From: Perkinsus chesapeaki ATCC PRA-425
Lineage: Eukaryota > Protista > Perkinsozoa
Direction of reading: 5' to 3'
Assembly (NCBI GenBank): GCA_013115145.1
Contig: JAAPAO010000001.1
Span: forward strand, 1-64,000
DNA: 64,000 nucleotides
The notes below the pieces were generated by a model that ran no database searches, was not told the DNA's origin, and worked only from the letters and a program-made list of their open reading frames with translations. Numbering within the stretch: the stretch's first letter is position 1; each line of letters begins with the position of its first letter. This document shows positions 1 through 64,000 of this stretch, one piece after another. The translations under genes were made by a program, and so were the position numbers.

Positions 1-505
1 CTGTTCTAATCTGAGAGTAATCCTAAGCTTTTCAACATATGAAACTGCCTAGCGGAGCGAAGCGATCGCTACAAGGTGCGGACAGCGGAGCGAAGCGATG
101 CAGGTTTTGATATTTTGGATGTCACGATAGTTGGCATCTGTAAGCTCGACCTGATGGCCTGGATACCTTCTGCTAGTCTATCAATGTTCCCGTATTCCAT
201 GGTTAGAATCTTTAGGGCAACGCAATTTAATCGTCGTATTAAAAGATGCTTCATTGAAAGAGCAATATCAGCCGTTCTATCGGTATGATGATACTATATA
301 GCCTTCTCGCGCCGCTGCCCCATACAATAAGATTCTTCCTGAGTAATATCTCGCAGATCCTGGATAAGCTAAGTGCATGCCCTAGCCTTCGTCCTCTCAT
401 TTGTCTCTCCTTCATTAGCATAGTATCCCTCGTGGGCCACGAGTCGTGGCCCGTGGTATCTTTCTCTAGCTTCATGCTTTTGCCAAAGGGGCTCTCTGAG
501 TTGCA
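1..505 (-). CDS. Hypothetical multi-exon gene, probably running off the window start
   Basis: Open stretches on the minus strand (e.g. ...SMKHLLIRRLNCVALKILTMEYGNIDRLAE) separated by GT..AG candidates; divergent from the PSS start at 539. No family recognised. Confidence 0.25.
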
Positions 506-538
506 TGCTGTCTGACAGCTTATCTACTCGTAACATAT

Positions 539-2051
539 ATGGTCGTTCCCGCAGCTGCCGGCCTGAATGGTGATTCGAAACCGTTCGCCTATCCGATATC
601 CGATGGTACGCAGTCCGTCGTACAACACGGCGTCAACCTGCTAGTTTCGTCTTTGAATTCTTGGTGGTCATCACTAACAGACTTGGACGAGAATGTTATG
701 CGGAAAGTTGAGCTATTCAGTGGTGCAGTCATTGTAGTGTCCCTCAGTGTAGCATATTTGCCCGACCACGGAGTTTTCAAAAGGTAGTAAATCTGGGTTA
801 GGATTCTGTCAATGCTCGGTAATCAGGCCATTCAAGGCTGTCTGGCGTGTAATGCTCGGCCTCGCATTATCTTACTCCATTTTCCTTTCATATCTTCTAA
901 TAAACTATAACAGAGAGGATGCTATGTAATACCAATCGAAATGCTTTTTTATCATGTCCCGTTTTCAGTCACTTCTTGGTTTGGTTGGACCCAAGTCTTG
1001 GTAAACCTCTCCCAGAGAAAAACTATGCCGATAATTGTGAGCTATGGGACTCATCGGCAGCTAATCCGCTACATAACCTTTGGGATAGGGTTGACATATT
1101 CATTGCCTGCCACTTATTTGGTAATATATTGGTAATTGGTACTTGGAACTGTATCAAATATCAGGTTGGATGTGGAAGACTATAATAATAAGGGATGCTG
1201 CACTAGTGTGGTATCTATCTATACTTTTCGAATTTATCGAAATATCATTCCGGCATTTATTACCCAACTTCTACGAATGCTGGTAATATGCTATTCAGTA
1301 AGGGGGCAACATGAGACAGATTTGTTATGTGTTTAGGTGGGACTCTTTGTTATTGGATGTCCTTGGATGTAATGCTTTAGGGATTTGGCTCGGGATGAAA
1401 GTTGTCCGCAAATTAGGACTTGAAGAATACGACTGGGGTAGTACTACATAATACTTTATGATGACTACTACCGTAGTAGTCATCATAAAGTATTATGATG
1501 GACTTGTTTAGGGTTCCCTCGGGGAGGATGGTGGTCGAATCATCGAAAGCTGCTCGTGTTCCTCTTTATGACTATCTTTGTGGAGCTGCTCGATACCACC
1601 CTGTTCTTCATAAAGTACTCTTGTTGGGTACTATTTCGAATAAGTATCTTTCCCAGGTTTGAGCTGTGGATGCCGACATCACACTGGATCCTTATAAGCC
1701 GAACATTCTTTTGGGCTTTCTATGCTCCACCCTGTACCACGTAATACAATTACTATCTTATCATATGGAATGCATGCTTCTTATATTATCAGGGAGCTGT
1801 ACAAGGTCCTCCAGGGGAAACTTGAATCCTTCCCGATATATCTCACGGTCGGTACAATAATACAGTGTCTTGAGCTTGGTCTTTGCATTAAATATGGCAG
1901 AGGTTGGTTTGACTTGTTGATGTCGGAAACTGCCTTCATTACGGCGTGCTCTCTCAGGTGTGTTCAACGAATCAATGCCGAAGAACATTCGTATTTGTTG
2001 GATTATTGTTTGGACGATCGCTATTGGTCGAGCGATACAGTTGCGGATTAG
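539..2051 (+). CDS. PSS: Phosphatidylserine synthase (base-exchange, PTDSS/PSS family), multi-exon
   Basis: Spliced translation gives NYADNCELW..LHNLWDRVDIFIACHLFG/WMWKTIIIRD..SILFEFIEISFRHLLPNFYECW/WDSLLLDVLGCNALGIWLGMK, matching the conserved PSS core (DEF.AHF.GW, NF.ECWWDH...D...CN.LGI). Confidence 0.9.
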
Positions 2052-2764
2052 AGAGAGCAAAACCGCCAAGAATGGCGAGGCTTGTGTAAATACCAATAAG
2101 AAGAATCCTTCTAAAAAATACAATTAAGAGGTTTATTCAGAGGATAACTGTTTCTTGATAACGTTATTATGGTGTTATACTTTACCACATGAATGCACAT
2201 TAATGACGCTGCCATTGGATTGAACAGCGCATGCAGTTGACAACGTACCGCGGCGTGTGCACTGCTATCAGCCTACCTACCGCGTAGCATAAACCGTATA
2301 GGTAGGTAAGGTGAAGGCCGTGGTTAAAACTAGAAACTCAACATCTTTCACGTGATAAATTTTGATGCCTCAAAGCAATGACTAAGTCAATCCCTTCACT
2401 TGTTGTATTTTCACATGCCGATTTATAGTCTACTTGTATAGTAGACTTCTGCTATGTAATATATCATTCGACAGTAATCAAATCGTACATAATCACCAAA
2501 CATAAGACCTATGGAAGAAGTTTAAAGGGATTATACTATGCTTCTATATAGAAGATAAGAAAAATTTGCCGTTAGATTGCTGAGCTCAAGCGAGTGCCTA
2601 CATCACCTGCACAGTAATCTTATTGTGTGACAATAACCAGCGAATACAGTTTGGTGCGATGATGAGATGTTCCGCAGCGGCACGAATCGACACAACAGTA
2701 CGACTGAGAGGCCGCTGCGAAACCTCATGTATAGTTACCATCAGCGACTACATACCATCACGGA

Positions 2765-3484
2765 TTAGCACTGATTCTGTTGTTGCAGATAACCATAGTA
2801 GCAGGTTGTAGACATAGATCTGAGCTCGGGGTATGCTGCTAGTTCATCGAGGAGGTCATATAGTCTTTCTGTTAGTAGCTTATCGACCTCAACATCCTCA
2901 TCATCATTCACGTCTATGTCACGGTACTGAAGAGAATTGTGAGACGACGACGATGACTCTCTCTCGAGAGCGAAAGACATAGTATCAGATGTGGGTGGTG
3001 TTAGCGCCGCCTCAGTAGTAGAAACTCTGAGTTCAGCTTCACCATGTGCATGCCTACAATTCTCCGCCGCCCCGCACTTCCCTCTCAGCCAGAATCTACA
3101 AAGGGACGTTTTGTAGAGGTCGGGGGTGCAGCGGAGCTCTGCTCTACTATGAGCGTAGATGCAGTTTTCGCCTTTAGCACACCTACCAAGGCGATGTTGT
3201 TGACAAAGTTTGGTCTTGCGGAGATCTGGAGCATCTCTAAGCTCACTTTTACCATGGGCGTATGCACACTGTTCTCCATGCCAGCAAAGACCCTGCTGAT
3301 AGAACTTACACAATCGTATCTTAGTGAATGCAGCACGACGTGTACCAAGAGAGCTTCCAGTGCTGCATGAGACCGTACCGCCGGACGAAGTTCTATGCCT
3401 TCTACTGAGTGCTGCAGACGCACCGATACCTTGCGGTGTAGAAGTAGCGGTTACAGGGACGCCGGGAATGAGGTTTGAAGCCAT
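2765..3484 (-). CDS. Tandem CCCH zinc-finger RNA-binding protein (3 fingers)
   Basis: Three C-x7-C-x5-C-x3-H fingers, each led by a K(T/I)xLC motif (KIRLC, KTKLC, KTSLC) and followed by AHG/AHS..EL linkers. The 3' end may be spliced. Confidence 0.9.
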   Translation of the reverse strand: MASNLIPGVPVTATSTPQGIGASAALSRRHRTSSGGTVSCSTGSSLGTRRAAFTKIRLCKFYQQGLCWHGEQCAYAHGKSELRDAPDLRKTKLCQQHRLGRCAKGENCIYAHSRAELRCTPDLYKTSLCRFWLRGKCGAAENCRHAHGEAELRVSTTEAALTPPTSDTMSFALERESSSSSHNSLQYRDIDVNDDEDVEVDKLLTERLYDLLDELAAYPELRSMSTTCYYGYLQQQNQC

Positions 3485-4137
3485 AGGAGAGATACCCAGA
3501 TAAGGTGTGCGCTTTGTGCTTGCCGAGGGGAACTACAGCGCAGCGGCACCCCACCTGGGCGAGCGAGAACCGTACACATCAGAATAACCAGCTGGAACGA
3601 GTATCGAGTCTACCTTATCTCGCCATTGAGACTTAGTAGATAGAATAAACCTCCTTGAGCTGATGAGATACCAAAAAACTCGCCCGATATCAAGTTACAC
3701 TAATCATCATTTGTGCACGCGTGCGCACAGGTATCAGATCCGCATCTTAACAACACGCGAAGGCCCCTCTTGCACGTGTTGGAAAAGCCTTAAACTTCCT
3801 GAGCGTCTGATACTGTATCTTTCGTCAGGCACGCTTGCTAACAACAAACTGTGTTCCACATACACAAGTTGGTGCTCAGAGCATACGCTCGATCGTGACC
3901 GTTCTAGCGACAGGTAGGAGACAACAGAACAAACCAAAGCGTGACGCGGGTTTTTTGGGAACTTACTTGTTTCTGAATACTTTAAAGGAAGTACTGAGTG
4001 TAACTGGTGCAACGCAAAATAGAATGGGGTAACCAGATGCATCACAAATCACTGAGGACAAGTGCGCGAGGACAAGACAACAGTTGGTGGACAAAAACCG
4101 TGACAAGTTGCTTCATTGGCAGTGAATTGCAAATCTA

Positions 4138-7100
4138 TTAAGATAGCTCACCAATGTTCCAACCATCATCACACCACCTAAGAAAAACAATATAATAACA
4201 ACTTACCTTTAACAAATACTGACAACTTACCAAGTCGACAAATTCTGGCACCTGCGCTTGGACGATCCCTTTGTGAAGTGCTGCCGCTGTGATTGGATCT
4301 TGACAAACATCATCAGCGAAGGAGCAACCACGTGTAAAGGAATAGAGCATATGAGCGGCTATGTGCGGCACATCCATAGGCACCTACAAGAACAACGTAG
4401 AGGCGTATTTAAGGCCAATTTAACGTACCAGATGCCCAGCTTGGTTTATAACAACATGGGTAAGAGAACCGACTTCCACGAACCCGCCAACCTACCGCCG
4501 ATATGCATTAATATCAAACGGCCACCTTACTATTTCCTCGACGTATTTCTCCTCAGAAGGCTGTTTCCCATTCGCCCCCTCGGTTGACGGTAACATCTTA
4601 GAGACCTTCTTGTTCTTAATTGACCATGGCCTCCGCTTTGTTGCCTTAAATTCATCGATGAGATTCCACTCCATATTAACTGCACAGTAACGCTGGTGCC
4701 TAAGCCCCTCTGCACCGACCTCTCTGCCTACGCATCCATCTGGCTGTCCCTATCATATTGCAATCCATATCGTACATCCCGTTATAAAGCAACGTTCGTG
4801 TTCCATTTTGAAGCAGCTGCGTGTATAGGTGAGTTGCTGGCCTTTGCTCCCAACCACCAAGGATGTAACTGACCACCCAACAAGTCCATCATTTCCAATT
4901 CCCTCAATCCTACGCTATTGCGGAGTTGTCCTCGGACCATGGCCCTGCTCTTGAGTCTACATTCATGGCAGTGAGGACCTCAGGCCGACGGAGGTACCTT
5001 AAAAAGAGGAGGGCGGATAAACCACAAAGTCGGAGCTGTACCGGCAGCCTATGTGCATCAAATGCAGGCGTCAAGTAGCACAGAGCCGTGGTAGCCAAAC
5101 CCAACTTACTCAGTTAAAACAGCATTGTCATAGTCACCATAAACTCTCACATCGTACCTACCAACAATAGCTTCATAGTGGAGCGAAGTAATAACGTACA
5201 TGTTGGCTCGACTGTTATTAACAATATGCTCTTCTATGCGCGAACAGACATCATTTGCCCTACGCCAGTCGTCAGGCCTGAGGAGGAGGGGCGATGAGCA
5301 TGGAAGCAACTTCTCCTTGTCCTACGTAATGATATCATTTAAAGCTTCAAGGCACTCCTGTTCGAGCCTCTCAACATCCTTAGTATCGGGGCTGTTAATT
5401 AGGCCATGCTGGAACCTATTATAAACCCATATCCTACCCCCGACCCTCTCCCGATGCCTACGCGAATTCTTTATATGTCATCTGTTGGGTCGGCGGATCC
5501 ACCCAACCATCGCCAACTCCAACGCCTTGAAGGTTTATCCAAGAATGACGCTCCCGAATGTCTACGGCCAACTCTGGAACGTATCTGAAACGGTCGCTCC
5601 CGTGCTGGCATATCTACGACACTCGAAATGCACTACGTAGGGTGTACAGTACTACAGAGATACGTTCGGCTGCCCCCGACATTTATGCGACAGGGCACCA
5701 AGTTCGCAAGGTGCTCAATGATCTCAAGGGTAATCATAAAATACTGCGGGCCTTTGCATGTGGACAAATCCGAGTTTATCTTCACATGCCAGTCTAAAGC
5801 TGGGCAATTTCGAGGGAAAGTACCGAGGCCACAGATAACGTAGTGCCCAGACACTACTGGGGAGACCCCACGCTTTCTCAACGTACTGGGCGAAGCACGA
5901 CTCGTCGAACGGCGCTAGGTGGCCGAGGAACGAAACGAAGGTGCTCCCACCGACGTACGAGTAGAGTATTGTGGGGATCCAAACCCCTGAAGTGGTGTAT
6001 ACCAAGTTTAAGGATAGGTGCTATGGAGGAACGCTTTTAAGTAGTGTGGGCGAATGTCATTCCCTTATATTACTTTCCACCATACGATTCGCCAAAGACA
6101 AAAAATGGAAGGTCTTTAAGTGACGGGAAGTAACTTCGTAATAGAAGGCTTATCTAAAAAAGGTAAGAAATACGGCAATGGTGAACACCAGTGCAGTGAG
6201 GCGGTGCAATACGGAGCAAAGCAAACTGGAAGATGTTACGTAAAAATAAGTAGCTTGTAAAATCCTAACCTCTCGGAAAAACCGAAGTCCCCAAAAAGCG
6301 CAATATAACTTTATTTTGTTAGCAAGGCGAAGCATCATATGACAAGGTCGATAAGAAGACAAGGTTGAGCGAAAAAAGTAATTCCACGCGCACAACTGCA
6401 ACGCATGTTACAAAATTCATGTGATGACAACCAGGATACCCCTACTACCGAATCGCCAAGGTTTTGTATAGCCTCCTCCTCGCTTTCTGGCAGACACTTA
6501 TCATCAGTTACGAAACTCATACCGACAGGTGCTGGCTGATCAACGACAATATACCTGACAAAGCTCATAGGCCGTCATCCCCAGGCAGTCCTACGTAGCA
6601 TTGTTGTGCCAGGAGAATTCATTTCTGACGAATGCTCCGTCGCTCTGTACCGCTGTTACAGGGCCATTTTCAAGGAAGAATCCGATGAGGCCAGAGGTAC
6701 CGGGGCCACCCTACAGAAGCACACTACCTTACTAGCGCGAGGCTCTCTTGACCGACCTGTAACCACAAAACTACAGGGTCGGTCCGCGGATCGTTGGCAC
6801 TCGGTACAAGGATGAAATATATAGCCGTAACACCTATGAGCGGAATTACGCTGTGTTGATGCCCATGCAATGGTACATTGACTTTTGCTTTTGTAGAGTG
6901 GTAGGTAGCCTCCTTGTGTGCCATTCGGTAAGGGTTGTCGATATCTAGCAAGAGATGGTCAGAAGTTTTCGAACGAGCTTTTACCCAGGCAATGCTGTGA
7001 TGGGCCCGAAGCCCGGCAAGGAGTTGGGATCTGATGGTCTAACGTTATTCTTTGGAGCTCCGAATGCCAGCGAAGACAAGACGGTCGTCAGGAACAAGAT

Positions 7101-7163
7101 GCTAGATAAATGGGCCAGAAACGACGGCCGCGGCCGTCTCGATGAGGGGAGAACAAATGACAT
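4138..7163 (-). CDS. Secreted serine carboxypeptidase (family S10), many introns
   Basis: Signal peptide (LSSILFLTTVLSSLAFG), DPVVLWLQ/GGPGTSG, YIVVDQPAPVGMSF, catalytic GESYGG (about 6080), LLYNGMYDMDC (Asp) and AGHL/VPMDVP (His). The 3' end is uncertain; further exons may extend to about 3870. Confidence 0.9.
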
Positions 7164-7360
7164 AGACGGAAATTAAGTTCAGAACTAGTAAGATATAATG
7201 GTCCACCTGATTGTTGACGGGCCTTCGTCGGCAGTATTAAACTTGCTCACTTGCGCAATCTTGCTCTTTCCTTGTTTTGTCCGCGCGTTCACCTTGCAAA
7301 TGGTACTGTTAAGTGGTTCGGTGGTGAGGATGTTATTGTATTTAGGTTGATTGTAGTTAT

Positions 7361-7908
7361 ATGTCAGCTGCAGTCCACTCTCAGACGTGCTTCTTGTGTA
7401 ATGAAGCTGGGCATTTTGCAAGGAATTGCCCTCAGCGATTCGAGGATGATATGGTAACAGTAGTCGGCCTCGGGCCAATCAGTTAGTGTTATTATTAGCA
7501 TTCCCGCCGTCGTCCACAGAACTGCTATAACTGTGGCCAACCAGACCATCTAGCTAGAGACTGCCCTAATGAACAAACTAATGAAAGGCCGTGCTTCAAG
7601 TGCCAGAAAGTCGGACATTTTGCAAGGTAAGACCATCGGCCATCGTTTATCTGATCGCGGACGTTTTAGAGATTGCCCTTCGGCCGATACAAGGAATTGC
7701 TTCCGTTGCGGCCAACCTGGTCATCTTGCCAGAGAGTGCCCAAACGACGAGAACGGCAATGACAATAATCGTCGTGAGTCGTGAAAACAAGAGTGCTTCT
7801 GAATTGCTGTCAGGCGGTGGTGCTGCTGGTGGTGGTGGTGGTGGTGGTAGGAACTGTTTCCATTGCGGCCAGCCTGGTCATCTGGCACGCAACTGTCCGG
7901 CACATTAA
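7361..7908 (+). CDS. CNBP-like protein with five CCHC zinc knuckles
   Basis: Spliced product MSAAVHSQTCFLCNEAGHFARNCP..NCYNCGQPDHLARDCP..PCFKCQKVGHFARDCP..NCFRCGQPGHLARECP..Gly-rich..NCFHCGQPGHLARNCP; three introns. Confidence 0.92.
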
Positions 7909-8089
7909 GTCAATATTAACGAGTTGCCTTATTGTCTCTGTCATACAAGTTTCATGAGTACATGCGATAGTTGATTTTGTATGTTGTTTAAATGGAGTAT
8001 TGAGTAACGGATAACAACAGTGGCCTTGTCGTGCCTACTTAATGCACTAAAGACTACGACAGCTTGCATGACCTCACAGTGAAGCTGCA

Positions 8090-8562
8090 CGTCATGCTAC
8101 AATGCTGAAGTTAGACATCCCGACCGCTGGAAATATCGAAAATATCTTCTCGCCAAAACCCTCAGGTGGGATGACAACAATCTAAAGTCCAATACAATCA
8201 TGGGCTACCGTGACGTGTGTACACACAATAGTTCAGCGAGAGAGTAAGACCCTCGACACTTCGAGCTTGCAAAGTAGATGATCAGCCGCAAAACAGATGT
8301 ACAACCCAAGATTGATGATACCTTTGAACTGGAACCTGCCGCGATGTATATTGATATAACACAACTAGTAGATTATACTGAATTGTACCAGTAATGGAAT
8401 GAAAGAAAACATACCACTCAAAAAAGGCGGTGCGGTAGAAATGATAGCCATGATGACCGAAAGGACAACAATTGCCCAAAGGTCAACAATAGCATCATAA
8501 TCTTTCAACTACATAATACTCATCAAGCACACACCAGTGCAGCTAGGATCCTCAATAACCAT
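8090..8562 (-). CDS. Small hypothetical membrane protein, multi-exon
   Basis: Hydrophobic exons (DYDAIVDLWAIVVLSVIMAIISTAPPFLS; FQFKGIINLGLYICFAAD) bounded by GT/AG sites; no family recognised. Confidence 0.3.
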
Positions 8563-8709
8563 AAGGGAAACCGTTAACACTCCCACACTGTATTATCGAC
8601 TTAGTCGTTTTGGAAGAGGGAGTTGCTGTTGAACAGTGAGGACCATGGATAGCATTAGGAAGTTGGTGTATAACGAGACGGAGACTATGAGTGGTAGGCA
8701 GCGCGTTCT

Positions 8710-9196
8710 TTACATAGAGAGAACATCGACCTGGATTCTGCTAAGCTCGGGCTTGACATCCAACACACGCTCGACCATGTACTTGACAGTGGCCTTGCAG
8801 TTCTTGTCGTAGGAAGCGCGGATGGCTTGAATATCGGCCTGAGTCTGCTTAGCGAGCTCCTCGTCCTCGCCACCGGAAGTGCTCTGGAGAGCCTGAACAA
8901 AGATACAGTAGGAAAGGAACAATGAGAGGAGAGAGCTGAGATTATTAGCAAGGGCAACTTACGGCATAGTCACGGTTGAACTTGTCCTCCTCCTTTTGAC
9001 GGAAAGAGGCGACCTCCTCCTGAGCGGCAGACTTGGCCTCACGGAGCTTCTTAGTCCTGAAGGGAAACGGTACAAAAAGATACTCACGAGGTTGATACAC
9101 CTACCTGTTGTCTCTGGCGCGGCTGACATAGGTATCGGCCTCCTGCTCAGCCTTCAAAAGCTGCTGAATGAGTTGCTGGGACTGCTGACTGGCCAT
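8710..9196 (-). CDS. ATP6V1G: V-type H+-ATPase subunit G
   Basis: MASQQSQQLIQQLLKAEQEADTYVSRARDNR/TKKLREAKSAAQEEVASFRQKEE... carries the typical IQQLL.AE..A...V..AR..R..RL..AK.EA..E signature; two introns. Confidence 0.92.
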
Positions 9197-9590
9197 GATG
9201 ATTGAGTAGAGGGTTGTTCGTAAAACTACCAGTTAAACTGAAGCTTAAATATGGACGGGAAGCAAAGCAAGTACGAAGCTACGGGCTAAGAACAACGACT
9301 GGCCCATCACAGAAGGAGCGTTACAAGGCTACTAGGGGAAGCCATGTCTAAAGACATGCTCATGAGGTTATAGTACACAGAAGTTGAGCTACTAAAGTGA
9401 TTAGATGAGATACATGAACCGCTACAGTGTGACTTTCGGGCCAGGCTGCGTTGTCTTAGGCTGCAGCTTAACGCTACACTTGCCATCTTGCACAATCTTA
9501 CATTTCCTCAACGTACTTGGATGTCGTTGTCGGTTGTTGCCGCATTCTCCTCCTCCTCCCTACCGCTGAACTTAGGATAACTCATTTAAT

Positions 9591-12049
9591 ATGTCTTCTT
9601 CTGGACCTACCACTGCCACACAGCAGACCGCTTCTAATAAGGGAGATATCCGTTTGGATAATTCGAAGACTCGCGACGTTCGTGCATCAAACATTATAGC
9701 GGCCAAAGCAGTAGCAGATGCAGTGAGGACTAGTCTTGGCCCTAGGGGTACTAAGATATTTTGAAACTTAACTTGGGCTCGCCTTGTTAAAATAACACAT
9801 ATTGCGCAGAATTGACGTGCCGTCGTACAGCGTTCGGAAATGCTTTCACTCAGGCATGGACAAGATGATCCAAGATGGATCTGGCGAAGTGGTCATCACT
9901 AACGATGGTGCTACTATTCTCAAGGAGGTGGGATAATAATAGTAACCGACGAAGAGTTATTGGGTTACTCAGATGTCTGTCCTCCATCCCACCGCTAAGA
10001 TGCTTGTTGAGCTTTCAAAGAGCCAAGATATCGAAGCCGGAGATGGTATTAGGCTGCCGTCGAACTTGTCATCATCCTCGTAGGTACGACTTCTGTCGTT
10101 GTTATTGCTGGTGCCCTGCTCGGTGCTGCCCAGAATGTAAGGAACAATAGGAGCTGTTGTTAGAACGCCACCCCACCTTAGCTTTTGGAACGTGGTATTC
10201 ACCCTAATACGATCAGCGATGGTTTCCTATTGGCCGCTCACAAGGCTGAGACCATATTGGAGGATATGAGTATACCTATCAGTCTGGATGACAGGGAGAG
10301 CCTTATTACCAGTGCCAGTAGGGGGATGACAAACTCATCAACGATTTAATGGCATACATGTTGGCAGGCACCTCTCTCAACTCGAAGGTTGTCGCTCAGT
10401 CCGCAAGCCTTCTCGCTCCTATGGCCGTCGATGCGGTAGGCTCTTACCTGCCAATACTTCTCATACCATATTCCGGTTGGATCAGGTTATGAAGGTGGCC
10501 GAGATGCCCGAAGACCCCAAGCAAGGCGGCACCGTCGATCTCAACGATGTGAGGGAATATTCTCAGAAATCGGATTTATGTATCCATCATAGGTTCGTAT
10601 TTGCCGTAAGCTCGGTGGTACTATCGATGACTCTGAGCTGGTCGACGGTCTGGTAATGAGCCAGAAGGTTGCCAAGGTTGCTGGAGGTATGCGTCAGTGG
10701 TGGGGTGGTTCGATGGGGACGGGTTTACGGCTCAGGCCCCACCAAGGTGGAGAACGCTAAAATTGGATTGATCCAGTTCTGCTTGTCGCCGCCTAAGACT
10801 GATATGGAGAACAGCGTTACTGTTAACGATTATGCTCAAATGGACCGTAATACAAGGTCGAACCTAATGGGGGGGAGCTAGTTGGTGGCAGGCATTCTTA
10901 GAGAGGAGCGAGTTCAATTGGCTAAGATGGTTAAGCACATTGCTAAGACCGGGTGCAACGTAAGAGCAACGACAGCTGCTGCTGCTGTTGGAAAGGCGGT
11001 GGCCTTTTTAGGTTTTATTGGTCCAAAAGTCTATCCTCCGTGACGCCGTCACAAACCTCAGTCTAGACTTCTGTGCTAAGGCGAAGATCCTTGTGGTAGG
11101 TCAAGGCTGCTGATGAGGTTGTTGTATCGGGAAGGGTGGTCGCTGGTAGGTGAGGGACGTCGAGCGCGATGACATCGACTATCTCTCGCGTATCCTGGGT
11201 TGTGAGCCTGTTGCCAGCCTAAACGAATTCACTAAGGACAAGCTTGGTGAGGCTAAGTTGGTGTAAGTGTGGCATTTGTGGGAGACATTGATTGTGAAGT
11301 GGTCTACTGTAGCCGCGAAGAGCCCCTCGGATCTGGTCTCGGTACCATCATCCGATTCACTGGCCTACCGAAGCTCAATACGTCCAAATGCGTATCGATT
11401 TTGTTAAGAGGAACCAATCAATTGGTAGTAGTATGGCATAAGTTGCTGAAAAGCCCTCTGTTGTATTAGACTCTCGACGAGGCCGAGAGATCCCTCCACG
11501 ATGCCCTGTGTGTGGTTCGATCCCTTGTGAAGAAGCCAGCCGTCCTCCCTGGTGGTGGAAGTGTTGAGATGGAGCTTAGTGTAGGCTTGGTTGACATTAC
11601 CAGCAGCTATGATTCAAGTATCTTAGGTACGATTAAGTCAATGGACCAGACGTGAATTGAAGGGCGTTGAGGCCTACTGTGTCCGAGCCTTCGCTGAAGC
11701 TCTCGAGATCATCCCCTACACTCTAGCCGAGAATGCAGGTTTGGCACCGGTGGAGATTGTCACTCAATTACGTAATAATGGCGGGAATGCATTTAGTCTG
11801 CAGCAGTAATGTGGCAGGTGCCGCTCATGCTGACGGGTCCAAGTTCGCCGGTATTGATGTAAGAAAGGGCAAGGTAGAGAAGGACATGGCTAAGAATTTA
11901 AAGGTAAGATTAAATGCCTTACCCGAGGATCGAACCTGGATCTGTTATAGGTCCTACAGCCTTTGTTGGTATCGTTGAGCGCCATCCGTGGTGCTTCGGA
12001 GACCGTCCGAATGATCCTTAAGATAGATGATCTGGTATACACTCGTTAA
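9591..12049 (+). CDS. CCT4: T-complex protein 1 subunit delta (CCT4), 16 introns
   Basis: [100 protein letters not shown]. The spliced frame is continuous through 16 GT-AG introns. Confidence 0.97.
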
Positions 12050-12223
12050 TAGGGTGGTGATGATGCTCGTAACGTAGTAGTAGAGGTGGCGGCCTCCGCG
12101 GCCTTGGTTTCCATTATCGATAATAAAAGACACTTGTGACCAACTGCGCTTAGTGTTGTTGTGTTATTGTCCCCTAATTCATAATATCTGTTAGTAGTAG
12201 CCCCTTATCAAAGCCTCACTTTA

Positions 12224-12241
12224 CTGCTGCTGCTGCTGCTG
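12224..12241 (+). repeat. (CTG)6 microsatellite in intergenic/5' region
   Basis: ctgctgctgctgctgctg read directly from the sequence. Confidence 0.9.
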
Positions 12242-12373
12242 TTATTGTCATACATACCAATAACATTGACAAGATCAGCAGCTATTTGTCTCTAACCTCA
12301 AACTACTTGTTGCCATCGTTGCTGCTCGTCGTCATCATCGTCATTATCATCCTTTATATCATCAACCCTCTCT

Positions 12374-15300
12374 ATGAGCAATCGTTATTATCAGATGAGG
12401 GCATCTCATGAGGAGCTGGGAACATCTAATCCCGGTCATGAGGGCAATACGAAGGGATCAGCGCTGCCACCGCCACTAAAAAGAAGGAGTAATAACCGCA
12501 GGCCATGGCTGATGTTAACTTGGCGACGAGCGCTGCTACCGATGCTAGTGGTTGTATGCCTCATTGGCCTTACTATTAATCATCCTAATTCTGTGGACTT
12601 AGTGGTATCTGGGGCTATGGTAAAAGCTCAGGACATCAGTTTGGCTGAAGAGGAGGAGGAGGAGGAGGAAGAAGAAGTTGATGATAGGAATAATAACATC
12701 GAGGTGGTTGCAGATGATGATGATGCGAAGGAGGATGAAGAAAGGTATGGTTACTGTGAAGCTCAGGGCCTGGAGGATGCTGGGGATGGCACTTGCAAGA
12801 ATCCGGATGTTTTAACGATCATCCGACGCCAACAGAAGGACCCTTCCTCCGACTCTTCTACCGAATCGACGTCGTCATCATCATCAAGCTCCTCCTCCGC
12901 CTCCTCTTCGTCTGCATCATCATCTGAGACTGGCTCAAGCTCGCTACCTAACCCTTTTGAATCTAAGGAGATGATGGACATTTTTAAGGACACTACAGAC
13001 TTTGTGGTATCTTTAGTTGATGGCAGGCTTATAGCCTTTGATGGTTGTGGTACTAAACTTTGGACATATACAGCCAAGTCACCAACGGTAGAGGCGCGCT
13101 TTAATGAAACTGCGGCTAAGGGCCTTGGAAGTGGTGATTGGGCCAGTCATTTTGCCGCGGATGATCCTACTAGAACACCGAGGATTGTGCCGGCGCTTGA
13201 TGGGACAGTATATATAGTCACACCCAATCCTCAGTCGCCGAGTCAGATAGTGTTTACGCACCTACCAACACTTCTGGAGGACATGGTCAGCGTTGCTCCC
13301 TTCTATAGCCCAGCATTTCCGGGGATGTATGTTACTGGTAGCAAGCTGCAAGGCGGCACTACAGTTGATTTCTCCAAGGTGGAATGGCACATACCATCGG
13401 GGCCATTGCCGAGGTATATGAAGAAGAACAAGCTTGTATTTGCCAGGCAGGAGTGGGCATTACATTCGCTGGCGGCCGAGGATTCGGAGGAGGTATGGCG
13501 GGCCAGTTACGCGGAGTTCCCTCCCGTCACGCATGAGCACCTGTTCGCTGGGACAGAGGTGAATGCCAGAGCTAGAGCACTGACTAGTGTCATTGGGATA
13601 TTGGATAATCAAACGAGTGTATATAAGAAGATAGCGGATCACAACAGATGTCCGACAATTCGACGGGCAGTAGAGGAGGGGCAGGCTTTGGACGAACCAT
13701 TAAAGCTGGTCTTTGACTCTCCTGTGGTAGGAGTATTTGCTGTTGTTAACCCTCAAGATACTCCAGCGAAGTTGGGTATGGTACCAGTGGCACACGCTGG
13801 TCCGTGGTGCCATGAGGTAATAAAGGGGGATTGCGGCTATCCTGACTGGGTGGTGTTGGCTCGTGGATAGTAGAACATGTTGGTAGTGTATTCCTGTGTC
13901 TTGTATAGAATTATCATATTCTCATAATAGTCATAGTGCCGAGTCGGGTCGTAGGCTGCCAGCTCGGCCTTTGATAGGTGTGCTGAGATGGTGTATTTAG
14001 TGGCTTTAGTTATCTTATATAGGGTAACCGATTCCCTGTAGTCTATAATAGTACTTGTGGCCTTTTATGAGATTATCATTTCGTAGTTGTTTTTCAGTTC
14101 CCTGGCTATGATAAGTTAACAATACCGTCATATGTTAACATGCCCCACGCCTATGATGGCAGACCACAGCTTTATCCACCATTCACCTATAACGACGGCC
14201 AAAGGGGGCGTCATCCTAGGGGCTCCGTCAAGGACGAGCAGCCTTACTATATGTACAAAAACAGACGGAGGAGTCCAGAGCCACTGCAGCTGGCACTGGA
14301 AGGAGGGGTTACTCTGGATGAGATGGCAAGTATTTTTATAAAGCTCAACGGTCCGAACCGGCTTTTCTTCGGGGGCCTGGGCGGCGACTACGATATGGGC
14401 GGCGGACCAGGCGGCCCGGGCGGTGGTCGTGCTGCTCCCCCGGGCCATGGATCATTTGGACAGCTTCCCGACGGCGGGGCTAACTACCATGATGAGTATA
14501 AAATTAGGCCTTTAAGTTTACCAGGCCCTGGTGGAAGCTACACGACCGTGGACCCAGCGAAGGTGCATTATCTCAATGACGTGGCGCGTAACACTTCTCT
14601 TCGAGAGTTCCTAGCCGTGAAGTATCAACATAACTACATAGTGCTGATCTTCCTCCTGGGTCTCATGGGCTTCGGCGCTGTGGTGTATCGGTTCATAGCT
14701 GGCTGGGTGCAGGTGTTTAAAGTGGTGGCCCCGGACGGAGAGGGTATGTCCCCTGGACTTGGACAGGATGATGATGAGATGAGTGAAGACGAGGAGATGG
14801 AGGATGGTGAAGATGATGCGGAGGACTCTGATTTCCTGTCTGCGGCGGCATCGATGGATTTGATAGAGCAACCGTATGACATGGGCAAGTTGTTGGATAT
14901 CAAGCAGGATATAATGTATATACCGGAATGGCAGGACATACTGCTGCAGACAAGTCTTAATAAGAGACTTCAGCAGTTCAACGATCTCACTAGAATAGCC
15001 TTCAAACACGGTGAGAGCGATGTCCGAACGCTTCATGGCGGAGTGCTGTTCCTTGGTCGCAATGTCGATGATCCGCAGTTCATCTTCCGCAACCCCAAGC
15101 AGGAGCTCAGTCAGAGGCCTAACGTACCCAAATACACTCAGGCGGTTAGGAACGCTGTTGCTGGAAATGCTATGAAGGAAGTGCGCTATTTGAAGGCCTA
15201 CTGCCCGAAGGCATGTGTGGCGAGTTGGAACACCTTCGAGGGGGTCATACAGGACTTTGTATGCAAGCATCCGACGGATTCACACGTCAGCTGCCGAGAC

Positions 15301-16794
15301 GTCGACCCAGAAGTTGCCAGAGATGCATCATTGATCATTATGGCATTGAGAGATACTGATGCTCATGAGGATAATATGATGAGAGATAAGCTTGGCAGGA
15401 TAGCTCTGTTCGACCTTGGGTGCGCACTGGCCGATAGACCATTGCCGAGGGACGACATGACCCAGGAGTACCTGGACAACTTTGCCTTCTGGCACCAGAC
15501 TCCACTGGTATTGGACGCCCCATTCACGTCTCAGCAAATCCGCTATCTGAAGTCCCTTGACTTTGAGAAGTTACGGAAGATCTGGTCCCACTTCAACTAC
15601 CCCGGCTACGTTGTGGCGGAGTGCGAGCGAGCTAGGCGGCGTGGAAGGCTGAGAAGATCTTCGCGAGGTCGGTCTAGGTCAGCACACACCAGATCCCATA
15701 GCACTAGCAGCCCGGGTGTGGTCCGCCAGGCTTTGGGATATTTAGTCAGTCCTCGGGCGGCTGGCAACACCAATTCGGAGGTGGAATCTGGCGGCAGTCC
15801 CACAGCAGCAACTCAACGACCACTGCTGCCTCTGGTGCTTCCTCAGCGAGTGGCTGGTCGGCGACCTCAGCCGTCGCAAGACGACCGTGGGAGCGATCGG
15901 GCGTCGTCCTCACCGAGCCCACCTGGGACGAGAGAGGGCTCTGAAGGGGAGACTGATAATGCTACGTCAAGTGGCGAGGAGGCCACTGTGCCGAGGAAGC
16001 CGGGATCGAATCGAAGGAGGGCGAGGGCAGAGACGTTTGCGGTGGCAAAAGTGTCAAGAGAATATGAACCGAGCAGCAACGAAAGCTGCAATCATAACGA
16101 TCATGATGAGACCACCGATGAAGAGTCTGTTGGAGACTACGATGAAGTAAGGATGGTACCAACAGTTGACATGGTCAATGTTATGGAGGCTAATGTAAGA
16201 TTCCTTTTGAGATGTGCGGAGACCGACAAGCCTATGCTGTTCGCTGCAGAGGTGAGCCTTCGCTTGTACTGTGGATGTGCTGTATGTAGTGTGGTTCAGG
16301 TTATGTATAGTGGCCTCTACGAGAGGGTATGGCATGACCTTCCGGGTGGGGTCACAGACTTTGAGAGCCTTGGTGACACGCTTGTCGACATTGCCAGCGT
16401 TGAATCAGTTTATGATATCTTCACGGATTGGGATGATAGAAGGACTGGCCACCGTCATGTTGATATGTTATGGGCCGGCCCACCGAGGCCTCTGCCTCTC
16501 TGCAATGGTCATCGTAATGGCGATGCCACCGACACCAGCTCCGACAAGCTCCTCTCCCCTGCCGACGAATCCATGTCGTGCCGTAGCGGTTCTGTGGCCT
16601 CGCGGTTCGACGGGGAAATTGAGATGGTTGGGTTCGACGATGACAATACAAGTGTTGAGATGGGGACGGCGGCTTCGGTAGCCAGCGGACGACCAGGTGG
16701 TGATGGTGTTACTACTAGTGAGAGCGAGGAAGGTGAAGCGAAGAAAAAGACGAAGAAAAATGTTACCATTAGAATCGGTAATACATTCACTTAA
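12374..16794 (+). CDS. Membrane protein: PERK/IRE1-like luminal domain + TM + type-II PI4-kinase-like domain
   Basis: N-terminal hydrophobic segment; luminal motifs VSLVDGRLIAFD..KLW, IVPALDG.VY, LVFARQEWALHSL..EEVW; TM helix YIVLIFLLGLMGFGAVVYRFIAGW; kinase motifs GVIQDF, DTDAHEDN, ALFDLGCAL, APFTSQQIRYLKSLD. The two long ORFs join in phase through introns 13800-13908, 13948-14000 and 14024-14097. Confidence 0.75.
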
Positions 16795-17097
16795 TTGTGT
16801 GGATGATTGGGTTTATCAGATACTGATATCCCTTCTGTTGTTGCTGCTGGTGCACCTTTTGACGGTCATCATCATCATCCAACTGATGAGGCTGATCATT
16901 AATTATCATCATTAGACCATCTATTCTCCTCCTTTATCATTTATATACCATAGACCTACCACCCACAGTAGCTGGATTCTGTCATCACCAATACTTTGAT
17001 TATCAGTACCATTGGCTGGAACGACGAGAAGGAAGAAGAAGAATAAGCAGACAAGATTGCTATCATATTTCCATTGTGTTCAACTTGGCTTTGCGTA

Positions 17098-18905
17098 ATG
17101 TCACATCATGGCCCCACTGAGTTGTTGTTGCACATGCATTCGCCATCTGGTGCTCTTAATGCTACAGCTGCAGCGCCGGCGGCGGCGGCGGTCACTGCGC
17201 CAGATGATGATATAATACCTATTATCTGGGAACCTGGTGAAAGCGACTTTGTTGCTGGCAGGCCGCATTCGGCGAAGTACTGGTCTGGTATCATACTTTT
17301 TGTAAGCAGTGCCCTCATCATCTGCTGCTGCTGCCATGCCTCAATCTCGATAGGTGATCGCCTATATCATCCTCGTACCGGGTCTCTCCATCAACCTTTA
17401 CAGCTACAGCTTCTTCGGTACCGAGATAACTAAGTCAACCATCACTACTATAACTTTGCTTTGGAACGATGGCTACACCCTCCCAGCTGTCCTCTTAGCC
17501 TTCTTTGCTCTCGTGGTAGGCATCTGTACTCCATCAACCCAACTCAACTGCTTACTCAGGTGCCAACAGTGAAGTTGTTGTTGTGGAGGCTATCGGTTTA
17601 CTACCAGAACCCTCATCTCATCCATGTGGTGCAATATATATCTAAATGGGCCACCGTAGATGCCATCGTAGTGGCCTTCTTGATGGGCTTCCTTTCTGTG
17701 GCCGTTGACGTAGCCCAGACCTCACCGTAGCTGCTGCCACAGCCGTTTCCTTAGGGTCTCATAACGACACAGCTGCACGCTGGCTTCCCCTGTTTTGTCG
17801 GCTACTGTCTGATCTCCACGGCGGCGGCCATGCTGGTCCATGCTGTCCCTAGAGACCGCGAGGATACATCTCCAGTAGTCGCATCACTCTCTTGCGCTGT
17901 GTACAGTTGTGTACATGGTGCAGATTAAGCCCGAGTGGCGTCGTGTGCTAACGTTGCTAATCAACGGATTAGCCCTCACCTGTTGGGCCGTAGCATCGCA
18001 TACAAGGTAAGTTCTGTAGGAAAGCTCCTTGGAGGCTCTCGTTGCGGTATTTTTCAGCTCAAGCACTCGTAGACTTTAAATCTTAAGTGTGACCAATTGC
18101 GAGGAAAATGGTGGAATAAACGCGCTGCAGAGACGACTGTTTGGTTCTCAGAATTGTCCGAACGAGCCGGTTGGTTTACTGATTCATATGTCGCTTTCGG
18201 TCCCGCTATGTCATTCAATGGCTTTAGGAATCAGTTGCATGTGTTACGATCTTTCCTATTAGCCAAGTTGTCCTCCCATTTCCATTTGTCAGTTTCTGTG
18301 CTTTGGCTATCACACTGAATGGTAAGGACATCGACAAAAGAGACATAAGCCTCTGGAATGCCATGGGCATATTATATCAGAATCATCCAGTGGCCTTACC
18401 AGTCCTACTTGTCTTTGTATGGGCCCTGCCGGCTTTTGAGTAACCCTATATCGCCGCCGCCGCAGTTCGTTCTGCTAAGATCCCTGTCAGATCCCTCCTG
18501 TGGGTGATAGTGTCCTTGGCGCCTTCGACGGCAGTGAGGCTCTGTCCGGCCATCACCGTTCGCAGTCCGATCGGTCGCTCGTGCTGGGGGCTTGCAAGCT
18601 GGTTGAGGCAGCTTCGATTCTGGGTCATGTGGGACGTGGCCACAGTGAGCATCTTGGTGATGAACTCGGCCTTGAACTCCACCGATAAGTTGCGCTGCGA
18701 GGTCTACTGGGCTCCATACTGTCTCTGGTGGATGACAATGGTAGGTTTGCCTTGGCCATATCACTGTATCCAGCCGTGTCAGATCCTCATGTACACGGGA
18801 AGGTGGATTGGTGATGACTTTCTAAAGCTTGTAACATCAAGATTGCAAGGGGCGCCGATCAGGACGGTTAATGTTGTCTACCAGAATGTTACGTCGGCCA
18901 TATAA
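17098..18905 (+). CDS. Polytopic membrane protein with two PqiA-like (paraquat-inducible protein A) repeats
   Basis: Repeat 1: TKSTITTITLLWNDGY..PAVLLAFFALV..ISKWATVDAIVVAF..QLHAGFPCFVGYC. Repeat 2: DISLWNAMGILY..LRQLRFWVMWDVATVSIL..EVYWAPYCL. Both resemble the PqiA W(S/A)M.D(V/I)F(V/L)V motif. Several introns. Confidence 0.65.
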
Positions 18906-19025
18906 AACGACATGCTCACCGTACCCTGTACAATTGCAAGTCCAGTAAATGTGCCTAGTTTTTTCTCGCCATGAAGCGTAGAGTTGTTGGAGAGCATTCC
19001 GTCACGCGCCAGCAAATACCCTCCC

Positions 19026-19774
19026 ATGTCCGAGCCATCTTCCCCAGCAGCCTCCGACATCACAGATAGTCTTATCATTATCAACGAGGCCGCCGTGGTG
19101 ACTCCATTTCCGGAGGAGGATACCTCTCTTGCCTCGGGAGAGTGTTCGGTTTGCCATCGGACACCGGCCACGGGAATGGTGCGTTTACACGCTGCTGTTC
19201 ACCCTACTGGGAATCCAGGTCCCACTGGTCGCTTGCCGGCATCCTATTTGTCGCCGATGCTGTCAGCTTGCACTTGAGCCAACAATAGGATGCGCGGATT
19301 GTGGAGCTGTATCACCAGTGCCCGTCCTTGATGGGGAAGTGTCAGAGGTTTCCTCGGTGACCAGTACGTCTTCGAGGTGAGTTGTTCGACCGCATCTGTT
19401 ATCCACCTCTCACTTTCAGTCCTGTCTCGACCCCTACACTTCACTTCTCCCTATGGACATCGGTTACAGCTGGTGTCACGCTAGCCTTCGCTGCATGGGC
19501 GCTGGCAGAGCTTGTGGCAACTAGAAGAGGGAAAGCTCCGAAGGCCTTGATGAACAGTATAAAAGGAGCTACAACTGCTGCCGTGTCACCATTTAAGGTA
19601 GGTACGGTGGCCGCCAATCTTGCACTCTCTCCATTTCAGATTTCAACTGTGACCGCCGCTGGCAGACTCTCTACTGCGTCTGTGATGTACACAAGTCTGG
19701 CAGTCTTCCGCAGCCGTGGCACAGCATCGTCTGTGGTGTCCACCCTTTACACAAGATCATCTAGACCGGTCTAG
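19026..19774 (+). CDS. RING-HC finger protein with C-terminal hydrophobic/TM segment
   Basis: CSVC..(intron)..CRHPICRRC..CADC gives a C3HC4 pattern, followed by LWTSVTAGVTLAFAAWALAELV. Confidence 0.65.
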
Positions 19775-19903
19775 TGGAACCATTCTTGCTCGGCTATGCG
19801 AGCCATCGATGTGTAGTTTTAATCAGTGTTCTGGCGGAGTGTTGAGTTACCGATAGGAGTGCGGGGCAGAGGGCGCACCTTTGGAGTTGATTTGGCAATA
19901 GTG

Positions 19904-20747
19904 ATGGACGGTCGCCGAGGAAGGCCTTCGACCGCTCCCGCTCGCTCGAACGAGAGAATCACGAGACTTTTGCAAACGCGACGGATGAAGCAACCTCGTA
20001 TCTTGAAAAAGTGGGAGGATGTCGAGCGTCCTGTTGTGAAGCCCAGTGAGTGGTTATGCTGTTCAATCTGAGAGTAACACTCGCCATCAGAGGTGGTGGA
20101 GTTAACCAGAGTGCAGAGCTGGTTGAAGAGGCGCAACATGCCTGGTACAAGGAAGCTCACCTTTGTTGAAGAGCAGGACCTCAGACGTACCGACCACAAT
20201 AACACTTGATACGGTGAACTTGTTGGTTCAGGCCTCTTTAGGATGTTGGATGCTCGTGGGGAAGGTGTGGTACCATCGGCTATAGTAGGGAGTACTCCGC
20301 TGTGTTTGAGAAGGCTGTGTTGTGGGTGTAGGTACAAGCTTTGTTATCCAGCCTTAATGAGTATGAAAGTGAAGGAAACGATCGGGAGAAGCGAGAGTCA
20401 TATTACCAACTCGGGAGAAGTATGAACGAGACGGACTTTGTGCGGCTTATGGAAGGCAGGCCTGGTGGGGTTGATGGTGTAAGCTCATCTGTCATACCAG
20501 TCGATGTGAGAAATCAGCATCAATAATGATATGGGTTATGGTGCTTCATTAGATCGCTGTGGCGGCGGCTTATAGACGGTACGAACTCAACAAGATGAGC
20601 ACCACAGCAAAGGCATTGACAGAGCATCTGACCATGCTGGCCACGAGACTGCGAAGCAGGAGGGATATTGGTGGGGAGGCCTGGCCAAGGGATGCTCCGG
20701 ATACAGTAGAATCTATCTCTGATAGACCATGTCTGGGGACAAACTAA
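19904..20747 (+). CDS. Hypothetical multi-exon protein with a degenerate EF-hand-like motif
   Basis: Spliced EEQDLRR/LFRMLDARGEGVV resembles an EF-hand helix-loop; canonical splice sites link the plus-strand fragments. Confidence 0.4.
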
Positions 20748-21242
20748 TCCCACCGGGGTACAGCTATTCTCACCGCCAAGGCCAGAGCAGCAGCAGCAGC
20801 GTAACGGCGGTCTTAAGTCAACTAGATCACTTCAGTGTCATCTGCCGATAACGGGACATGTTGCACAACCGCCCAAAGAGGAGATGGAGAGTCGGCAACA
20901 TGAAGGGTGAACTCACAAGGGAGGTTTGCTGCCGCATGCTTCTCCATAAGGCTCTGTATTTACTTCAAGGACACAGCGAGCGGCGGCCAGATTTGGGAAT
21001 ACTGGCCACCACTCAAGTCGAAGCCGAGCAAGAGCCACGCGGCTCGTGTCGGGTCCCGTGGTGTCCGCCATGTTCGAACATGTATAACAACAGGAGAGGT
21101 AGGTAAGGACGATTGTGAAGGTGATGGTTTATTAATGATAAATATATTCGTGAAGATCAATTGGTTGAACATTTCATCTCATACGAAGCCATGTGCAGCT
21201 GACGTTTGGCGGTGTGAGCTTAGGTTCATTTAATACAGGCAA

Positions 21243-22463
21243 ATGGTCACCTTTGCACCTTCGATCCCGACGCTGGGGTATTTCAGCAGCACTGCTTTCC
21301 ACAAAGTGACGATATCGGTCTTCCCTACAGATGGGCCACATCAGCCAGAACGACAAGTGCCCTGTAAATTGCCGGCCTCGGACCCCCTTCCCTATGTTCA
21401 AGCTCCCAGGTATCTTAGCTCGAAGCCTGCTTCCGGATCCCATGACTGGGAGATATGTTGGACCATACCGAGTAGCCCGAAGAGATGGGGCGAAACACGT
21501 TCCACAGGTGACAAGCATTCTCTTGCTCGGAACATCGTATCACCCCTCCGATCAGTCCCATGCCGTGTAGAGAGTCCGCTGCCTCCCGCCAAGGCTGGGC
21601 GAAGCGTCGACCTTTCCGAGTACTTCCAGCAGCGCTGCCCCGTTTCCATCGTCGATGTTGCCGAGACCTCGAGCTCTGTTTACTGGCTCCTTGGCAATGG
21701 TTCTGTCATTCACCTTTCTGACCGTCACCTATTCGCTCGTGTCAAGCCCCGTGGTACAACCGAGAACAGCATGCCTCCGAACAAGCTTGCAAAGATATCC
21801 TTGCCGGCCACCAAAGATTTCCTGCATACTCTATTTGAGGACCCCTTCCTGGCTCCCAGAGCACGAATGCTATCTATTCGCCGAGCAGTGTCGTCTATCG
21901 CTGCTGGATGGAAACATGCCCTATTCCTCTCCCATCAAGGAGGAGCCGTCTTCGGACTCGGCGACAACACCAGAGGTCAGCTTGGTCTTCCCGAAGGCAG
22001 ATTTGTAGCAACGGCGCCGATCCAGTTGACCTCACTCGGCAAGCTAACTGTGAAAAGCATTGCCTGCGGTGGACTGTTCTCTCTTTGCCTCGGTCAAGAT
22101 GGTACCATCAGTGCATTTGGGTGCAGTCGTAAAGGTCAACTCGGCTGTGGGAATGTGGCATCTTCGCCGACATCTCCGGCATGCTTGACCCTACCCGATG
22201 GTGCTTCACTCATCTCCTGCGCCCCCGAAACAGCGTGTGCTCTCACCAAGACCGGTCGTCTGTTCGTGTGGGGTGCCTTCCATGCAAAAGGGGAACTCCC
22301 AGACCCTGCTGGGTCATCCATCCGAGAGGTCCGAACTACTACTAATCATTTTGAACCCGTTGAGATTCCCCTCAAAAGGGGAAGCGATGGCCATCTCCCT
22401 GCGGGCAATCCACCACGGCAACTTGCTGTCACCAGCTCTACCATTTTCCTTCTGTTCACATAG
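21243..22463 (+). CDS. RCC1-repeat (beta-propeller) protein; upstream exons likely from about 20885
   Basis: SIAAGWKHALFL..VFGLGDNTRGQLG, SIACGGLFSLCL..ISAFGCSRKGQLG, ISCAPETACALTKTGRLFVWG. Confidence 0.85.
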   Translation: MVTFAPSIPTLGYFSSTAFHKVTISVFPTDGPHQPERQVPCKLPASDPLPYVQAPRYLSSKPASGSHDWEICWTIPSSPKRWGETRSTGDKHSLARNIVSPLRSVPCRVESPLPPAKAGRSVDLSEYFQQRCPVSIVDVAETSSSVYWLLGNGSVIHLSDRHLFARVKPRGTTENSMPPNKLAKISLPATKDFLHTLFEDPFLAPRARMLSIRRAVSSIAAGWKHALFLSHQGGAVFGLGDNTRGQLGLPEGRFVATAPIQLTSLGKLTVKSIACGGLFSLCLGQDGTISAFGCSRKGQLGCGNVASSPTSPACLTLPDGASLISCAPETACALTKTGRLFVWGAFHAKGELPDPAGSSIREVRTTTNHFEPVEIPLKRGSDGHLPAGNPPRQLAVTSSTIFLLFT

Positions 22464-23362
22464 AGTATTCACTAACAAGTATAAGTACTGCCTTTCTCAG
22501 CGTGCAGGCATGTTTACCTTGTTCATACTTCACGTAACATGATCTTGAGAGTCACCATTGAGCAGTGTTGTGTTCCCAATATAACAGGGCATTTCATGGT
22601 TCATTTTACTCCGAAGGGATCGAACGTTAGTTCCATTTTACCCTAATAGCGACTGGTGAACAGTAAAGTGTAAGCATTTCATACACCTCCCTGTTTCCCC
22701 CCGAGCAGCACATCCCCGCCAGGCTCAAGTCCTATTCCGACTAGGCGTTGGATTGAGCGAAGTTGTTCCTTCGTGCACCAATCGTCGTTGCTAAGGATGA
22801 GAATTGCCTCGGTCTCTCTGCGTAGGGGGGTTCTTTTGTTCGCTCCCGAAAGTATTAGCTAGCCCGGATAACAAATAATTTGTTTACGTTAGCTCTGTTA
22901 TATATATGCCCTCATCTGAATCGGTATCATTTCCCATCATTTTCCTGTGTGATCTTTCTAACCCTTCCACAAGTCAAGTCTGAGCTACGGGATGGGGATT
23001 GGCAGCATTATCTATCCCACGGGATTCTCTTTGCCTATCAAAGCCCTAAACCTGGCCTTTTTGCCCCTCAGATGCTCTGGTTCATGTCAAGGCTCGACTA
23101 CCCGACTGAAGGTGGGAGTGCCATCGCTGCAGTTGTTAACATGCGCTCTTGTATTTCCCGCGCGCCATGAAATTGTCATCCTGCGCCGCCTTTCTGCGCG
23201 ACTAGCACGCATGCAGCTGTCGCTGTGATAATGTGCCTGTTGAGTTGCAGCTATACAATGACGGAGGGCCGGTAGGGAAGTCTGAACCTTAGAAGTTTCC
23301 GAAAGGGTGGATTTTTGGATACGGGATGGTCCAGGATTTCGATGCTTCTGTTGTACCACTAA

Positions 23363-27902
<4,540 letters not shown>

Positions 27903-28123
27903 GATCGGCAGTTTTGCCCAATCGACGGCGGCTTTTCAGAGCGACCAATCTACGCGGCGTTCTCCGATCGATCCTTGGCATGAAGGCACTCAATTCGAAA
28001 GAAAGAGGCATACACACCAGAGCAGCAGCAGTAGGCGGTATCACCAAAGTGAGTCTATCGTTTATGAAGTGCCCTACCTAATCCACTTAGTCCCCCACTG
28101 CCCCATCTCCCTCCTCCAATAGG

Positions 28124-28526
28124 ATGGCTAAGTCCGGTACATTGAAGCAAGCGAGCTTCATTCTCACCGGTGGTTACATCATTCTCTATCTTTCGTGCAT
28201 CCTGCGCCTCGCAGGCACGCACGAATCGCTGGGGAAATTCCAGATTGGTCACGAAATGCCAATCGATGAATCGCTATCGAAGGCTCAATTGGCTCTGGCG
28301 CAAGCGACCGATCTTGGTGTAAGCGATTTACCAGAAGAAGCGTAAGTCCCTCGATGGGTTCGACAAGTCTATTACTGAATGTAGGCTCGTCCGTGATTGC
28401 ATTAACGTACATGCTCAAGTGGCTGAAATCGAACTGTCCCGTGGGAAAAAGGAATGTATATCTAATATCGTCGAAGGTCAAACAAACAGTACATTATGGA
28501 GGGCAACATTTGCAAGGAATATTTGA
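28124..28526 (+). CDS. Small hypothetical protein (about 105 aa, 2 introns)
   Basis: Phase-consistent splice MAKSGTLKQASFILT/GTHESLGKF..LPEE/ALVRDCINVHAQVAEIEL..; no family recognised. Confidence 0.35.
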
Positions 28527-28885
28527 AGCTCAATAACCAACAAAAACAGTTTCCTAGAGCAGTACGATCTCATCTGATTGTTATTCAGTAATAGTCTCAT
28601 TTATAAGTCTCTTCTATTTGATGAGCGGTTGTGTTCTCACAGTACCCATTTGTTCCACGAAAACTACGAAGCGATTGGCTTGATTTGACGTGATTTCACT
28701 TGCAGTGTCCTATATTAGTGCGCATTCACGGAGAACCAAAACCAATTCACAAGTGAGACGAAAAACTCCTTTGACATTTACTTGAAAGAAGACTGTACGG
28801 AATGAGTCAATACTGATCACTCACACCGCGGGGTAACACTTTCTGTATATCACCGTAAGATGATATTTCGGGCAAGGCTACTGGC

Positions 28886-29735
28886 TCATTCTTTGACTTC
28901 ACGCTTCTCTCTCCAGAGAGCAACTGCCGGGTGGCTTCCAACCAGCTTTTGGAGGTTAAACAGCAGAGGGAATCCGGCGACAATGTCAGCTGGGATGCCC
29001 GTCAGAATACCCGAGCTGAGCCATTCCAGCACACCAACCAAATCCTGAGCATACAGTGTACTTTAAAGAGAGCGTGTTGAAGCAACCCTACCAGATCAGC
29101 GATGGTCAGATTGTCTCCGGCGGAATACTTGTGTTCTCCCATTATCTTTTCAATCCTTCCGAAATAGAACGGCAAGGTCGTTTCACCCAATTCCTAAGGT
29201 AGAATGCCGTAATTTGAAAACTGGTTGACCTATGTAGGGCGCCTCGGAAAACAAAAAGCTCCCACCTTGCGAGCAGCTGCTTTCTGCGCTTCATCGGTCA
29301 TATGAACCGTTGGGCCAATCTTGCCCCTAACATCGGTCACAATGCCCAGCATTTCGTCAACACGAAGCCTCTGGCGTGGATCGTCAGGATAGAGATTTAC
29401 TGATGGATTTAACTGCAGCAGCACACATATGTCGTTTGGCAATCAACCTACTCTTTCGTTCTTACCGAACCAACATAGCGTAAGATAGCAGTAGACTGGC
29501 TGGCCATAGTGCCGTCTTCGAATTCCAATACTGGAAGCTGGTTCATCGGATAGATATTAGCCGCCTTCTTAGCAGCCCAATCACCTCGGGCGACACGGAC
29601 ATCATCAAACTTGATACCTAATCGAGGTCACCGCAATGACAACCTTTAGTTCAACTGGTCACCTGAGATTGCGAATGCCAGACGGATCGGTTCACCGCGA
29701 TTGGCAGCATCGAAATAGTGAAGCTTGAGGACCAT
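28886..29735 (-). CDS. Glutathione S-transferase A (Tyr-type, sigma-like)
   Basis: MVLKLHYFDAANRGEPIRLAF, NQLPVLE, SQSTAILRY, LYPDDPRQRLRVDE, AGDNLTIADL; four introns shared with the paralogs. Confidence 0.92.
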
Positions 29736-30025
29736 GAATAACGAACAAGTTAGTCCAACCACAGCTGAATCGCATGACACCATGGCGAACTTTCGATCTC
29801 CCTTCCCAAAGAGGATTTTCCAGTACATAAATTCGTATCACTAACACGTGGCGCGCGTTAAGTCTGTGCACGCATGCATAAACACAAACAACGAACCGCA
29901 AGGAATTAAGCAATTAAGCAACCTGTGAAACTCAACCTTAGAGAATTCACTTAAAAACTCACAAGATATGCCACGATGAAAGTGATATGATTAGGCACGA
30001 CGAAATGAAAGTTATCGAGCCCTTC

Positions 30026-30944
30026 TCAAGAACTGGCACTGACTTGGCGTTTATCCTTCCATGAGGATACTCTGGAATCAGAGAAGACATTAGCTTGGAC
30101 ACGTTTAAGATTAGTATAGGGATCACACACAGTAGTAGGCAGACCGTCGATGTAACCACTGCTGAAGACTTCCATCATGTTGGACAGTAACTACGAAAGG
30201 ATGATACCTGGGCGATCAACTTCCCTGGCGTGGAGCACAATTCCGGAAGGAATGCGGCGAGATGGCGCCGGTTCGCGACTTGGACTCTTCTGGAAGTTGA
30301 CAAACATCGGCACCACCCTACTCACCAAATCCGCGATAGTCATCTTGTCTCCGGTACAGAACTTCTTATCACCGACCATTTTATCAAGCTTACCAAAAGT
30401 GAACGGAATCTCTTCTTCGGCAAGGGCCTGATACACAAGAGCTTCTGATCAGCACAATAGTAGAGCGCAGAGGTTGGAGGCTACCTTTCGGACGGCCATC
30501 TTCATATCATCGTTCATCTTCATGGACGCGGCAACCTTGACGTGTATATCCTTGACTATATCCATGACTTCATCAACTCGGAGGCGATCGAGGGCATCAG
30601 CGGGGTACAATCCAACAGATGGGTTCAACTAAGATTGATGAAGTGTGCTTAGATTGCGACTTGTGCAAAACTTACAGATCCGACGTAACGAAGAATGGCG
30701 TAGCCTTGCGTGATCATTGATCCATCCTTCTTGAGTTCCAAAACTGGGACTTGACCGAGAGGGAACTCAGCCTTCTTCGCCGGGAACTCGGCGAAGGGAA
30801 TTCTGCAGTCTTCAAATTCGATACCTGCAGCGAATGGCCCGCGCCAGGAAAGTAAGGGGAGATCTCACCAGACACGGCAAACGCCATTCTGATGTGTTCG
30901 GCTGCACCAGCGGAGTCGAAATAGTGAAGTTTGTATTGGGCCAT
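30026..30944 (-). CDS. Glutathione S-transferase B
   Basis: MAQYKLHYFDSAGAAEHIRMAF, GQVPVLE, TQGYAILRY, LYPADALDRLRVDE, TGDKMTIADL. Confidence 0.92.
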
Positions 30945-31246
30945 AGTGCAAGTTGGATCGACTACGACAACAAACGGGCTTGCATGTGCGACAGAAACTG
31001 CACACCACTGCAACGTCACCGCTCACTAGATTCTGTCACAAAGTCTTGCACAATTTCAAGAGACACAGAGAATCTGAAACCGCCATGCAAAAGCGTTCGC
31101 CCAAATGCCGAGGCGCAGAAGCCAGGATTGGGGTAACTTATTATTGCTTGCCCGTCAATCATTGCAAACGCAACCGTACTAGTCGTAAGAAAAACTTGAC
31201 AAGAGCGCTGTCAAATATTGAATGCTTAAAGAGCTGTGCTAACCGG

Positions 31247-32217
31247 TTAGGCGGGGGCTGCTTTCACTTCGCGCTTTTCACGCCACAGCTTCACAGCGGG
31301 GTTGGCTGAAACCAAGCCTTGAATCTTCTGGAGTTGAGCATAAGAATCTAAGATGGTCGGTCGAATGCTCAGTTGAACGACATGGAACATCCAATCCAGC
31401 ACAGAATCTATAACCTGTATTCAGACAGCAATGAGTTTTTGACACTCGCGCGCGGTGATTCTTACCAAGTCGGAGATTGTGAGGTGGTCTCCTGCTGAGT
31501 ATCTGTAGTTTCCGATCATGCTTTGAACTCTGTCGAAATAGAAAGGGTAAACAGTCTTTAACAGTTCCTAAAGCAAGCGTCGATTTGACCCGTCCAGACT
31601 CACAGCGCTGCATCGTTTCCACTGAGCAAGGACATTTCCGCGCCTTGCACACTGTGCTTCAGCGCAACCAATCTGTCGAGTGGATGAGAAAGCGCGTCCT
31701 TACCTCGCGGGCAGTGGCTCGGGTCGGCCCCTCTGGCATCACATTCACCACCCGAGTCTTCTCTCGGATATCGGCAAATGTTTCCATTATCTGGTCTATG
31801 CGAAGTCTCTCCAGAGGATCGTTGGGATAGAGACCGTACGAAGGGCGCAGCTGAAAATCAAAACTAGGTTGCAGGTTAAGCGGGGGAAGTACAAGAGTAA
31901 CGTATACCACAGTCCAGTTTTGATGAGGCTTACCGTGGCCACATATCTCAAGATGGCATAACTCTGAACTGCCATCTTTCCATCGGGGAACTCTAACACG
32001 GGCAGCTGGTCCAGTGGAAACACATGCTGGGGCTTGAGAGTTTTCGCCCATTCATCCCTAGAGATGCGGTGATCCACGAAAGGAATGCCTGAATAATGAT
32101 AGGAGGTTCTGTGCTAGCTCTGTGACGGCCTTGGTCACCTTGAATGGCAAATGATAGACGGATTGGCTCCGCTCTGGCGGCTACATCGAAATAGTGTAGC
32201 GTAAGAAGTCCTGACAT
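31247..32217 (-). CDS. Glutathione S-transferase C
   Basis: MSGLLTLHYFDVAARAEPIRLSF, DQLPVLE, VQSYAILRY, LYPNDPLERLRIDQ, AGDHLTISDL; C-terminus LWREKREVK is shared with GST A. Confidence 0.92.
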
Positions 32218-32535
32218 CTAACTTAGTCGAAATTTGATTATCAAATAAGTTTATACTGGAGAGCGACCACTGGGTAAGCTCGATTTAGCTGACGAAGCTC
32301 CTTTATGTCCATGGCAACCTTTAACTGAGTGTGACTGCCAGCGCAGAGGAGCGCACAACGGCTATACATGGAAATGGATAACCACATTATCAACGTATCT
32401 AGATCGTAAGGCGTATACCGCGGAATGTCAAGCCAGAACATGGGATTCGTATGGGAATAGCCGGTTGCTTTGAAGAAGCTAGATACGTAGTGTGCAGCTG
32501 CGCGAGTGGCAAATGACCAGTCACTGTGAACGAAA

Positions 32536-32608
32536 TAGTCCCGGCGGGGGTCGAACCCACGACCTACGGCTCATAAGACCGTCGCTCTAACCACTGAGCT
32601 ACAGGACC
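32536..32608 (-). tRNA. tRNA-Ile (anticodon TAT), intronless
   Basis: GGTCCTGTAGCTCAGTGGTTAGAGCGACGGTCTTATGAGCCGTAGGTCGTGGGTTCGACCCCCGCCGGGACTA folds into a full cloverleaf; anticodon loop CT-TAT-GA. Confidence 0.95.
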
Positions 32609-32861
32609 GCACACCAGCTTAGTTGCGTTTAATGGGCGATGATTATTCAATTCGGATAATTCGGGCGACGATCTCAAGTCAAAGACGCAAATCCGAGGTA
32701 CAAGTGAACGACGAGCCACAACAACACTTTGTGATACACTTGAATACCCTCAAACGGTATAGGGAAAATATGACCCGTCTCGATTGAACTTCGAATCGTG
32801 ATCAACCGCTTATTATAACGCAACGTCTGCTTTATTAACAGAAACAACCGAGGAAGAACCA

Positions 32862-35175
32862 TCATGAAACTCGCATACCCTGCCGGGCTGCTGTTCTACG
32901 CGACTCTCGCTTGTGCCTATTCTTGGCGGCCCTTAGCTTAGTCAACTCCCGTGCATGTCTCCATGGCAAACCGCGACCCTTTGCCTTCTTCACTTGCTCG
33001 GCGTCAAACGTCTTCGGCACGCGCTCAAGGACGTGGGCCTCTACTGCACCAGATTTCATCAGGTAGTCTACGCTAGCATTCGGCACGTCGGCCACCCATC
33101 CCGCTTCGGCCTTTCTTACCCTTTCGAGCGGGCAAGGGACGCGAGACTTCAAAGCATCAACTGATGGATAGAGCGAATGTTCGAAGTCCGAGATCATCAC
33201 AGCAGTGAAATCTGGCACTCCAGAATATAAGGACACTTTACTCTTTTTTGGTTGGAGCTGACCGTCAGTATTCAACAGCGATACTATTCTTGCCATAACC
33301 TCTGTCGCTCTACCCTCGGCGACCAGATCTTGGGCGATACCCTCCAGGCACTTCCATGACCCCTGGTGAACCGATAGTATTTCTGTCGCCACTGCGGCAT
33401 ATGCATGAGACCTGAGCTCTTCTTCGGTAGGCAGGTTAGTATTATCGAAGTTCTGTTTCGTTGCTTCAATAATCTTCTGCATCATCGGCCAGTCGCTTTT
33501 ATCATATAATGTGATCACCTCGCCTTCCTCACCCGCTCTCCCCGTACGGCCAGCTCGATGGATATACGCAGTCGGCTCTTCTGGAGGCCGAAAGAGGATG
33601 ACGTATTGCAGTCCCGGCAAGTCAATTCCCCGACTCAGCAGGTCAGTGGTGACAAGGAAGCGGATACGTCTGCCTCGGAAGGAGTTCAGGAGCCAATCAC
33701 GCTGGCTCTGCGGCATGTCGGAATGCAGCGGTTTCACGCCCAACGCCTCGATCGCAGGATGCCTTGCTATCGCTAATGCCTCCTTGGTGGTATTCGCAAA
33801 GATCAGAGCTTGACTATCAGCAATAAGGCTTCGGAGAACATGACAGAGTCCGCGATAACGAGTGAGATTCGCCCGTTCTGGTAGGCGGATCATTTTGTGT
33901 GATGTTGACCGGACGGTTGCTGGCTGACGATAACCTGCACAGGAGATAGAGAGGAAGACCCTCGCCACGATACGACAAAGAGGGTAAACGGAGCAAGGAA
34001 AGCCACACCAAATCAATTCGCACACCTGGGCTGGTCTTACTAAAGCCATTGGCAACCAGGTCAACTTTAATAGGGTGGCTCCCACCGAGCTCCGATACCT
34101 TGCCGACAACCGCGTCAGACATTGATGCCGAGAAAACCACAGTTTGTGGAGAGAAGGGCTTCACTTGTGCCAATAGCGATTCGACATGGCTATTTGTTTT
34201 GGTGCCATCTGAGAATCAACACGTTAGTGTTAGTGGAGTTCTCGCGGAAGTAGCACGAGGCATTATCGACTATGCTTGCAATACGCCGTTCACCTTTTAG
34301 CATAACATCTGCCTCATCAAGAACGATTATCCTAACCTTCCCAACAGGGATTGCTCCGTTTGTTATTAGCTGACCTAAGCGTCCGGGTGTGCCAATAACT
34401 ATCTGAAGAAGTGGTATGTACTGGATCAAAAAATAAAGGTAGCGAGATTCATCCCAGCCCCGTTCACTAGTAAGTCACTGTAGACCCGCACCGCACCTCT
34501 GGTTTATTATTTTCCACCTCCCTCGTCAATGCTTTCATATTTCCATGCCCTCCAGTAGCCAGTACAATCGTAACTTTAGGCATCAAAGACAACAAGACAG
34601 ACGCCACCTGCAAGTTAGCTTGTTGTCCATCGGCAGTTGTCTATCACTACCTGTCGGCTCAACTCACGGGATGGCAGAACAATCAGAGCTGCACCGGGCC
34701 CAGAGAAATGCTCATTACGCAGACGCTCAGTTATCGGTAGCAAATACGCTAGCGTCTTGCCAGTACCAGTACGTGCTCGCCCGACGAAGGATTGTCCCCT
34801 GGAAGGTGAAATAGCGCCATCGCACAATAAGCCGGATGGCGGGATCGAACCGCCGACCTCCAGTTTACAAGACTGGCGCTCTACCACTAAGCTAAACCGG
34901 CTTGTTAAACGCACATGCTGTCTTGAGGCTTCAAAAGAAAGCAAGATCCGAAATTTCATCGTGTAGCCCGCGTTGAAGCGAACAAAGCCAACTTACTTTA
35001 TAATAGGCTCAAAGGACTTCTCCTGTATGCGAGTTAGACTTGTGAACCCCATTGCTCGTAGCGCATTCTTCACACTTTGAGACAGGAACCCCAACGAGTC
35101 TAATGAAGTCATGCGTTCTGCAGCAGCACTCGAGAACCGACGTCGAAGTGAGAACAAGCATGCCCCAGGTGCCAT
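32862..35175 (-). CDS. DEAD-box RNA helicase, DDX21/RH7-like with GUCT-like C-terminus; possible mitochondrial presequence
   Basis: Q motif (GFTSLTRIQ), ARTGTGKT, PSRELSRQV, TPGRL, DEAD, SAS, LSRGIDLP, HRAGRTGRAG; C-terminal SLYSGVPDFTAVMI..GWVADVP resembles GUCT; N-terminus MAPGACLFSLRRRFSSAAA. Confidence 0.9.
34830..34901 (-). tRNA. tRNA-Thr (anticodon TGT), inside intron 1 of the helicase
   Basis: GCCGGTTTAGCTTAGTGGTAGAGCGCCAGTCTTGTAAACTGGAGGTCGGCGGTTCGATCCCGCCATCCGGCT; perfect anticodon and T stems, one T-T mismatch in the acceptor stem. Confidence 0.93.
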
Positions 35176-35338
35176 CCTGGCATATATAAACTGGAAAAAC
35201 CCAGCTCCGCCCTAGTTCCCTACCCACCACTGGAGGTCAAACGCAAGGCATATTAATTTGGTAGCTTCAAAAGATATTTTAATGCTGCAGGTTTCTTGCA
35301 GCCAATTGTCTCATGCATTGCGAACGTCCAATAAGTTA

Positions 35339-37624
35339 TTAGGCCACTATCGTCGACGGCTCTCTTGGAAGGGCGGAGGCGAACTCAGCGACGAACCTCT
35401 TGCCGAGCTCAACCAACTTCGCGCGAGCACTGAAGCACAGGAATACACACAAGGCCAGCTGGCTCACCCGTACACTCTGTCCTGCTTGGCCCTCTTTTCG
35501 GCTATCCGTTTTTGCTCCTCAACTGCCTCCTTTTTGGCCTTCAGTTCAGAAAGCTCAGCCCTCCAGGCCTCCCCATCACGCCCAAGGCGCTGCTCTCTCT
35601 CCGCCACACGAGACAGCAGCCTGAAACCGAACTGCATGCCATGCCATCGACAACTTACTCGCTCAAGCGTGCCTCGTGCTGTGGATTAGGTTCCGCCTCC
35701 TTAGCCGAGAAAGCCTGTCGCTGGGCGTTCAGTTTCGAAACTGAAGACCGCACTACTTCCCTGCATCACGGAGCTCCTCGACAGTTGTCGAAGCTACTTC
35801 TGTGAGCCGCTTCTTCTCTGAGTTTGCCAGCATCCTTCATCACTTGCGAGATATCAGGGTCGTTAGTGCGACGATCCTCCAGGGTCTGCAAAGTCTGGCA
35901 AACAATTATTCCAGCAACCCGACAAATCCCGCAGCCGGGGTTCGAACCCCCGACCCACTTGCTCCGCCTTGGCCCTATCCGTCTTGATCCCCCTCGCCTT
36001 CTTAATTAACCCCTCAAATCTTGAATTTGTCTCCCTCCAATCGTTCGTCCTCTCCTTTGCTGCCGATAACTTCCTGAAGCATCCAGGGGACCTCCAACAT
36101 ATCCAAATGGAGCTCTTTTACGCTTGTTTCTCATCAAGGGACTTCCGCAGCGATGCCTCCCTGTCCTCCGACTTCTTGTGCCTCTCCACAACCTTCTCAG
36201 GATTCTCCACCACCAAGCTGGTGACCTATCGAACTCTCCAAGTGCACACCACATCCGTGTACATGTTCCAGCTCCCTTTTCTTTTCTTCGATCACTTGTC
36301 GTCTAGCCTGCGATTTCGCCGTCAACTCCTCTCTTATCCTTTCATGCTCCTCGATCGCTGTGGTGAGGCCCTCCTTGGTTACCCCCAGGCATCCTGATAC
36401 CGCCCATAGCAAACTATATCGCCAACCCAAACCCACGGAGCTCTTCATCCAGAGCGTGCCTCTCTTGTTTCACTTTCAGTAGGGCTGGTTTCAGCATCTC
36501 TCGCGTTGCCTCCACCTGCCAACCTCAGCACTGCCTGCTTCATCCTTTCCGTAACCTACCTCCTCGAGGACCTTTCTACTATTCTCGACCTTCTCTTTGG
36601 TCTCTAGTAATGTATCCTCCTCATCAGCCCGCATCTGCTCTATGTTACTGATCTGAGGTTGGGTTAATACTATGTACTTGTACCTGCTATAAATTCTAAG
36701 AACTCATAGGCTTCAGTAATCCCAAAAACGCGTAATTATGTGAATCAATCAGATGTCAGACAACTCTACGGGCACCATTTTTGAGCTCCCTACAGCCTAG
36801 GGAACTGAGTGGTATGCTTCGTCAAGCGACAGAATTTTGGACACCTTATCTTCACTAGATAGTACTCGTGGTAAACTGCTAGGATGACTGTGATAGAGCT
36901 ACCGCAAGTGGATCAGAGTTATAGTAGGACACTAGGAAAGTGGCAAATTGAATCATCAACTGTATAGCATCTTTCAATCAGCAGGGCCCGCCTAGACCAA
37001 GAGCAGCCAGGAGAATCGAGTTACTATAGCAGTTCGACAGAGTAGACTTACCTGATATAGTTAATAAGGGCAGAAACAAGTATCCTTGTGCGTTTGGTGT
37101 CTTCATATGGGGACACCACAGAGCTTATAGCAACCGGAGGACAGACAGCACTGATCTGAATGAGTCATAGGCCCAGGATGCAGCGAGAGTGTGGTATGAC
37201 ATGTTCGGCTGCACGAAGAAGATAGACGTAGGTCCACTTTGATTGACGGGACATTAACATTATTGGCGTGCTGCTCTCATGAGACGCTCGTTGAGTTAGG
37301 AACTCCGATTGAACACTAAAAGGTAGGCCAAGCTCCCAGACTTGTCCGTTTCATGGGCAGGGCATACCCAAGGTCATCTTCAGTAAGGTCCAAGGCTCCA
37401 ATAAGCAGGGCATCGAAGGTAACACGTAATATGTCAGTGGGGCAGGCACTCAGATCCTCCGGCTGCAGGGCCAGGATGGCGGACTAAACAAAAAGACGAT
37501 GAATTCGCCCCTACCTCGGGGCGACTGGCACCTTAAGCTTTGGTGGGACTATAGCGGCGAAGTCCTTCTTCAAGACCTCTACTATCTGAGCTGCTGTTAA
37601 CTTAGGGAAGCTGCCTCGAACCAT
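35339..37624 (-). CDS. NUF2: Kinetochore protein Nuf2 (CH domain + long coiled coil), many introns
   Basis: MVRGSFPKLTAAQIVEVL..LQPEDL..DILRVTFDALL and KRTRILVSALINYIR match the Nuf2 N-terminal domain (SFP....EIV; KRT.R.LS.IINF); the remainder is heptad-rich coiled coil. Confidence 0.8.
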
Positions 37625-37727
37625 TCACAGAATCAACAGCAACAAGACAAGACCTGATCCCCTCTTATATCCCGACTTAAACCGACAAGATCAAATATAA
37701 AGAAAATGATGCACTTAACATGCTGGT

Positions 37728-39285
37728 TTATCCACCACTCGTTGCTGATGTAAAAAACTGGGTAATCTGGCATTGCTTCCCTCCTCCTCTTCCTCCTCCT
37801 GCCACCCCCACCCTTCGTCGCTTCGGCGCTTGCTTCGCTGGCGGTCGAGGTGCGGTGGCGTCAACGTCAGAGTCACTGGATAGTTCCACTACAGCAGATA
37901 CAGATGGCTTAGCCCGGATTTCTGGTAGATAACTGCAGCTCGATCCACCGTCCATAAATGTGCAGACTTCACCACCCACACTATCACTCGAACTTGCCCC
38001 TGGTGGTGTTCGAGCCTTACGAGCCACAGGTGCCACCATAGGTGGCCGGTCTTCCTCTCGAGCCTGCATGAGATCCCCCAACAACTCCTCTAAAGGGCAA
38101 CTCTCTTCAGAGCTAACAGTCACTTCCGTGGCTGTTCGCCTGAGCTTTGGCAGTGCGGTGACAGACTGCGATACCTCGCTGCACTGTGACGCAAATCCTA
38201 CTATCCTCGTAGCCTGCCTCTGCAATTGAGGCACTGTATTAGATGGCATAGTCTCTGACTGACACTTTCCAGTGTCTCCTCCTCCAGCCAAAGATCTCAT
38301 CCTCTCCAGCACAGTCTGGTCCTTGGTCCTAGTCAGCAGCTGCCTTTCATGCCCAATACGCAGCACTCGCTCATGGGCCCTCGTTCCCCCGGCTCTCTTC
38401 CGCCTGGCAATAGGACTTCTACACTTCGCTCGAGCCTCCCTCAACTCTTCATCAATAGCATTTATCTCAGCCTTGAAGATCTCTAGATCCTCCTCCGGCC
38501 GCCTGTATGACTCCAGCAACTGCTGCCATTCCAACTCCACTGCCTTCATCAGCGCATCAATATTCCTATTACTAACAATGTTATCTCTCAGAACCTTCAT
38601 GCCAGGTTTCGGCTCTCTAACCGTCATATCTTCTCTCACAGCACTTTGAGCTTTCCTTAGCTCCTCCAACTTCACCTGCATATCCAACTCCACCGTATAG
38701 ACCTTCTCCTCTGCTGTTTGCCTCAGCCGCTTAGCTTTCTGCGCTGCCTCTAGGGTCCTTCCCAGCTCCATCTGACCCGTCTGGCACTCCTCCTCAAGAT
38801 CCTCTATGGCAGATGAAACTACTTCAATGCACTCCCTCAACTTCTCGTTGGCCTCTTCTATATCGGCAACCTCATTTTCGACTCTCTCTACCGTATCGCT
38901 GTCGTGTGGCAATAAGTGGTCCTCTAAGCTCTGCACTTCCGGCTTCAACCGAACCAATTTCCCCTTCTGCTCTGCTTTGCATTCCGGACAAGTCTGTGAC
39001 CTGAGATATACTATTCGATACCCCAACGTCACACTCAGGCAGCATAACCAAGTTGACCCTAGAGCCTCAATGTGAAATTTCGACCCCAGTGAGTCCCGAA
39101 GAGGAAGCCTCCATCATCGAGGGGTATAGCAGAGGAAAGAGGCGACCCTTGTATGACCTTTTCATCCATTCCCTCAGACAACGTTCGTGATACACATGCC
39201 TGCATTTGGTGGCAACTAGCTGAGACACCTCTCTTCGCGAGCTTACAGCCCCAAGGGTGTCCATACAGATAGAACATGTTGACAT
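37728..39285 (-). CDS. TRAIP: TRAIP-like RING-H2 E3 ligase with coiled coil and C-terminal PIP box
   Basis: N-terminal CSIC..CRHVYHERC..W..(intron)..CPEC, then coiled coil, NLS-like KRRR and terminal QCQITQFF (QxxIxxFF). Confidence 0.7.
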
Positions 39286-39873
39286 TCACAACAACCTCAA
39301 AGTAGCTCAGCCTTCTCACAACTATACACAACAACACAGTTAAGGGTAAAGCAGTGAATTTTTCCATCACATGAACATTGCTCTGAACGGTTCGACACGC
39401 GGAAGACGAATCTCGCCGCCCACAGAGCTACTCCCATTCTCTTCAGTTTGAGAGCAACTTCAGAGCATGCTCCGAAGACTCTATATCGAGAACACCTCAA
39501 TCTCCTTCGATACTACCGATTCTGGAAGTAGACGGGTGGCCTTCAGTAATTGGACATGAGCCATATCTAACCAATATGGAACACACTTATTAAACTACAC
39601 CAACGGTAATTTTTATTATCGACTTTCTTGCCTGAACCGACAATACGGTCTCTACTCAAACCACGACGACTATCCCTCAAAACCGGTGCCGCGTTGATGC
39701 TATCCATACCCGATTCCCCGAAGTCGAGGGTGTTGCCTATAGAAGCCCTCTCCCCCTGTTGGCAGATGACTAAATACAATACCATGCTTCACATTATAAA
39801 CATCACACCAACAGCGTTTTCAATTTAGTATGTTTTGGTAGATAATGGCCAACTGATGAACACAGGGGATTTA

Positions 39874-41085
39874 CTAAAAATCCCTGAGCTTTATACCAAC
39901 CCAAGTAGGCTTTTCGTTTGAAGGTTCCCCGCCTCGATAGGCGAAGACCAATACTAGTTGCTTTTTGTTGCAGATATGAAAGCTAGCCTCGCTGATAGTC
40001 CCTTTGACTTTAACGTCATCTCTCAGTATCTCGAGGTCCGACTTCAATTTCATTCTTATGCTATCGTCTGACGGTAACGAAAGATGCAAACATCCACGAA
40101 CACTTTCCGATGGTACCAACTCCATGACCGGAAAATCGAGTTGTTTTCCAGAAGTTAATTTCATAGTCATGCTGCATTGCATAGATCCGCCCCGTTGTCC
40201 TACAAATACCGTACATTCCTTAACCCTTCCGAATGGGTCGCAGCTATAGAGTCCTTCCCGTATTATCGATGGTGGTAGTCCTCCCTTTGTTTGTGCACTT
40301 GATTCAGCCTGACGTACTGCGGCAACCTTCTTAGATGGCTCTCCAAGTTCCGGAGCTGAAGCTGTAGATGGCCTCTTGAGAGCCGAAGCTTTGTCTGCAT
40401 GCTCTTTGGGGGCATTTAATGGGCGGACTGGAGGTAATGGTGCAGCTTTATTAACAACCTTAGGAGGAGGAGCGTTAACATATGACGACTCGGCTTGTGG
40501 AAGTGCCTGGGGATAACCAGCTGGCTCTTTGCTTGGTCCAGCGGTACTTTTATGCACTTTAGGTAGAGAGCTGGCAACAACAGAAGATGGCTTGGCACCA
40601 TCCATAACCATAAGGCATACCGACTCTACAACTTCCATATATTGGACAGTCTTCGCCATCATAGCAAGTACTTCCCCTGTATCGGCGATACAGAAAAAGA
40701 AGTGATCAAGACTGTAGCCCAGCGCCGAAGAGACTAGAAGAGATAGCACGGGGAAATTACCAGTGCCATCATCGAAAAACTTTGAGCATTTAACCACTTC
40801 CATCCCAGCAAACTTACTGCCGGGATTCGGCGTCAGTTTCCAGACTAGCGGAATCGCCAGTCCCATACCGTCACGTTCGAAGTCGTCCGAACGACTTAAG
40901 CGAGCGGCTTGGCCAGATCCCAGGCTCGTCACCTCCATAGTCAAGTTACCATAATTTCCGTAAAGGCATTGACCAGCACTGCGATATATACCGGAAGGGA
41001 TCTCACTGGGGGTAACAGGCCGCTTAGTACCAGCTATGCTGCCAATAGTCAATCTCACCAACAGTGGTAATACCAAGATATGCAT
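39874..41085 (-). CDS. Intronless secreted hypothetical protein with two related domains and a low-complexity linker
   Basis: 403-aa ORF with signal peptide MHILVLPLLVRLTIGSIAG; domains begin IPSGIY and IREGLY, separated by a Pro/Ala/Lys/Ser-rich linker. Confidence 0.75.
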   Translation of the reverse strand: MHILVLPLLVRLTIGSIAGTKRPVTPSEIPSGIYRSAGQCLYGNYGNLTMEVTSLGSGQAARLSRSDDFERDGMGLAIPLVWKLTPNPGSKFAGMEVVKCSKFFDDGTGNFPVLSLLVSSALGYSLDHFFFCIADTGEVLAMMAKTVQYMEVVESVCLMVMDGAKPSSVVASSLPKVHKSTAGPSKEPAGYPQALPQAESSYVNAPPPKVVNKAAPLPPVRPLNAPKEHADKASALKRPSTASAPELGEPSKKVAAVRQAESSAQTKGGLPPSIIREGLYSCDPFGRVKECTVFVGQRGGSMQCSMTMKLTSGKQLDFPVMELVPSESVRGCLHLSLPSDDSIRMKLKSDLEILRDDVKVKGTISEASFHICNKKQLVLVFAYRGGEPSNEKPTWVGIKLRDF

Positions 41086-41430
41086 TCTATTAATAATGGT
41101 AAGTTATTTAACTTCGCCGTCTCGTCAACAGAAATAGGGGACGAGACGGGATAAACTTGAGAATCGCAAGAAATGACAAGATCGTCAAGAATTCCTGATC
41201 GCGTGGTGTTGTTAACGACTGATAGGTGTGTGTAGATCTTTGAATAGGGTCATTTCCTTCCATTCGTAATTGACATTATTATTATACCAACTGATATTTG
41301 ATAGTAAAGTTGCACCACTATATTCTCCACCTCTGCCCTCTTAGATGATAATCAAGCTCACCTTCACATTGTTGTCTTGTCAGCGTTGGACTTTCCGTGG
41401 TTATTCACTTACCACCGCCGCCTTCCTGCC

Positions 41431-41946
41431 ATGAGTAGCCTCCTTGTCGTCCCGTCGGATATCACTATTATAGAGGAGAAGAACAAGATCGCTAAGAGGC
41501 GTATTCGTACTCTAGAGAAGACCGGCCTGGCCATGATGCTACCCGTGTTCCACTGGCGCTACTCTAAGCTTGACAAGCATGATATGTACAACATCCTCAG
41601 ACGCAAGTTCGATCCCTCCGCCAGTGATCCTGCCATTGATATATGCCGTAGAAGACAAGAGAGCGTTCGCCGCAGAGTTATTGCCCAAAACGGTCTTCTT
41701 CCCGGCCTGTTCTTGGGTTTCAGTCTCCCTTGGTGGAGTCTTAGAAAGTACAACTACCAGAGCAAGCTCATTGCTTTGCCTTTTTGTGCCTATCTTGGTG
41801 CTATCTGTGGTCGTATAGCTGGTCATGGTCTGAGTTGGAGATGGGTTGAGACTGATCGTCAGAGGATGCTTGGTAGTCTACCCGCGAAAGTCTACTATAG
41901 GCCAAAGTCAACGACGTCCAGTCAGGAAGCCGAAGCCGAGGAGTAG
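41431..41946 (+). CDS. Small hypothetical two-TM protein
   Basis: Clean single ORF with two hydrophobic segments (GLLPGLFLGFSLPWW; LIALPFCAYLGAICGRIAG). ATG at 41431 preferred to the TTG start in the track. Family not recognised. Confidence 0.75.
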   Translation: MSSLLVVPSDITIIEEKNKIAKRRIRTLEKTGLAMMLPVFHWRYSKLDKHDMYNILRRKFDPSASDPAIDICRRRQESVRRRVIAQNGLLPGLFLGFSLPWWSLRKYNYQSKLIALPFCAYLGAICGRIAGHGLSWRWVETDRQRMLGSLPAKVYYRPKSTTSSQEAEAEE

Positions 41947-42536
41947 ACGAGCAATGACGATCAGTTTTCTCAGTGTTAGTGGGTCATGTTAGTATTATTA
42001 TCGTAGAGCAAATAGTCCAGTTCTTCCTCGACAATGTTGATGCCCGTCAAACACTGACAAGCGCCGGTATCTGACACCTCTAGCTGTCATTTCATGGTGC
42101 ATTCTGTCAGTAGTGGTGATCGTTGTTGGTTTGGACTGGGCTTCATGGTATTATCGTTTTCGTTTGTTACCGTAGCGTTGCGTTCCATATGTATGTGGTG
42201 ATGCCCTTGACCATGAGACATCAATCGTAAGTTCGTTTTAACTGAGCAATGGGTGTATCTCGGTGCCGCGCTGTTGCTGTGGTTACTCGAGCTCGCACCA
42301 AGATCAGTAGGGTAGTCGGGGGTGCTCATGGGGCTCGGATATGCGCGTCGACTGCGAGGAAAAATCAGGTAGCTTGATGTTGGCATTCTACTGGTGAGAA
42401 CTGCTATCAGGATTTGGTCTCAGCCTTCCGACATGCATCCTTGGTTATACCTCCTAGAGATACCCTTACCCTCCATAAGGCCCCACCCCACGCAATACAC
42501 CGATTTGCCCTTTGGCCGGCACTGGTAAATAAAGCT

Positions 42537-44944
42537 ATGAGAAGGCTTAGACGGCTGCCTGCCAGTGGAGCGCATAATATCCTTCTTCATATAGCAAGAT
42601 CTAAAGGCCCCCGAGGGCCAAATCCAGTAACAGTAGCGCCTTTATGTCGGGCAGTACTAATGAAAGTGGTATGGCACGAGCGTGATGACCCTCAATGGAT
42701 GAGGACAGCAGCGGGTGTGTGTGGTTTGGCAGTCAGCCGTGTTGGTGTGGATTGGAAAGCTCATATACCTGTGCGGTACCGGGCGGCTGTCTTGAGGGAC
42801 ATTTCGAGAGCCGTGGAAAGTGTCGCTGAAGCCATTGATGCCAGCACTGATGGATCGAGCATTGGCTACGTATGCGAGGCCGTTAGAACTCTAGGTCTGG
42901 AGTCGAAGCAGTTTACTAATACTGTTATGGATGCCATTGCCAATACAGCCGACGAAGGCCGCAAGTTCGGTCCACTATCACTGGTCCAAGTGGTGTCCTT
43001 TTTGGCGGACTACGCTGTCAGCGATTCATCCAGGACGCTACCAGATGGTCTGGGTAAGATCGTCGAGTGGAGAGTGTCATGTCATTGGCCGGAGATCTCT
43101 GGCCAGAATCTTGCCGATCTTTTGGTCGGTATGGAGTCCCTCGGATGGCTGAGCGATGAGCTTATCGTTAATTCAGCCAGAAGGGTCGCCTTCACCTTAC
43201 ATGCGAGCCTGCGACCTCAAGATATTCTGAAGATACTTCCGATCATTGTTCGATCCTCGGCCGACCTTGAGGACTCTACCATAATTGATGCCAGCCGAGC
43301 GTTGGTGGGACGAATGATTCTATTTTCGAAGCTTGATATTATTCTTGCCGATGTCACGGCACTACTAATGCTTTGGAGGGAAGCTGTCCGCAGCGGCCAT
43401 GGGGAGCTGTTCCCAAGCGGGTTCAAACCCTGGTTGCGGAATCAGTTGGCAATCAGAGGAGACGACACGGTGAACAGCAGCACTGTTATGGATATTCTTG
43501 AGGCGATGCACACTGGTAAAACGGGTTGGGTCAGGGGGGAGGCTTCAGCGCCATGTTGTCTCGGTCAGGTCAGCCACAAACTCGCGATGCCCTCAGCTTG
43601 GGGCTATCTGGAGTTCTGCCCTCCTGCACTGGCCATACTTTACTGAGATACCTACACTATCTATCCTTTTACTTCACGCCATCGGGGGCAGCCTCAGCGC
43701 CGGAAGATCTATTCGATTGGACAGAATCGTTGTTGAAGGCAGTGAGATCAAATACCGATTTTGCGTCCCTGGCTTTGGGCCTTGGGGTCTGTGCTAGGGT
43801 TGACCGTGTCGACTCGGCAACGGCTTTGCTCACACGCTTCACACAGGAGACCGAAATGATGATTTTGTCTCCCAGTGGCAGCCCTAGAGACTGGGCATTG
43901 TGGGCCGGGATATACGACTCTATGGCCCGGCTACGGCTGAGAGACTTCTGCTCGGACCAAGAGCCCGTCGTCCTGCCTGTCGGATTGTCCTCCGCAACCA
44001 TGGCCTTGCTCGTTCATGCGTGCTATGTCCTAGATATTAAAGTAGATCTAGACAGTGTGTTAGCCTCAGCTACAAGTGGGTTTGGTTGGAGCTCCCTTTC
44101 AGCTGAGGGAATGTCTCAGCTCTTGGTCGCCCTATGGGCACAGCTCGACCTAGGCTTTAGTGGTGGCACCGTCTCAGAGGCAGGCAACTCCTGCAGACAG
44201 TTAAAGCTTTATGCGTTTATAGAGGAAGGCCTTCAGACATTATCGTCAAGACTGGACGCATTGCCTATGGGAACGGACCTTCCACGCTCCTTACCTTTGT
44301 TGGCTGCTATGGTCGGCGGCACGGCTCGACGGAGCGGTGTGTGTGTTCCACTGAGGTGCATGGAGGTGTTCGCCAACATATCAGAGTTCCTGACCGACAG
44401 CGAATCATCCTCCCTACGATCGTCGAGTAGTTCCTACCGGACCGAGGTGTATTCAACACTGAAAAGGCTGGTGCAGGTTGACAATTGTCTACCCTTCAAG
44501 GAGGCACTCGTAAAGGCTCAAGCGAACCCTCATAGACTCCGTACTGGAGGCATGTCTCAAACAGTGCTACACAGACGCCTTGGTCAGGAGGCAGACGTCG
44601 AGGCAGGCCCTACCACCGAGGATCCGGAGGACAGGGAGCTCTATGGAGAAGATTCCGTGACCATCTCAAGACGAGTTAGCTCGGGCGTTTGCGGCATCCC
44701 GATCGATCTGCTGTTTTATAAAGAATCGGTACTAAGGGGTGTGGGGTTTGCACCGACCTTCGTGGGCGGAGGAGTTCGCTTCACACGCGAGAGGCCGGAG
44801 TCTCGGATGGTGCCGGAGGAGGGGGATGCGACGGAGAAGTCTCGGGAAAAATTTCGAGAAGCCGCCGTTCACGTTAAAATGCGTCATGTTGACAACGAAC
44901 CATGCAGGGGAGCCGAGAAGCTCGAAATTATGTTTGTGAAATAA
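42537..44944 (+). CDS. Large helical-repeat protein, possibly organellar RNA-binding (RAP/FASTK-like)
   Basis: Two long ORFs joined in phase by intron 43516-43568; Leu/Ala-rich amphipathic repeats; near the C-terminus SYRTEVYSTLKRL..GIPIDLLF. Confidence 0.6.
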
Positions 44945-44947
44945 CGA

Positions 44948-44994
44948 TGTTTCTGAAGGCCAAATGGTCCCGAGTTCAATCCCGGCACCTGTCA
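44948..44994 (+). pseudogene. Degenerate tRNA-Phe-like 3' half
   Basis: TGTTT-CTGAAGG-CCAAA-TGGTC-CCGAG-TTCAAT-CCCGG-CACCTGTCA keeps tRNA spacing from a CT-GAA anticodon loop through the T-loop; no 5' half; T6 run at 45009-45014. Confidence 0.45.
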
Positions 44995-45078
44995 TTTAGA
45001 TTCTTCAGTTTTTTATACTTGTACCATCTTTGCTACCCCTGAAAGACTTTTCCAGGTTAAAGGGCTTTCGCAACTGTT

Positions 45079-46404
45079 ATGTCTCATTCTTATAACACAA
45101 ATGGGGACAGCACCGGCACAGGAGACTCCTCTCCGTCTAGTCTTCTGCAAAACACAGATCTCTACGACCTTCTACATGTAGCTCGAGACAGTGATGCTGA
45201 TGGGATCCGTCAAGGTTACTTGGAGCAGAGCAAGCTGCATCATCCGGACAAGCGGGCGTCTCAGGGAGGAGACCCGGAAGCATTTCGTCAGATCAATTAC
45301 GCCTACAGGGTACTGTCCAACCCCACTATGAGGGCTTTTTACGACAAGTACGGCCCAGAGGGTATTAGCCTCGCCGATGGTATAGTTGTAAAGCAGGATG
45401 AAACTCTTGCCAATCTGGAGCGTCGAGTTAGAGCTATGGTACGCAGCAATGAGGAGATGAAGGTGCAGAGGATGTTCCAACTGCAAGGGGAGATGACGAC
45501 CGGGCTCAAATTCCGTGACTTACACTCTGCCCCTCGATGGGCATACACGAGCTTTACCCATGGTATGGGCATCACTGCAGGGAGGCACAACTTCACCGTT
45601 GTCACCGCCAGCCATGTCCAAGCCAATGGCGGTGGTGTTGGGAAGATGACCTTCTTTTGGCAGACTGGTTGGAGCCCCTATATGCAGAGCCGAGTTATGG
45701 TGGATACAGTAGCGGGCCAGTGGTGGCCACCGGCTATCGAGGGGGTAGTTACACGTCAAGTGGGGCAGCATTCGACCCTGAGACAGACGGTTTCATGGAC
45801 CCAAGCTGGAGGGGTGGGAGCTGCTATGACTTGGGGACTTCAGCTCTTCAAGGATTGGTCTGGCAGCGTTACATTGGCCGTGGGACACGGTAATCATGCG
45901 GCATTCGAGATCGAGAAGACAAATCCCGAAATTGGCGGGGATGATGATCTGGCCAGGATGAAGGCGTGGGACAGATGCACTATGAAATACAATTTCTCAA
46001 TAGAGGGGGAGGGCAACGTTGCCTTTGAAGCGAAGGCCGTGTTGCCGTTCAGTGGCGGCTTCGAGATCTCCTGTGGCCCCACAATGTCTTTGGCCACGGG
46101 TGCCGGTATCGAGTTGAAATGTTCACAGCAGCTGAATGGCGCTGAGAGCTTGAGTGACTGGGAGGAGCTTGATGGTGCCTTCCCGACTCTAGTGCAGTGG
46201 TCACTTATGCTTCGATGGCCCAACTTCGATTCGGCTATCCTAAAGTTCCGCTTCACCCGGGGAGGAGCCGCCTTTACCCTACCGTTGGAGTTCTCTGTGC
46301 CTGGTGATAACACTGGTGTGGCCATGGCAACCAGTATCTTTTTGGCTGCCCCATTAGCAGTAAAGGTGGTGAGAGAGACAGTCCGAAGGCTCAAGAAAGA
46401 CTAG
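45079..46404 (+). CDS. DNAJC11: DNAJC11-like J-domain protein, intronless
   Basis: J domain with HPD (LHHPDK..AYRVLSNP..RAFYDKYG), a long beta-strand-rich region, then LKFRFTRGGAAFTLPLEF plus a TM helix, as in DNAJC11. Confidence 0.75.
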   Translation: MSHSYNTNGDSTGTGDSSPSSLLQNTDLYDLLHVARDSDADGIRQGYLEQSKLHHPDKRASQGGDPEAFRQINYAYRVLSNPTMRAFYDKYGPEGISLADGIVVKQDETLANLERRVRAMVRSNEEMKVQRMFQLQGEMTTGLKFRDLHSAPRWAYTSFTHGMGITAGRHNFTVVTASHVQANGGGVGKMTFFWQTGWSPYMQSRVMVDTVAGQWWPPAIEGVVTRQVGQHSTLRQTVSWTQAGGVGAAMTWGLQLFKDWSGSVTLAVGHGNHAAFEIEKTNPEIGGDDDLARMKAWDRCTMKYNFSIEGEGNVAFEAKAVLPFSGGFEISCGPTMSLATGAGIELKCSQQLNGAESLSDWEELDGAFPTLVQWSLMLRWPNFDSAILKFRFTRGGAAFTLPLEFSVPGDNTGVAMATSIFLAAPLAVKVVRETVRRLKKD

Positions 46405-46621
46405 CATTATATACCAATCAGCAGCAGTGAGACCGTCAGTAGCTGTAGTATCAATCGTTTCGTGGTAGTCATTTAAGTTGCGTTGCGAAGTCCTAGGGGA
46501 TCGCCATTCTCCTTGAGCTTTATCACACAATCGGCTGTCCCCTATGTACGAATGGGTCGGGCATACTACCTTGCCACTCGACAGTCCGCTGTTCTCAGTG
46601 GCATTTAATTGTCTATTCAAT

Positions 46622-49600
46622 ATGGAATCGACGCGCGGTGCTGGATGCATATCCTTGGCCGTGCGAACCGTGCTAGCATTGATGGTGATGCTCCTCATAG
46701 GAGTTGCTTTTGGTGAAGAAGTCTTAGACACACCCTCTGGTCGACCGATCTCTCTGGTGAAGGGTCCAGTCGACGGAACAAAATGTGAAGTTGAGGCGGT
46801 CCAGAGGGCGAACTCGGCACAGCTGCATTCGATTCTGGAGGAGCTGGCCAACACAACATACTTCCGCTTGGTGCGGGTGGCCATGGACGATGACTGTCCC
46901 TTTACGTGGGGCGACAAAAACAAGGATGAAGTCACGTGCGGATCTACTCCACCCGGAGGACCAGCTGCCGCATTTGGTTTTGGCAGCTCCCTGAGTTCGC
47001 CTGGTGGCGGCGCTTCTCTATGCAGTATCGAGCCCACTGGTAACGAGGTTAATCCTTTTATCTCTGATACAGAGTCCAGTGTGATCGAGGATGAGTTTGA
47101 TGATGATATGGATAGCGATGACGACGACGTGAGCTTGAGGCCGGATTTCTGGTTTGATATCTGCCGCCCGCCACGAGCCGGCAGCCAACTTGACTATGTG
47201 AATCTGGTCTTGAACCCCGAGCAAAACACAGGGTACAATGGCTCTCATATATGGGAGGCCATCGATGCCGAGAACTGTGTTAGCATTGGCCGGGGCCTTG
47301 GCGGTGGTTCTGGTGGGTATTGTTATGAGGAGCGGGTGCTCCAGAGACTTCTCTCTGGGATGCATGAGTCTGTCACTATACAGGTGCTGGCCAACTACTA
47401 TCCTCCCAAGAAGGGTGAAGTTGCTTGGAGACCCAACACTGATAAGTTCATGGCCACCGTCGGCAAACATCCTGAGTGGTTGAAGAATCTCAACTTTGCC
47501 TATTTGGTGATGCTCAGAGCCCTTCACAAGGCCAAACCAGTTCTCTACAACTGGGAGTACACTACAGGAGAGCCAACAGAGGACGAGAACACTTCAAAGC
47601 TGATGAAACACTTACTGGATGCTTCTGAGATGAAACTCTGTACTCCTGTTTTCGAAGGTTTTGACGAGGACAGCCTCTTTCCAGTTGACCGATCAGATAG
47701 GCGACAGTTGGCAGAGCAGTTCAAGTCTGTCTTCCAGAACGTCACCACCCTTACCAACTGTGTTCGGTGTCGTCGTTGCCGTCTCCATTCCAAGGTGACC
47801 CTGCTTGGCCTTGGTACTGGTTTGAAGATCCTGCTCACTCCGGATGTATCTCTCCTGCCATCAGCCCTCTCTCGAGATGAGATAGTTGCTTTGGTTAACA
47901 CCGTACATACTTTCTCACACAGCCTCATGGAGGTAGGGCGTCTCACTAACCTCTACCTCGAAGACCAGCGGAAACTTGTGGCCCAAGTGTCCCGTCCAGC
48001 TGCAGCCTTCAGCAACTCGGGGGCTTCGGCAATGGAACTCGCTCTATCCTACGTCGCAGAGCTCCATCTTGACCAAGCCAATGAAGATCTTCTGGTGGAC
48101 GCTATTGTGGATCGAGATGAAGCTGTTTTGTCCCTTGCTGCCAGCTTCCCGCCAGAGGCCTTCGGCCGCCATGCTCTGAGGTATCTCAAGTCCAGGCAGC
48201 GCACTGTGAAAGATACCCGCCCCCGGTACGATGCAGTTGTCGTTGGTGGTGGTCTTGCTGGCATGAGTGCGGCCATCGCCTCTGCAGATCGAGGTGCTCG
48301 GGTGCTCCTTCTGGACAAGTCGAAGCATCTTGGTGGTAACAGTGCGAAGGCGTCGAGTGGCATCAATATGAGGATGGACCAGAGCGGCGAATGCTATGAT
48401 TCCTTCCTCAGTGACACTATACGGAGCTGCGAGAGCGGCCTGGGCCCCTGCGGTCATCCAGAGCTCGCCAACGTCCTTGTGAATGACTCCTATGACGCCG
48501 TACACTGGATAGAGGACCGCTTTGGTGTACCTCTGTCAGCCCCGGTGAAGCTTGGCGGTCATTCTAGGCCGAGAACTGTGAGGCCGCCCGGGGGTCTTGT
48601 GGGAGCAGAACTCACAGCAGCTGGATCGAAGGTCATCCACAAAATGTCTAATATTGTTGTGGTCAACAACGCTAAGTTGGTCGGTTTGATAGCCGACCAC
48701 TCTGGCACTCACGAGGCCGTTCGAGGAGTTAGGTACACTGTTGGATCTGATGAGACCACTGTAGAAGTTCTCAGTGACTCGGTTGTTTTGGCTACTGGTG
48801 GGTTCGGTTATGACGTCTCGAGTGGCTCTCTGATGGCTAAGTACCGGCCCGACCTTCTGACGTTCCCTACAACTCTTGGATCTCAGACCACTGGTGACGG
48901 CATAAAGATAGCTGTGAGGGATGCCGATGCAGGCCTAAGAGACATGGACCAAGTCCAGCTCCACCCCACTGGCTTCATTGACCCCAAGGATCCAGACTCT
49001 CGGACCAAAGTCCTTGCTGCCGAGATTCTCCGAGGTGTCGGCGGCGTTATTATTGATAAGAACGGCCACCGATTCTGTGACGAGCTGGGCACGCGTAAAT
49101 ACGTGACCTCTAAGATGCTCGAAAGAGCTAATGAGACTGGCGATACCTCGAGGACCTTCAGCATCCTTATACCATATGATGCTATCAATGGTCCCGCTAA
49201 GAGGCACATTAACATGTACAAGTCCCGAGGCCTTCTACAAGAGGTGGATTACAATACCGCAGTTGAAATGGTTGGTGGTGACAGCTGGAAGGATTCAGTC
49301 GACAAATCCTCTAATGGGCGCTATTTTGTTGGTGAGGTTACCCCGGTTATCCACTACACCATGGGCGGCATCAGCATCGATACCGACGGTCATGTCCTCG
49401 ACACTCATGGAGATCTCATCGACGGCCTTTGGGCAGCTGGCGAAGTCGCTGGTGGTGTTCATGGACGTAACCGTCTGGGGGGTAATTCCCTCCTCGAGTG
49501 TGCGGTCTTCGGCAAGCGGATCGGTGACCGATTACCGGTGGAGAAGTACCATCAACCAGACGAACCTGTGGAGTCCGATCACCCGAAGCGCTCTAAGCCT

Positions 49601-49873
49601 ACTATCGACATCGCCGAGCTGGCTAAGCACGGTACGCCAAATGATTGCTGGATCGCATTGTATGGATCGGTCTACGACTTCAGCGGATACTCCACTGAGC
49701 ATCCCGGAGGATCGTCTGCTATAGAAGGCGGATGCGGCAGAGATGCGACTGAGACGTTTGAGCAGGTGCATACTGCTAACTTGGTTGAGGACATGGGCTT
49801 CGAGCCTATAGGCAACTTCTTCGCTGAAGGCAAAGTTGGCGCTGGGAACCGACACGCGGCTGATGAGTTGTGA
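46622..49873 (+). CDS. ER-resident fusion: ERO1 + soluble fumarate reductase (Osm1/Frd1/fcc3-type) + cytochrome b5; intronless
   Basis: Signal peptide; ERO1 motifs CPFTW, YVNLVLNPEQNTGY, LSGMHESV, CVRCRRCRL, LSRDEIVALVN; FRD motifs GGGLAG, GGNSAKASSGIN, LGGHSRPRT, QLHPTG, EILRGVGG, HYTMGG, NRLGGNSLLEC; b5 motifs CWIALYGSVYDF..HPGG..GRDATETFEQVH; terminal ADEL. ATG 46622 preferred to 46544. Confidence 0.93.
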   Translation: MESTRGAGCISLAVRTVLALMVMLLIGVAFGEEVLDTPSGRPISLVKGPVDGTKCEVEAVQRANSAQLHSILEELANTTYFRLVRVAMDDDCPFTWGDKNKDEVTCGSTPPGGPAAAFGFGSSLSSPGGGASLCSIEPTGNEVNPFISDTESSVIEDEFDDDMDSDDDDVSLRPDFWFDICRPPRAGSQLDYVNLVLNPEQNTGYNGSHIWEAIDAENCVSIGRGLGGGSGGYCYEERVLQRLLSGMHESVTIQVLANYYPPKKGEVAWRPNTDKFMATVGKHPEWLKNLNFAYLVMLRALHKAKPVLYNWEYTTGEPTEDENTSKLMKHLLDASEMKLCTPVFEGFDEDSLFPVDRSDRRQLAEQFKSVFQNVTTLTNCVRCRRCRLHSKVTLLGLGTGLKILLTPDVSLLPSALSRDEIVALVNTVHTFSHSLMEVGRLTNLYLEDQRKLVAQVSRPAAAFSNSGASAMELALSYVAELHLDQANEDLLVDAIVDRDEAVLSLAASFPPEAFGRHALRYLKSRQRTVKDTRPRYDAVVVGGGLAGMSAAIASADRGARVLLLDKSKHLGGNSAKASSGINMRMDQSGECYDSFLSDTIRSCESGLGPCGHPELANVLVNDSYDAVHWIEDRFGVPLSAPVKLGGHSRPRTVRPPGGLVGAELTAAGSKVIHKMSNIVVVNNAKLVGLIADHSGTHEAVRGVRYTVGSDETTVEVLSDSVVLATGGFGYDVSSGSLMAKYRPDLLTFPTTLGSQTTGDGIKIAVRDADAGLRDMDQVQLHPTGFIDPKDPDSRTKVLAAEILRGVGGVIIDKNGHRFCDELGTRKYVTSKMLERANETGDTSRTFSILIPYDAINGPAKRHINMYKSRGLLQEVDYNTAVEMVGGDSWKDSVDKSSNGRYFVGEVTPVIHYTMGGISIDTDGHVLDTHGDLIDGLWAAGEVAGGVHGRNRLGGNSLLECAVFGKRIGDRLPVEKYHQPDEPVESDHPKRSKPTIDIAELAKHGTPNDCWIALYGSVYDFSGYSTEHPGGSSAIEGGCGRDATETFEQVHTANLVEDMGFEPIGNFFAEGKVGAGNRHAADEL

Positions 49874-50107
49874 TGAGCTGAAAACACAAAACACCTAAAC
49901 AGTAAAACAGATATACTTTTTCATATGACCATTCATTTGCTACTACCTTGCCTACTGCTATTCACCTTCTTCGATCGTGCCACAGTGATACTTGTTATTT
50001 TCCCTTACACGAACGAGAGACTTGCCTTATACCACGGCTTTGGGGAGGAGAGTCACGAGCGTCTGTCGAGCAGTTGACTTGTATTAATATATAGATCTCA
50101 TAAGAAA

Positions 50108-51137
50108 ATGCCCAGCCACGAATCTTCTAGAAACGGCGGGCCTATGGAGAAGCTGAGTCTGACCTCCCGCGTTCTCGCCATTGTATTCTGGATAGGCGTC
50201 ACCGTCTTGGGTGTCTATCTGGTGTATCCAAAGACGGGGAAATCGACGACCCCGAGAGATGCCGATATACTGGTTAAAATACACAACATTTGCGAAGGGA
50301 TATTATTAGTTGCATTGGGGGCCTACAGCACCTTCGAGTAGGTCAGTGTGAGAGTAGCTGTGAGCTTACTGTGGGATCGATCAGGACCCTCCGGACTTTC
50401 AAAGCTCGTGAAGGGCTTACAGCATGGCAGCAGTTCAAACACGACAGCCTCAGACTGTTCCTGTGAGTGCACAAGATACTTAATAGCTCACATTGAAGCC
50501 CCTTACTAGATACGCCATAATCAGTGGTTACGTTATAGGTGGCCATCGATACTCAGAGACCTTCGAGTCAATAGCAATGTGGTTAGGAATAGTAAGAATG
50601 ATGAGCTTATGAATCCACCCACCAGCGCTGCCCTTTCAGCTCGGCTTCGTCATCGCCCTGCTGTACTTGGTTCAAACACTTGCCTTCTTCACCGGCCAAA
50701 ACCTGCATCACTTACGCAATTCCCACAACACCAACGGGCGTCATCACTCCAACGAGGATGAGTACCATCAGGCGGGCCCTGCGTCGTCGTCTATGCAGAG
50801 GCCGCTTGTTAGTGATGAAGCAGCAGCGGCACTGGAGGATGGGTCAGCTCCTCGACAAGGCAACAATGCTATTCGTGGTAAGCATATATAGCGGGCTTGG
50901 AGTGACGAAGGAACTTTCACTGGTTTGGTATTACGGTGCTCTTGTTCAGCTGAGGATCCCTCCTACGCCGAGAGACGGTCGGGCAGTCCAGGTCTGAATG
51001 AACCAGCACCTTACACCCCTCCTCAGCCCAGGAAAGCTGACTCGCCAGTGTTCGGTTCTGGCAAGAAACAACCGTGGGAGCAAGGCGCCGCAGATGGACC
51101 GAAGGGTAACCCGTTCGCCGGCGGTGCATCTGAGTAG
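50108..51137 (+). CDS. Hypothetical multi-TM membrane protein with a disordered C-terminal tail
   Basis: Hydrophobic exons (VLAIVFWIGVTVLGVYLVY; ICEGILLVALGAY; LFL/YAIISGYVIG; QLGFVIALLYLVQTLAFF) linked by GT-AG introns. Confidence 0.55.
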
Positions 51138-51339
51138 ACCTGCGCAATATGAGTTTGAAAGTCTTCTCTGTTACATTTGCGTGAGTTCCAGATATCTGAA
51201 GATGTCTCCATCCTCGGCTGGGTGTACAAGAACACCGCCAGCTGATGATGGTGATGAGCTAATTTTGAATCGATTTCATTTTCTTTCGGCCTTGCGTTAT
51301 AATCCCTAGCCACGTCACTGTACAGCTTTTTACTCAAGC

Positions 51340-52824
51340 ATGCACCGGTTGTCCTGCACCCACTCCAGAGCCTCCAGCTCGACAGTTGGTCTAATTAAAC
51401 TTGAGCGTTTGCTGAGTTCTCGAAGCACTTCGTCGGCCGTTTCCCCTCGGGACATCCTTCACTGTTTCAAAGGCCTCACCACAGCCCAGAAGAGGTCCGT
51501 CCCCTCCTCAACCATGGACTCGGCCTTCTCTCTTTTGCGTGCGCAGCGCCTCGGCCCGCTCGATGTGTCCGGCGCGATGGTGTCTTTCGGGGTCTATTCG
51601 GACCACTTCTTGGAGGACCTCCTCCGCTGGCAAATCGAGCAGGGTCCGACAGTCTATCGTCAGTTCCCACCTCTGCTATCCCAATCACTGTGGACGTCAA
51701 AGGAAAAGCTGCACAGGAAAGCTGTGGAAGAATACGTCAATTTTGCGGCGCGTGCCGTTGCGAGCGATGGTGATACTCTCCTCGCCAATCTGCAGCTCGG
51801 TGAGGTATACAACCTCCTGGAAGTCTTTGGACATAACGAAACTTGGCAGCCGGCATTCGAGCAAGTCTGTATTTTCGTGGCGCGTGACACCTTAGCAAGC
51901 CGCCTATCTCTGAGGGATGTCGCGATGTTAATGGCCGCCTTTGTTCGCTGTAAAGGGTCACTGGAGGTTCCTCACCTGTCACACTTCATGCCGGGTTTAC
52001 TCCAACGAGTAGTCGACTTGTTGGGGAACAAAAAGGCCACGGGACGCATCCGGCCTGACTGGGCGGCACTTATCACCAATTCGATTGCAAAGGCGCTGAT
52101 GGATCCTTCTGGGGAAGATGTGAAATCAGTAATGTCACAGTTGATGGCCGAGGCTTTGAAAGACGGCAAGGAGCCCGACAACATAGCTAAGATATATCTT
52201 GCAGCTGCCAAGCTAGAGATCCTCTCGAGTCACTCGGCCACCGATTGGCTGCTGCCTAAAGTGGCCGACTCATCCTTGACGATGTCGATGATGTCGGCTG
52301 GGCTGGCGAGGTCTCCTCAACTGTTGCTGGCATCAGTGAAGCTACTTGCCCGAAGGAAGGGCCTAGAGAGTTTGAGTGAAGCCTGCAAGTATCAAGCGAT
52401 CACCGGCCTGCTTGGGACCTGGCCGTTGCTGAGGGGAGCTGAGCTGAGAGACCTGAGAGCAATCAATCATGTGATAGAAGCGATGGAAATGAACAAATTA
52501 AAAGCGGCAGTAAGTTGCAGAAAGCTTCTCCCTATTTACCAAAAGGCTCTTCTTCAGGCCTCCTCGTTCGCTCTGATAGCGTCAACCCGGGATCATATTG
52601 GCTGCATGGATGCGCTGAAGGCTATTACCGGCAGTGACAAAGCACTGTCGCCTTTACATCACATGGTCACGGAAGCCTTTGCTCTACCATACTGGATAGA
52701 CGTGGTCCTCGTGCCGATCCATCGAGGACTTGACCACCCGCCGCCTCCTCTAGCCTTTAACTCTATAAGGAGTTCATGCCATGACCGACCTTCTCCGCGT
52801 AATGTTTCAGCTTTTCAAAGTTAG
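51340..52824 (+). CDS. Intronless helical-repeat protein, probable mitochondrial targeting, RAP-like end
   Basis: 494-aa ORF with an Arg/Ser-rich N-terminus, helical repeats, and C-terminal MVTEAFALPYWIDVVL. Confidence 0.6.
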   Translation: MHRLSCTHSRASSSTVGLIKLERLLSSRSTSSAVSPRDILHCFKGLTTAQKRSVPSSTMDSAFSLLRAQRLGPLDVSGAMVSFGVYSDHFLEDLLRWQIEQGPTVYRQFPPLLSQSLWTSKEKLHRKAVEEYVNFAARAVASDGDTLLANLQLGEVYNLLEVFGHNETWQPAFEQVCIFVARDTLASRLSLRDVAMLMAAFVRCKGSLEVPHLSHFMPGLLQRVVDLLGNKKATGRIRPDWAALITNSIAKALMDPSGEDVKSVMSQLMAEALKDGKEPDNIAKIYLAAAKLEILSSHSATDWLLPKVADSSLTMSMMSAGLARSPQLLLASVKLLARRKGLESLSEACKYQAITGLLGTWPLLRGAELRDLRAINHVIEAMEMNKLKAAVSCRKLLPIYQKALLQASSFALIASTRDHIGCMDALKAITGSDKALSPLHHMVTEAFALPYWIDVVLVPIHRGLDHPPPPLAFNSIRSSCHDRPSPRNVSAFQS

Positions 52825-52953
52825 AGGATTGTAGATGTTGAGTTGGTGTGAAAGTGTAAATACTGCTATTGGCTTACCCGAATTGTTCAACAATCTGCGA
52901 GTCATATCGAAGCGAGAACGGCAGCTCCTTTTATTGAAGACGCAGTTGTTATA

Positions 52954-54439
52954 ATGGATGGCCAGCCATCGGTGTCCGAGTCAGATTCCAGCTCAGATGG
53001 ATCAGAGTACGCTGACGTCGACTGGGCCTCACCATCAGATAACGAGACAGCATCGATCACGGCGGCCACGACCATACAAACCGGCCAGGAGGTGCACATA
53101 ACTCTACCACCTCAGCGGGGGCGAAAGAGAAGGAGAAATGCCCGCCCAGTTTCACGGAGGGAGATCATGGCCTGGTTCAGCGCATTTGAGGACCTCACAC
53201 ACTTATGTTTCGATTCCGACCTCATCAAGCGTGCCGTCAATGACCGCATGAGAGAGATGGACGTGCCGCTGCCATCACAGGCACCTTTCACTATGGTGCC
53301 TTGGCCTCCGTACTGGATAGCTGCGGACCCCTCCCAACTGGACTTGAGCCTCGAGCCCCTGCCAACATCGGAATCTATTGCCGACGAGCTGCTCCTCAGC
53401 GATGGAGGAGTGTCCACCTACATTGGGGCTCTGGCAGCGACTTGCGCTGCAATAGAGGGCGGAGCAACCTTGTTCGCAGCTACTGGGTATCCGATGCCTT
53501 GGCTAGAAATTGGTTCTGGGAAGGCGGTTGGCCTTCCACCAGGGAAATCGAGAACTCTTGGCGTGGTGATAGGCAAAAGGAAGATCGGCGACTTTTTTGA
53601 TGCCACTGTTAAGTACGGTAGTCTCCGGCGAGCCAAAATACTCAAGTGGCTGCGGATTTCCCCTGGCCCGGACGATGGCAAGCTCCCCAGAAGTATTGAG
53701 GGCTTTAGAAATAGCACTACCTACATATTGGACTCGCAGTTGACGAAGTTCGACCACTTGAAGGAGGCTGCTAGGCCAGTTGGTGTTTTCTCTGGCCGGG
53801 ACCCTATATATTTACGGGAAGATGTCGAACGATTGAGGACTGAGTCACAGTGGGAGCGGCGGGGCATGGTTCTGAGATCTGATGCAGGGAGCTGTAAGCG
53901 AACACTCGAGACTAAACGAAAATTAGTGAAACTGTACTCTGAAGAGCAGACTGAAGAAGCGCCTGAGAGACACCTTGGAGCCGACGGAGAGATTCCAGTC
54001 AACCGGTTCGGCTTTGTTGACCTCACCGATGGCAGACGCCCTCCAGAAGGAACTGAGTTCGTCGTAGGCATACCCTTGCGGAGGGTCATACGGAAATGCA
54101 AGGAGATTGGGGTTGAACATTGGGCTCCCGCCCATACTGGATGGATGGCACAAAGACCGCAAATCGGGGGAGTGGTAGGCTGGTGGATTCTAACTTGATT
54201 TATTTCTAAAAAATCGTTGGTATGTCGAATACGAGCTCATGATTCAGGTCGTCGCGATGGCTGACGCAAGTGTTCTGAGAGACAGCTTGGAGGAGGATAC
54301 CAGAACTCGTGAGGAGGCACAGCGGTTGAAAGATGAGCGACTCGCTAAGATAGCGTGGAAAGCGCTCATAAAAAGGCTACTGGCCAGAAGATACGTCGAG
54401 ATGATTTCAGCGTCCAGTGCGACATCCAGGCGACATTGA
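52954..54439 (+). CDS. XPC: XPC/Rad4 nucleotide-excision-repair sensor (compact), one intron near 54175-54248
   Basis: BHD1 LPRSIEGFRNSTTYILDSQL; BHD2 PIYLREDVERLRTESQW..KLYSEEQT; BHD3 IPVNRFGFVDL..APAHTGW..PQIGGVVV; terminal AWKALIKRL. Confidence 0.85.
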
Positions 54440-54697
54440 CAAACAGCTCGATGCTGCGCCTAAGGCATTTGGCGCGGATTGGTGATTGGTGGTTCAGAGA
54501 TATCGAGGTCGTTGCCTGGCGAAAAATGAGCTGGTTCAGCTTACTCGAGGCGGGTTACGTTAAATTTATGTTAGTGACACTGCAAAATAAATCTAACCCT
54601 TTTATGTCTTGTGTCAAAGTGGTGAGTGATATTTAGAGGGCAATGGTAATTCAGTAGTCATACTGTTCTAGCGTGCCTAGTAACCATCCTATCACCT

Positions 54698-54770
54698 TCC
54701 GATGTAGTCTAGTTGGTTAGGATTCGTGGCTCTCACCCACGCGACCGGGGTTCGAGTCCCCGCATCGGAA
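54698..54770 (+). tRNA. tRNA-Glu (anticodon CTC)
   Basis: TCCGATGTAGTCTAGTTGGTTAGGATTCGTGGCTCTCACCCACGCGACCGGGGTTCGAGTCCCCGCATCGGAA folds into a full cloverleaf. Confidence 0.96.
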
Positions 54771-55163
54771 CTATTTCGTAAGCCTTCTCTCCACTTGTGC
54801 AACTCACCGACGGCCTGTCCCCATCTTGTATATCATTCCCCATTGTTGACAACTACCCCATTGCATGCAATGCCTCTTACCTGAAACCTCCCCCAATAGG
54901 TCATGTTGCTACTTTAACAACCCAACATGACTTTAAAAGCCCACCGAAACCAGACGTCACAGTAACGATAGATTCTCTGATGAGGGCGTTGGTAAAACGT
55001 AGCAGGAATCGTGATGCCATCAGTAGATTTACGGTGATTATGATGAATACAATAGGAATATCGTGACTCGACGTTTTAGTACGCATAACGGACGTACTCT
55101 TCCGTTTTATGGTACCGATGACAGCAACCTTGTCAGTGCTGTACATCATCATCTCAAAGCTGT

Positions 55164-58100
55164 CTAGTAGTCTTCTTGGACTCTCAATCTCAGGCGAATG
55201 TTCATACTCGCAAACTCGGCAGACATATACCGGAATACGTAAGGGAGAGTGACGGCGGCACAGCGAACCTCAACACCCTGAAAACAACTCATCGAAATGC
55301 AGCAGTTATAGTGAAATCAACAACATACCCTCTCAGTCGAGCATGCTCTGCAGATCGGGGCTTGAGCAGCGGCTTCTCTGCCACTGTAGCGTTTGACAGT
55401 TTCGGGCGAGTGGGCGTAGGAAAGGATCGATCCACAGTCGGGGCAAACCCAATCCTCACAAGCATCAGAACACTTGAGAAGTCGATCAGCAAGAAGGGCG
55501 GAGGTTCCGTGGGAGATAAGGGAATCACGTTCCATCTCTCCAAAACGAACACCACCGTGCTTCTTACGGCCCTTCACTGGTTGCCGAGTGAGAGGATCAA
55601 TCGGACCAGTAGCGCGCACCTGGAACTTATCGAGAACCTAATACCAAAACATTTCTCACAGTTGCTATGAAACAGGAGCCTTACCATATGCCTCAACCTC
55701 TGATAGTAAACAACACCCATATAGATGTGGGTCTTCAAAGGTACACCGTGCATGCCAGAATACAACTCCTCCGCTCCAAGATACTCATAACCGAACCTTA
55801 CAAAAGCTATACACTAATAGGAGAACATTGAGCTCACTTCTTCAAGGTCTCGCCGAAGTACTCATGTGCAGTGGTGTCACCAGGTGCATAGGGATCCTTC
55901 TCGTTGTTATGTTCGGTGTCCAGTAGACCCTTCCCGCGATATTGACGGAAACTGTTGGCATTGACCACAGGAGTGCCAGTCAGTGCTGCCGCCTTTCCAG
56001 CCATGAACTCGATAAGCATACCTAAACTAAGGTATACACCACAACCCGATACAAGCCTTATCATTACCAATTGTCATTCGACTAGGCATTCCATGGGGAT
56101 TGAACATGATATCGGGAGAGATACCAGACCGGCCTGAAAAAGAACACTGCGGTCTTAGCGTGGATCGGGTAGAGTGAGAACTCACCGCTGAAGGGCATAT
56201 CAGCCTGGGGCCAGAGGATGGCCATGACACCCTTCTGTCCGTGACGAGATGAGAACTTATCACCGACGACAGGGTTTCTGATAGGAAAGATAGTCCCCCT
56301 TCGGAACTCGGCAAACGCTACCTCGGCAATCTGAGCTTAATTGACATCCTCTCAGCACCGTCTTTGATGCCTCCAGGATTCCTAGCACCGGCTCCTCCAC
56401 CCCACCAACCGCCACCGCCAATCATGTTAACTTGCTCCACCCAGGCAACCTCCCCTTCCTTATACTTCTCCATTTTGGCCTCACCAGTGCCCTTATTCAG
56501 CACTCGGCAGATGGGATCACCTTCGTGCACTTGTTGACCAATATACGGTATTCCGTCATAGTCGAGATCCTTCACAACCTTCTCTCCCTTCACACTGTGA
56601 TTGTCCGCCCGGAACTGCGTAAGTCTAGAGCCCACTGTCCCCTTAGGCGGACAGTTAATGACCTTTGTCTTGTACACAGATCCATGCTTGAAACCTCTAT
56701 CATAGCTCCCCTTGGAGATGATCAGAGCGTCCTCCATGTCGAACCCAGAATGGGCAATCACCGCTACAATGGCGTTGGTGCCGGCTGGCTTCACATCGAA
56801 GTTAGCATCGCTCAAGACCGTGGTTCGGACCATCGGGAACTGCGGGTAGGTAATCTTATACACCTGAGATTTAGTAGTAAAGGACACGTCTAGCCTCTCC
56901 TCCTCCTCTTATTACCTTATTATCAGTTCTATAAGGATGGTTCAAGTACGGTATAGCCATGGTCTGTTTAAGCATCTGACATTGGTACATATTACGGGGA
57001 CTCTGATTATGATTGGAGAAGGGCGTGAGACCAGCAATGACCGAGAGCATCGATATCGGGCTCAACTCCATATGAGTGTACTTCAGTGGGATGTTCTCGG
57101 GAATGTCACTAGTGTTATTGGAAGCTTCCAAATCCTCGCGGGTGACGGCTATCTTCATGAACACCTGCTCCATGGGACCAATGAGCTCCTCGTTACCAGA
57201 GGCAAGATCACGGACTGGGCGGACCATCCTGCATGGCCCAGTGAAGAGCCAGAGACCCTCGAAAGATGCCGGAATCTGGCATGCGACGATCTCGAGATCC
57301 GCCGGCACTCCAGGGCAGGCCTTGTCTATCTTCAACCTTCTCAGCTCCTCTGCTACGGCCTCCAGGCGACTTCGTGCCACCTTGCCGATAACGCGACCAT
57401 CGAGGGTGACATAAGCGTTCTCTCCAGCACCGAAGTTCGAGGTTGATGTCTTACTGCTGCGGACCAGCTGCACGCCCAAGGCAGCCAGCTCGGCCTCCAA
57501 ACCAGGAATGATTCCCTCAGGAGAGGCCACGCGAACCACTGGCTGACACGGTGCTGCTAGATGATTCAACAGACCGCACGGTGTCCCATCAGGCGTGTGC
57601 ACCGGGCACAGGAACCCCCAAGTCTCAGGTAGAAGTTTACGGACTGATGTAGTCTTCATTTCTTGGAAGAATGATCCTCTGTGAACCGCTCGGAAATGGG
57701 AGAGGTAACGGTAGGCGTTGAGCTTATCGGCGACAACAGTGAAACCGGTGGTTTGCTGAAGATCGAGGCCACTTCGGGAAGTAACATTGCCAGTGGCCAG
57801 GAAACTTTCCATACGTTTGGTCACGTCACAGACGCCCATAAAGGTATTGCGTATCAACTCAGCCGATAGAACCGTAGGGGCTCGACCCTTTCCAACCAGA
57901 GCCTGCCTAGACTTCTTAGACAAGGCACCTTCAAGTCGTAGCAGTGAGGATTGGAGGACCTCCTTGAGCAAGGCGCCGTACAGCTGACCAGGAAGAAGCA
58001 GTTCTTGGACATCCATAGCATCCGCGTTATCTGGAGCGATGTCCCCACGGACCAATGCCATCAACTTGCGGAACATCAGGACAAGGCAGTCGACCTGTGC

Positions 58101-59576
58101 AGCAACAATGCCTACATCCCGGCTACCGGCCAACAGCTAGTACCTTGGCTTTGCCGCCCTCGGCACCCTTGGGACAATGAACCAGCATGAGGGAATCCAA
58201 TAGACGTCGGGCAACTGATACCGACTTTTCCACAGGATTCATCGAAGCATCGTCAACCTCGAGGGCAATGCCGTCCAGAGATACCTAATAGGTACACCGG
58301 CGTAAGCCGCTTCTGCCCAGGATACTATCCTACCCCTGCACCACGCTTTTCACGGAAAACCACTTCAAACTTGGAGCCGAGATAGTATAGAGCATCCTCT
58401 CGGGAGTGAACGTGTTTGAGCTCCGGATGAGTCCTCATCTGCTCCAACATACATGTCACACGCTCGGCAACGAACGTATCAGCCATCAACCCATCGCAGA
58501 GGAGCTAAATAATAAAGATATTTCCAAGTTAGATGCAGCTGGACTACCTCGAATAAGCTTCGTTCAGAGTTCAGCTCATCCGGGGCGAAACACTTAAGAA
58601 GGAGCATCAGTGGTATCAAGTACTCATTCTTAAGATAGGTAAATCTCACCTAAACAGGTATGGTCCCGGACAGGCTCTTCAGGAAGAGAGCTGCTGCTCA
58701 CCCAACATGTACCATCCTTTCGATAATGCATGGTCACCGTCTGTGTGGTGAGATCAGGTCTCATCGAACGCATTTGTACGGCATAGGCCGAGTACAGTGG
58801 ACCTGTGCTAGCAATTCCCTCACGCTGGTCCCCGCAGTTCCCTTCTCCCTCTTTACTACCTCTATTGGAGAAGCTTGGCCTATATAAGGCGATCGGAAAG
58901 TTACTCTTGGGCATGATTAACAGACGTATGACCTTCTCGTTACCATTTACGATGAAATAGCCTCCCCTCTCATCCGGATCCTCCCCGCATCGAACCATTT
59001 GAGATGGAGTCATACCGTGAAGGTGACAGGCCTCGGAGCGGACCATGATTGGCACCAAACCAAGGGGCACTCCGGCCATTTGAACCGGCGGCTCTCCTGT
59101 CCCAAGGGATACGTTGACGGTTCCAGAGAGCTCCCCAGAATACGTAATGTGAGCTTGACGACAATGTGTGGGGAGCAAGCGAGGATCAATGACATCTTCG
59201 CCTCGGATAGGCTGATGCAAGGCTAAGTCAGATAACCAACACCGTACTGTAGTCCCATCATGCCAAGTCATTTCAGCTGGAGAAAGGTCATCGGGCATGA
59301 GGCCGAGAATCTCATTCGCCTAATAAAAGAAACAACATTACTGCTGTCAGAGATCCCCCCTTTTGGATCATATTATACCAGCCGTTATATTACAAATAGA
59401 TTGAATGAGTCAATATGTGGTTTAACACTATCGTTGAGTAATCTGGCACCCCAGGCATCTACAGGGGCATTATATTGTACGTATCGAGGAGAGTCGAAGG
59501 GGCTCCATTTCCCATAGGATGCGACAGCCTCCTCTGCTGACTGTTTGCTTTGAGCTTTAGCTGCCCTTTGAGGCAT
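55164..59576 (-). CDS. POLR1B: RNA polymerase I second-largest subunit (RPA2/RPA135), many introns
   Basis: [23 protein letters not shown], Pol I-type [91 protein letters not shown]-terminal CPDC..CRAC. Confidence 0.96.
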
Positions 59577-59652
59577 GGGGTAACCTCCAAAAGAAGACAC
59601 TGAGAGGATAAAGATACAGAACTACACAAGTCACGTACAAAAGGGAGAAGCT

Positions 59653-59734
59653 AATTCAAAAAATACCCTCACTGGGATTCGAACCCGAGTCTTCCAGCGC
59701 ATTATCCTGCATCGCTCCGCCGAATTCAAAAAAT
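59653..59734 (-). other. 58-bp tRNA-like 3' fragment (B-box) flanked by perfect 12-bp direct repeats
   Basis: AATTCAAAAAAT at 59653-59664 and 59723-59734 encloses (minus strand) ...GGAAGACTCGGGTTCGAATCCCAGTGAGGGT. Confidence 0.55.
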
Positions 59735-59794
59735 GTTTACAGGTTCTTCCGAATGCCCTTTCCCCACACTGTATGGTAGTTTTTGTCAATAGAC

Positions 59795-62086
59795 ATGTCA
59801 TCTGATGCCATAGGATCAAACACGCCCCTGTTGGCTCCTTGTCAATCTGCTAAGGAAGCTTCGGAGCCCATCGAGGACCATGACCATCGGGAAAGAAGAC
59901 ATGCCCCACGCATCACCCCAAGAGACTCTAAGAGCAGGATATTCGCCGTCTGTGGGTTCTTCGTATCATCCCTGATGGCATCCAGTGCGGTCTCGACCGC
60001 TATACAATCTTTGTCGTATCCTGCCATATTCGGTGGCCATAAGTCTGAGGCGCTCACTAGCACACTCTACCAGGTACCGCTAGTAACCCAAGGGCTGTAT
60101 TATACTTTCCCTTAGTTCCTTCTAGTATTCGGCCAGTGTATTGGTTGCTTCCTCGGTGGACTGGCGTGCGATGTCTATGGCCGTAGACCATCCTATATAG
60201 TGTAAGGCTCCCTATCACCACCATTCATCACATTTCTCTCAGTTCACTGGGCGTCATGATTCTTGTATTGGGCCTCAATGCCTCTGTTCTAGCAGGAGAC
60301 TACTTCAGCGGCACACTACCGCGGGGAATCTTTCATCAGGTTATACTGCAGGTGGGGGTGCAGCCATAGCTCAAAGGCCATCGGTGACTTTATGCCGACG
60401 GCTTCCCTGCGCACAAAGTTGAGAGAATTTCGGTATGGCATTGGCAATGACGGGGCGCTCGATTGAGGCTTAGTTAGCTCTGTTACTGGCATTCGCAGAT
60501 TCTCTGGCTGATATTGAGCACCCTACTGGGTATTAGCAGCACCCTGTTGTACCCTATATGCGGCTGCATGCTGATAGAATCCACTCCTGCCATACAGCGA
60601 CATGTCGACACCGCAAAGTAAGATAGGTACACTAGATCCGTCCTTGAACCAAATGAAAAGGTACATGTGCGCTCAAGGAGTGGCGCAACTGATCGGTGGA
60701 AGTCTTGTGGTGGGATTATTAGCGGCCTTCGGAGCGCAGACGAGAGGCCCAGCCGAGTTCGATTCCCAGGCTCTCCTTCTTATATTATTTTGTATACCTA
60801 TAATAGCCACTGCATTGCTCTTCGTAGCAGCGTTAAAGTGGCTGAATGAGAGCACATTCTATTATGATTATAGGGCTGATCTTAATCTATATATGGGAAC
60901 ACGGACACCCTCAAGGTACTAGTGGGCCGGTCTGTCGGGATACCTCATCGAGACCGCCACGCGTTAGACTGTCCCCTTCGCTGATTAAATCCCACGTAAT
61001 GACTTGCTGGAAGACCTGTATGGAGTATCCAGAGAGGCTGGCGGGATGTGCAGTGCCTTGGCTGCTGTTTGATGTCACCTTTTACTGTGATGGGGTCCTA
61101 GGCCTCATATCGGTGAGTTGATAATACCGTACTTTCCTCAACTCATGGCTCCATAGGTTGGTGATAATGAGAGCATGACAGTTCCAAGTGCACTGGGGAA
61201 CGACCCACCGGCGATGTTCGAGGATAATCTCCTCAGTTTGATGGTGGTTGGCATATCTCTCGTAGGCTACCTTCTTGGTGTTAAATCTGCTAAAATGGTG
61301 CCACCTAAACTGATGCAGTTGATGGGATTTGTGGTACTAAGGCTGGCAGGGCGGCTGTGAAACTTTATTAGTCTCACTCAATCTCGAAATAGTAAGCAAG
61401 TGAAGCAGATATTTTCATACCGTAAAAATCCGAACCGAACCAGGCGTAGTCAATATTTTCCGGAACCAATTTATGCCCTGCTCACGTTTGCTCGTTTTTC
61501 TGGACACATCACAGATCGACTTCGCCGCCCAACTCTTTTCGGGAGATTTCGCGAGCATATCCCTCTGCTTTCCTAGGTACTGTCTTTTTCATTCTTCGGT
61601 TTGGCGCTCTCACTGTGGTCCGTCGACACTCCAGAGAGTGCTGTTACTGATCGTGTTGCTGATTGCCTTCTTTTCAATGCTGTCTTTCGCTTCTTCAATT
61701 TCGGGCCTAATATCACCACATATTTGATACCATTAGAATCCTGGCCAACTCCAGCCCGAGGTAAGACGGAGCGGCGGCGGCGGTTATCTGGTCCAGCTAA
61801 CGCTCAGGTACCATGCACGGCATTGCCGGATCCGCGGCTAAACTGGGCGCCACCATAGGGCTTGGTTTATTCTGGCTCCTAAGGAGTAGGAAACTAATGT
61901 GTGTCGCCTGTGCCATATGTGCTGGTTTGGCTACTTTAACCACCATGATGTACACGCCCCATCTAGTGTAAGTTGCTGCTGTACAGCCTTTAGTGGTTCA
62001 CCATCGATCCTCTTAGACCTGTCTCTGCAGCCCTGCAGCTCATCGATAAAGAGTGGGAAGAAGGGCGAGTGAGCTCCAATGATTAG
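59795..62086 (+). CDS. MFS transporter of the PHO84/Pht1 phosphate:H+ symporter family, multi-exon
   Basis: GCFLGGLACDVYGRR, LLYPICGCMLIES, WLLFDVTFY, MQLMGF, FFNFGPNITTYLIPLESWPTPAR/GTMHGIAGSAAKLGA match Pht1 signatures. Confidence 0.82.
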
Positions 62087-62199
62087 CATTTTTACAAGCC
62101 CTACACGTGTACATTTGTCTCCACTTCTAGTGTCCAGTATTTTTGTGACTGTTTCTCTGCATCATCAACTTGAGTGTTGTAAGTTGCCGGAAGAAGGCG

Positions 62200-64000
62200 T
62201 AGCTTACGGAACTCGTATGCCACGATGAGCACGTATTCGATTAAGAGAAGATATATCGTCGAATAGTTACCTCAACGGTGACGTGACTCGAGAGAAGTCT
62301 GTGGGGGACCCTCGAGGGCTAAACTATATCGTCGGCAGCGCGAAGTCATTGGACAATTATTGCCCCTTCAGTAGAAATCACCTCAACACTAGCATTGCCG
62401 GGTATCAAGATGTAACAAATGTACATGGAATAACGATGACAGAGTGATCACAATAGTAAACTTATTTATAGTACACATACATGTAATAGTCTCATGCGGA
62501 TGATCAGTAATAATTACTCAGGAACGGCCAGGACGGTAGAAGTCGCTGCGTAAGGGTGTAACAGGCAATCTGCTGACCCTTTGCACTCCAAGTATGTTTT
62601 CCATCTGAAGCTCCCAGTTCACCAAATTGCATTGTTAACCGGTCGTCACCTCGGCCATAATCTTGGCGATTCCCATACTGCTGCCTCGATGCAACTGTCG
62701 TGACCTTGAAGACCGTGACTTCTTCTATGTTCATTTTGGCTTCCTACTTACCGATCATTCACGTCTTCATGAGCATCCTTATAGTCCTCTGCATAAGTTC
62801 GCCCATCAACGGGGGCATGCTGGCCCAGGCCTCTCCATGTTGACGGGTTTGTTGCTATGCTGCTTGGCCTAGTTCGAGACTGAGAACATTCTCCAACCGA
62901 AGTAGTGATGGGACGGCTCACTCGAACACTTGTGTGGGTCCTCGGTGTCGATGAGGATGTTGCACCTGATCAGATTACTTGATTAACACGGAGCATGCGG
63001 ATCCATTACTCCTGATAGGTGGCAGCTTCAATCTCGGCACATCCTTCGGTTTAATAACAGCAGCTGCCTTTGCTTTCGCTTCGACCTGACACTCCAGACT
63101 CGCGAAACTCCCACAGTATGAAACAATGCGATAAGCTATAAGACACGCAAGTTGTTGCTGCACACATTGCATTCATAAGGCAATCTGAGCATACAGTTCC
63201 TTGGCCGCATGGGCATCCAAGCTTGATGCCCAGATTAAACCTCCTAGACAGTAAGGCGGAGATTGCCTAGCTTACCGCATAACACAGTCCGTCCAAGAAT
63301 AGGACATAACAACAATGCCTGAGCGTGCTGACGCGTCGCCCATCGGAATACGGGAGCGATGGGTCCGGATCTCCGAAGCGCTGGTGTCCGAAGCGCAGGT
63401 CGGAGCCCTACCTATTGTTGCTACCATGCTCGTAAATCCTCCAGCTCTCGCTCGCCGGCTGCCGTTCCCTTTCTGCAGTGAATTTTCCGGCACAACGGTT
63501 GCGGCGGCGTCTCGATGTTCAGAATACTGTTTAACAACAGACGAATGAGGCAGTTGTACGGCTCTTGAAAAGTCGCAACGCACCTTGAAGAATACATTTA
63601 GAAAGGGGTGTGTAAGACATCGAGTTTGAGGCAGACACAGACCACCTTCATAGTTCATAGCGCAGCCTACTATAGTCAACCTCTTTGAACTTAAATTATC
63701 TTCCCAAGGTGGCGGGGAGTACTTGTTCGAGAAGAGTTTGGTCAGCTCCAACACTGGACCACTGCTGAGCTTGATACTGCTCAATGACCGAGTTAACGCT
63801 CACAGGGCCTGAGGGAAGCATGAGCGCAAAGCAACGCGATTTAATCACCTGGAATGAACGATCTCAAAAGCATTCTATCGGACTCAAAAACTCGTTTGAA
63901 ATCTTCCAGCGTAACAATCTGGTCGGTGTCGATTGCCTCTTCCTCGACATCTGAGAGCGTTCCTGGTGCACACAAACACTCTCACCCGGCTAGGTTTCCT
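62200..64000 (-). CDS. Hypothetical multi-exon gene entering from beyond the window end
   Basis: Open minus-strand exons (..IDTDQIVTLEDFKRVFESDRMLLRSFIP/GPVSVNSVIEQY..; VEAKAKAAAVIKPKDVPRLKLPPI) bounded by GT/AG sites; ends not defined. Confidence 0.4.

What the first reader, a model, noticed from the sequence alone, without database searches (positions are those of the whole stretch)
12374..16794. PERK/IRE1-type luminal stress-sensor domain fused to a type-II PI4-kinase-like domain: a possible new ER-stress signalling output
Seen: a luminal region with motifs in the order and spacing of PERK/IRE1 luminal domains (VSLVDGRLIAFD..KLW vs ISTLDGRIAALD..KQW; IVPALDG vs IIPSLDG; LVFARQEW..VWRASYAEF vs LLLQRTQK..KWNFSVGHF). 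One TM helix follows, then a cytosolic domain resembling plant PI4K-gamma/Lsb6 type-II kinases (GVIQDF vs GSLQxF; DTDAHEDN vs NADRHAGN; FDLGCAL vs IDHGYCL; PFTSQQIRYLKSLD vs PYSAETIEYIKSLD). There is no ePK-fold kinase or RNase domain. A phase-consistent three-intron path joins the two ORFs (linker ELSYSHNSHSAES-VALVILYR-FPGY). Established: this luminal domain is known coupled to eIF2-alpha kinase (PERK) or kinase-RNase (IRE1); plant PI4K-gamma members can act as protein kinases. Inference: unfolded-protein load could be read out as phosphoinositide or atypical protein phosphorylation, an undescribed UPR-like branch.
Basis: partly seen in the sequence, partly recalled or inferred. Interest (0 to 1): 0.86.

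Follow-up and report, generated by a model that had tools for sequence, protein, structure and literature searches.

The report
PERK-type stress sensor joined to lipid-kinase-like domain
This Perkinsus gene joins the ER-lumen sensor domain known from the stress kinases PERK and IRE1, through one membrane helix, to a cytosolic domain folded like a type II phosphatidylinositol 4-kinase; this pairing has not been described, and it may be a new way for a cell to report protein-folding stress.

Summary
The gene model needs correcting.

- **One gene.** 12374-16794 (+) encodes about 1363 aa with two introns: 13817-14097 (281 nt) and 16252-16299 (48 nt, in frame).
- **Evidence for the junction.** The P. 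olseni orthologue has the same junction with a 67-nt intron. Uncultured relatives carry both domains in one uninterrupted ORF.
- **Luminal domain (12971-13816).** This is a true IRE1/PERK luminal domain. All 15 significant Foldseek PDB hits are IRE1 or PERK luminal domains. VIA Z is 7.6-9.2, against 4.5 for generic propellers. A family-only profile reaches PERK-type eIF2alpha kinases of other myzozoans at E down to 1e-21.
- **Cytosolic domain (14866-16443).** No Pfam or PDB sequence search reaches significance. Its model matches every type II PI4K structure at Z 17.5-18.4, with the next fold at Z 9. Plant PI4K-gamma proteins are the best AlphaFold DB matches.
- **Catalytic residues.** The catalytic Asp, the Asn and the DxG Asp are invariant. 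No N-lobe Lys is conserved; an invariant Arg lies in the predicted beta-3 strand.
- **Distribution.** The family is small, about a dozen 50% clusters in 1.8 billion proteins. It appears confined to Perkinsus and environmental relatives.
- **Not shown.** Function, substrate and ER location are all inferred. No RNA data were available.

The parts
12374..16794 (+). Whole gene: three exons, two introns, about 1363 aa. Start is at 12374 or at the in-frame Met at 12512.
   Evidence: Spliced CDS is 4092 nt, in frame, with a single terminal stop. Orthologous P. olseni models P0001 and P0016 are 73-74% identical.
12512..12577 (+). N-terminal hydrophobic segment (MLTWRRALLPMLVVVCLIGLTI): a signal peptide if translation starts at 12512, or a signal anchor if it starts at 12374.
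   Evidence: Hydropathy peak of 1.88. The P. olseni orthologue starts with a classical Leu-rich signal peptide at the equivalent place.
12611..12970 (+). Low-complexity luminal spacer with poly-Glu/Asp and poly-Ser tracts.
   Evidence: Translation. The tracts are partly conserved in P. olseni and absent from the environmental homologues.
12971..13816 (+). PERK/IRE1-type luminal (sensor) domain, aa 200-481.
   Evidence: AF2 model has pLDDT 73 and pTM 0.74. The top 15 Foldseek PDB hits are all IRE1/PERK luminal domains, E 3e-9 to 7e-4. VIA Z is 7.6-9.2 against 4.5 for the next fold. Profile hits reach PERK-type kinases at E 1e-21 to 1e-8. dN is 0.11 with dS saturated against P. olseni.
13817..14097 (+). 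Intron 1: 281 nt, GTAATA...TTTTTCAG, phase 0, with stops in the exon-1 frame.
   Evidence: The P. olseni junction is CHE|FPGY with a 67-nt intron joining different frames. DNA similarity is absent between 13819 and 14082.
14098..14631 (+). Luminal juxtamembrane region, aa 482-659, Gly/Pro-rich. The 14 codons before the ORF2 ATG (FPGYDKLTIPSYVN) are coding.
   Evidence: Conserved with P. olseni at protein level. It aligns to the ...P.PT.FGG.P segment of intron-free homologues.
14632..14709 (+). Single transmembrane helix, aa 660-685.
   Evidence: Hydropathy 2.21. A TM segment lies at the equivalent place in nearly all family members scanned, with basic residues on the C-terminal side in the sequences read.
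14866..15609 (+). Type II PI4K-like kinase-fold domain: N-lobe, catalytic loop and first C-lobe helices (aa 738-985).
   Evidence: Model of the P. olseni orthologue has core pLDDT 80-98. VIA Z is 17.5-18.4 to all PI4KII alpha/beta entries, next Z 9. Plant PI4K-gamma 1-8 and Lsb6 are top in AFDB Swiss-Prot. Atlas search agrees. dN is 0.069 with dS saturated.
15043..15129 (+). Gly-loop-like LGRNVD hairpin and predicted beta-3 strand IFRNPKQE. An invariant Arg lies where type II PI4Ks are inferred to have the ATP-binding Lys.
   Evidence: Invariant columns G86 R87 N88 V89 D90 ... F96 R97 N98 P99 E102, with no invariant Lys anywhere in the N-lobe. Strands E63-67 and E75-78 in the model.
15346..15447 (+). 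Catalytic loop (R-D-T-D-A-H-x-x-N) and metal-binding D-L-G, invariant in the whole family.
   Evidence: Invariant columns. The only PDB hits of this segment's profile are PI4KIII beta/alpha, with DAHxGN aligned on DRHxGN and DLG on DFG, at weak E about 1.3.
15610..16146 (+). Arg/Ser/Pro-rich disordered insertion in the C-lobe, aa 986-1164.
   Evidence: pLDDT below 50 in the model. Only 48% identical to P. olseni, dN/dS 0.17. Absent from the 800-aa environmental homologues; a shorter one is present in the P0002/P0003/P0005 group.
16147..16251 (+). C-terminal helices of the kinase-like domain, first part (end of exon 2).
   Evidence: Conserved columns R451...A483. Helices H436-468 pack in the model at pLDDT above 90 and lie inside the VIA alignment to PI4KII.
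16252..16299 (+). Intron 2: 48 nt, GTGAGC...GGTTCAG, in frame and without a stop, so it reads through in the raw ORF.
   Evidence: The 16-residue insertion is present only in the window ORF, in a column block that is gapped in all 15 other sequences. Sequence shown. P. olseni has an intron at the same codon. DNA similarity ends at 16253.
16300..16443 (+). Last conserved helices of the kinase-like domain (VMYSGLYERVW...).
   Evidence: Invariant G505 Y507 W511 L528. Helices H471-514 in the model.
16444..16794 (+). Low-complexity C-terminal tail and stop codon.
   Evidence: Translation. Only loosely conserved with P. olseni.

Best explanation
SHOWN. This is one gene for a single-pass membrane protein. 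It has an N-terminal signal sequence, an extracytoplasmic domain homologous to the luminal sensor domain of PERK/IRE1 (closest to the PERK-type eIF2alpha kinases of other myzozoans), one TM helix, and a cytosolic domain with the type II PI4-kinase fold. The architecture is conserved and under purifying selection in Perkinsus and in a small set of uncultured relatives. The kinase-like domain keeps the catalytic Asp, the Asn and the DxG Asp, but has Ala for the Arg of DRH and no conserved N-lobe Lys.

INFERRED. By analogy with PERK and IRE1, the protein sits in the ER. Its luminal domain dimerises or oligomerises when unfolded protein accumulates or BiP leaves. That clustering switches on the cytosolic domains, which then phosphorylate either phosphatidylinositol (local PI4P on the ER) or proteins, as plant PI4K-gamma enzymes do in vitro. 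It most likely arose in the perkinsozoan lineage when the sensor half of a PERK-like kinase was recombined with a divergent type II PI4K-like module. That module also exists behind a different, unrelated ectodomain.
For: One gene: P. olseni models join the two halves. The junction CHE|FPGY is the same in both species, with introns of different length, 281 against 67 nt. At least eleven distinct environmental homologues of about 800-865 aa carry both domains in one uninterrupted ORF. Luminal domain: Foldseek, VIA, family-only HMM against 1.84 billion proteins hitting PERK-like kinases and IRE1 (P0056, P0071), PERK top in the PDB sequence search, and a tree placing the family on the PERK side of a 98/98 split from IRE1. 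Kinase fold. Catalytic motifs. Topology: signal peptide, TM helix and basic residues after the TM. Selection: dN 0.07-0.11 with saturated dS. Protein-kinase activity of plant PI4K-gamma is cited in PMC3823935.
Against: There is no RNA evidence: no run holds the locus. ER residence, unfolded-protein or BiP binding, and oligomerisation are untested. No sequence method places the cytosolic domain in PI3_PI4_kinase. The ATP-binding Lys is not conserved, and K152A kills human PI4KII alpha (PMC3974213). The palmitoylation/PI-pocket insertion of PI4KII alpha is missing. No mechanism is known by which dimerisation activates a type II PI4K. The same output domain behind an unrelated ectodomain shows the module is not tied to a PERK-type sensor.
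Confidence: 0.6

Rival explanations
1. The architecture is the same, but the cytosolic domain is a pseudokinase or non-canonical enzyme. The sensor would then signal by scaffolding, by binding phosphoinositide or nucleotide, or through another nucleotide-dependent chemistry, and not by ordinary phosphotransfer.
For: No invariant Lys anywhere in the N-lobe, and an invariant Arg in the predicted beta-3 strand. DRH is changed to DAH in all members. Pfam PI3_PI4_kinase does not recognise the domain. K152A inactivates PI4KII alpha.
Against: The catalytic Asp, the Asn and the DxG Asp are invariant in every member over deep divergence. Pseudokinases usually lose these residues. dN in the core is very low.
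Confidence: 0.2
2. The protein is a real receptor-type kinase but not an ER-stress sensor. The PERK-like ectodomain would have been reused as a ligand- or partner-binding domain in another compartment such as the Golgi, endosomes or the plasma membrane, where type II PI4Ks normally act.
For: Type II PI4Ks are Golgi/endosome enzymes (established knowledge). No ER-retention signal was seen in the sequence. A sister group uses a different ectodomain with the same output. Identity to PERK/IRE1 luminal domains is only 11-19%.
Against: Every characterised protein with this luminal fold is an ER stress sensor. The closest relatives are PERK-type eIF2alpha kinases.
Confidence: 0.17
3. These are two separate genes, a secreted or luminal PERK-like protein and a TM-anchored kinase-like protein, that merely lie next to each other.
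For: No transcript data are available. ORF2 has its own ATG at 14140.
Against: The 14 codons upstream of that ATG are conserved as protein in P. olseni. The splice junction is conserved across species. Intron-free homologues have both halves in one ORF. ORF1 read through ends in stops only 18 codons past the donor.
Confidence: 0.03

Closest known systems
PERK / EIF2AK3 and the myzozoan PERK-type eIF2alpha kinases (hits from Digyalum, Polykrikos, Vitrella and Babesia)
   Same: It shares a homologous luminal domain; these are the closest relatives by HMM, E 1e-21 to 1e-8, and they fall on the same side of the tree split. It also shares the signal peptide, luminal domain, single TM helix and cytosolic catalytic domain layout.
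   Different: The cytosolic part is not an ePK eIF2alpha kinase. It is a type II PI4K-fold domain, and no Pkinase match exists.
IRE1 (human IRE1 alpha/beta, yeast Ire1)
   Same: The luminal fold is the same: 6SHC is the top Foldseek hit at E 3e-9, and VIA Z is 8.6-9.2. The overall topology is the same.
   Different: There is no kinase-RNase module. The luminal domain groups with the PERK side and not with IRE1.
Type II PI 4-kinases (human PI4KII alpha/beta, yeast Lsb6, plant PI4K-gamma 1-8)
   Same: The fold matches over about 250 residues at 3.4 A, Z about 18. The catalytic loop D..N and the DxG are conserved. Plant PI4K-gamma proteins are the best AFDB matches.
   Different: No significant sequence-level match exists. 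It has Arg instead of the inferred ATP-binding Lys, and DAH instead of DRH. It lacks the CCPCC palmitoylation insertion and is anchored by a TM helix behind a luminal sensor. It carries a long disordered C-lobe insertion.
Receptor-lipid-kinase fusions such as the transmembrane (7TM) PIPKs of ciliates
   Same: The principle is the same: a membrane-receptor-like part fused to a phosphoinositide-kinase-family domain in protists (PMC3823935).
   Different: Both the sensor (7TM) and the kinase family (PIPK) are different, and there is no homology to this protein.

Membership tests
IRE1/PERK luminal-domain superfamily | The three-dimensional fold of the IRE1/PERK luminal domain, distinct from complete PQQ/BamB/EMC1 propellers | tested here: met
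   The top 15 Foldseek hits are all IRE1/PERK luminal domains with probability 1.0. BamB, methanol dehydrogenase and EMC1 score E above 0.015 with probability below 0.25. VIA Z is 7.6-9.2 against 4.5. The model has only medium confidence (pLDDT 73).
IRE1/PERK luminal-domain superfamily | Sequence homology detectable by profile search | tested here: met
   The family-only profile hits the N-terminal regions of PERK-like kinases at E 2.6e-21 to 1e-8 and of IRE1 proteins at 1.5e-5 and 8.8e-4. PERK luminal-domain chains are the top PDB hits at E 0.024.
IRE1/PERK luminal-domain superfamily | Extracytoplasmic position: signal sequence before the domain, single TM helix after it | tested here: met
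   Hydropathy and sequence inspection only. No experimental topology exists.
IRE1/PERK luminal-domain superfamily | Stress-dependent dimerisation/oligomerisation, and binding of unfolded protein or BiP | not testable with these tools
   At 11-19% identity to solved luminal domains, interface residues cannot be mapped with confidence.
PERK (eIF2alpha kinase) or IRE1 (kinase-RNase) proper | Cytosolic ePK kinase domain, plus the KEN RNase domain for IRE1 | tested here: not met
   No Pkinase or Ribonuc_2-5A match in either ORF at E up to 1. The cytosolic domain has the type II PI4K fold. It is therefore neither a PERK nor an IRE1.
Type II PI 4-kinase family | Kinase fold of PI4KII alpha/beta | tested here: met
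   VIA Z is 17.5-18.4 for all nine PI4KII entries, with 248-254 residues aligned at 3.4-3.6 A. The next folds are CtkA/HipT at Z 9 and PI4KIII/VPS34 at Z 7-8. Searches agree. The model is of the P. olseni orthologue, which is 89% identical in the core.
Type II PI 4-kinase family | Recognition by the family's sequence profile (Pfam PF00454 PI3_PI4_kinase) | tested here: not met
   No Pfam hit for the window protein or for any of 16 family members at E up to 10. No PI4KII hit in the PDB profile search. UniRef labels the P. olseni orthologue 'PI3K/PI4K catalytic domain-containing'.
Type II PI 4-kinase family | Catalytic-loop Asp and Asn, and the metal-binding Asp of DxG | tested here: met
   R-D-T-D-A-H-x-x-N and D-L-G are invariant in 23 sequences. 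They align on DRHxGN and DFG of PI4KIII beta/alpha (weak E).
Type II PI 4-kinase family | ATP-binding Lys in beta-3 (K152 of PI4KII alpha; K152A is inactive, PMC3974213) | tested here: not met
   No invariant Lys exists in the N-lobe, and an invariant Arg lies in the predicted beta-3 strand. The residue-level equivalence to K152 is inferred from strand order.
Type II PI 4-kinase family | Palmitoylated CCPCC insertion that forms part of the PI pocket (animal and yeast members) | tested here: not met
   There is no Cys-rich motif and only a short segment between beta-3 and the next helix. The feature is described in PMC3974213.
Type II PI 4-kinase family | PI 4-kinase activity | not testable with these tools
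   This needs an enzyme assay.

The most novel reading that the evidence does not exclude
Perkinsozoa have an extra, lineage-specific branch of the unfolded-protein response. In it, a PERK-type luminal sensor drives a type II PI4K-like domain, so that folding stress in the ER is written directly into membrane phosphoinositide (PI4P on the ER) or into atypical protein phosphorylation, and not into eIF2alpha phosphorylation or mRNA splicing.
Probability: 0.3. Interest if true: 0.9.

Novelty: new variant of a known kind. Interest (0 to 1): 0.72.

Why it matters
As far as I know and could find in the literature, the IRE1/PERK luminal domain has only been seen wired to two outputs: an eIF2alpha kinase, or a kinase-RNase. 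Here the same sensor is joined to a third, unrelated output, and the pairing has been kept under purifying selection across a protist clade.

If the sensor still reads folding stress, this would be a direct link between ER proteostasis and phosphoinositide or atypical-kinase signalling. It would also be a natural experiment on how modular the UPR sensors are.

The kinase-like module is itself a deep, previously unrecognised branch of the type II PI4K fold, with Arg in place of the ATP-binding Lys. Perkinsus is an oyster parasite that can be cultured and transfected, so the idea can be tested.

Tried and rejected
- **RNA evidence.** The run search found no run holding the locus. Laying the two listed same-species runs gave zero contigs, so splicing rests on comparative evidence only.
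Rejected.
- **Pfam on both ORFs and on family members.** Nothing for the kinase-like domain, and only sub-threshold PQQ_2 for the luminal domain.
- **PDB sequence-profile search with the cytosolic domain.** No kinase hit. A catalytic-loop-only profile gave just four weak PI4KIII hits.
- **Generic PQQ/BamB/EMC1 propeller reading of the luminal domain.** Rejected on fold-search gaps. The high scores of designed 'Cake' proteins come from summing a repeated single-blade match, with no stretch passing on its own, and were disregarded.
- **Alternative ectodomain as a decayed PERK-like domain.** Tested on the P0002/P0003/P0005 group: hhalign probability is 1% and there is no atlas lead.
- **Literature.** Searches for this architecture or for Perkinsus PI4K/UPR found nothing relevant.
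- **Earlier scan notes.** Nothing on IRE1/PERK in this genome.
Full report
**What is there**

The + strand carries two long ORFs, 12374-13870 (498 aa) and 14140-16794 (884 aa). Neither has any Pfam domain above threshold. In particular there is no protein kinase or RNase domain. The best named relative of both ORFs is a single Perkinsus olseni protein, KAF4679415 (P0001), at 73-74% identity. The window is therefore from a Perkinsus-like organism other than P. olseni.

**Gene model**

- **Junction.** P. olseni models join ...GPWCHE directly to FPGYD.... In the window this is one intron, 13817-14097: 281 nt, GTAATA...TTTTTCAG, phase 0, with stops soon after the donor in the exon-1 frame.
- **Cross-species check.** I fetched the P. 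olseni DNA (L003). Similarity to the window runs to 13819, vanishes, and resumes at 14082. The P. olseni intron at the same codon boundary is only 67 nt and joins two different frames.
That leaves no room for the two micro-exons, so the three-intron path is rejected. The 14 codons before the ORF2 ATG are conserved as protein, so exon 2 starts at 14098.
- **Second intron.** 16252-16299 (48 nt, GTGAGC...TTCAG) is in frame and stop-free. It shows up as a 16-residue insertion unique to the raw window ORF, in an otherwise invariant block. P. olseni has an intron at the same codon.
- **Product.** The spliced product is 1363 aa.
- **RNA evidence.** None could be obtained. No run holds the locus, and the two same-species runs gave nothing.

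**Independent proof of the fusion**

At least eleven distinct environmental proteins of about 800-865 aa (P0004, P0006-P0015) carry the same N-terminal domain, a TM segment at the equivalent place in nearly all of them, and the same C-terminal domain. They were called on intron-poor contigs of uncultured eukaryotes. P0013 was confirmed to translate as one uninterrupted ORF from its contig.

The conserved neighbour gene on those contigs (ATAD3) has Perkinsus as its nearest named relative, at 61-63%. Dinoflagellates, chromerids and apicomplexans come next. These are therefore probably uncultured perkinsozoans or close kin.

**Luminal domain (12971-13816, aa 200-481)**

- **PDB sequence search.** A profile of the family alone puts PERK luminal-domain chains at the top of the PDB (E 0.024).
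- **Fold search.** The AlphaFold2 model (pLDDT 73, pTM 0.74) gives 15 Foldseek hits with E of 7e-4 or better. All have probability 1.0, and every one is an IRE1 or PERK luminal domain. BamB, methanol dehydrogenase and EMC1 follow at E above 0.015 and probability below 0.25.
- **Second look.** VIA-align gives Z 7.6-9.2 for all eight IRE1/PERK entries and 4.5 for the next fold.
- **Exhaustive profile search.** The full-length family profile was searched against 1.84 billion representatives. Its luminal part hit proteins of 800-1750 aa at E 2.6e-21 to 1e-8. Nearly all of those scanned have a C-terminal Pkinase domain, usually matched as two stretches, and no RNase domain.
- **What those hits are.** The kinase of one of them (P0041) is most like HRI, PERK, PKR and GCN2. 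The named ones come from Digyalum, Polykrikos, Vitrella and Babesia, the last annotated as an eIF2alpha kinase. True IRE1 proteins are hit more weakly, at 1.5e-5 and 8.8e-4.
- **Tree.** The family and the PERK-like proteins lie on one side of a 98/98 split from the IRE1-type domains. The family itself is one group with 86/89 support. Sampling was limited to search hits, and several branches are long.

**Cytosolic domain (14866-16443, interrupted by a disordered insertion at 15610-16146 and by intron 2)**

Sequence methods fail here. There is no Pfam hit for any of 16 members and no kinase in a PDB profile search. No hit outside the family appeared in the exhaustive search: only about a dozen 50%-identity clusters carry this domain.

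The window's own ORF contains the unspliced intron 2, and spliced sequences cannot be submitted to the prediction tool. I therefore modelled the correctly spliced P. olseni orthologue (P0016:530-1045, 89% identical in the core), with the window sequence in the alignment. Results:

- The core is confident, at pLDDT 80-98.
- Foldseek puts PI4KII alpha first, at E 8e-4.
- VIA-align gives Z 17.5-18.4 for all nine PI4KII alpha/beta entries, with about 250 residues at 3.4-3.6 A spanning both sides of the insertion. CtkA/HipT score Z 9 and PI4KIII beta/VPS34 score Z 7-8.
- In AlphaFold DB Swiss-Prot the top nine hits are plant PI4K-gamma 1-8, with yeast Lsb6 also on the list.
- The ESM Atlas agrees.

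**Catalytic residues**

R-D-T-D-A-H-x-x-N and D-L-G are invariant in all 23 sequences. A profile of just this segment finds only PI4KIII beta and PI4KIII alpha in the whole PDB. It aligns DAHxGN on DRHxGN and DLG on DFG. The E-value is about 1.3, so this is a consistency check and not proof.

Against ordinary catalysis:

- No Lys is invariant anywhere in the N-lobe, and an invariant Arg lies in the predicted beta-3 strand (F-R-N-P). In human PI4KII alpha, K152A is inactive (PMC3974213). The equivalence of that Arg to K152 is my inference from strand order.
- The CCPCC palmitoylation insertion, which lines the PI pocket of PI4KII alpha, is absent.

**Topology and selection**

P. olseni starts with a classical signal peptide, and the window has an equivalent hydrophobic segment at 12512-12577. 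One strong TM helix lies at 14632-14709, and basic residues follow it in the window protein and in the other members I read. This puts the PERK-like domain outside the cytosol and the kinase-like domain inside.

Against P. olseni, dN is 0.11 for the luminal domain and 0.069 for the kinase core, with synonymous sites saturated. The insertion evolves much faster.

**How it probably works (inference)**

By homology, the luminal domain should dimerise or oligomerise when unfolded protein accumulates or BiP leaves. This would bring the cytosolic domains together. The output would be phosphorylation of PI or of proteins. Plant PI4K-gamma members show protein-kinase activity in vitro (cited in PMC3823935).

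The main rivals are a pseudokinase or scaffold output, because of the Lys-to-Arg and DRH-to-DAH changes, and a receptor role unrelated to ER stress in another compartment. A sister group (P0002, P0003, P0005, P0033, P0034) puts the same output domain behind a different Cys-containing ectodomain. That ectodomain is unrelated to the PERK-like domain (hhalign probability 1%) and of unknown fold. The kinase-like module is therefore a general receptor output in this lineage.

**Novelty**

Literature searches found no description of this architecture, and nothing on Perkinsus UPR sensors or PI4Ks. UniRef names one P. olseni orthologue 'PI3K/PI4K catalytic domain-containing'; no source name mentions the luminal domain, and the other models are unnamed or called hypothetical.

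I file it as a new variant of a known kind: a PERK/IRE1-type transmembrane sensor with a third kind of output domain. It is not a member of the PERK or IRE1 families, because it lacks an ePK domain. It is only a structural outlier of the type II PI4K family, not a profile-level member.

Noticed in passing
window 16252-16299: A 48-nt in-frame, stop-free intron that raw ORF reading translates as 16 extra residues inside a conserved helix region. One P. olseni model (P0020) also retains its counterpart as coding sequence.
   Followed up: yes
P0002, P0003, P0005, P0033, P0034 (L001:3001-5415 for P0005): A sister group has the same TM segment and PI4KII-like output domain behind a different, Cys-containing ectodomain of about 250 aa. 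That ectodomain has no detectable relative (hhalign probability 1% against the PERK-like domain; atlas scores 0.75 or lower).
   Followed up: partly
window 15628-15760 and the aligned columns of P0002/P0003/P0005 (alignment A2, columns 301-360): Inside the disordered C-lobe insertion, a short motif (basic run, then SP....G.L.SPR/K) is shared between Perkinsus and the alternative-ectodomain group. It is missing from the 800-aa homologues. It may be a phospho-regulatory site.
   Followed up: no
window 13817-14097 versus L003:3862-3928: The orthologous intron is 281 nt in the window species but 67 nt in P. olseni.
   Followed up: yes
window 10882-11978 (+): Short ORFs just upstream look like exons of a CCT/TCP-1 chaperonin subunit. 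A Cpn60_TCP1 gene also lies near the orthologue in P. olseni (L003:9063-9732), but on the other side of the gene.
   Followed up: no
L002:6968-15074 and the P0006 contig: In the environmental relatives the gene sits in a conserved block: mannitol dehydrogenase, LUC7, this gene, a small ORF, then ATAD3. This is not the window's neighbourhood.
   Followed up: no
window 12640-12687 and 12875-12925: Poly-Glu and poly-Ser coding tracts lie in the luminal spacer before the sensor domain. The read-laying tool flagged the first as a repeat.
   Followed up: no

Follow-up and report, generated by a model that had tools for sequence, protein, structure and literature searches.

ERO1 reacts with O2 to give H2O2, and to our knowledge O2 is the sole established acceptor of canonical ERO1. 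How eukaryotes make disulfides without O2, and how they limit ERO1 peroxide, are open questions; the only proposed answer that we know of is that yeast Osm1 takes the electrons of Ero1, on the strength of weak binding and a free-flavin shuttle. In S. cerevisiae, the ER form of Osm1 hands the electrons of the Ero1 FAD on to fumarate and helps disulfides to form under anaerobic conditions (Kim et al. 2018, PMC6242907). Osm1 binds Ero1 weakly (Kd about 150-200 uM), at the site where the fumarate reductase Fcc3 has its haem domain, and it can also work via free FAD, without Ero1 contact, through a second flavin pocket; direct Ero1-Osm1 transfer is controversial according to its own authors (PMC6242907).

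We analysed a window of 64,000 nucleotides (the whole stretch of Perkinsus chesapeaki DNA under study), in which one gene joins an ERO1 domain, a fumarate reductase (FRD) and a cytochrome b5 (b5) on a single chain. Its parts are listed below; here and for residue numbers in the text the 1083-aa numbering is used, while positions of Pfam matches follow the 1109-aa numbering.

46622..49873, plus strand: whole coding sequence; continuous ORF, also in two other Perkinsus-type genomes; pN 0.12, pS 0.75
46622..46714, plus strand: predicted signal peptide, aa 1-31; sole hydrophobic stretch of the protein
46820..47932, plus strand: ERO1 domain, aa 67-437; Pfam PF04137, E 1e-77
46937..47023, plus strand: flexible outer loop with likely shuttle cysteines C106 and C134; from Cys conservation and low pLDDT
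47759..47779, plus strand: inner active site CxxCxxC (CVRCRRC; C380, C383, C386); from human ERO1a alignment
47933..48226, plus strand: helical linker module between ERO1 and FRD, aa 438-535; no Pfam family
48230..49492, plus strand: soluble FRD domain of the Osm1/Fcc3 type, aa 537-957; Pfam PF00890, E 1e-67
49493..49597, plus strand: FRD-b5 tether, aa 958-992; poorly conserved
49598..49819, plus strand: cytochrome b5 domain, aa 993-1066; Pfam PF00173, E 8e-18
49820..49870, plus strand: variable tail, ending in ADEL, an ER-retrieval-type tetrapeptide (49859-49870)

One reading frame for the whole chain

The initial annotation had described a single ORF of 1083 aa at 46622-49873 (+), and both the ORF listing, in which the frame runs uninterrupted from a first ATG at 46544 (+) through these 1083 aa to the stop, and two other Perkinsus-type genomes agree with it. 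An in-frame upstream ATG at 46544 (+) would add 26 residues, for 1109 aa in total; the Met at 46622 is also the start of the deposited P. chesapeaki model. The deposited protein is 99% identical, as an 864-aa model from which two catalytic stretches are missing. In the alignment with Osm1 and Fcc3 the segments cut are conserved and catalytic, and the model omits them wrongly. The same continuous ORF is found in two further Perkinsus-type genomes, three in total, and over its full length the Perkinsus-type orthologues have a pN of 0.12 against a pS of 0.75. Every part, linkers and domains alike, is under strong purifying selection. Given the very small E-values and the conservation of the ORF in three genomes, the ERO1-FRD-b5 architecture lies far beyond chance.

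Such a protein might be imitated by a wrongly merged gene model, a chimeric assembly or read-through from one gene into its neighbour. The deposited model at this locus does differ from the plain ORF, and the stretch is absent from two small RNA runs labelled P. chesapeaki, which is evidence neither way. However, what the deposited model lacks are conserved catalytic parts, purifying selection runs across linkers and domains, and an uninterrupted ORF recurs in all three Perkinsus-type assemblies and in an unrelated compact genome, the upstream neighbour being shared by the one Perkinsus-type assembly in which the flanks were examined; complete fused ORFs also lie on transcriptome contigs of other taxa. 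An artefact is thus extremely improbable and close to refuted, and the misassembly that the initial annotation had raised against itself is countered by the identical uninterrupted frame in the two other Perkinsus-type assemblies. Judged from sequence, ERO1, FRD and b5 genuinely share one chain, and this chain bears targeting signals of the ER type. It holds a predicted signal peptide, full ERO1, FRD, b5 and ADEL, with all motifs quoted earlier present and aligned as claimed.

Redox modules and targeting signals

The ERO1 module matches PF04137 at residues 93-463 (E 1e-77; profile positions 1-353 of 354) and aligns with human ERO1a (3ahq, E 1e-39) and yeast Ero1p (E 2e-29). Its CVRCRRC corresponds to CVGCFKC of human ERO1a (C391/C394/C397) and is invariant in all members of a family alignment of 64 fusion proteins, whose identity outside Perkinsus is 36-45%. 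The near-full profile match and the human alignment bear out the claim of a complete ERO1 domain with this motif. The FAD contacts of yeast Ero1p, which we take to be R187, T189, Y191, W200, S228, H231 and R260 (a numbering that agrees with the alignment), are largely kept: T203, Y205, W211, H248 and R299 never vary and S245 occurs in 62/64 members. At the position of R187 this protein has Q and both other Perkinsus-type proteins have H, against R in 48/64 members. Canonical ERO1 (human ERO1a, yeast Ero1p) and the Perkinsus module agree in fold, in the residues that contact FAD, in CxxCxxC and in a structural Cys at the CPF(W) motif. They differ in the outer active site, which is CX4C in canonical ERO1 but a more widely spaced Cys pair here (28 apart) and in relatives (about 10-60). 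The stretch between C106 and C134 is rich in Gly, Ser and Pro, lacks CX4C and has pLDDT <50 in the AlphaFold model; both cysteines are conserved in 97% of the 64 members, with an intervening loop that varies in length and sequence, and they are the likely shuttle pair. Since stand-alone protist ERO1s show the same two-Cys, non-CX4C pattern, the unusual outer pair is a trait of the subfamily rather than a defect of the fusion. Word-seeded searches for a separate Perkinsus ERO1, run with the domain alone and with its low-complexity-free half, returned few matches and no such protein, a weak negative.

The FRD module matches FAD_binding_2 over the entire profile (residues 563-983, E 1e-67; positions 1-414 of 414). 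It aligns with Osm1 (5glg) at E 1e-78 and 36% identity and with Fcc3 at E 2e-47, and Foldseek superposes it on Osm1 5glg with a TM of 0.84 and an rmsd of 2.7. QLHPT, EILRG, LGTRK, HYTMGG and NRLGG fall on Osm1 H281, E301/R304, R326, H435 and R477, which in turn match Fcc3 H365, E378/R381, R402, H504 and R544/545 (residue list in PMC6242907), so that the active-site His, Glu/Arg, Arg, His and Arg equivalents named in the initial annotation stand. The six catalytic residues (H781, E801, R804, R825, H911 and R951) are each invariant in 64/64. The second flavoprotein module might nevertheless reduce some other unsaturated acid, as urocanate and methacrylate reductases do, and urocanate reductase does belong to the family (E 3e-38 and TM 0.8 against the FRD module). 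Yet Osm1 and Fcc3 are by far the best matches, and all six residues that mutation has shown to be needed for fumarate reduction by Osm1 are present and invariant (PMC6242907). We consider an acid other than fumarate highly improbable, and retain fumarate as the proposed substrate.

In the membrane-bound SdhA/FrdA enzymes FAD is bound covalently by a histidine, presumably located in the alignment at the segment that reads GGNSAKASSGIN here and GGNSIKASSGIN in Osm1; there is no His in either, and the FAD of the FRD module is predicted to be non-covalent. The second flavin pocket of Osm1 comprises S78, P162, W295, F297, L298, F362 and Y363 (PMC6242907). Four of the seven equivalents are changed (P162 to V, W295 to T, F297 to V, F362 to M), with S, L and Y kept, and across the fusion family the W295 position is T/V/S and that of F297 is T/V/I, non-aromatic in nearly all members. 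The apparent loss of the pocket aromatics fits a different entry of electrons.

The Cyt-b5 match covers residues 1024-1084 (E 8e-18), and the nearest match of the domain is to the haem domain of flavocytochrome b2. Both haem-ligand histidines reported by the initial annotation were recovered: H1027 (HPGG) in 64/64 members and H1050 (FEQVH) in 63/64. In the AlphaFold model the linker forms helices at 470-528 (pLDDT about 90) between low-confidence tethers at 458-466 and 527-531. The FRD-b5 tether drops to pLDDT <50 at 980-987 and has the highest pN (0.26) among internal segments. For the whole chain pTM is 0.56, which makes the inter-domain geometry unreliable: relative placement of domains is not confident and no interface is defined. 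On this model, the three redox modules are probably joined by flexible tethers; other enzymes also carry a mobile b5-type domain on a tether.

The modules could share a chain without direct coupling, with an ordinary O2-dependent ERO1 next to an FRD-b5 that acts as a separate luminal enzyme, reoxidising free reduced flavins or luminal flavoproteins, or balancing luminal redox; fusion would then simply ensure equal amounts in the same place. The absence of a defined interface from the model would suit such an arrangement, as would the ability of yeast Osm1 to act via free FAD rather than through Ero1 contact (PMC6242907), and FRD-b5 proteins lacking ERO1 are common in fungi. Against it, the aromatics of the Osm1 free-flavin pocket are not retained, and, were there no functional link, it would be difficult to see why lineages so far apart have kept the modules together with all their catalytic residues. 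We regard mere co-localisation as unlikely and favour electron transfer between the modules.

At the N terminus, the hydrophobic core LAVRTVLALMVMLLIGVAF is followed by A-x-G before EEVL, the start of the predicted mature chain. A hydrophobicity scan of the whole protein found no other membrane-like segment, and a comparable N-terminal stretch is present in 48/58 full-length relatives. The C-terminus is ADEL here and DDEL in both other Perkinsus-type orthologues (P0001, P0003); the tail otherwise diverges among them (pN 0.53), and xDEL is kept in all three genomes, in line with the suggested resemblance to KDEL. An Amoebophrya member ends in KDEL itself. Most other members have no xDEL, the chain stopping directly after the b5 domain. 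These targeting signals suggest that the gene product is probably a soluble protein of the ER lumen.

Distribution of the fusion

The initial annotation had proposed a domain-architecture search across eukaryotes. In our homology search, about 100 of 120 listed protein clusters combine the three Pfam domains, and three further ERO1-FRD-b5 clusters, of 58, 55 and 98 members, are in the Atlas, so that more than 100 clusters have the architecture. Named hosts are Perkinsus, Effrenium, Polarella, Durusdinium, Crypthecodinium, Amoebophrya, Triparma, Bolidomonas, Epipyxis, MAST-4, Incisomonas, Prasinococcus, Diplonema and Rhynchopus. The fusion thus occurs in dinoflagellates, Amoebophrya, bolidophytes, a chrysophyte, MAST-4, a prasinophyte and diplonemids; the Atlas clusters, together with a fragment from Thalassiosira, suggest that diatoms have it too. 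Many members are complete fused ORFs on transcriptome contigs (MMETSP, Trinity), and therefore the fusion is one mRNA in these relatives. The invariance of CxxCxxC and of the FRD residues, and the near-invariance of the b5 histidines, argue from sequence that selection keeps the three activities together. In a FastTree phylogeny of the 64 members Perkinsus groups with a clade of environmental sequences and not with core dinoflagellates; being unrooted and without an outgroup, the tree yields no conclusion on origin or transfer. The hosts are mostly free-living, often photosynthetic marine protists. The fusion is therefore a broad and probably old trait rather than a Perkinsus adaptation, and the suggested link to parasitism in low-oxygen tissue was not borne out.

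Some relatives lack a module. P0070 and P0087 are ERO1-FRD proteins without b5, so the haem is not indispensable to every member. As proof of a dispensable haem they carry little weight: the counterpart of Arg545 is lost in P0087 and a motif is altered in P0070, and both may be decaying paralogues. P0122, in contrast, is ERO1-linker-b5 with no FRD at all, and it too keeps the partly conserved linker module. Such a protein is what one might expect if the b5 haem were an exit rather than a relay, with electrons passing from the ERO1 FAD, and possibly also from the second flavin, to the haem and on to an external acceptor, for example a luminal or membrane cytochrome, much as flavocytochrome b2 serves cytochrome c. 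The tethered, terminal position of the haem domain and its closeness to that of flavocytochrome b2 fit this as well. However, P0122 is a single sequence on one short contig and also misses the loop cysteines, we know of no partner, and invariant fumarate-binding and protonation residues would be pointless in a flavin that is a mere conduit. We judge an exit through the haem very unlikely; fumarate-coupled disulfide formation remains our preferred reading.

Proposed electron path and known systems

A fumarate-coupled disulfide oxidase is the most economical reading in view of the yeast Osm1 precedent (PMC6242907). By this analogy, the chain is probably a covalent, hard-wired version of the yeast Ero1-Osm1 pair that forms disulfides without O2 and without peroxide. 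The ERO1 module would oxidise PDI-type proteins through the mobile C106/C134 pair and the CxxCxxC/FAD centre. Its reduced flavin would then deliver electrons to the FAD of the FRD module within the same polypeptide, replacing or supplementing the reaction of O2 to H2O2. The most likely route would be by single electrons via the tethered b5 haem, standing in for both the haem domain of Fcc3 and the free-flavin pocket of yeast Osm1, and the final step would turn fumarate into succinate, so that disulfides would need no oxygen and make no peroxide. Potentials of b5 haems often lie above that of an FRD flavin, a point against this route; low-potential b5 domains exist. The sequences show the architecture, its conservation under purifying selection, the intact catalytic residues and the targeting signals; from these we infer which way and by what route electrons flow, what the haem does, that fumarate is supplied to the ER, and the physiological setting. 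The last could be hypoxia, darkness or simple peroxide avoidance; because most hosts are aerobic, oxygen independence is uncertain as the selective reason.

It is a tentative possibility, which we hold to be less than even, that the main disulfide-making enzyme of the ER uses fumarate, not oxygen, as a built-in terminal acceptor across a large fraction of marine protists (dinoflagellates, diatoms and other stramenopiles, diplonemids, perkinsids and some green algae). If so, secretory protein folding would be tied to the supply of a TCA-cycle metabolite and ERO1-derived peroxide would be avoided. A novel fumarate/succinate exchange (dicarboxylate transport) across the ER membrane would be implied; we know of no such transporter. 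By comparison between species, it would give independent proof of the debated passage of electrons from Ero1 to Osm1. A natural fusion, with a haem domain where bacteria have one too, argues that the partnership is real, old and conserved in every catalytic residue across several eukaryotic supergroups, and on a single chain the path becomes directly measurable. Its presence in ecologically dominant plankton and in an oyster and clam parasite would change the picture of ER redox metabolism there, and for Perkinsus an enzyme absent in this form from the animal hosts could be of practical use as a marker or as a target when its function has been established.

Our search of the open full-text literature found no description of a natural ERO1-FRD-b5 fusion, and within that literature the statement that no protein of this architecture has been characterised holds. 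Identity with kinetoplastid T. brucei FRDm2 was rejected, FRDm2 being an ApbE-type FRD (PMC8065229) and the homology search assigning the window to Perkinsus. T. brucei FRDg, FRDm1 and FRDm2 resemble the Perkinsus chain as multi-domain soluble FRDs with a fused electron-input module, but they lack ERO1; they carry an ApbE-like flavin transferase and a cytochrome b5 reductase, take electrons from NADH and are glycosomal or mitochondrial (PMC8065229). Fungal Osm1-like proteins of about 590-660 aa, in Atlas clusters named 'Osmotic growth protein' and 'fumarate reductase (NADH)', have the same FRD-then-b5 unit, without ERO1 or the helical linker. Shewanella Fcc3 is likewise a soluble FRD, with non-covalent FAD, identical catalytic residues and a haem domain on the same chain that feeds it. 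Fcc3, however, is a periplasmic enzyme that the respiratory chain supplies with electrons, and its haem domain is an N-terminal tetra-haem c domain, whereas the Perkinsus protein has a single C-terminal b5 haem and, as proposed, a thiol oxidase as the upstream donor. Yeast Ero1p and Osm1 belong to the same two enzyme families, act in the compartment predicted here, have identical FRD catalytic residues and share the proposed chemistry, from Ero1 FAD to fumarate with disulfides made without O2. They are two proteins with a free-flavin shuttle, while Perkinsus has one chain in which the pocket is not conserved and to which a b5 haem domain and a helical linker are added. What is already known is thus the yeast partnership of separate proteins; what is new is ERO1, FRD and b5 on one chain.

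Organization of the fusion gene

The gene is a single ORF without interruption (window 46544..49873, + strand), encoding 1109 aa counted from the first ATG. An alternative start at 46622, the same as that of the deposited protein of the locus, gives 1083 aa, and residue numbers below refer to this form unless the 1109-aa numbering is stated. Pfam profiles were covered fully or nearly so in the order ERO1 (E 1e-77), FAD_binding_2 (E 1e-67; the fumarate reductase module, FRD) and Cyt-b5 (E 8e-18), in agreement with the uninterrupted ERO1-FRD-b5 ORF of 1083 aa proposed in the initial annotation. Among solved structures, the top match was the yeast soluble FRD, Osm1 (5glg, E 2e-77); Shewanella flavocytochrome c3 (Fcc3) was matched at E about 1e-47, human ERO1a at E 1e-38, yeast Ero1p at E 1e-28 and, by the b5 part, the flavocytochrome b2 haem domain at E 2e-13. 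Several antisense ORFs of 100-230 aa overlap the gene across 46544-49873, one of them at 46354-47037 (- strand); they resemble the by-products that long coding regions of balanced GC content usually yield.

Features of the locus
47933-48226, + strand: conserved helical linker module between ERO1 and FRD, without a Pfam family
48731-49159 and 49271-49498, + strand: stretches cut from the deposited model P0002 (aa 730-872 and 910-985, 1109-aa numbering)
45079-46404, + strand (2386-3705 in locus L001): DnaJ protein, 441 aa, directly upstream of the fusion

The CVRCRRC motif aligned to human ERO1a CVGCFKC (C391/C394/C397), as expected from the CxxCxxC noted initially. Mutation of yeast Osm1 showed that H281, E301, R304, R326, H435 and R477 are all needed for activity, and the six have been equated with Fcc3 H365, E378, R381, R402, H504 and R544 (PMC6242907). 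The FRD motifs matched these Osm1 residues one for one, so that all six active-site assignments stood. Aligned to Osm1, the flavin-binding segment has no His at what we take to be the position of the covalent-FAD histidine of membrane-bound SdhA/FrdA, and because this residue is absent we assign the FRD to the soluble, non-covalent class. The two b5 histidines, proposed as haem ligands, are supplied by HPGG and FEQVH. A hydropathy scan of the whole chain found no internal membrane segment; the sole hydrophobic stretch is N-terminal, with A-x-G between it and the mature chain, consistent with the suggested signal peptide. The C-terminus is ADEL, and the initial sequence observation thus held in every detail. 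Apart from the CX4C form of the shuttle cysteines, the protein has the sequence and fold characters of an ERO1, and it has those of a soluble FRD and of a b5.

The closest of the listed matches were Perkinsus proteins: one P. chesapeaki protein was 99% identical, and P. olseni proteins of 1072 aa had 83% identity across 98% of the length. The deposited P. chesapeaki protein P0002 is only 864 aa long, two in-frame stretches having been handled as introns. Because these stretches contain all but one of the six FRD residues needed for catalysis, align with Osm1 and are under purifying selection (window versus L001), this model is evidently wrong and the plain ORF right. L001, from a third Perkinsus-type genome (Logan assembly), has a fusion ORF of 1064 aa without interruption, and in both loci a DnaJ-domain gene lies immediately upstream. 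In its 441-aa product the only Pfam match is the DnaJ domain, which is N-terminal, and a hydrophobic stretch lies at the C-terminal end.

When the fusion gene of the window was compared with that of L001, its synonymous sites were saturated (pS about 0.75). Non-synonymous differences were 0.08-0.15 in ERO1, linker, FRD and b5, including the pieces cut from P0002; relaxation was confined to the tether joining FRD and b5 (0.26) and to the tail at the C-terminus (0.53). Despite the relaxed tail, the three Perkinsus-type proteins end in ADEL, DDEL and DDEL; because these residues are kept though the tail diverges, the comparison points to selection on the xDEL retrieval signal itself.

Distribution of the architecture

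A whole-protein search gave 341 matches, and ERO1, FAD_binding_2 and Cyt-b5 occurred together in about 100 of the 120 listed protein clusters (35-46% identity).

Lineages with the fusion (homology search)
Dinoflagellates: Effrenium, Polarella, Durusdinium, Crypthecodinium
Syndinian: Amoebophrya
Bolidophytes: Triparma, Bolidomonas
Chrysophyte: Epipyxis
MAST-4 and Incisomonas
Green alga: Prasinococcus
Diplonemids: Diplonema, Rhynchopus

Three Atlas clusters (58, 55 and 98 members) have the same architecture, their labelled members including Chlorophyta and Bacillariophyta, and AlphaFold DB holds a Thalassiosira fragment among the relatives. That the fusion is an artefact is a rival reading of very low probability. 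Many entries are complete ORFs on MMETSP/Trinity transcripts or ~3.3-4 kb contigs, and because such ORFs occur on transcripts, relatives have the fusion as one mRNA. An ORF of 1019 aa, also without interruption, is carried by a compact genome that is unrelated. In P. chesapeaki itself, the stretch was not found in two small RNA runs, both small data sets.

Judged from these sequences, the fusion is widespread, and probably ancient, among marine protists that are mainly free-living and in many cases photosynthetic. It is no adaptation to parasitism, and the initial proposal that it suits a parasite of low-oxygen tissue fails on its hosts, most of which belong to these free-living groups. In an unrooted tree of 64 full-length members, built with no outgroup, the Perkinsus proteins were nearest to a clade of 19 environmental sequences (P0005-P0030 group) and not to core dinoflagellates. 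At least one of the 19 (locus L002) comes from a very gene-dense genome and has an intronless fusion ORF.

Conservation, putative shuttle cysteines and predicted structure

All 64 aligned members share the CxxCxxC motif, the six FRD residues and the first of the b5 histidines, and the second b5 histidine is kept in 63. The positions at which ERO1 contacts its flavin vary little or not at all, except the equivalent of yeast R187, which is Q or H in Perkinsus-type proteins. An N-terminal hydrophobic stretch is present in 48 of the 58 members that begin with Met. An xDEL terminus is confined to the proteins of Perkinsus and Amoebophrya; since yeast and human ERO1 are not known to have an xDEL-type signal either, its lack in most members is not unusual. 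At aa 166 (window 47117-47119), 60 of the 64 have Cys and the three Perkinsus-type proteins D, D and L, which may leave conserved C55 without its likely partner in Perkinsus.

The putative outer shuttle cysteines do not form CX4C. Fusion members have one Cys after a CPxW motif and a second about 10-60 residues downstream, preceding a conserved C-S-V/I-E; both are near-invariant.

46937-47023, + strand: putative shuttle-cysteine loop, low-complexity between the two cysteines and disordered in the predicted model

The same pattern is seen in ERO1s that stand alone, from haptophytes and other protists (P0123-P0125, P0130, P0132, P0135, P0136), and a single match, P0143, has CX4C. Because stand-alone proteins share it, the alignments argue for a protist ERO1 subfamily, fused or not, with a two-Cys variable loop instead of CX4C.

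In the predicted model the domains are well folded (mean pLDDT 83), the joints are low-confidence and pTM is 0.56, and an AlphaFold DB relative superposes domain by domain only, which pictures the protein as beads on flexible tethers. This picture would also suit ERO1 and FRD-b5 modules that are independent and just co-localised, a reading that we consider fairly unlikely. Variants lacking b5 or FRD are rare. P0070 and P0087 are ERO1-FRD without b5, P0087 with a damaged catalytic motif, and P0122, on one 2.2-kb metatranscriptome contig, is ERO1-linker-b5 without FRD or the loop cysteines. P0122 retains the helical linker module, and in the damaged motif of P0087, one of the b5-less ERO1-FRD variants among P0070, P0087 and P0089, the Arg545 equivalent is lost. 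The Epipyxis protein P0025 (1779 aa) has additional PALP and threonine-dehydratase-type Pfam domains and is probably a merged gene model rather than a four-module enzyme.

Proposed electron path and known systems

In yeast, ER-resident Osm1 enables Ero1 disulfide formation without oxygen, either by way of free FAD or by binding directly, though weakly, at the place that the haem domain occupies in Fcc3 (PMC6242907). In the fusion, thiol electrons would come in via the mobile ERO1 cysteine pair, be handed by CxxCxxC to the ERO1 flavin and pass to the FRD flavin and fumarate, all within one chain. The tethered b5 would swing between the flavins as a one-electron relay. The chain proposed initially, from PDI through ERO1, b5 and FRD to fumarate, is in part upheld, being the most economical reading of the intact residues and the Osm1 precedent. 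Beyond the observed architecture, residues, signals and conservation, we infer the direction and route of the electrons, their physiological role and a fumarate supply to the ER lumen.

We regard fumarate-coupled disulfide formation as somewhat more probable than not. The six conserved residues are those of Osm1 and Fcc3; that the FRD acts on another substrate is an improbable rival. Whether the haem is an obligatory intermediate between the flavins is a more tentative matter, to which we give slightly less than even chances. In the Osm1 second flavin pocket, by which the yeast enzyme oxidises free reduced flavin, four of seven residues differ in the fusion (P162 to V, W295 to T, F297 to V, F362 to M); the W295 and F297 equivalents, the two examined family-wide, are non-aromatic in nearly all 64 members. 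The relay is favoured because the fusion has not retained the pocket for free flavin and carries a haem domain on a tether; much less probably, this domain would be an exit passing electrons to an external acceptor. Since most hosts are aerobic, peroxide avoidance may matter to them as much as survival of anoxia.

Database names of these sequences are automatic ('fumarate reductase', 'flavocytochrome c', 'cytochrome b5 heme-binding domain-containing protein'). No characterised protein of this architecture was known to the initial annotation, and neither such a protein nor a description or discussion of the natural fusion was found in the open full-text literature; the Osm1-Ero1 paper does not mention natural fusions (PMC6242907). 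In kind, the chemistry has precedents, and the sequences are already public. By analogy, the fusion may be likened to the yeast Ero1-Osm1 pair overall and to Fcc3 in its reductase half. It would lend independent comparative support to the debated Ero1-Osm1 electron path, offer a single-chain system for testing the path from Ero1 to fumarate and carry a path of this type over to ecologically dominant plankton.
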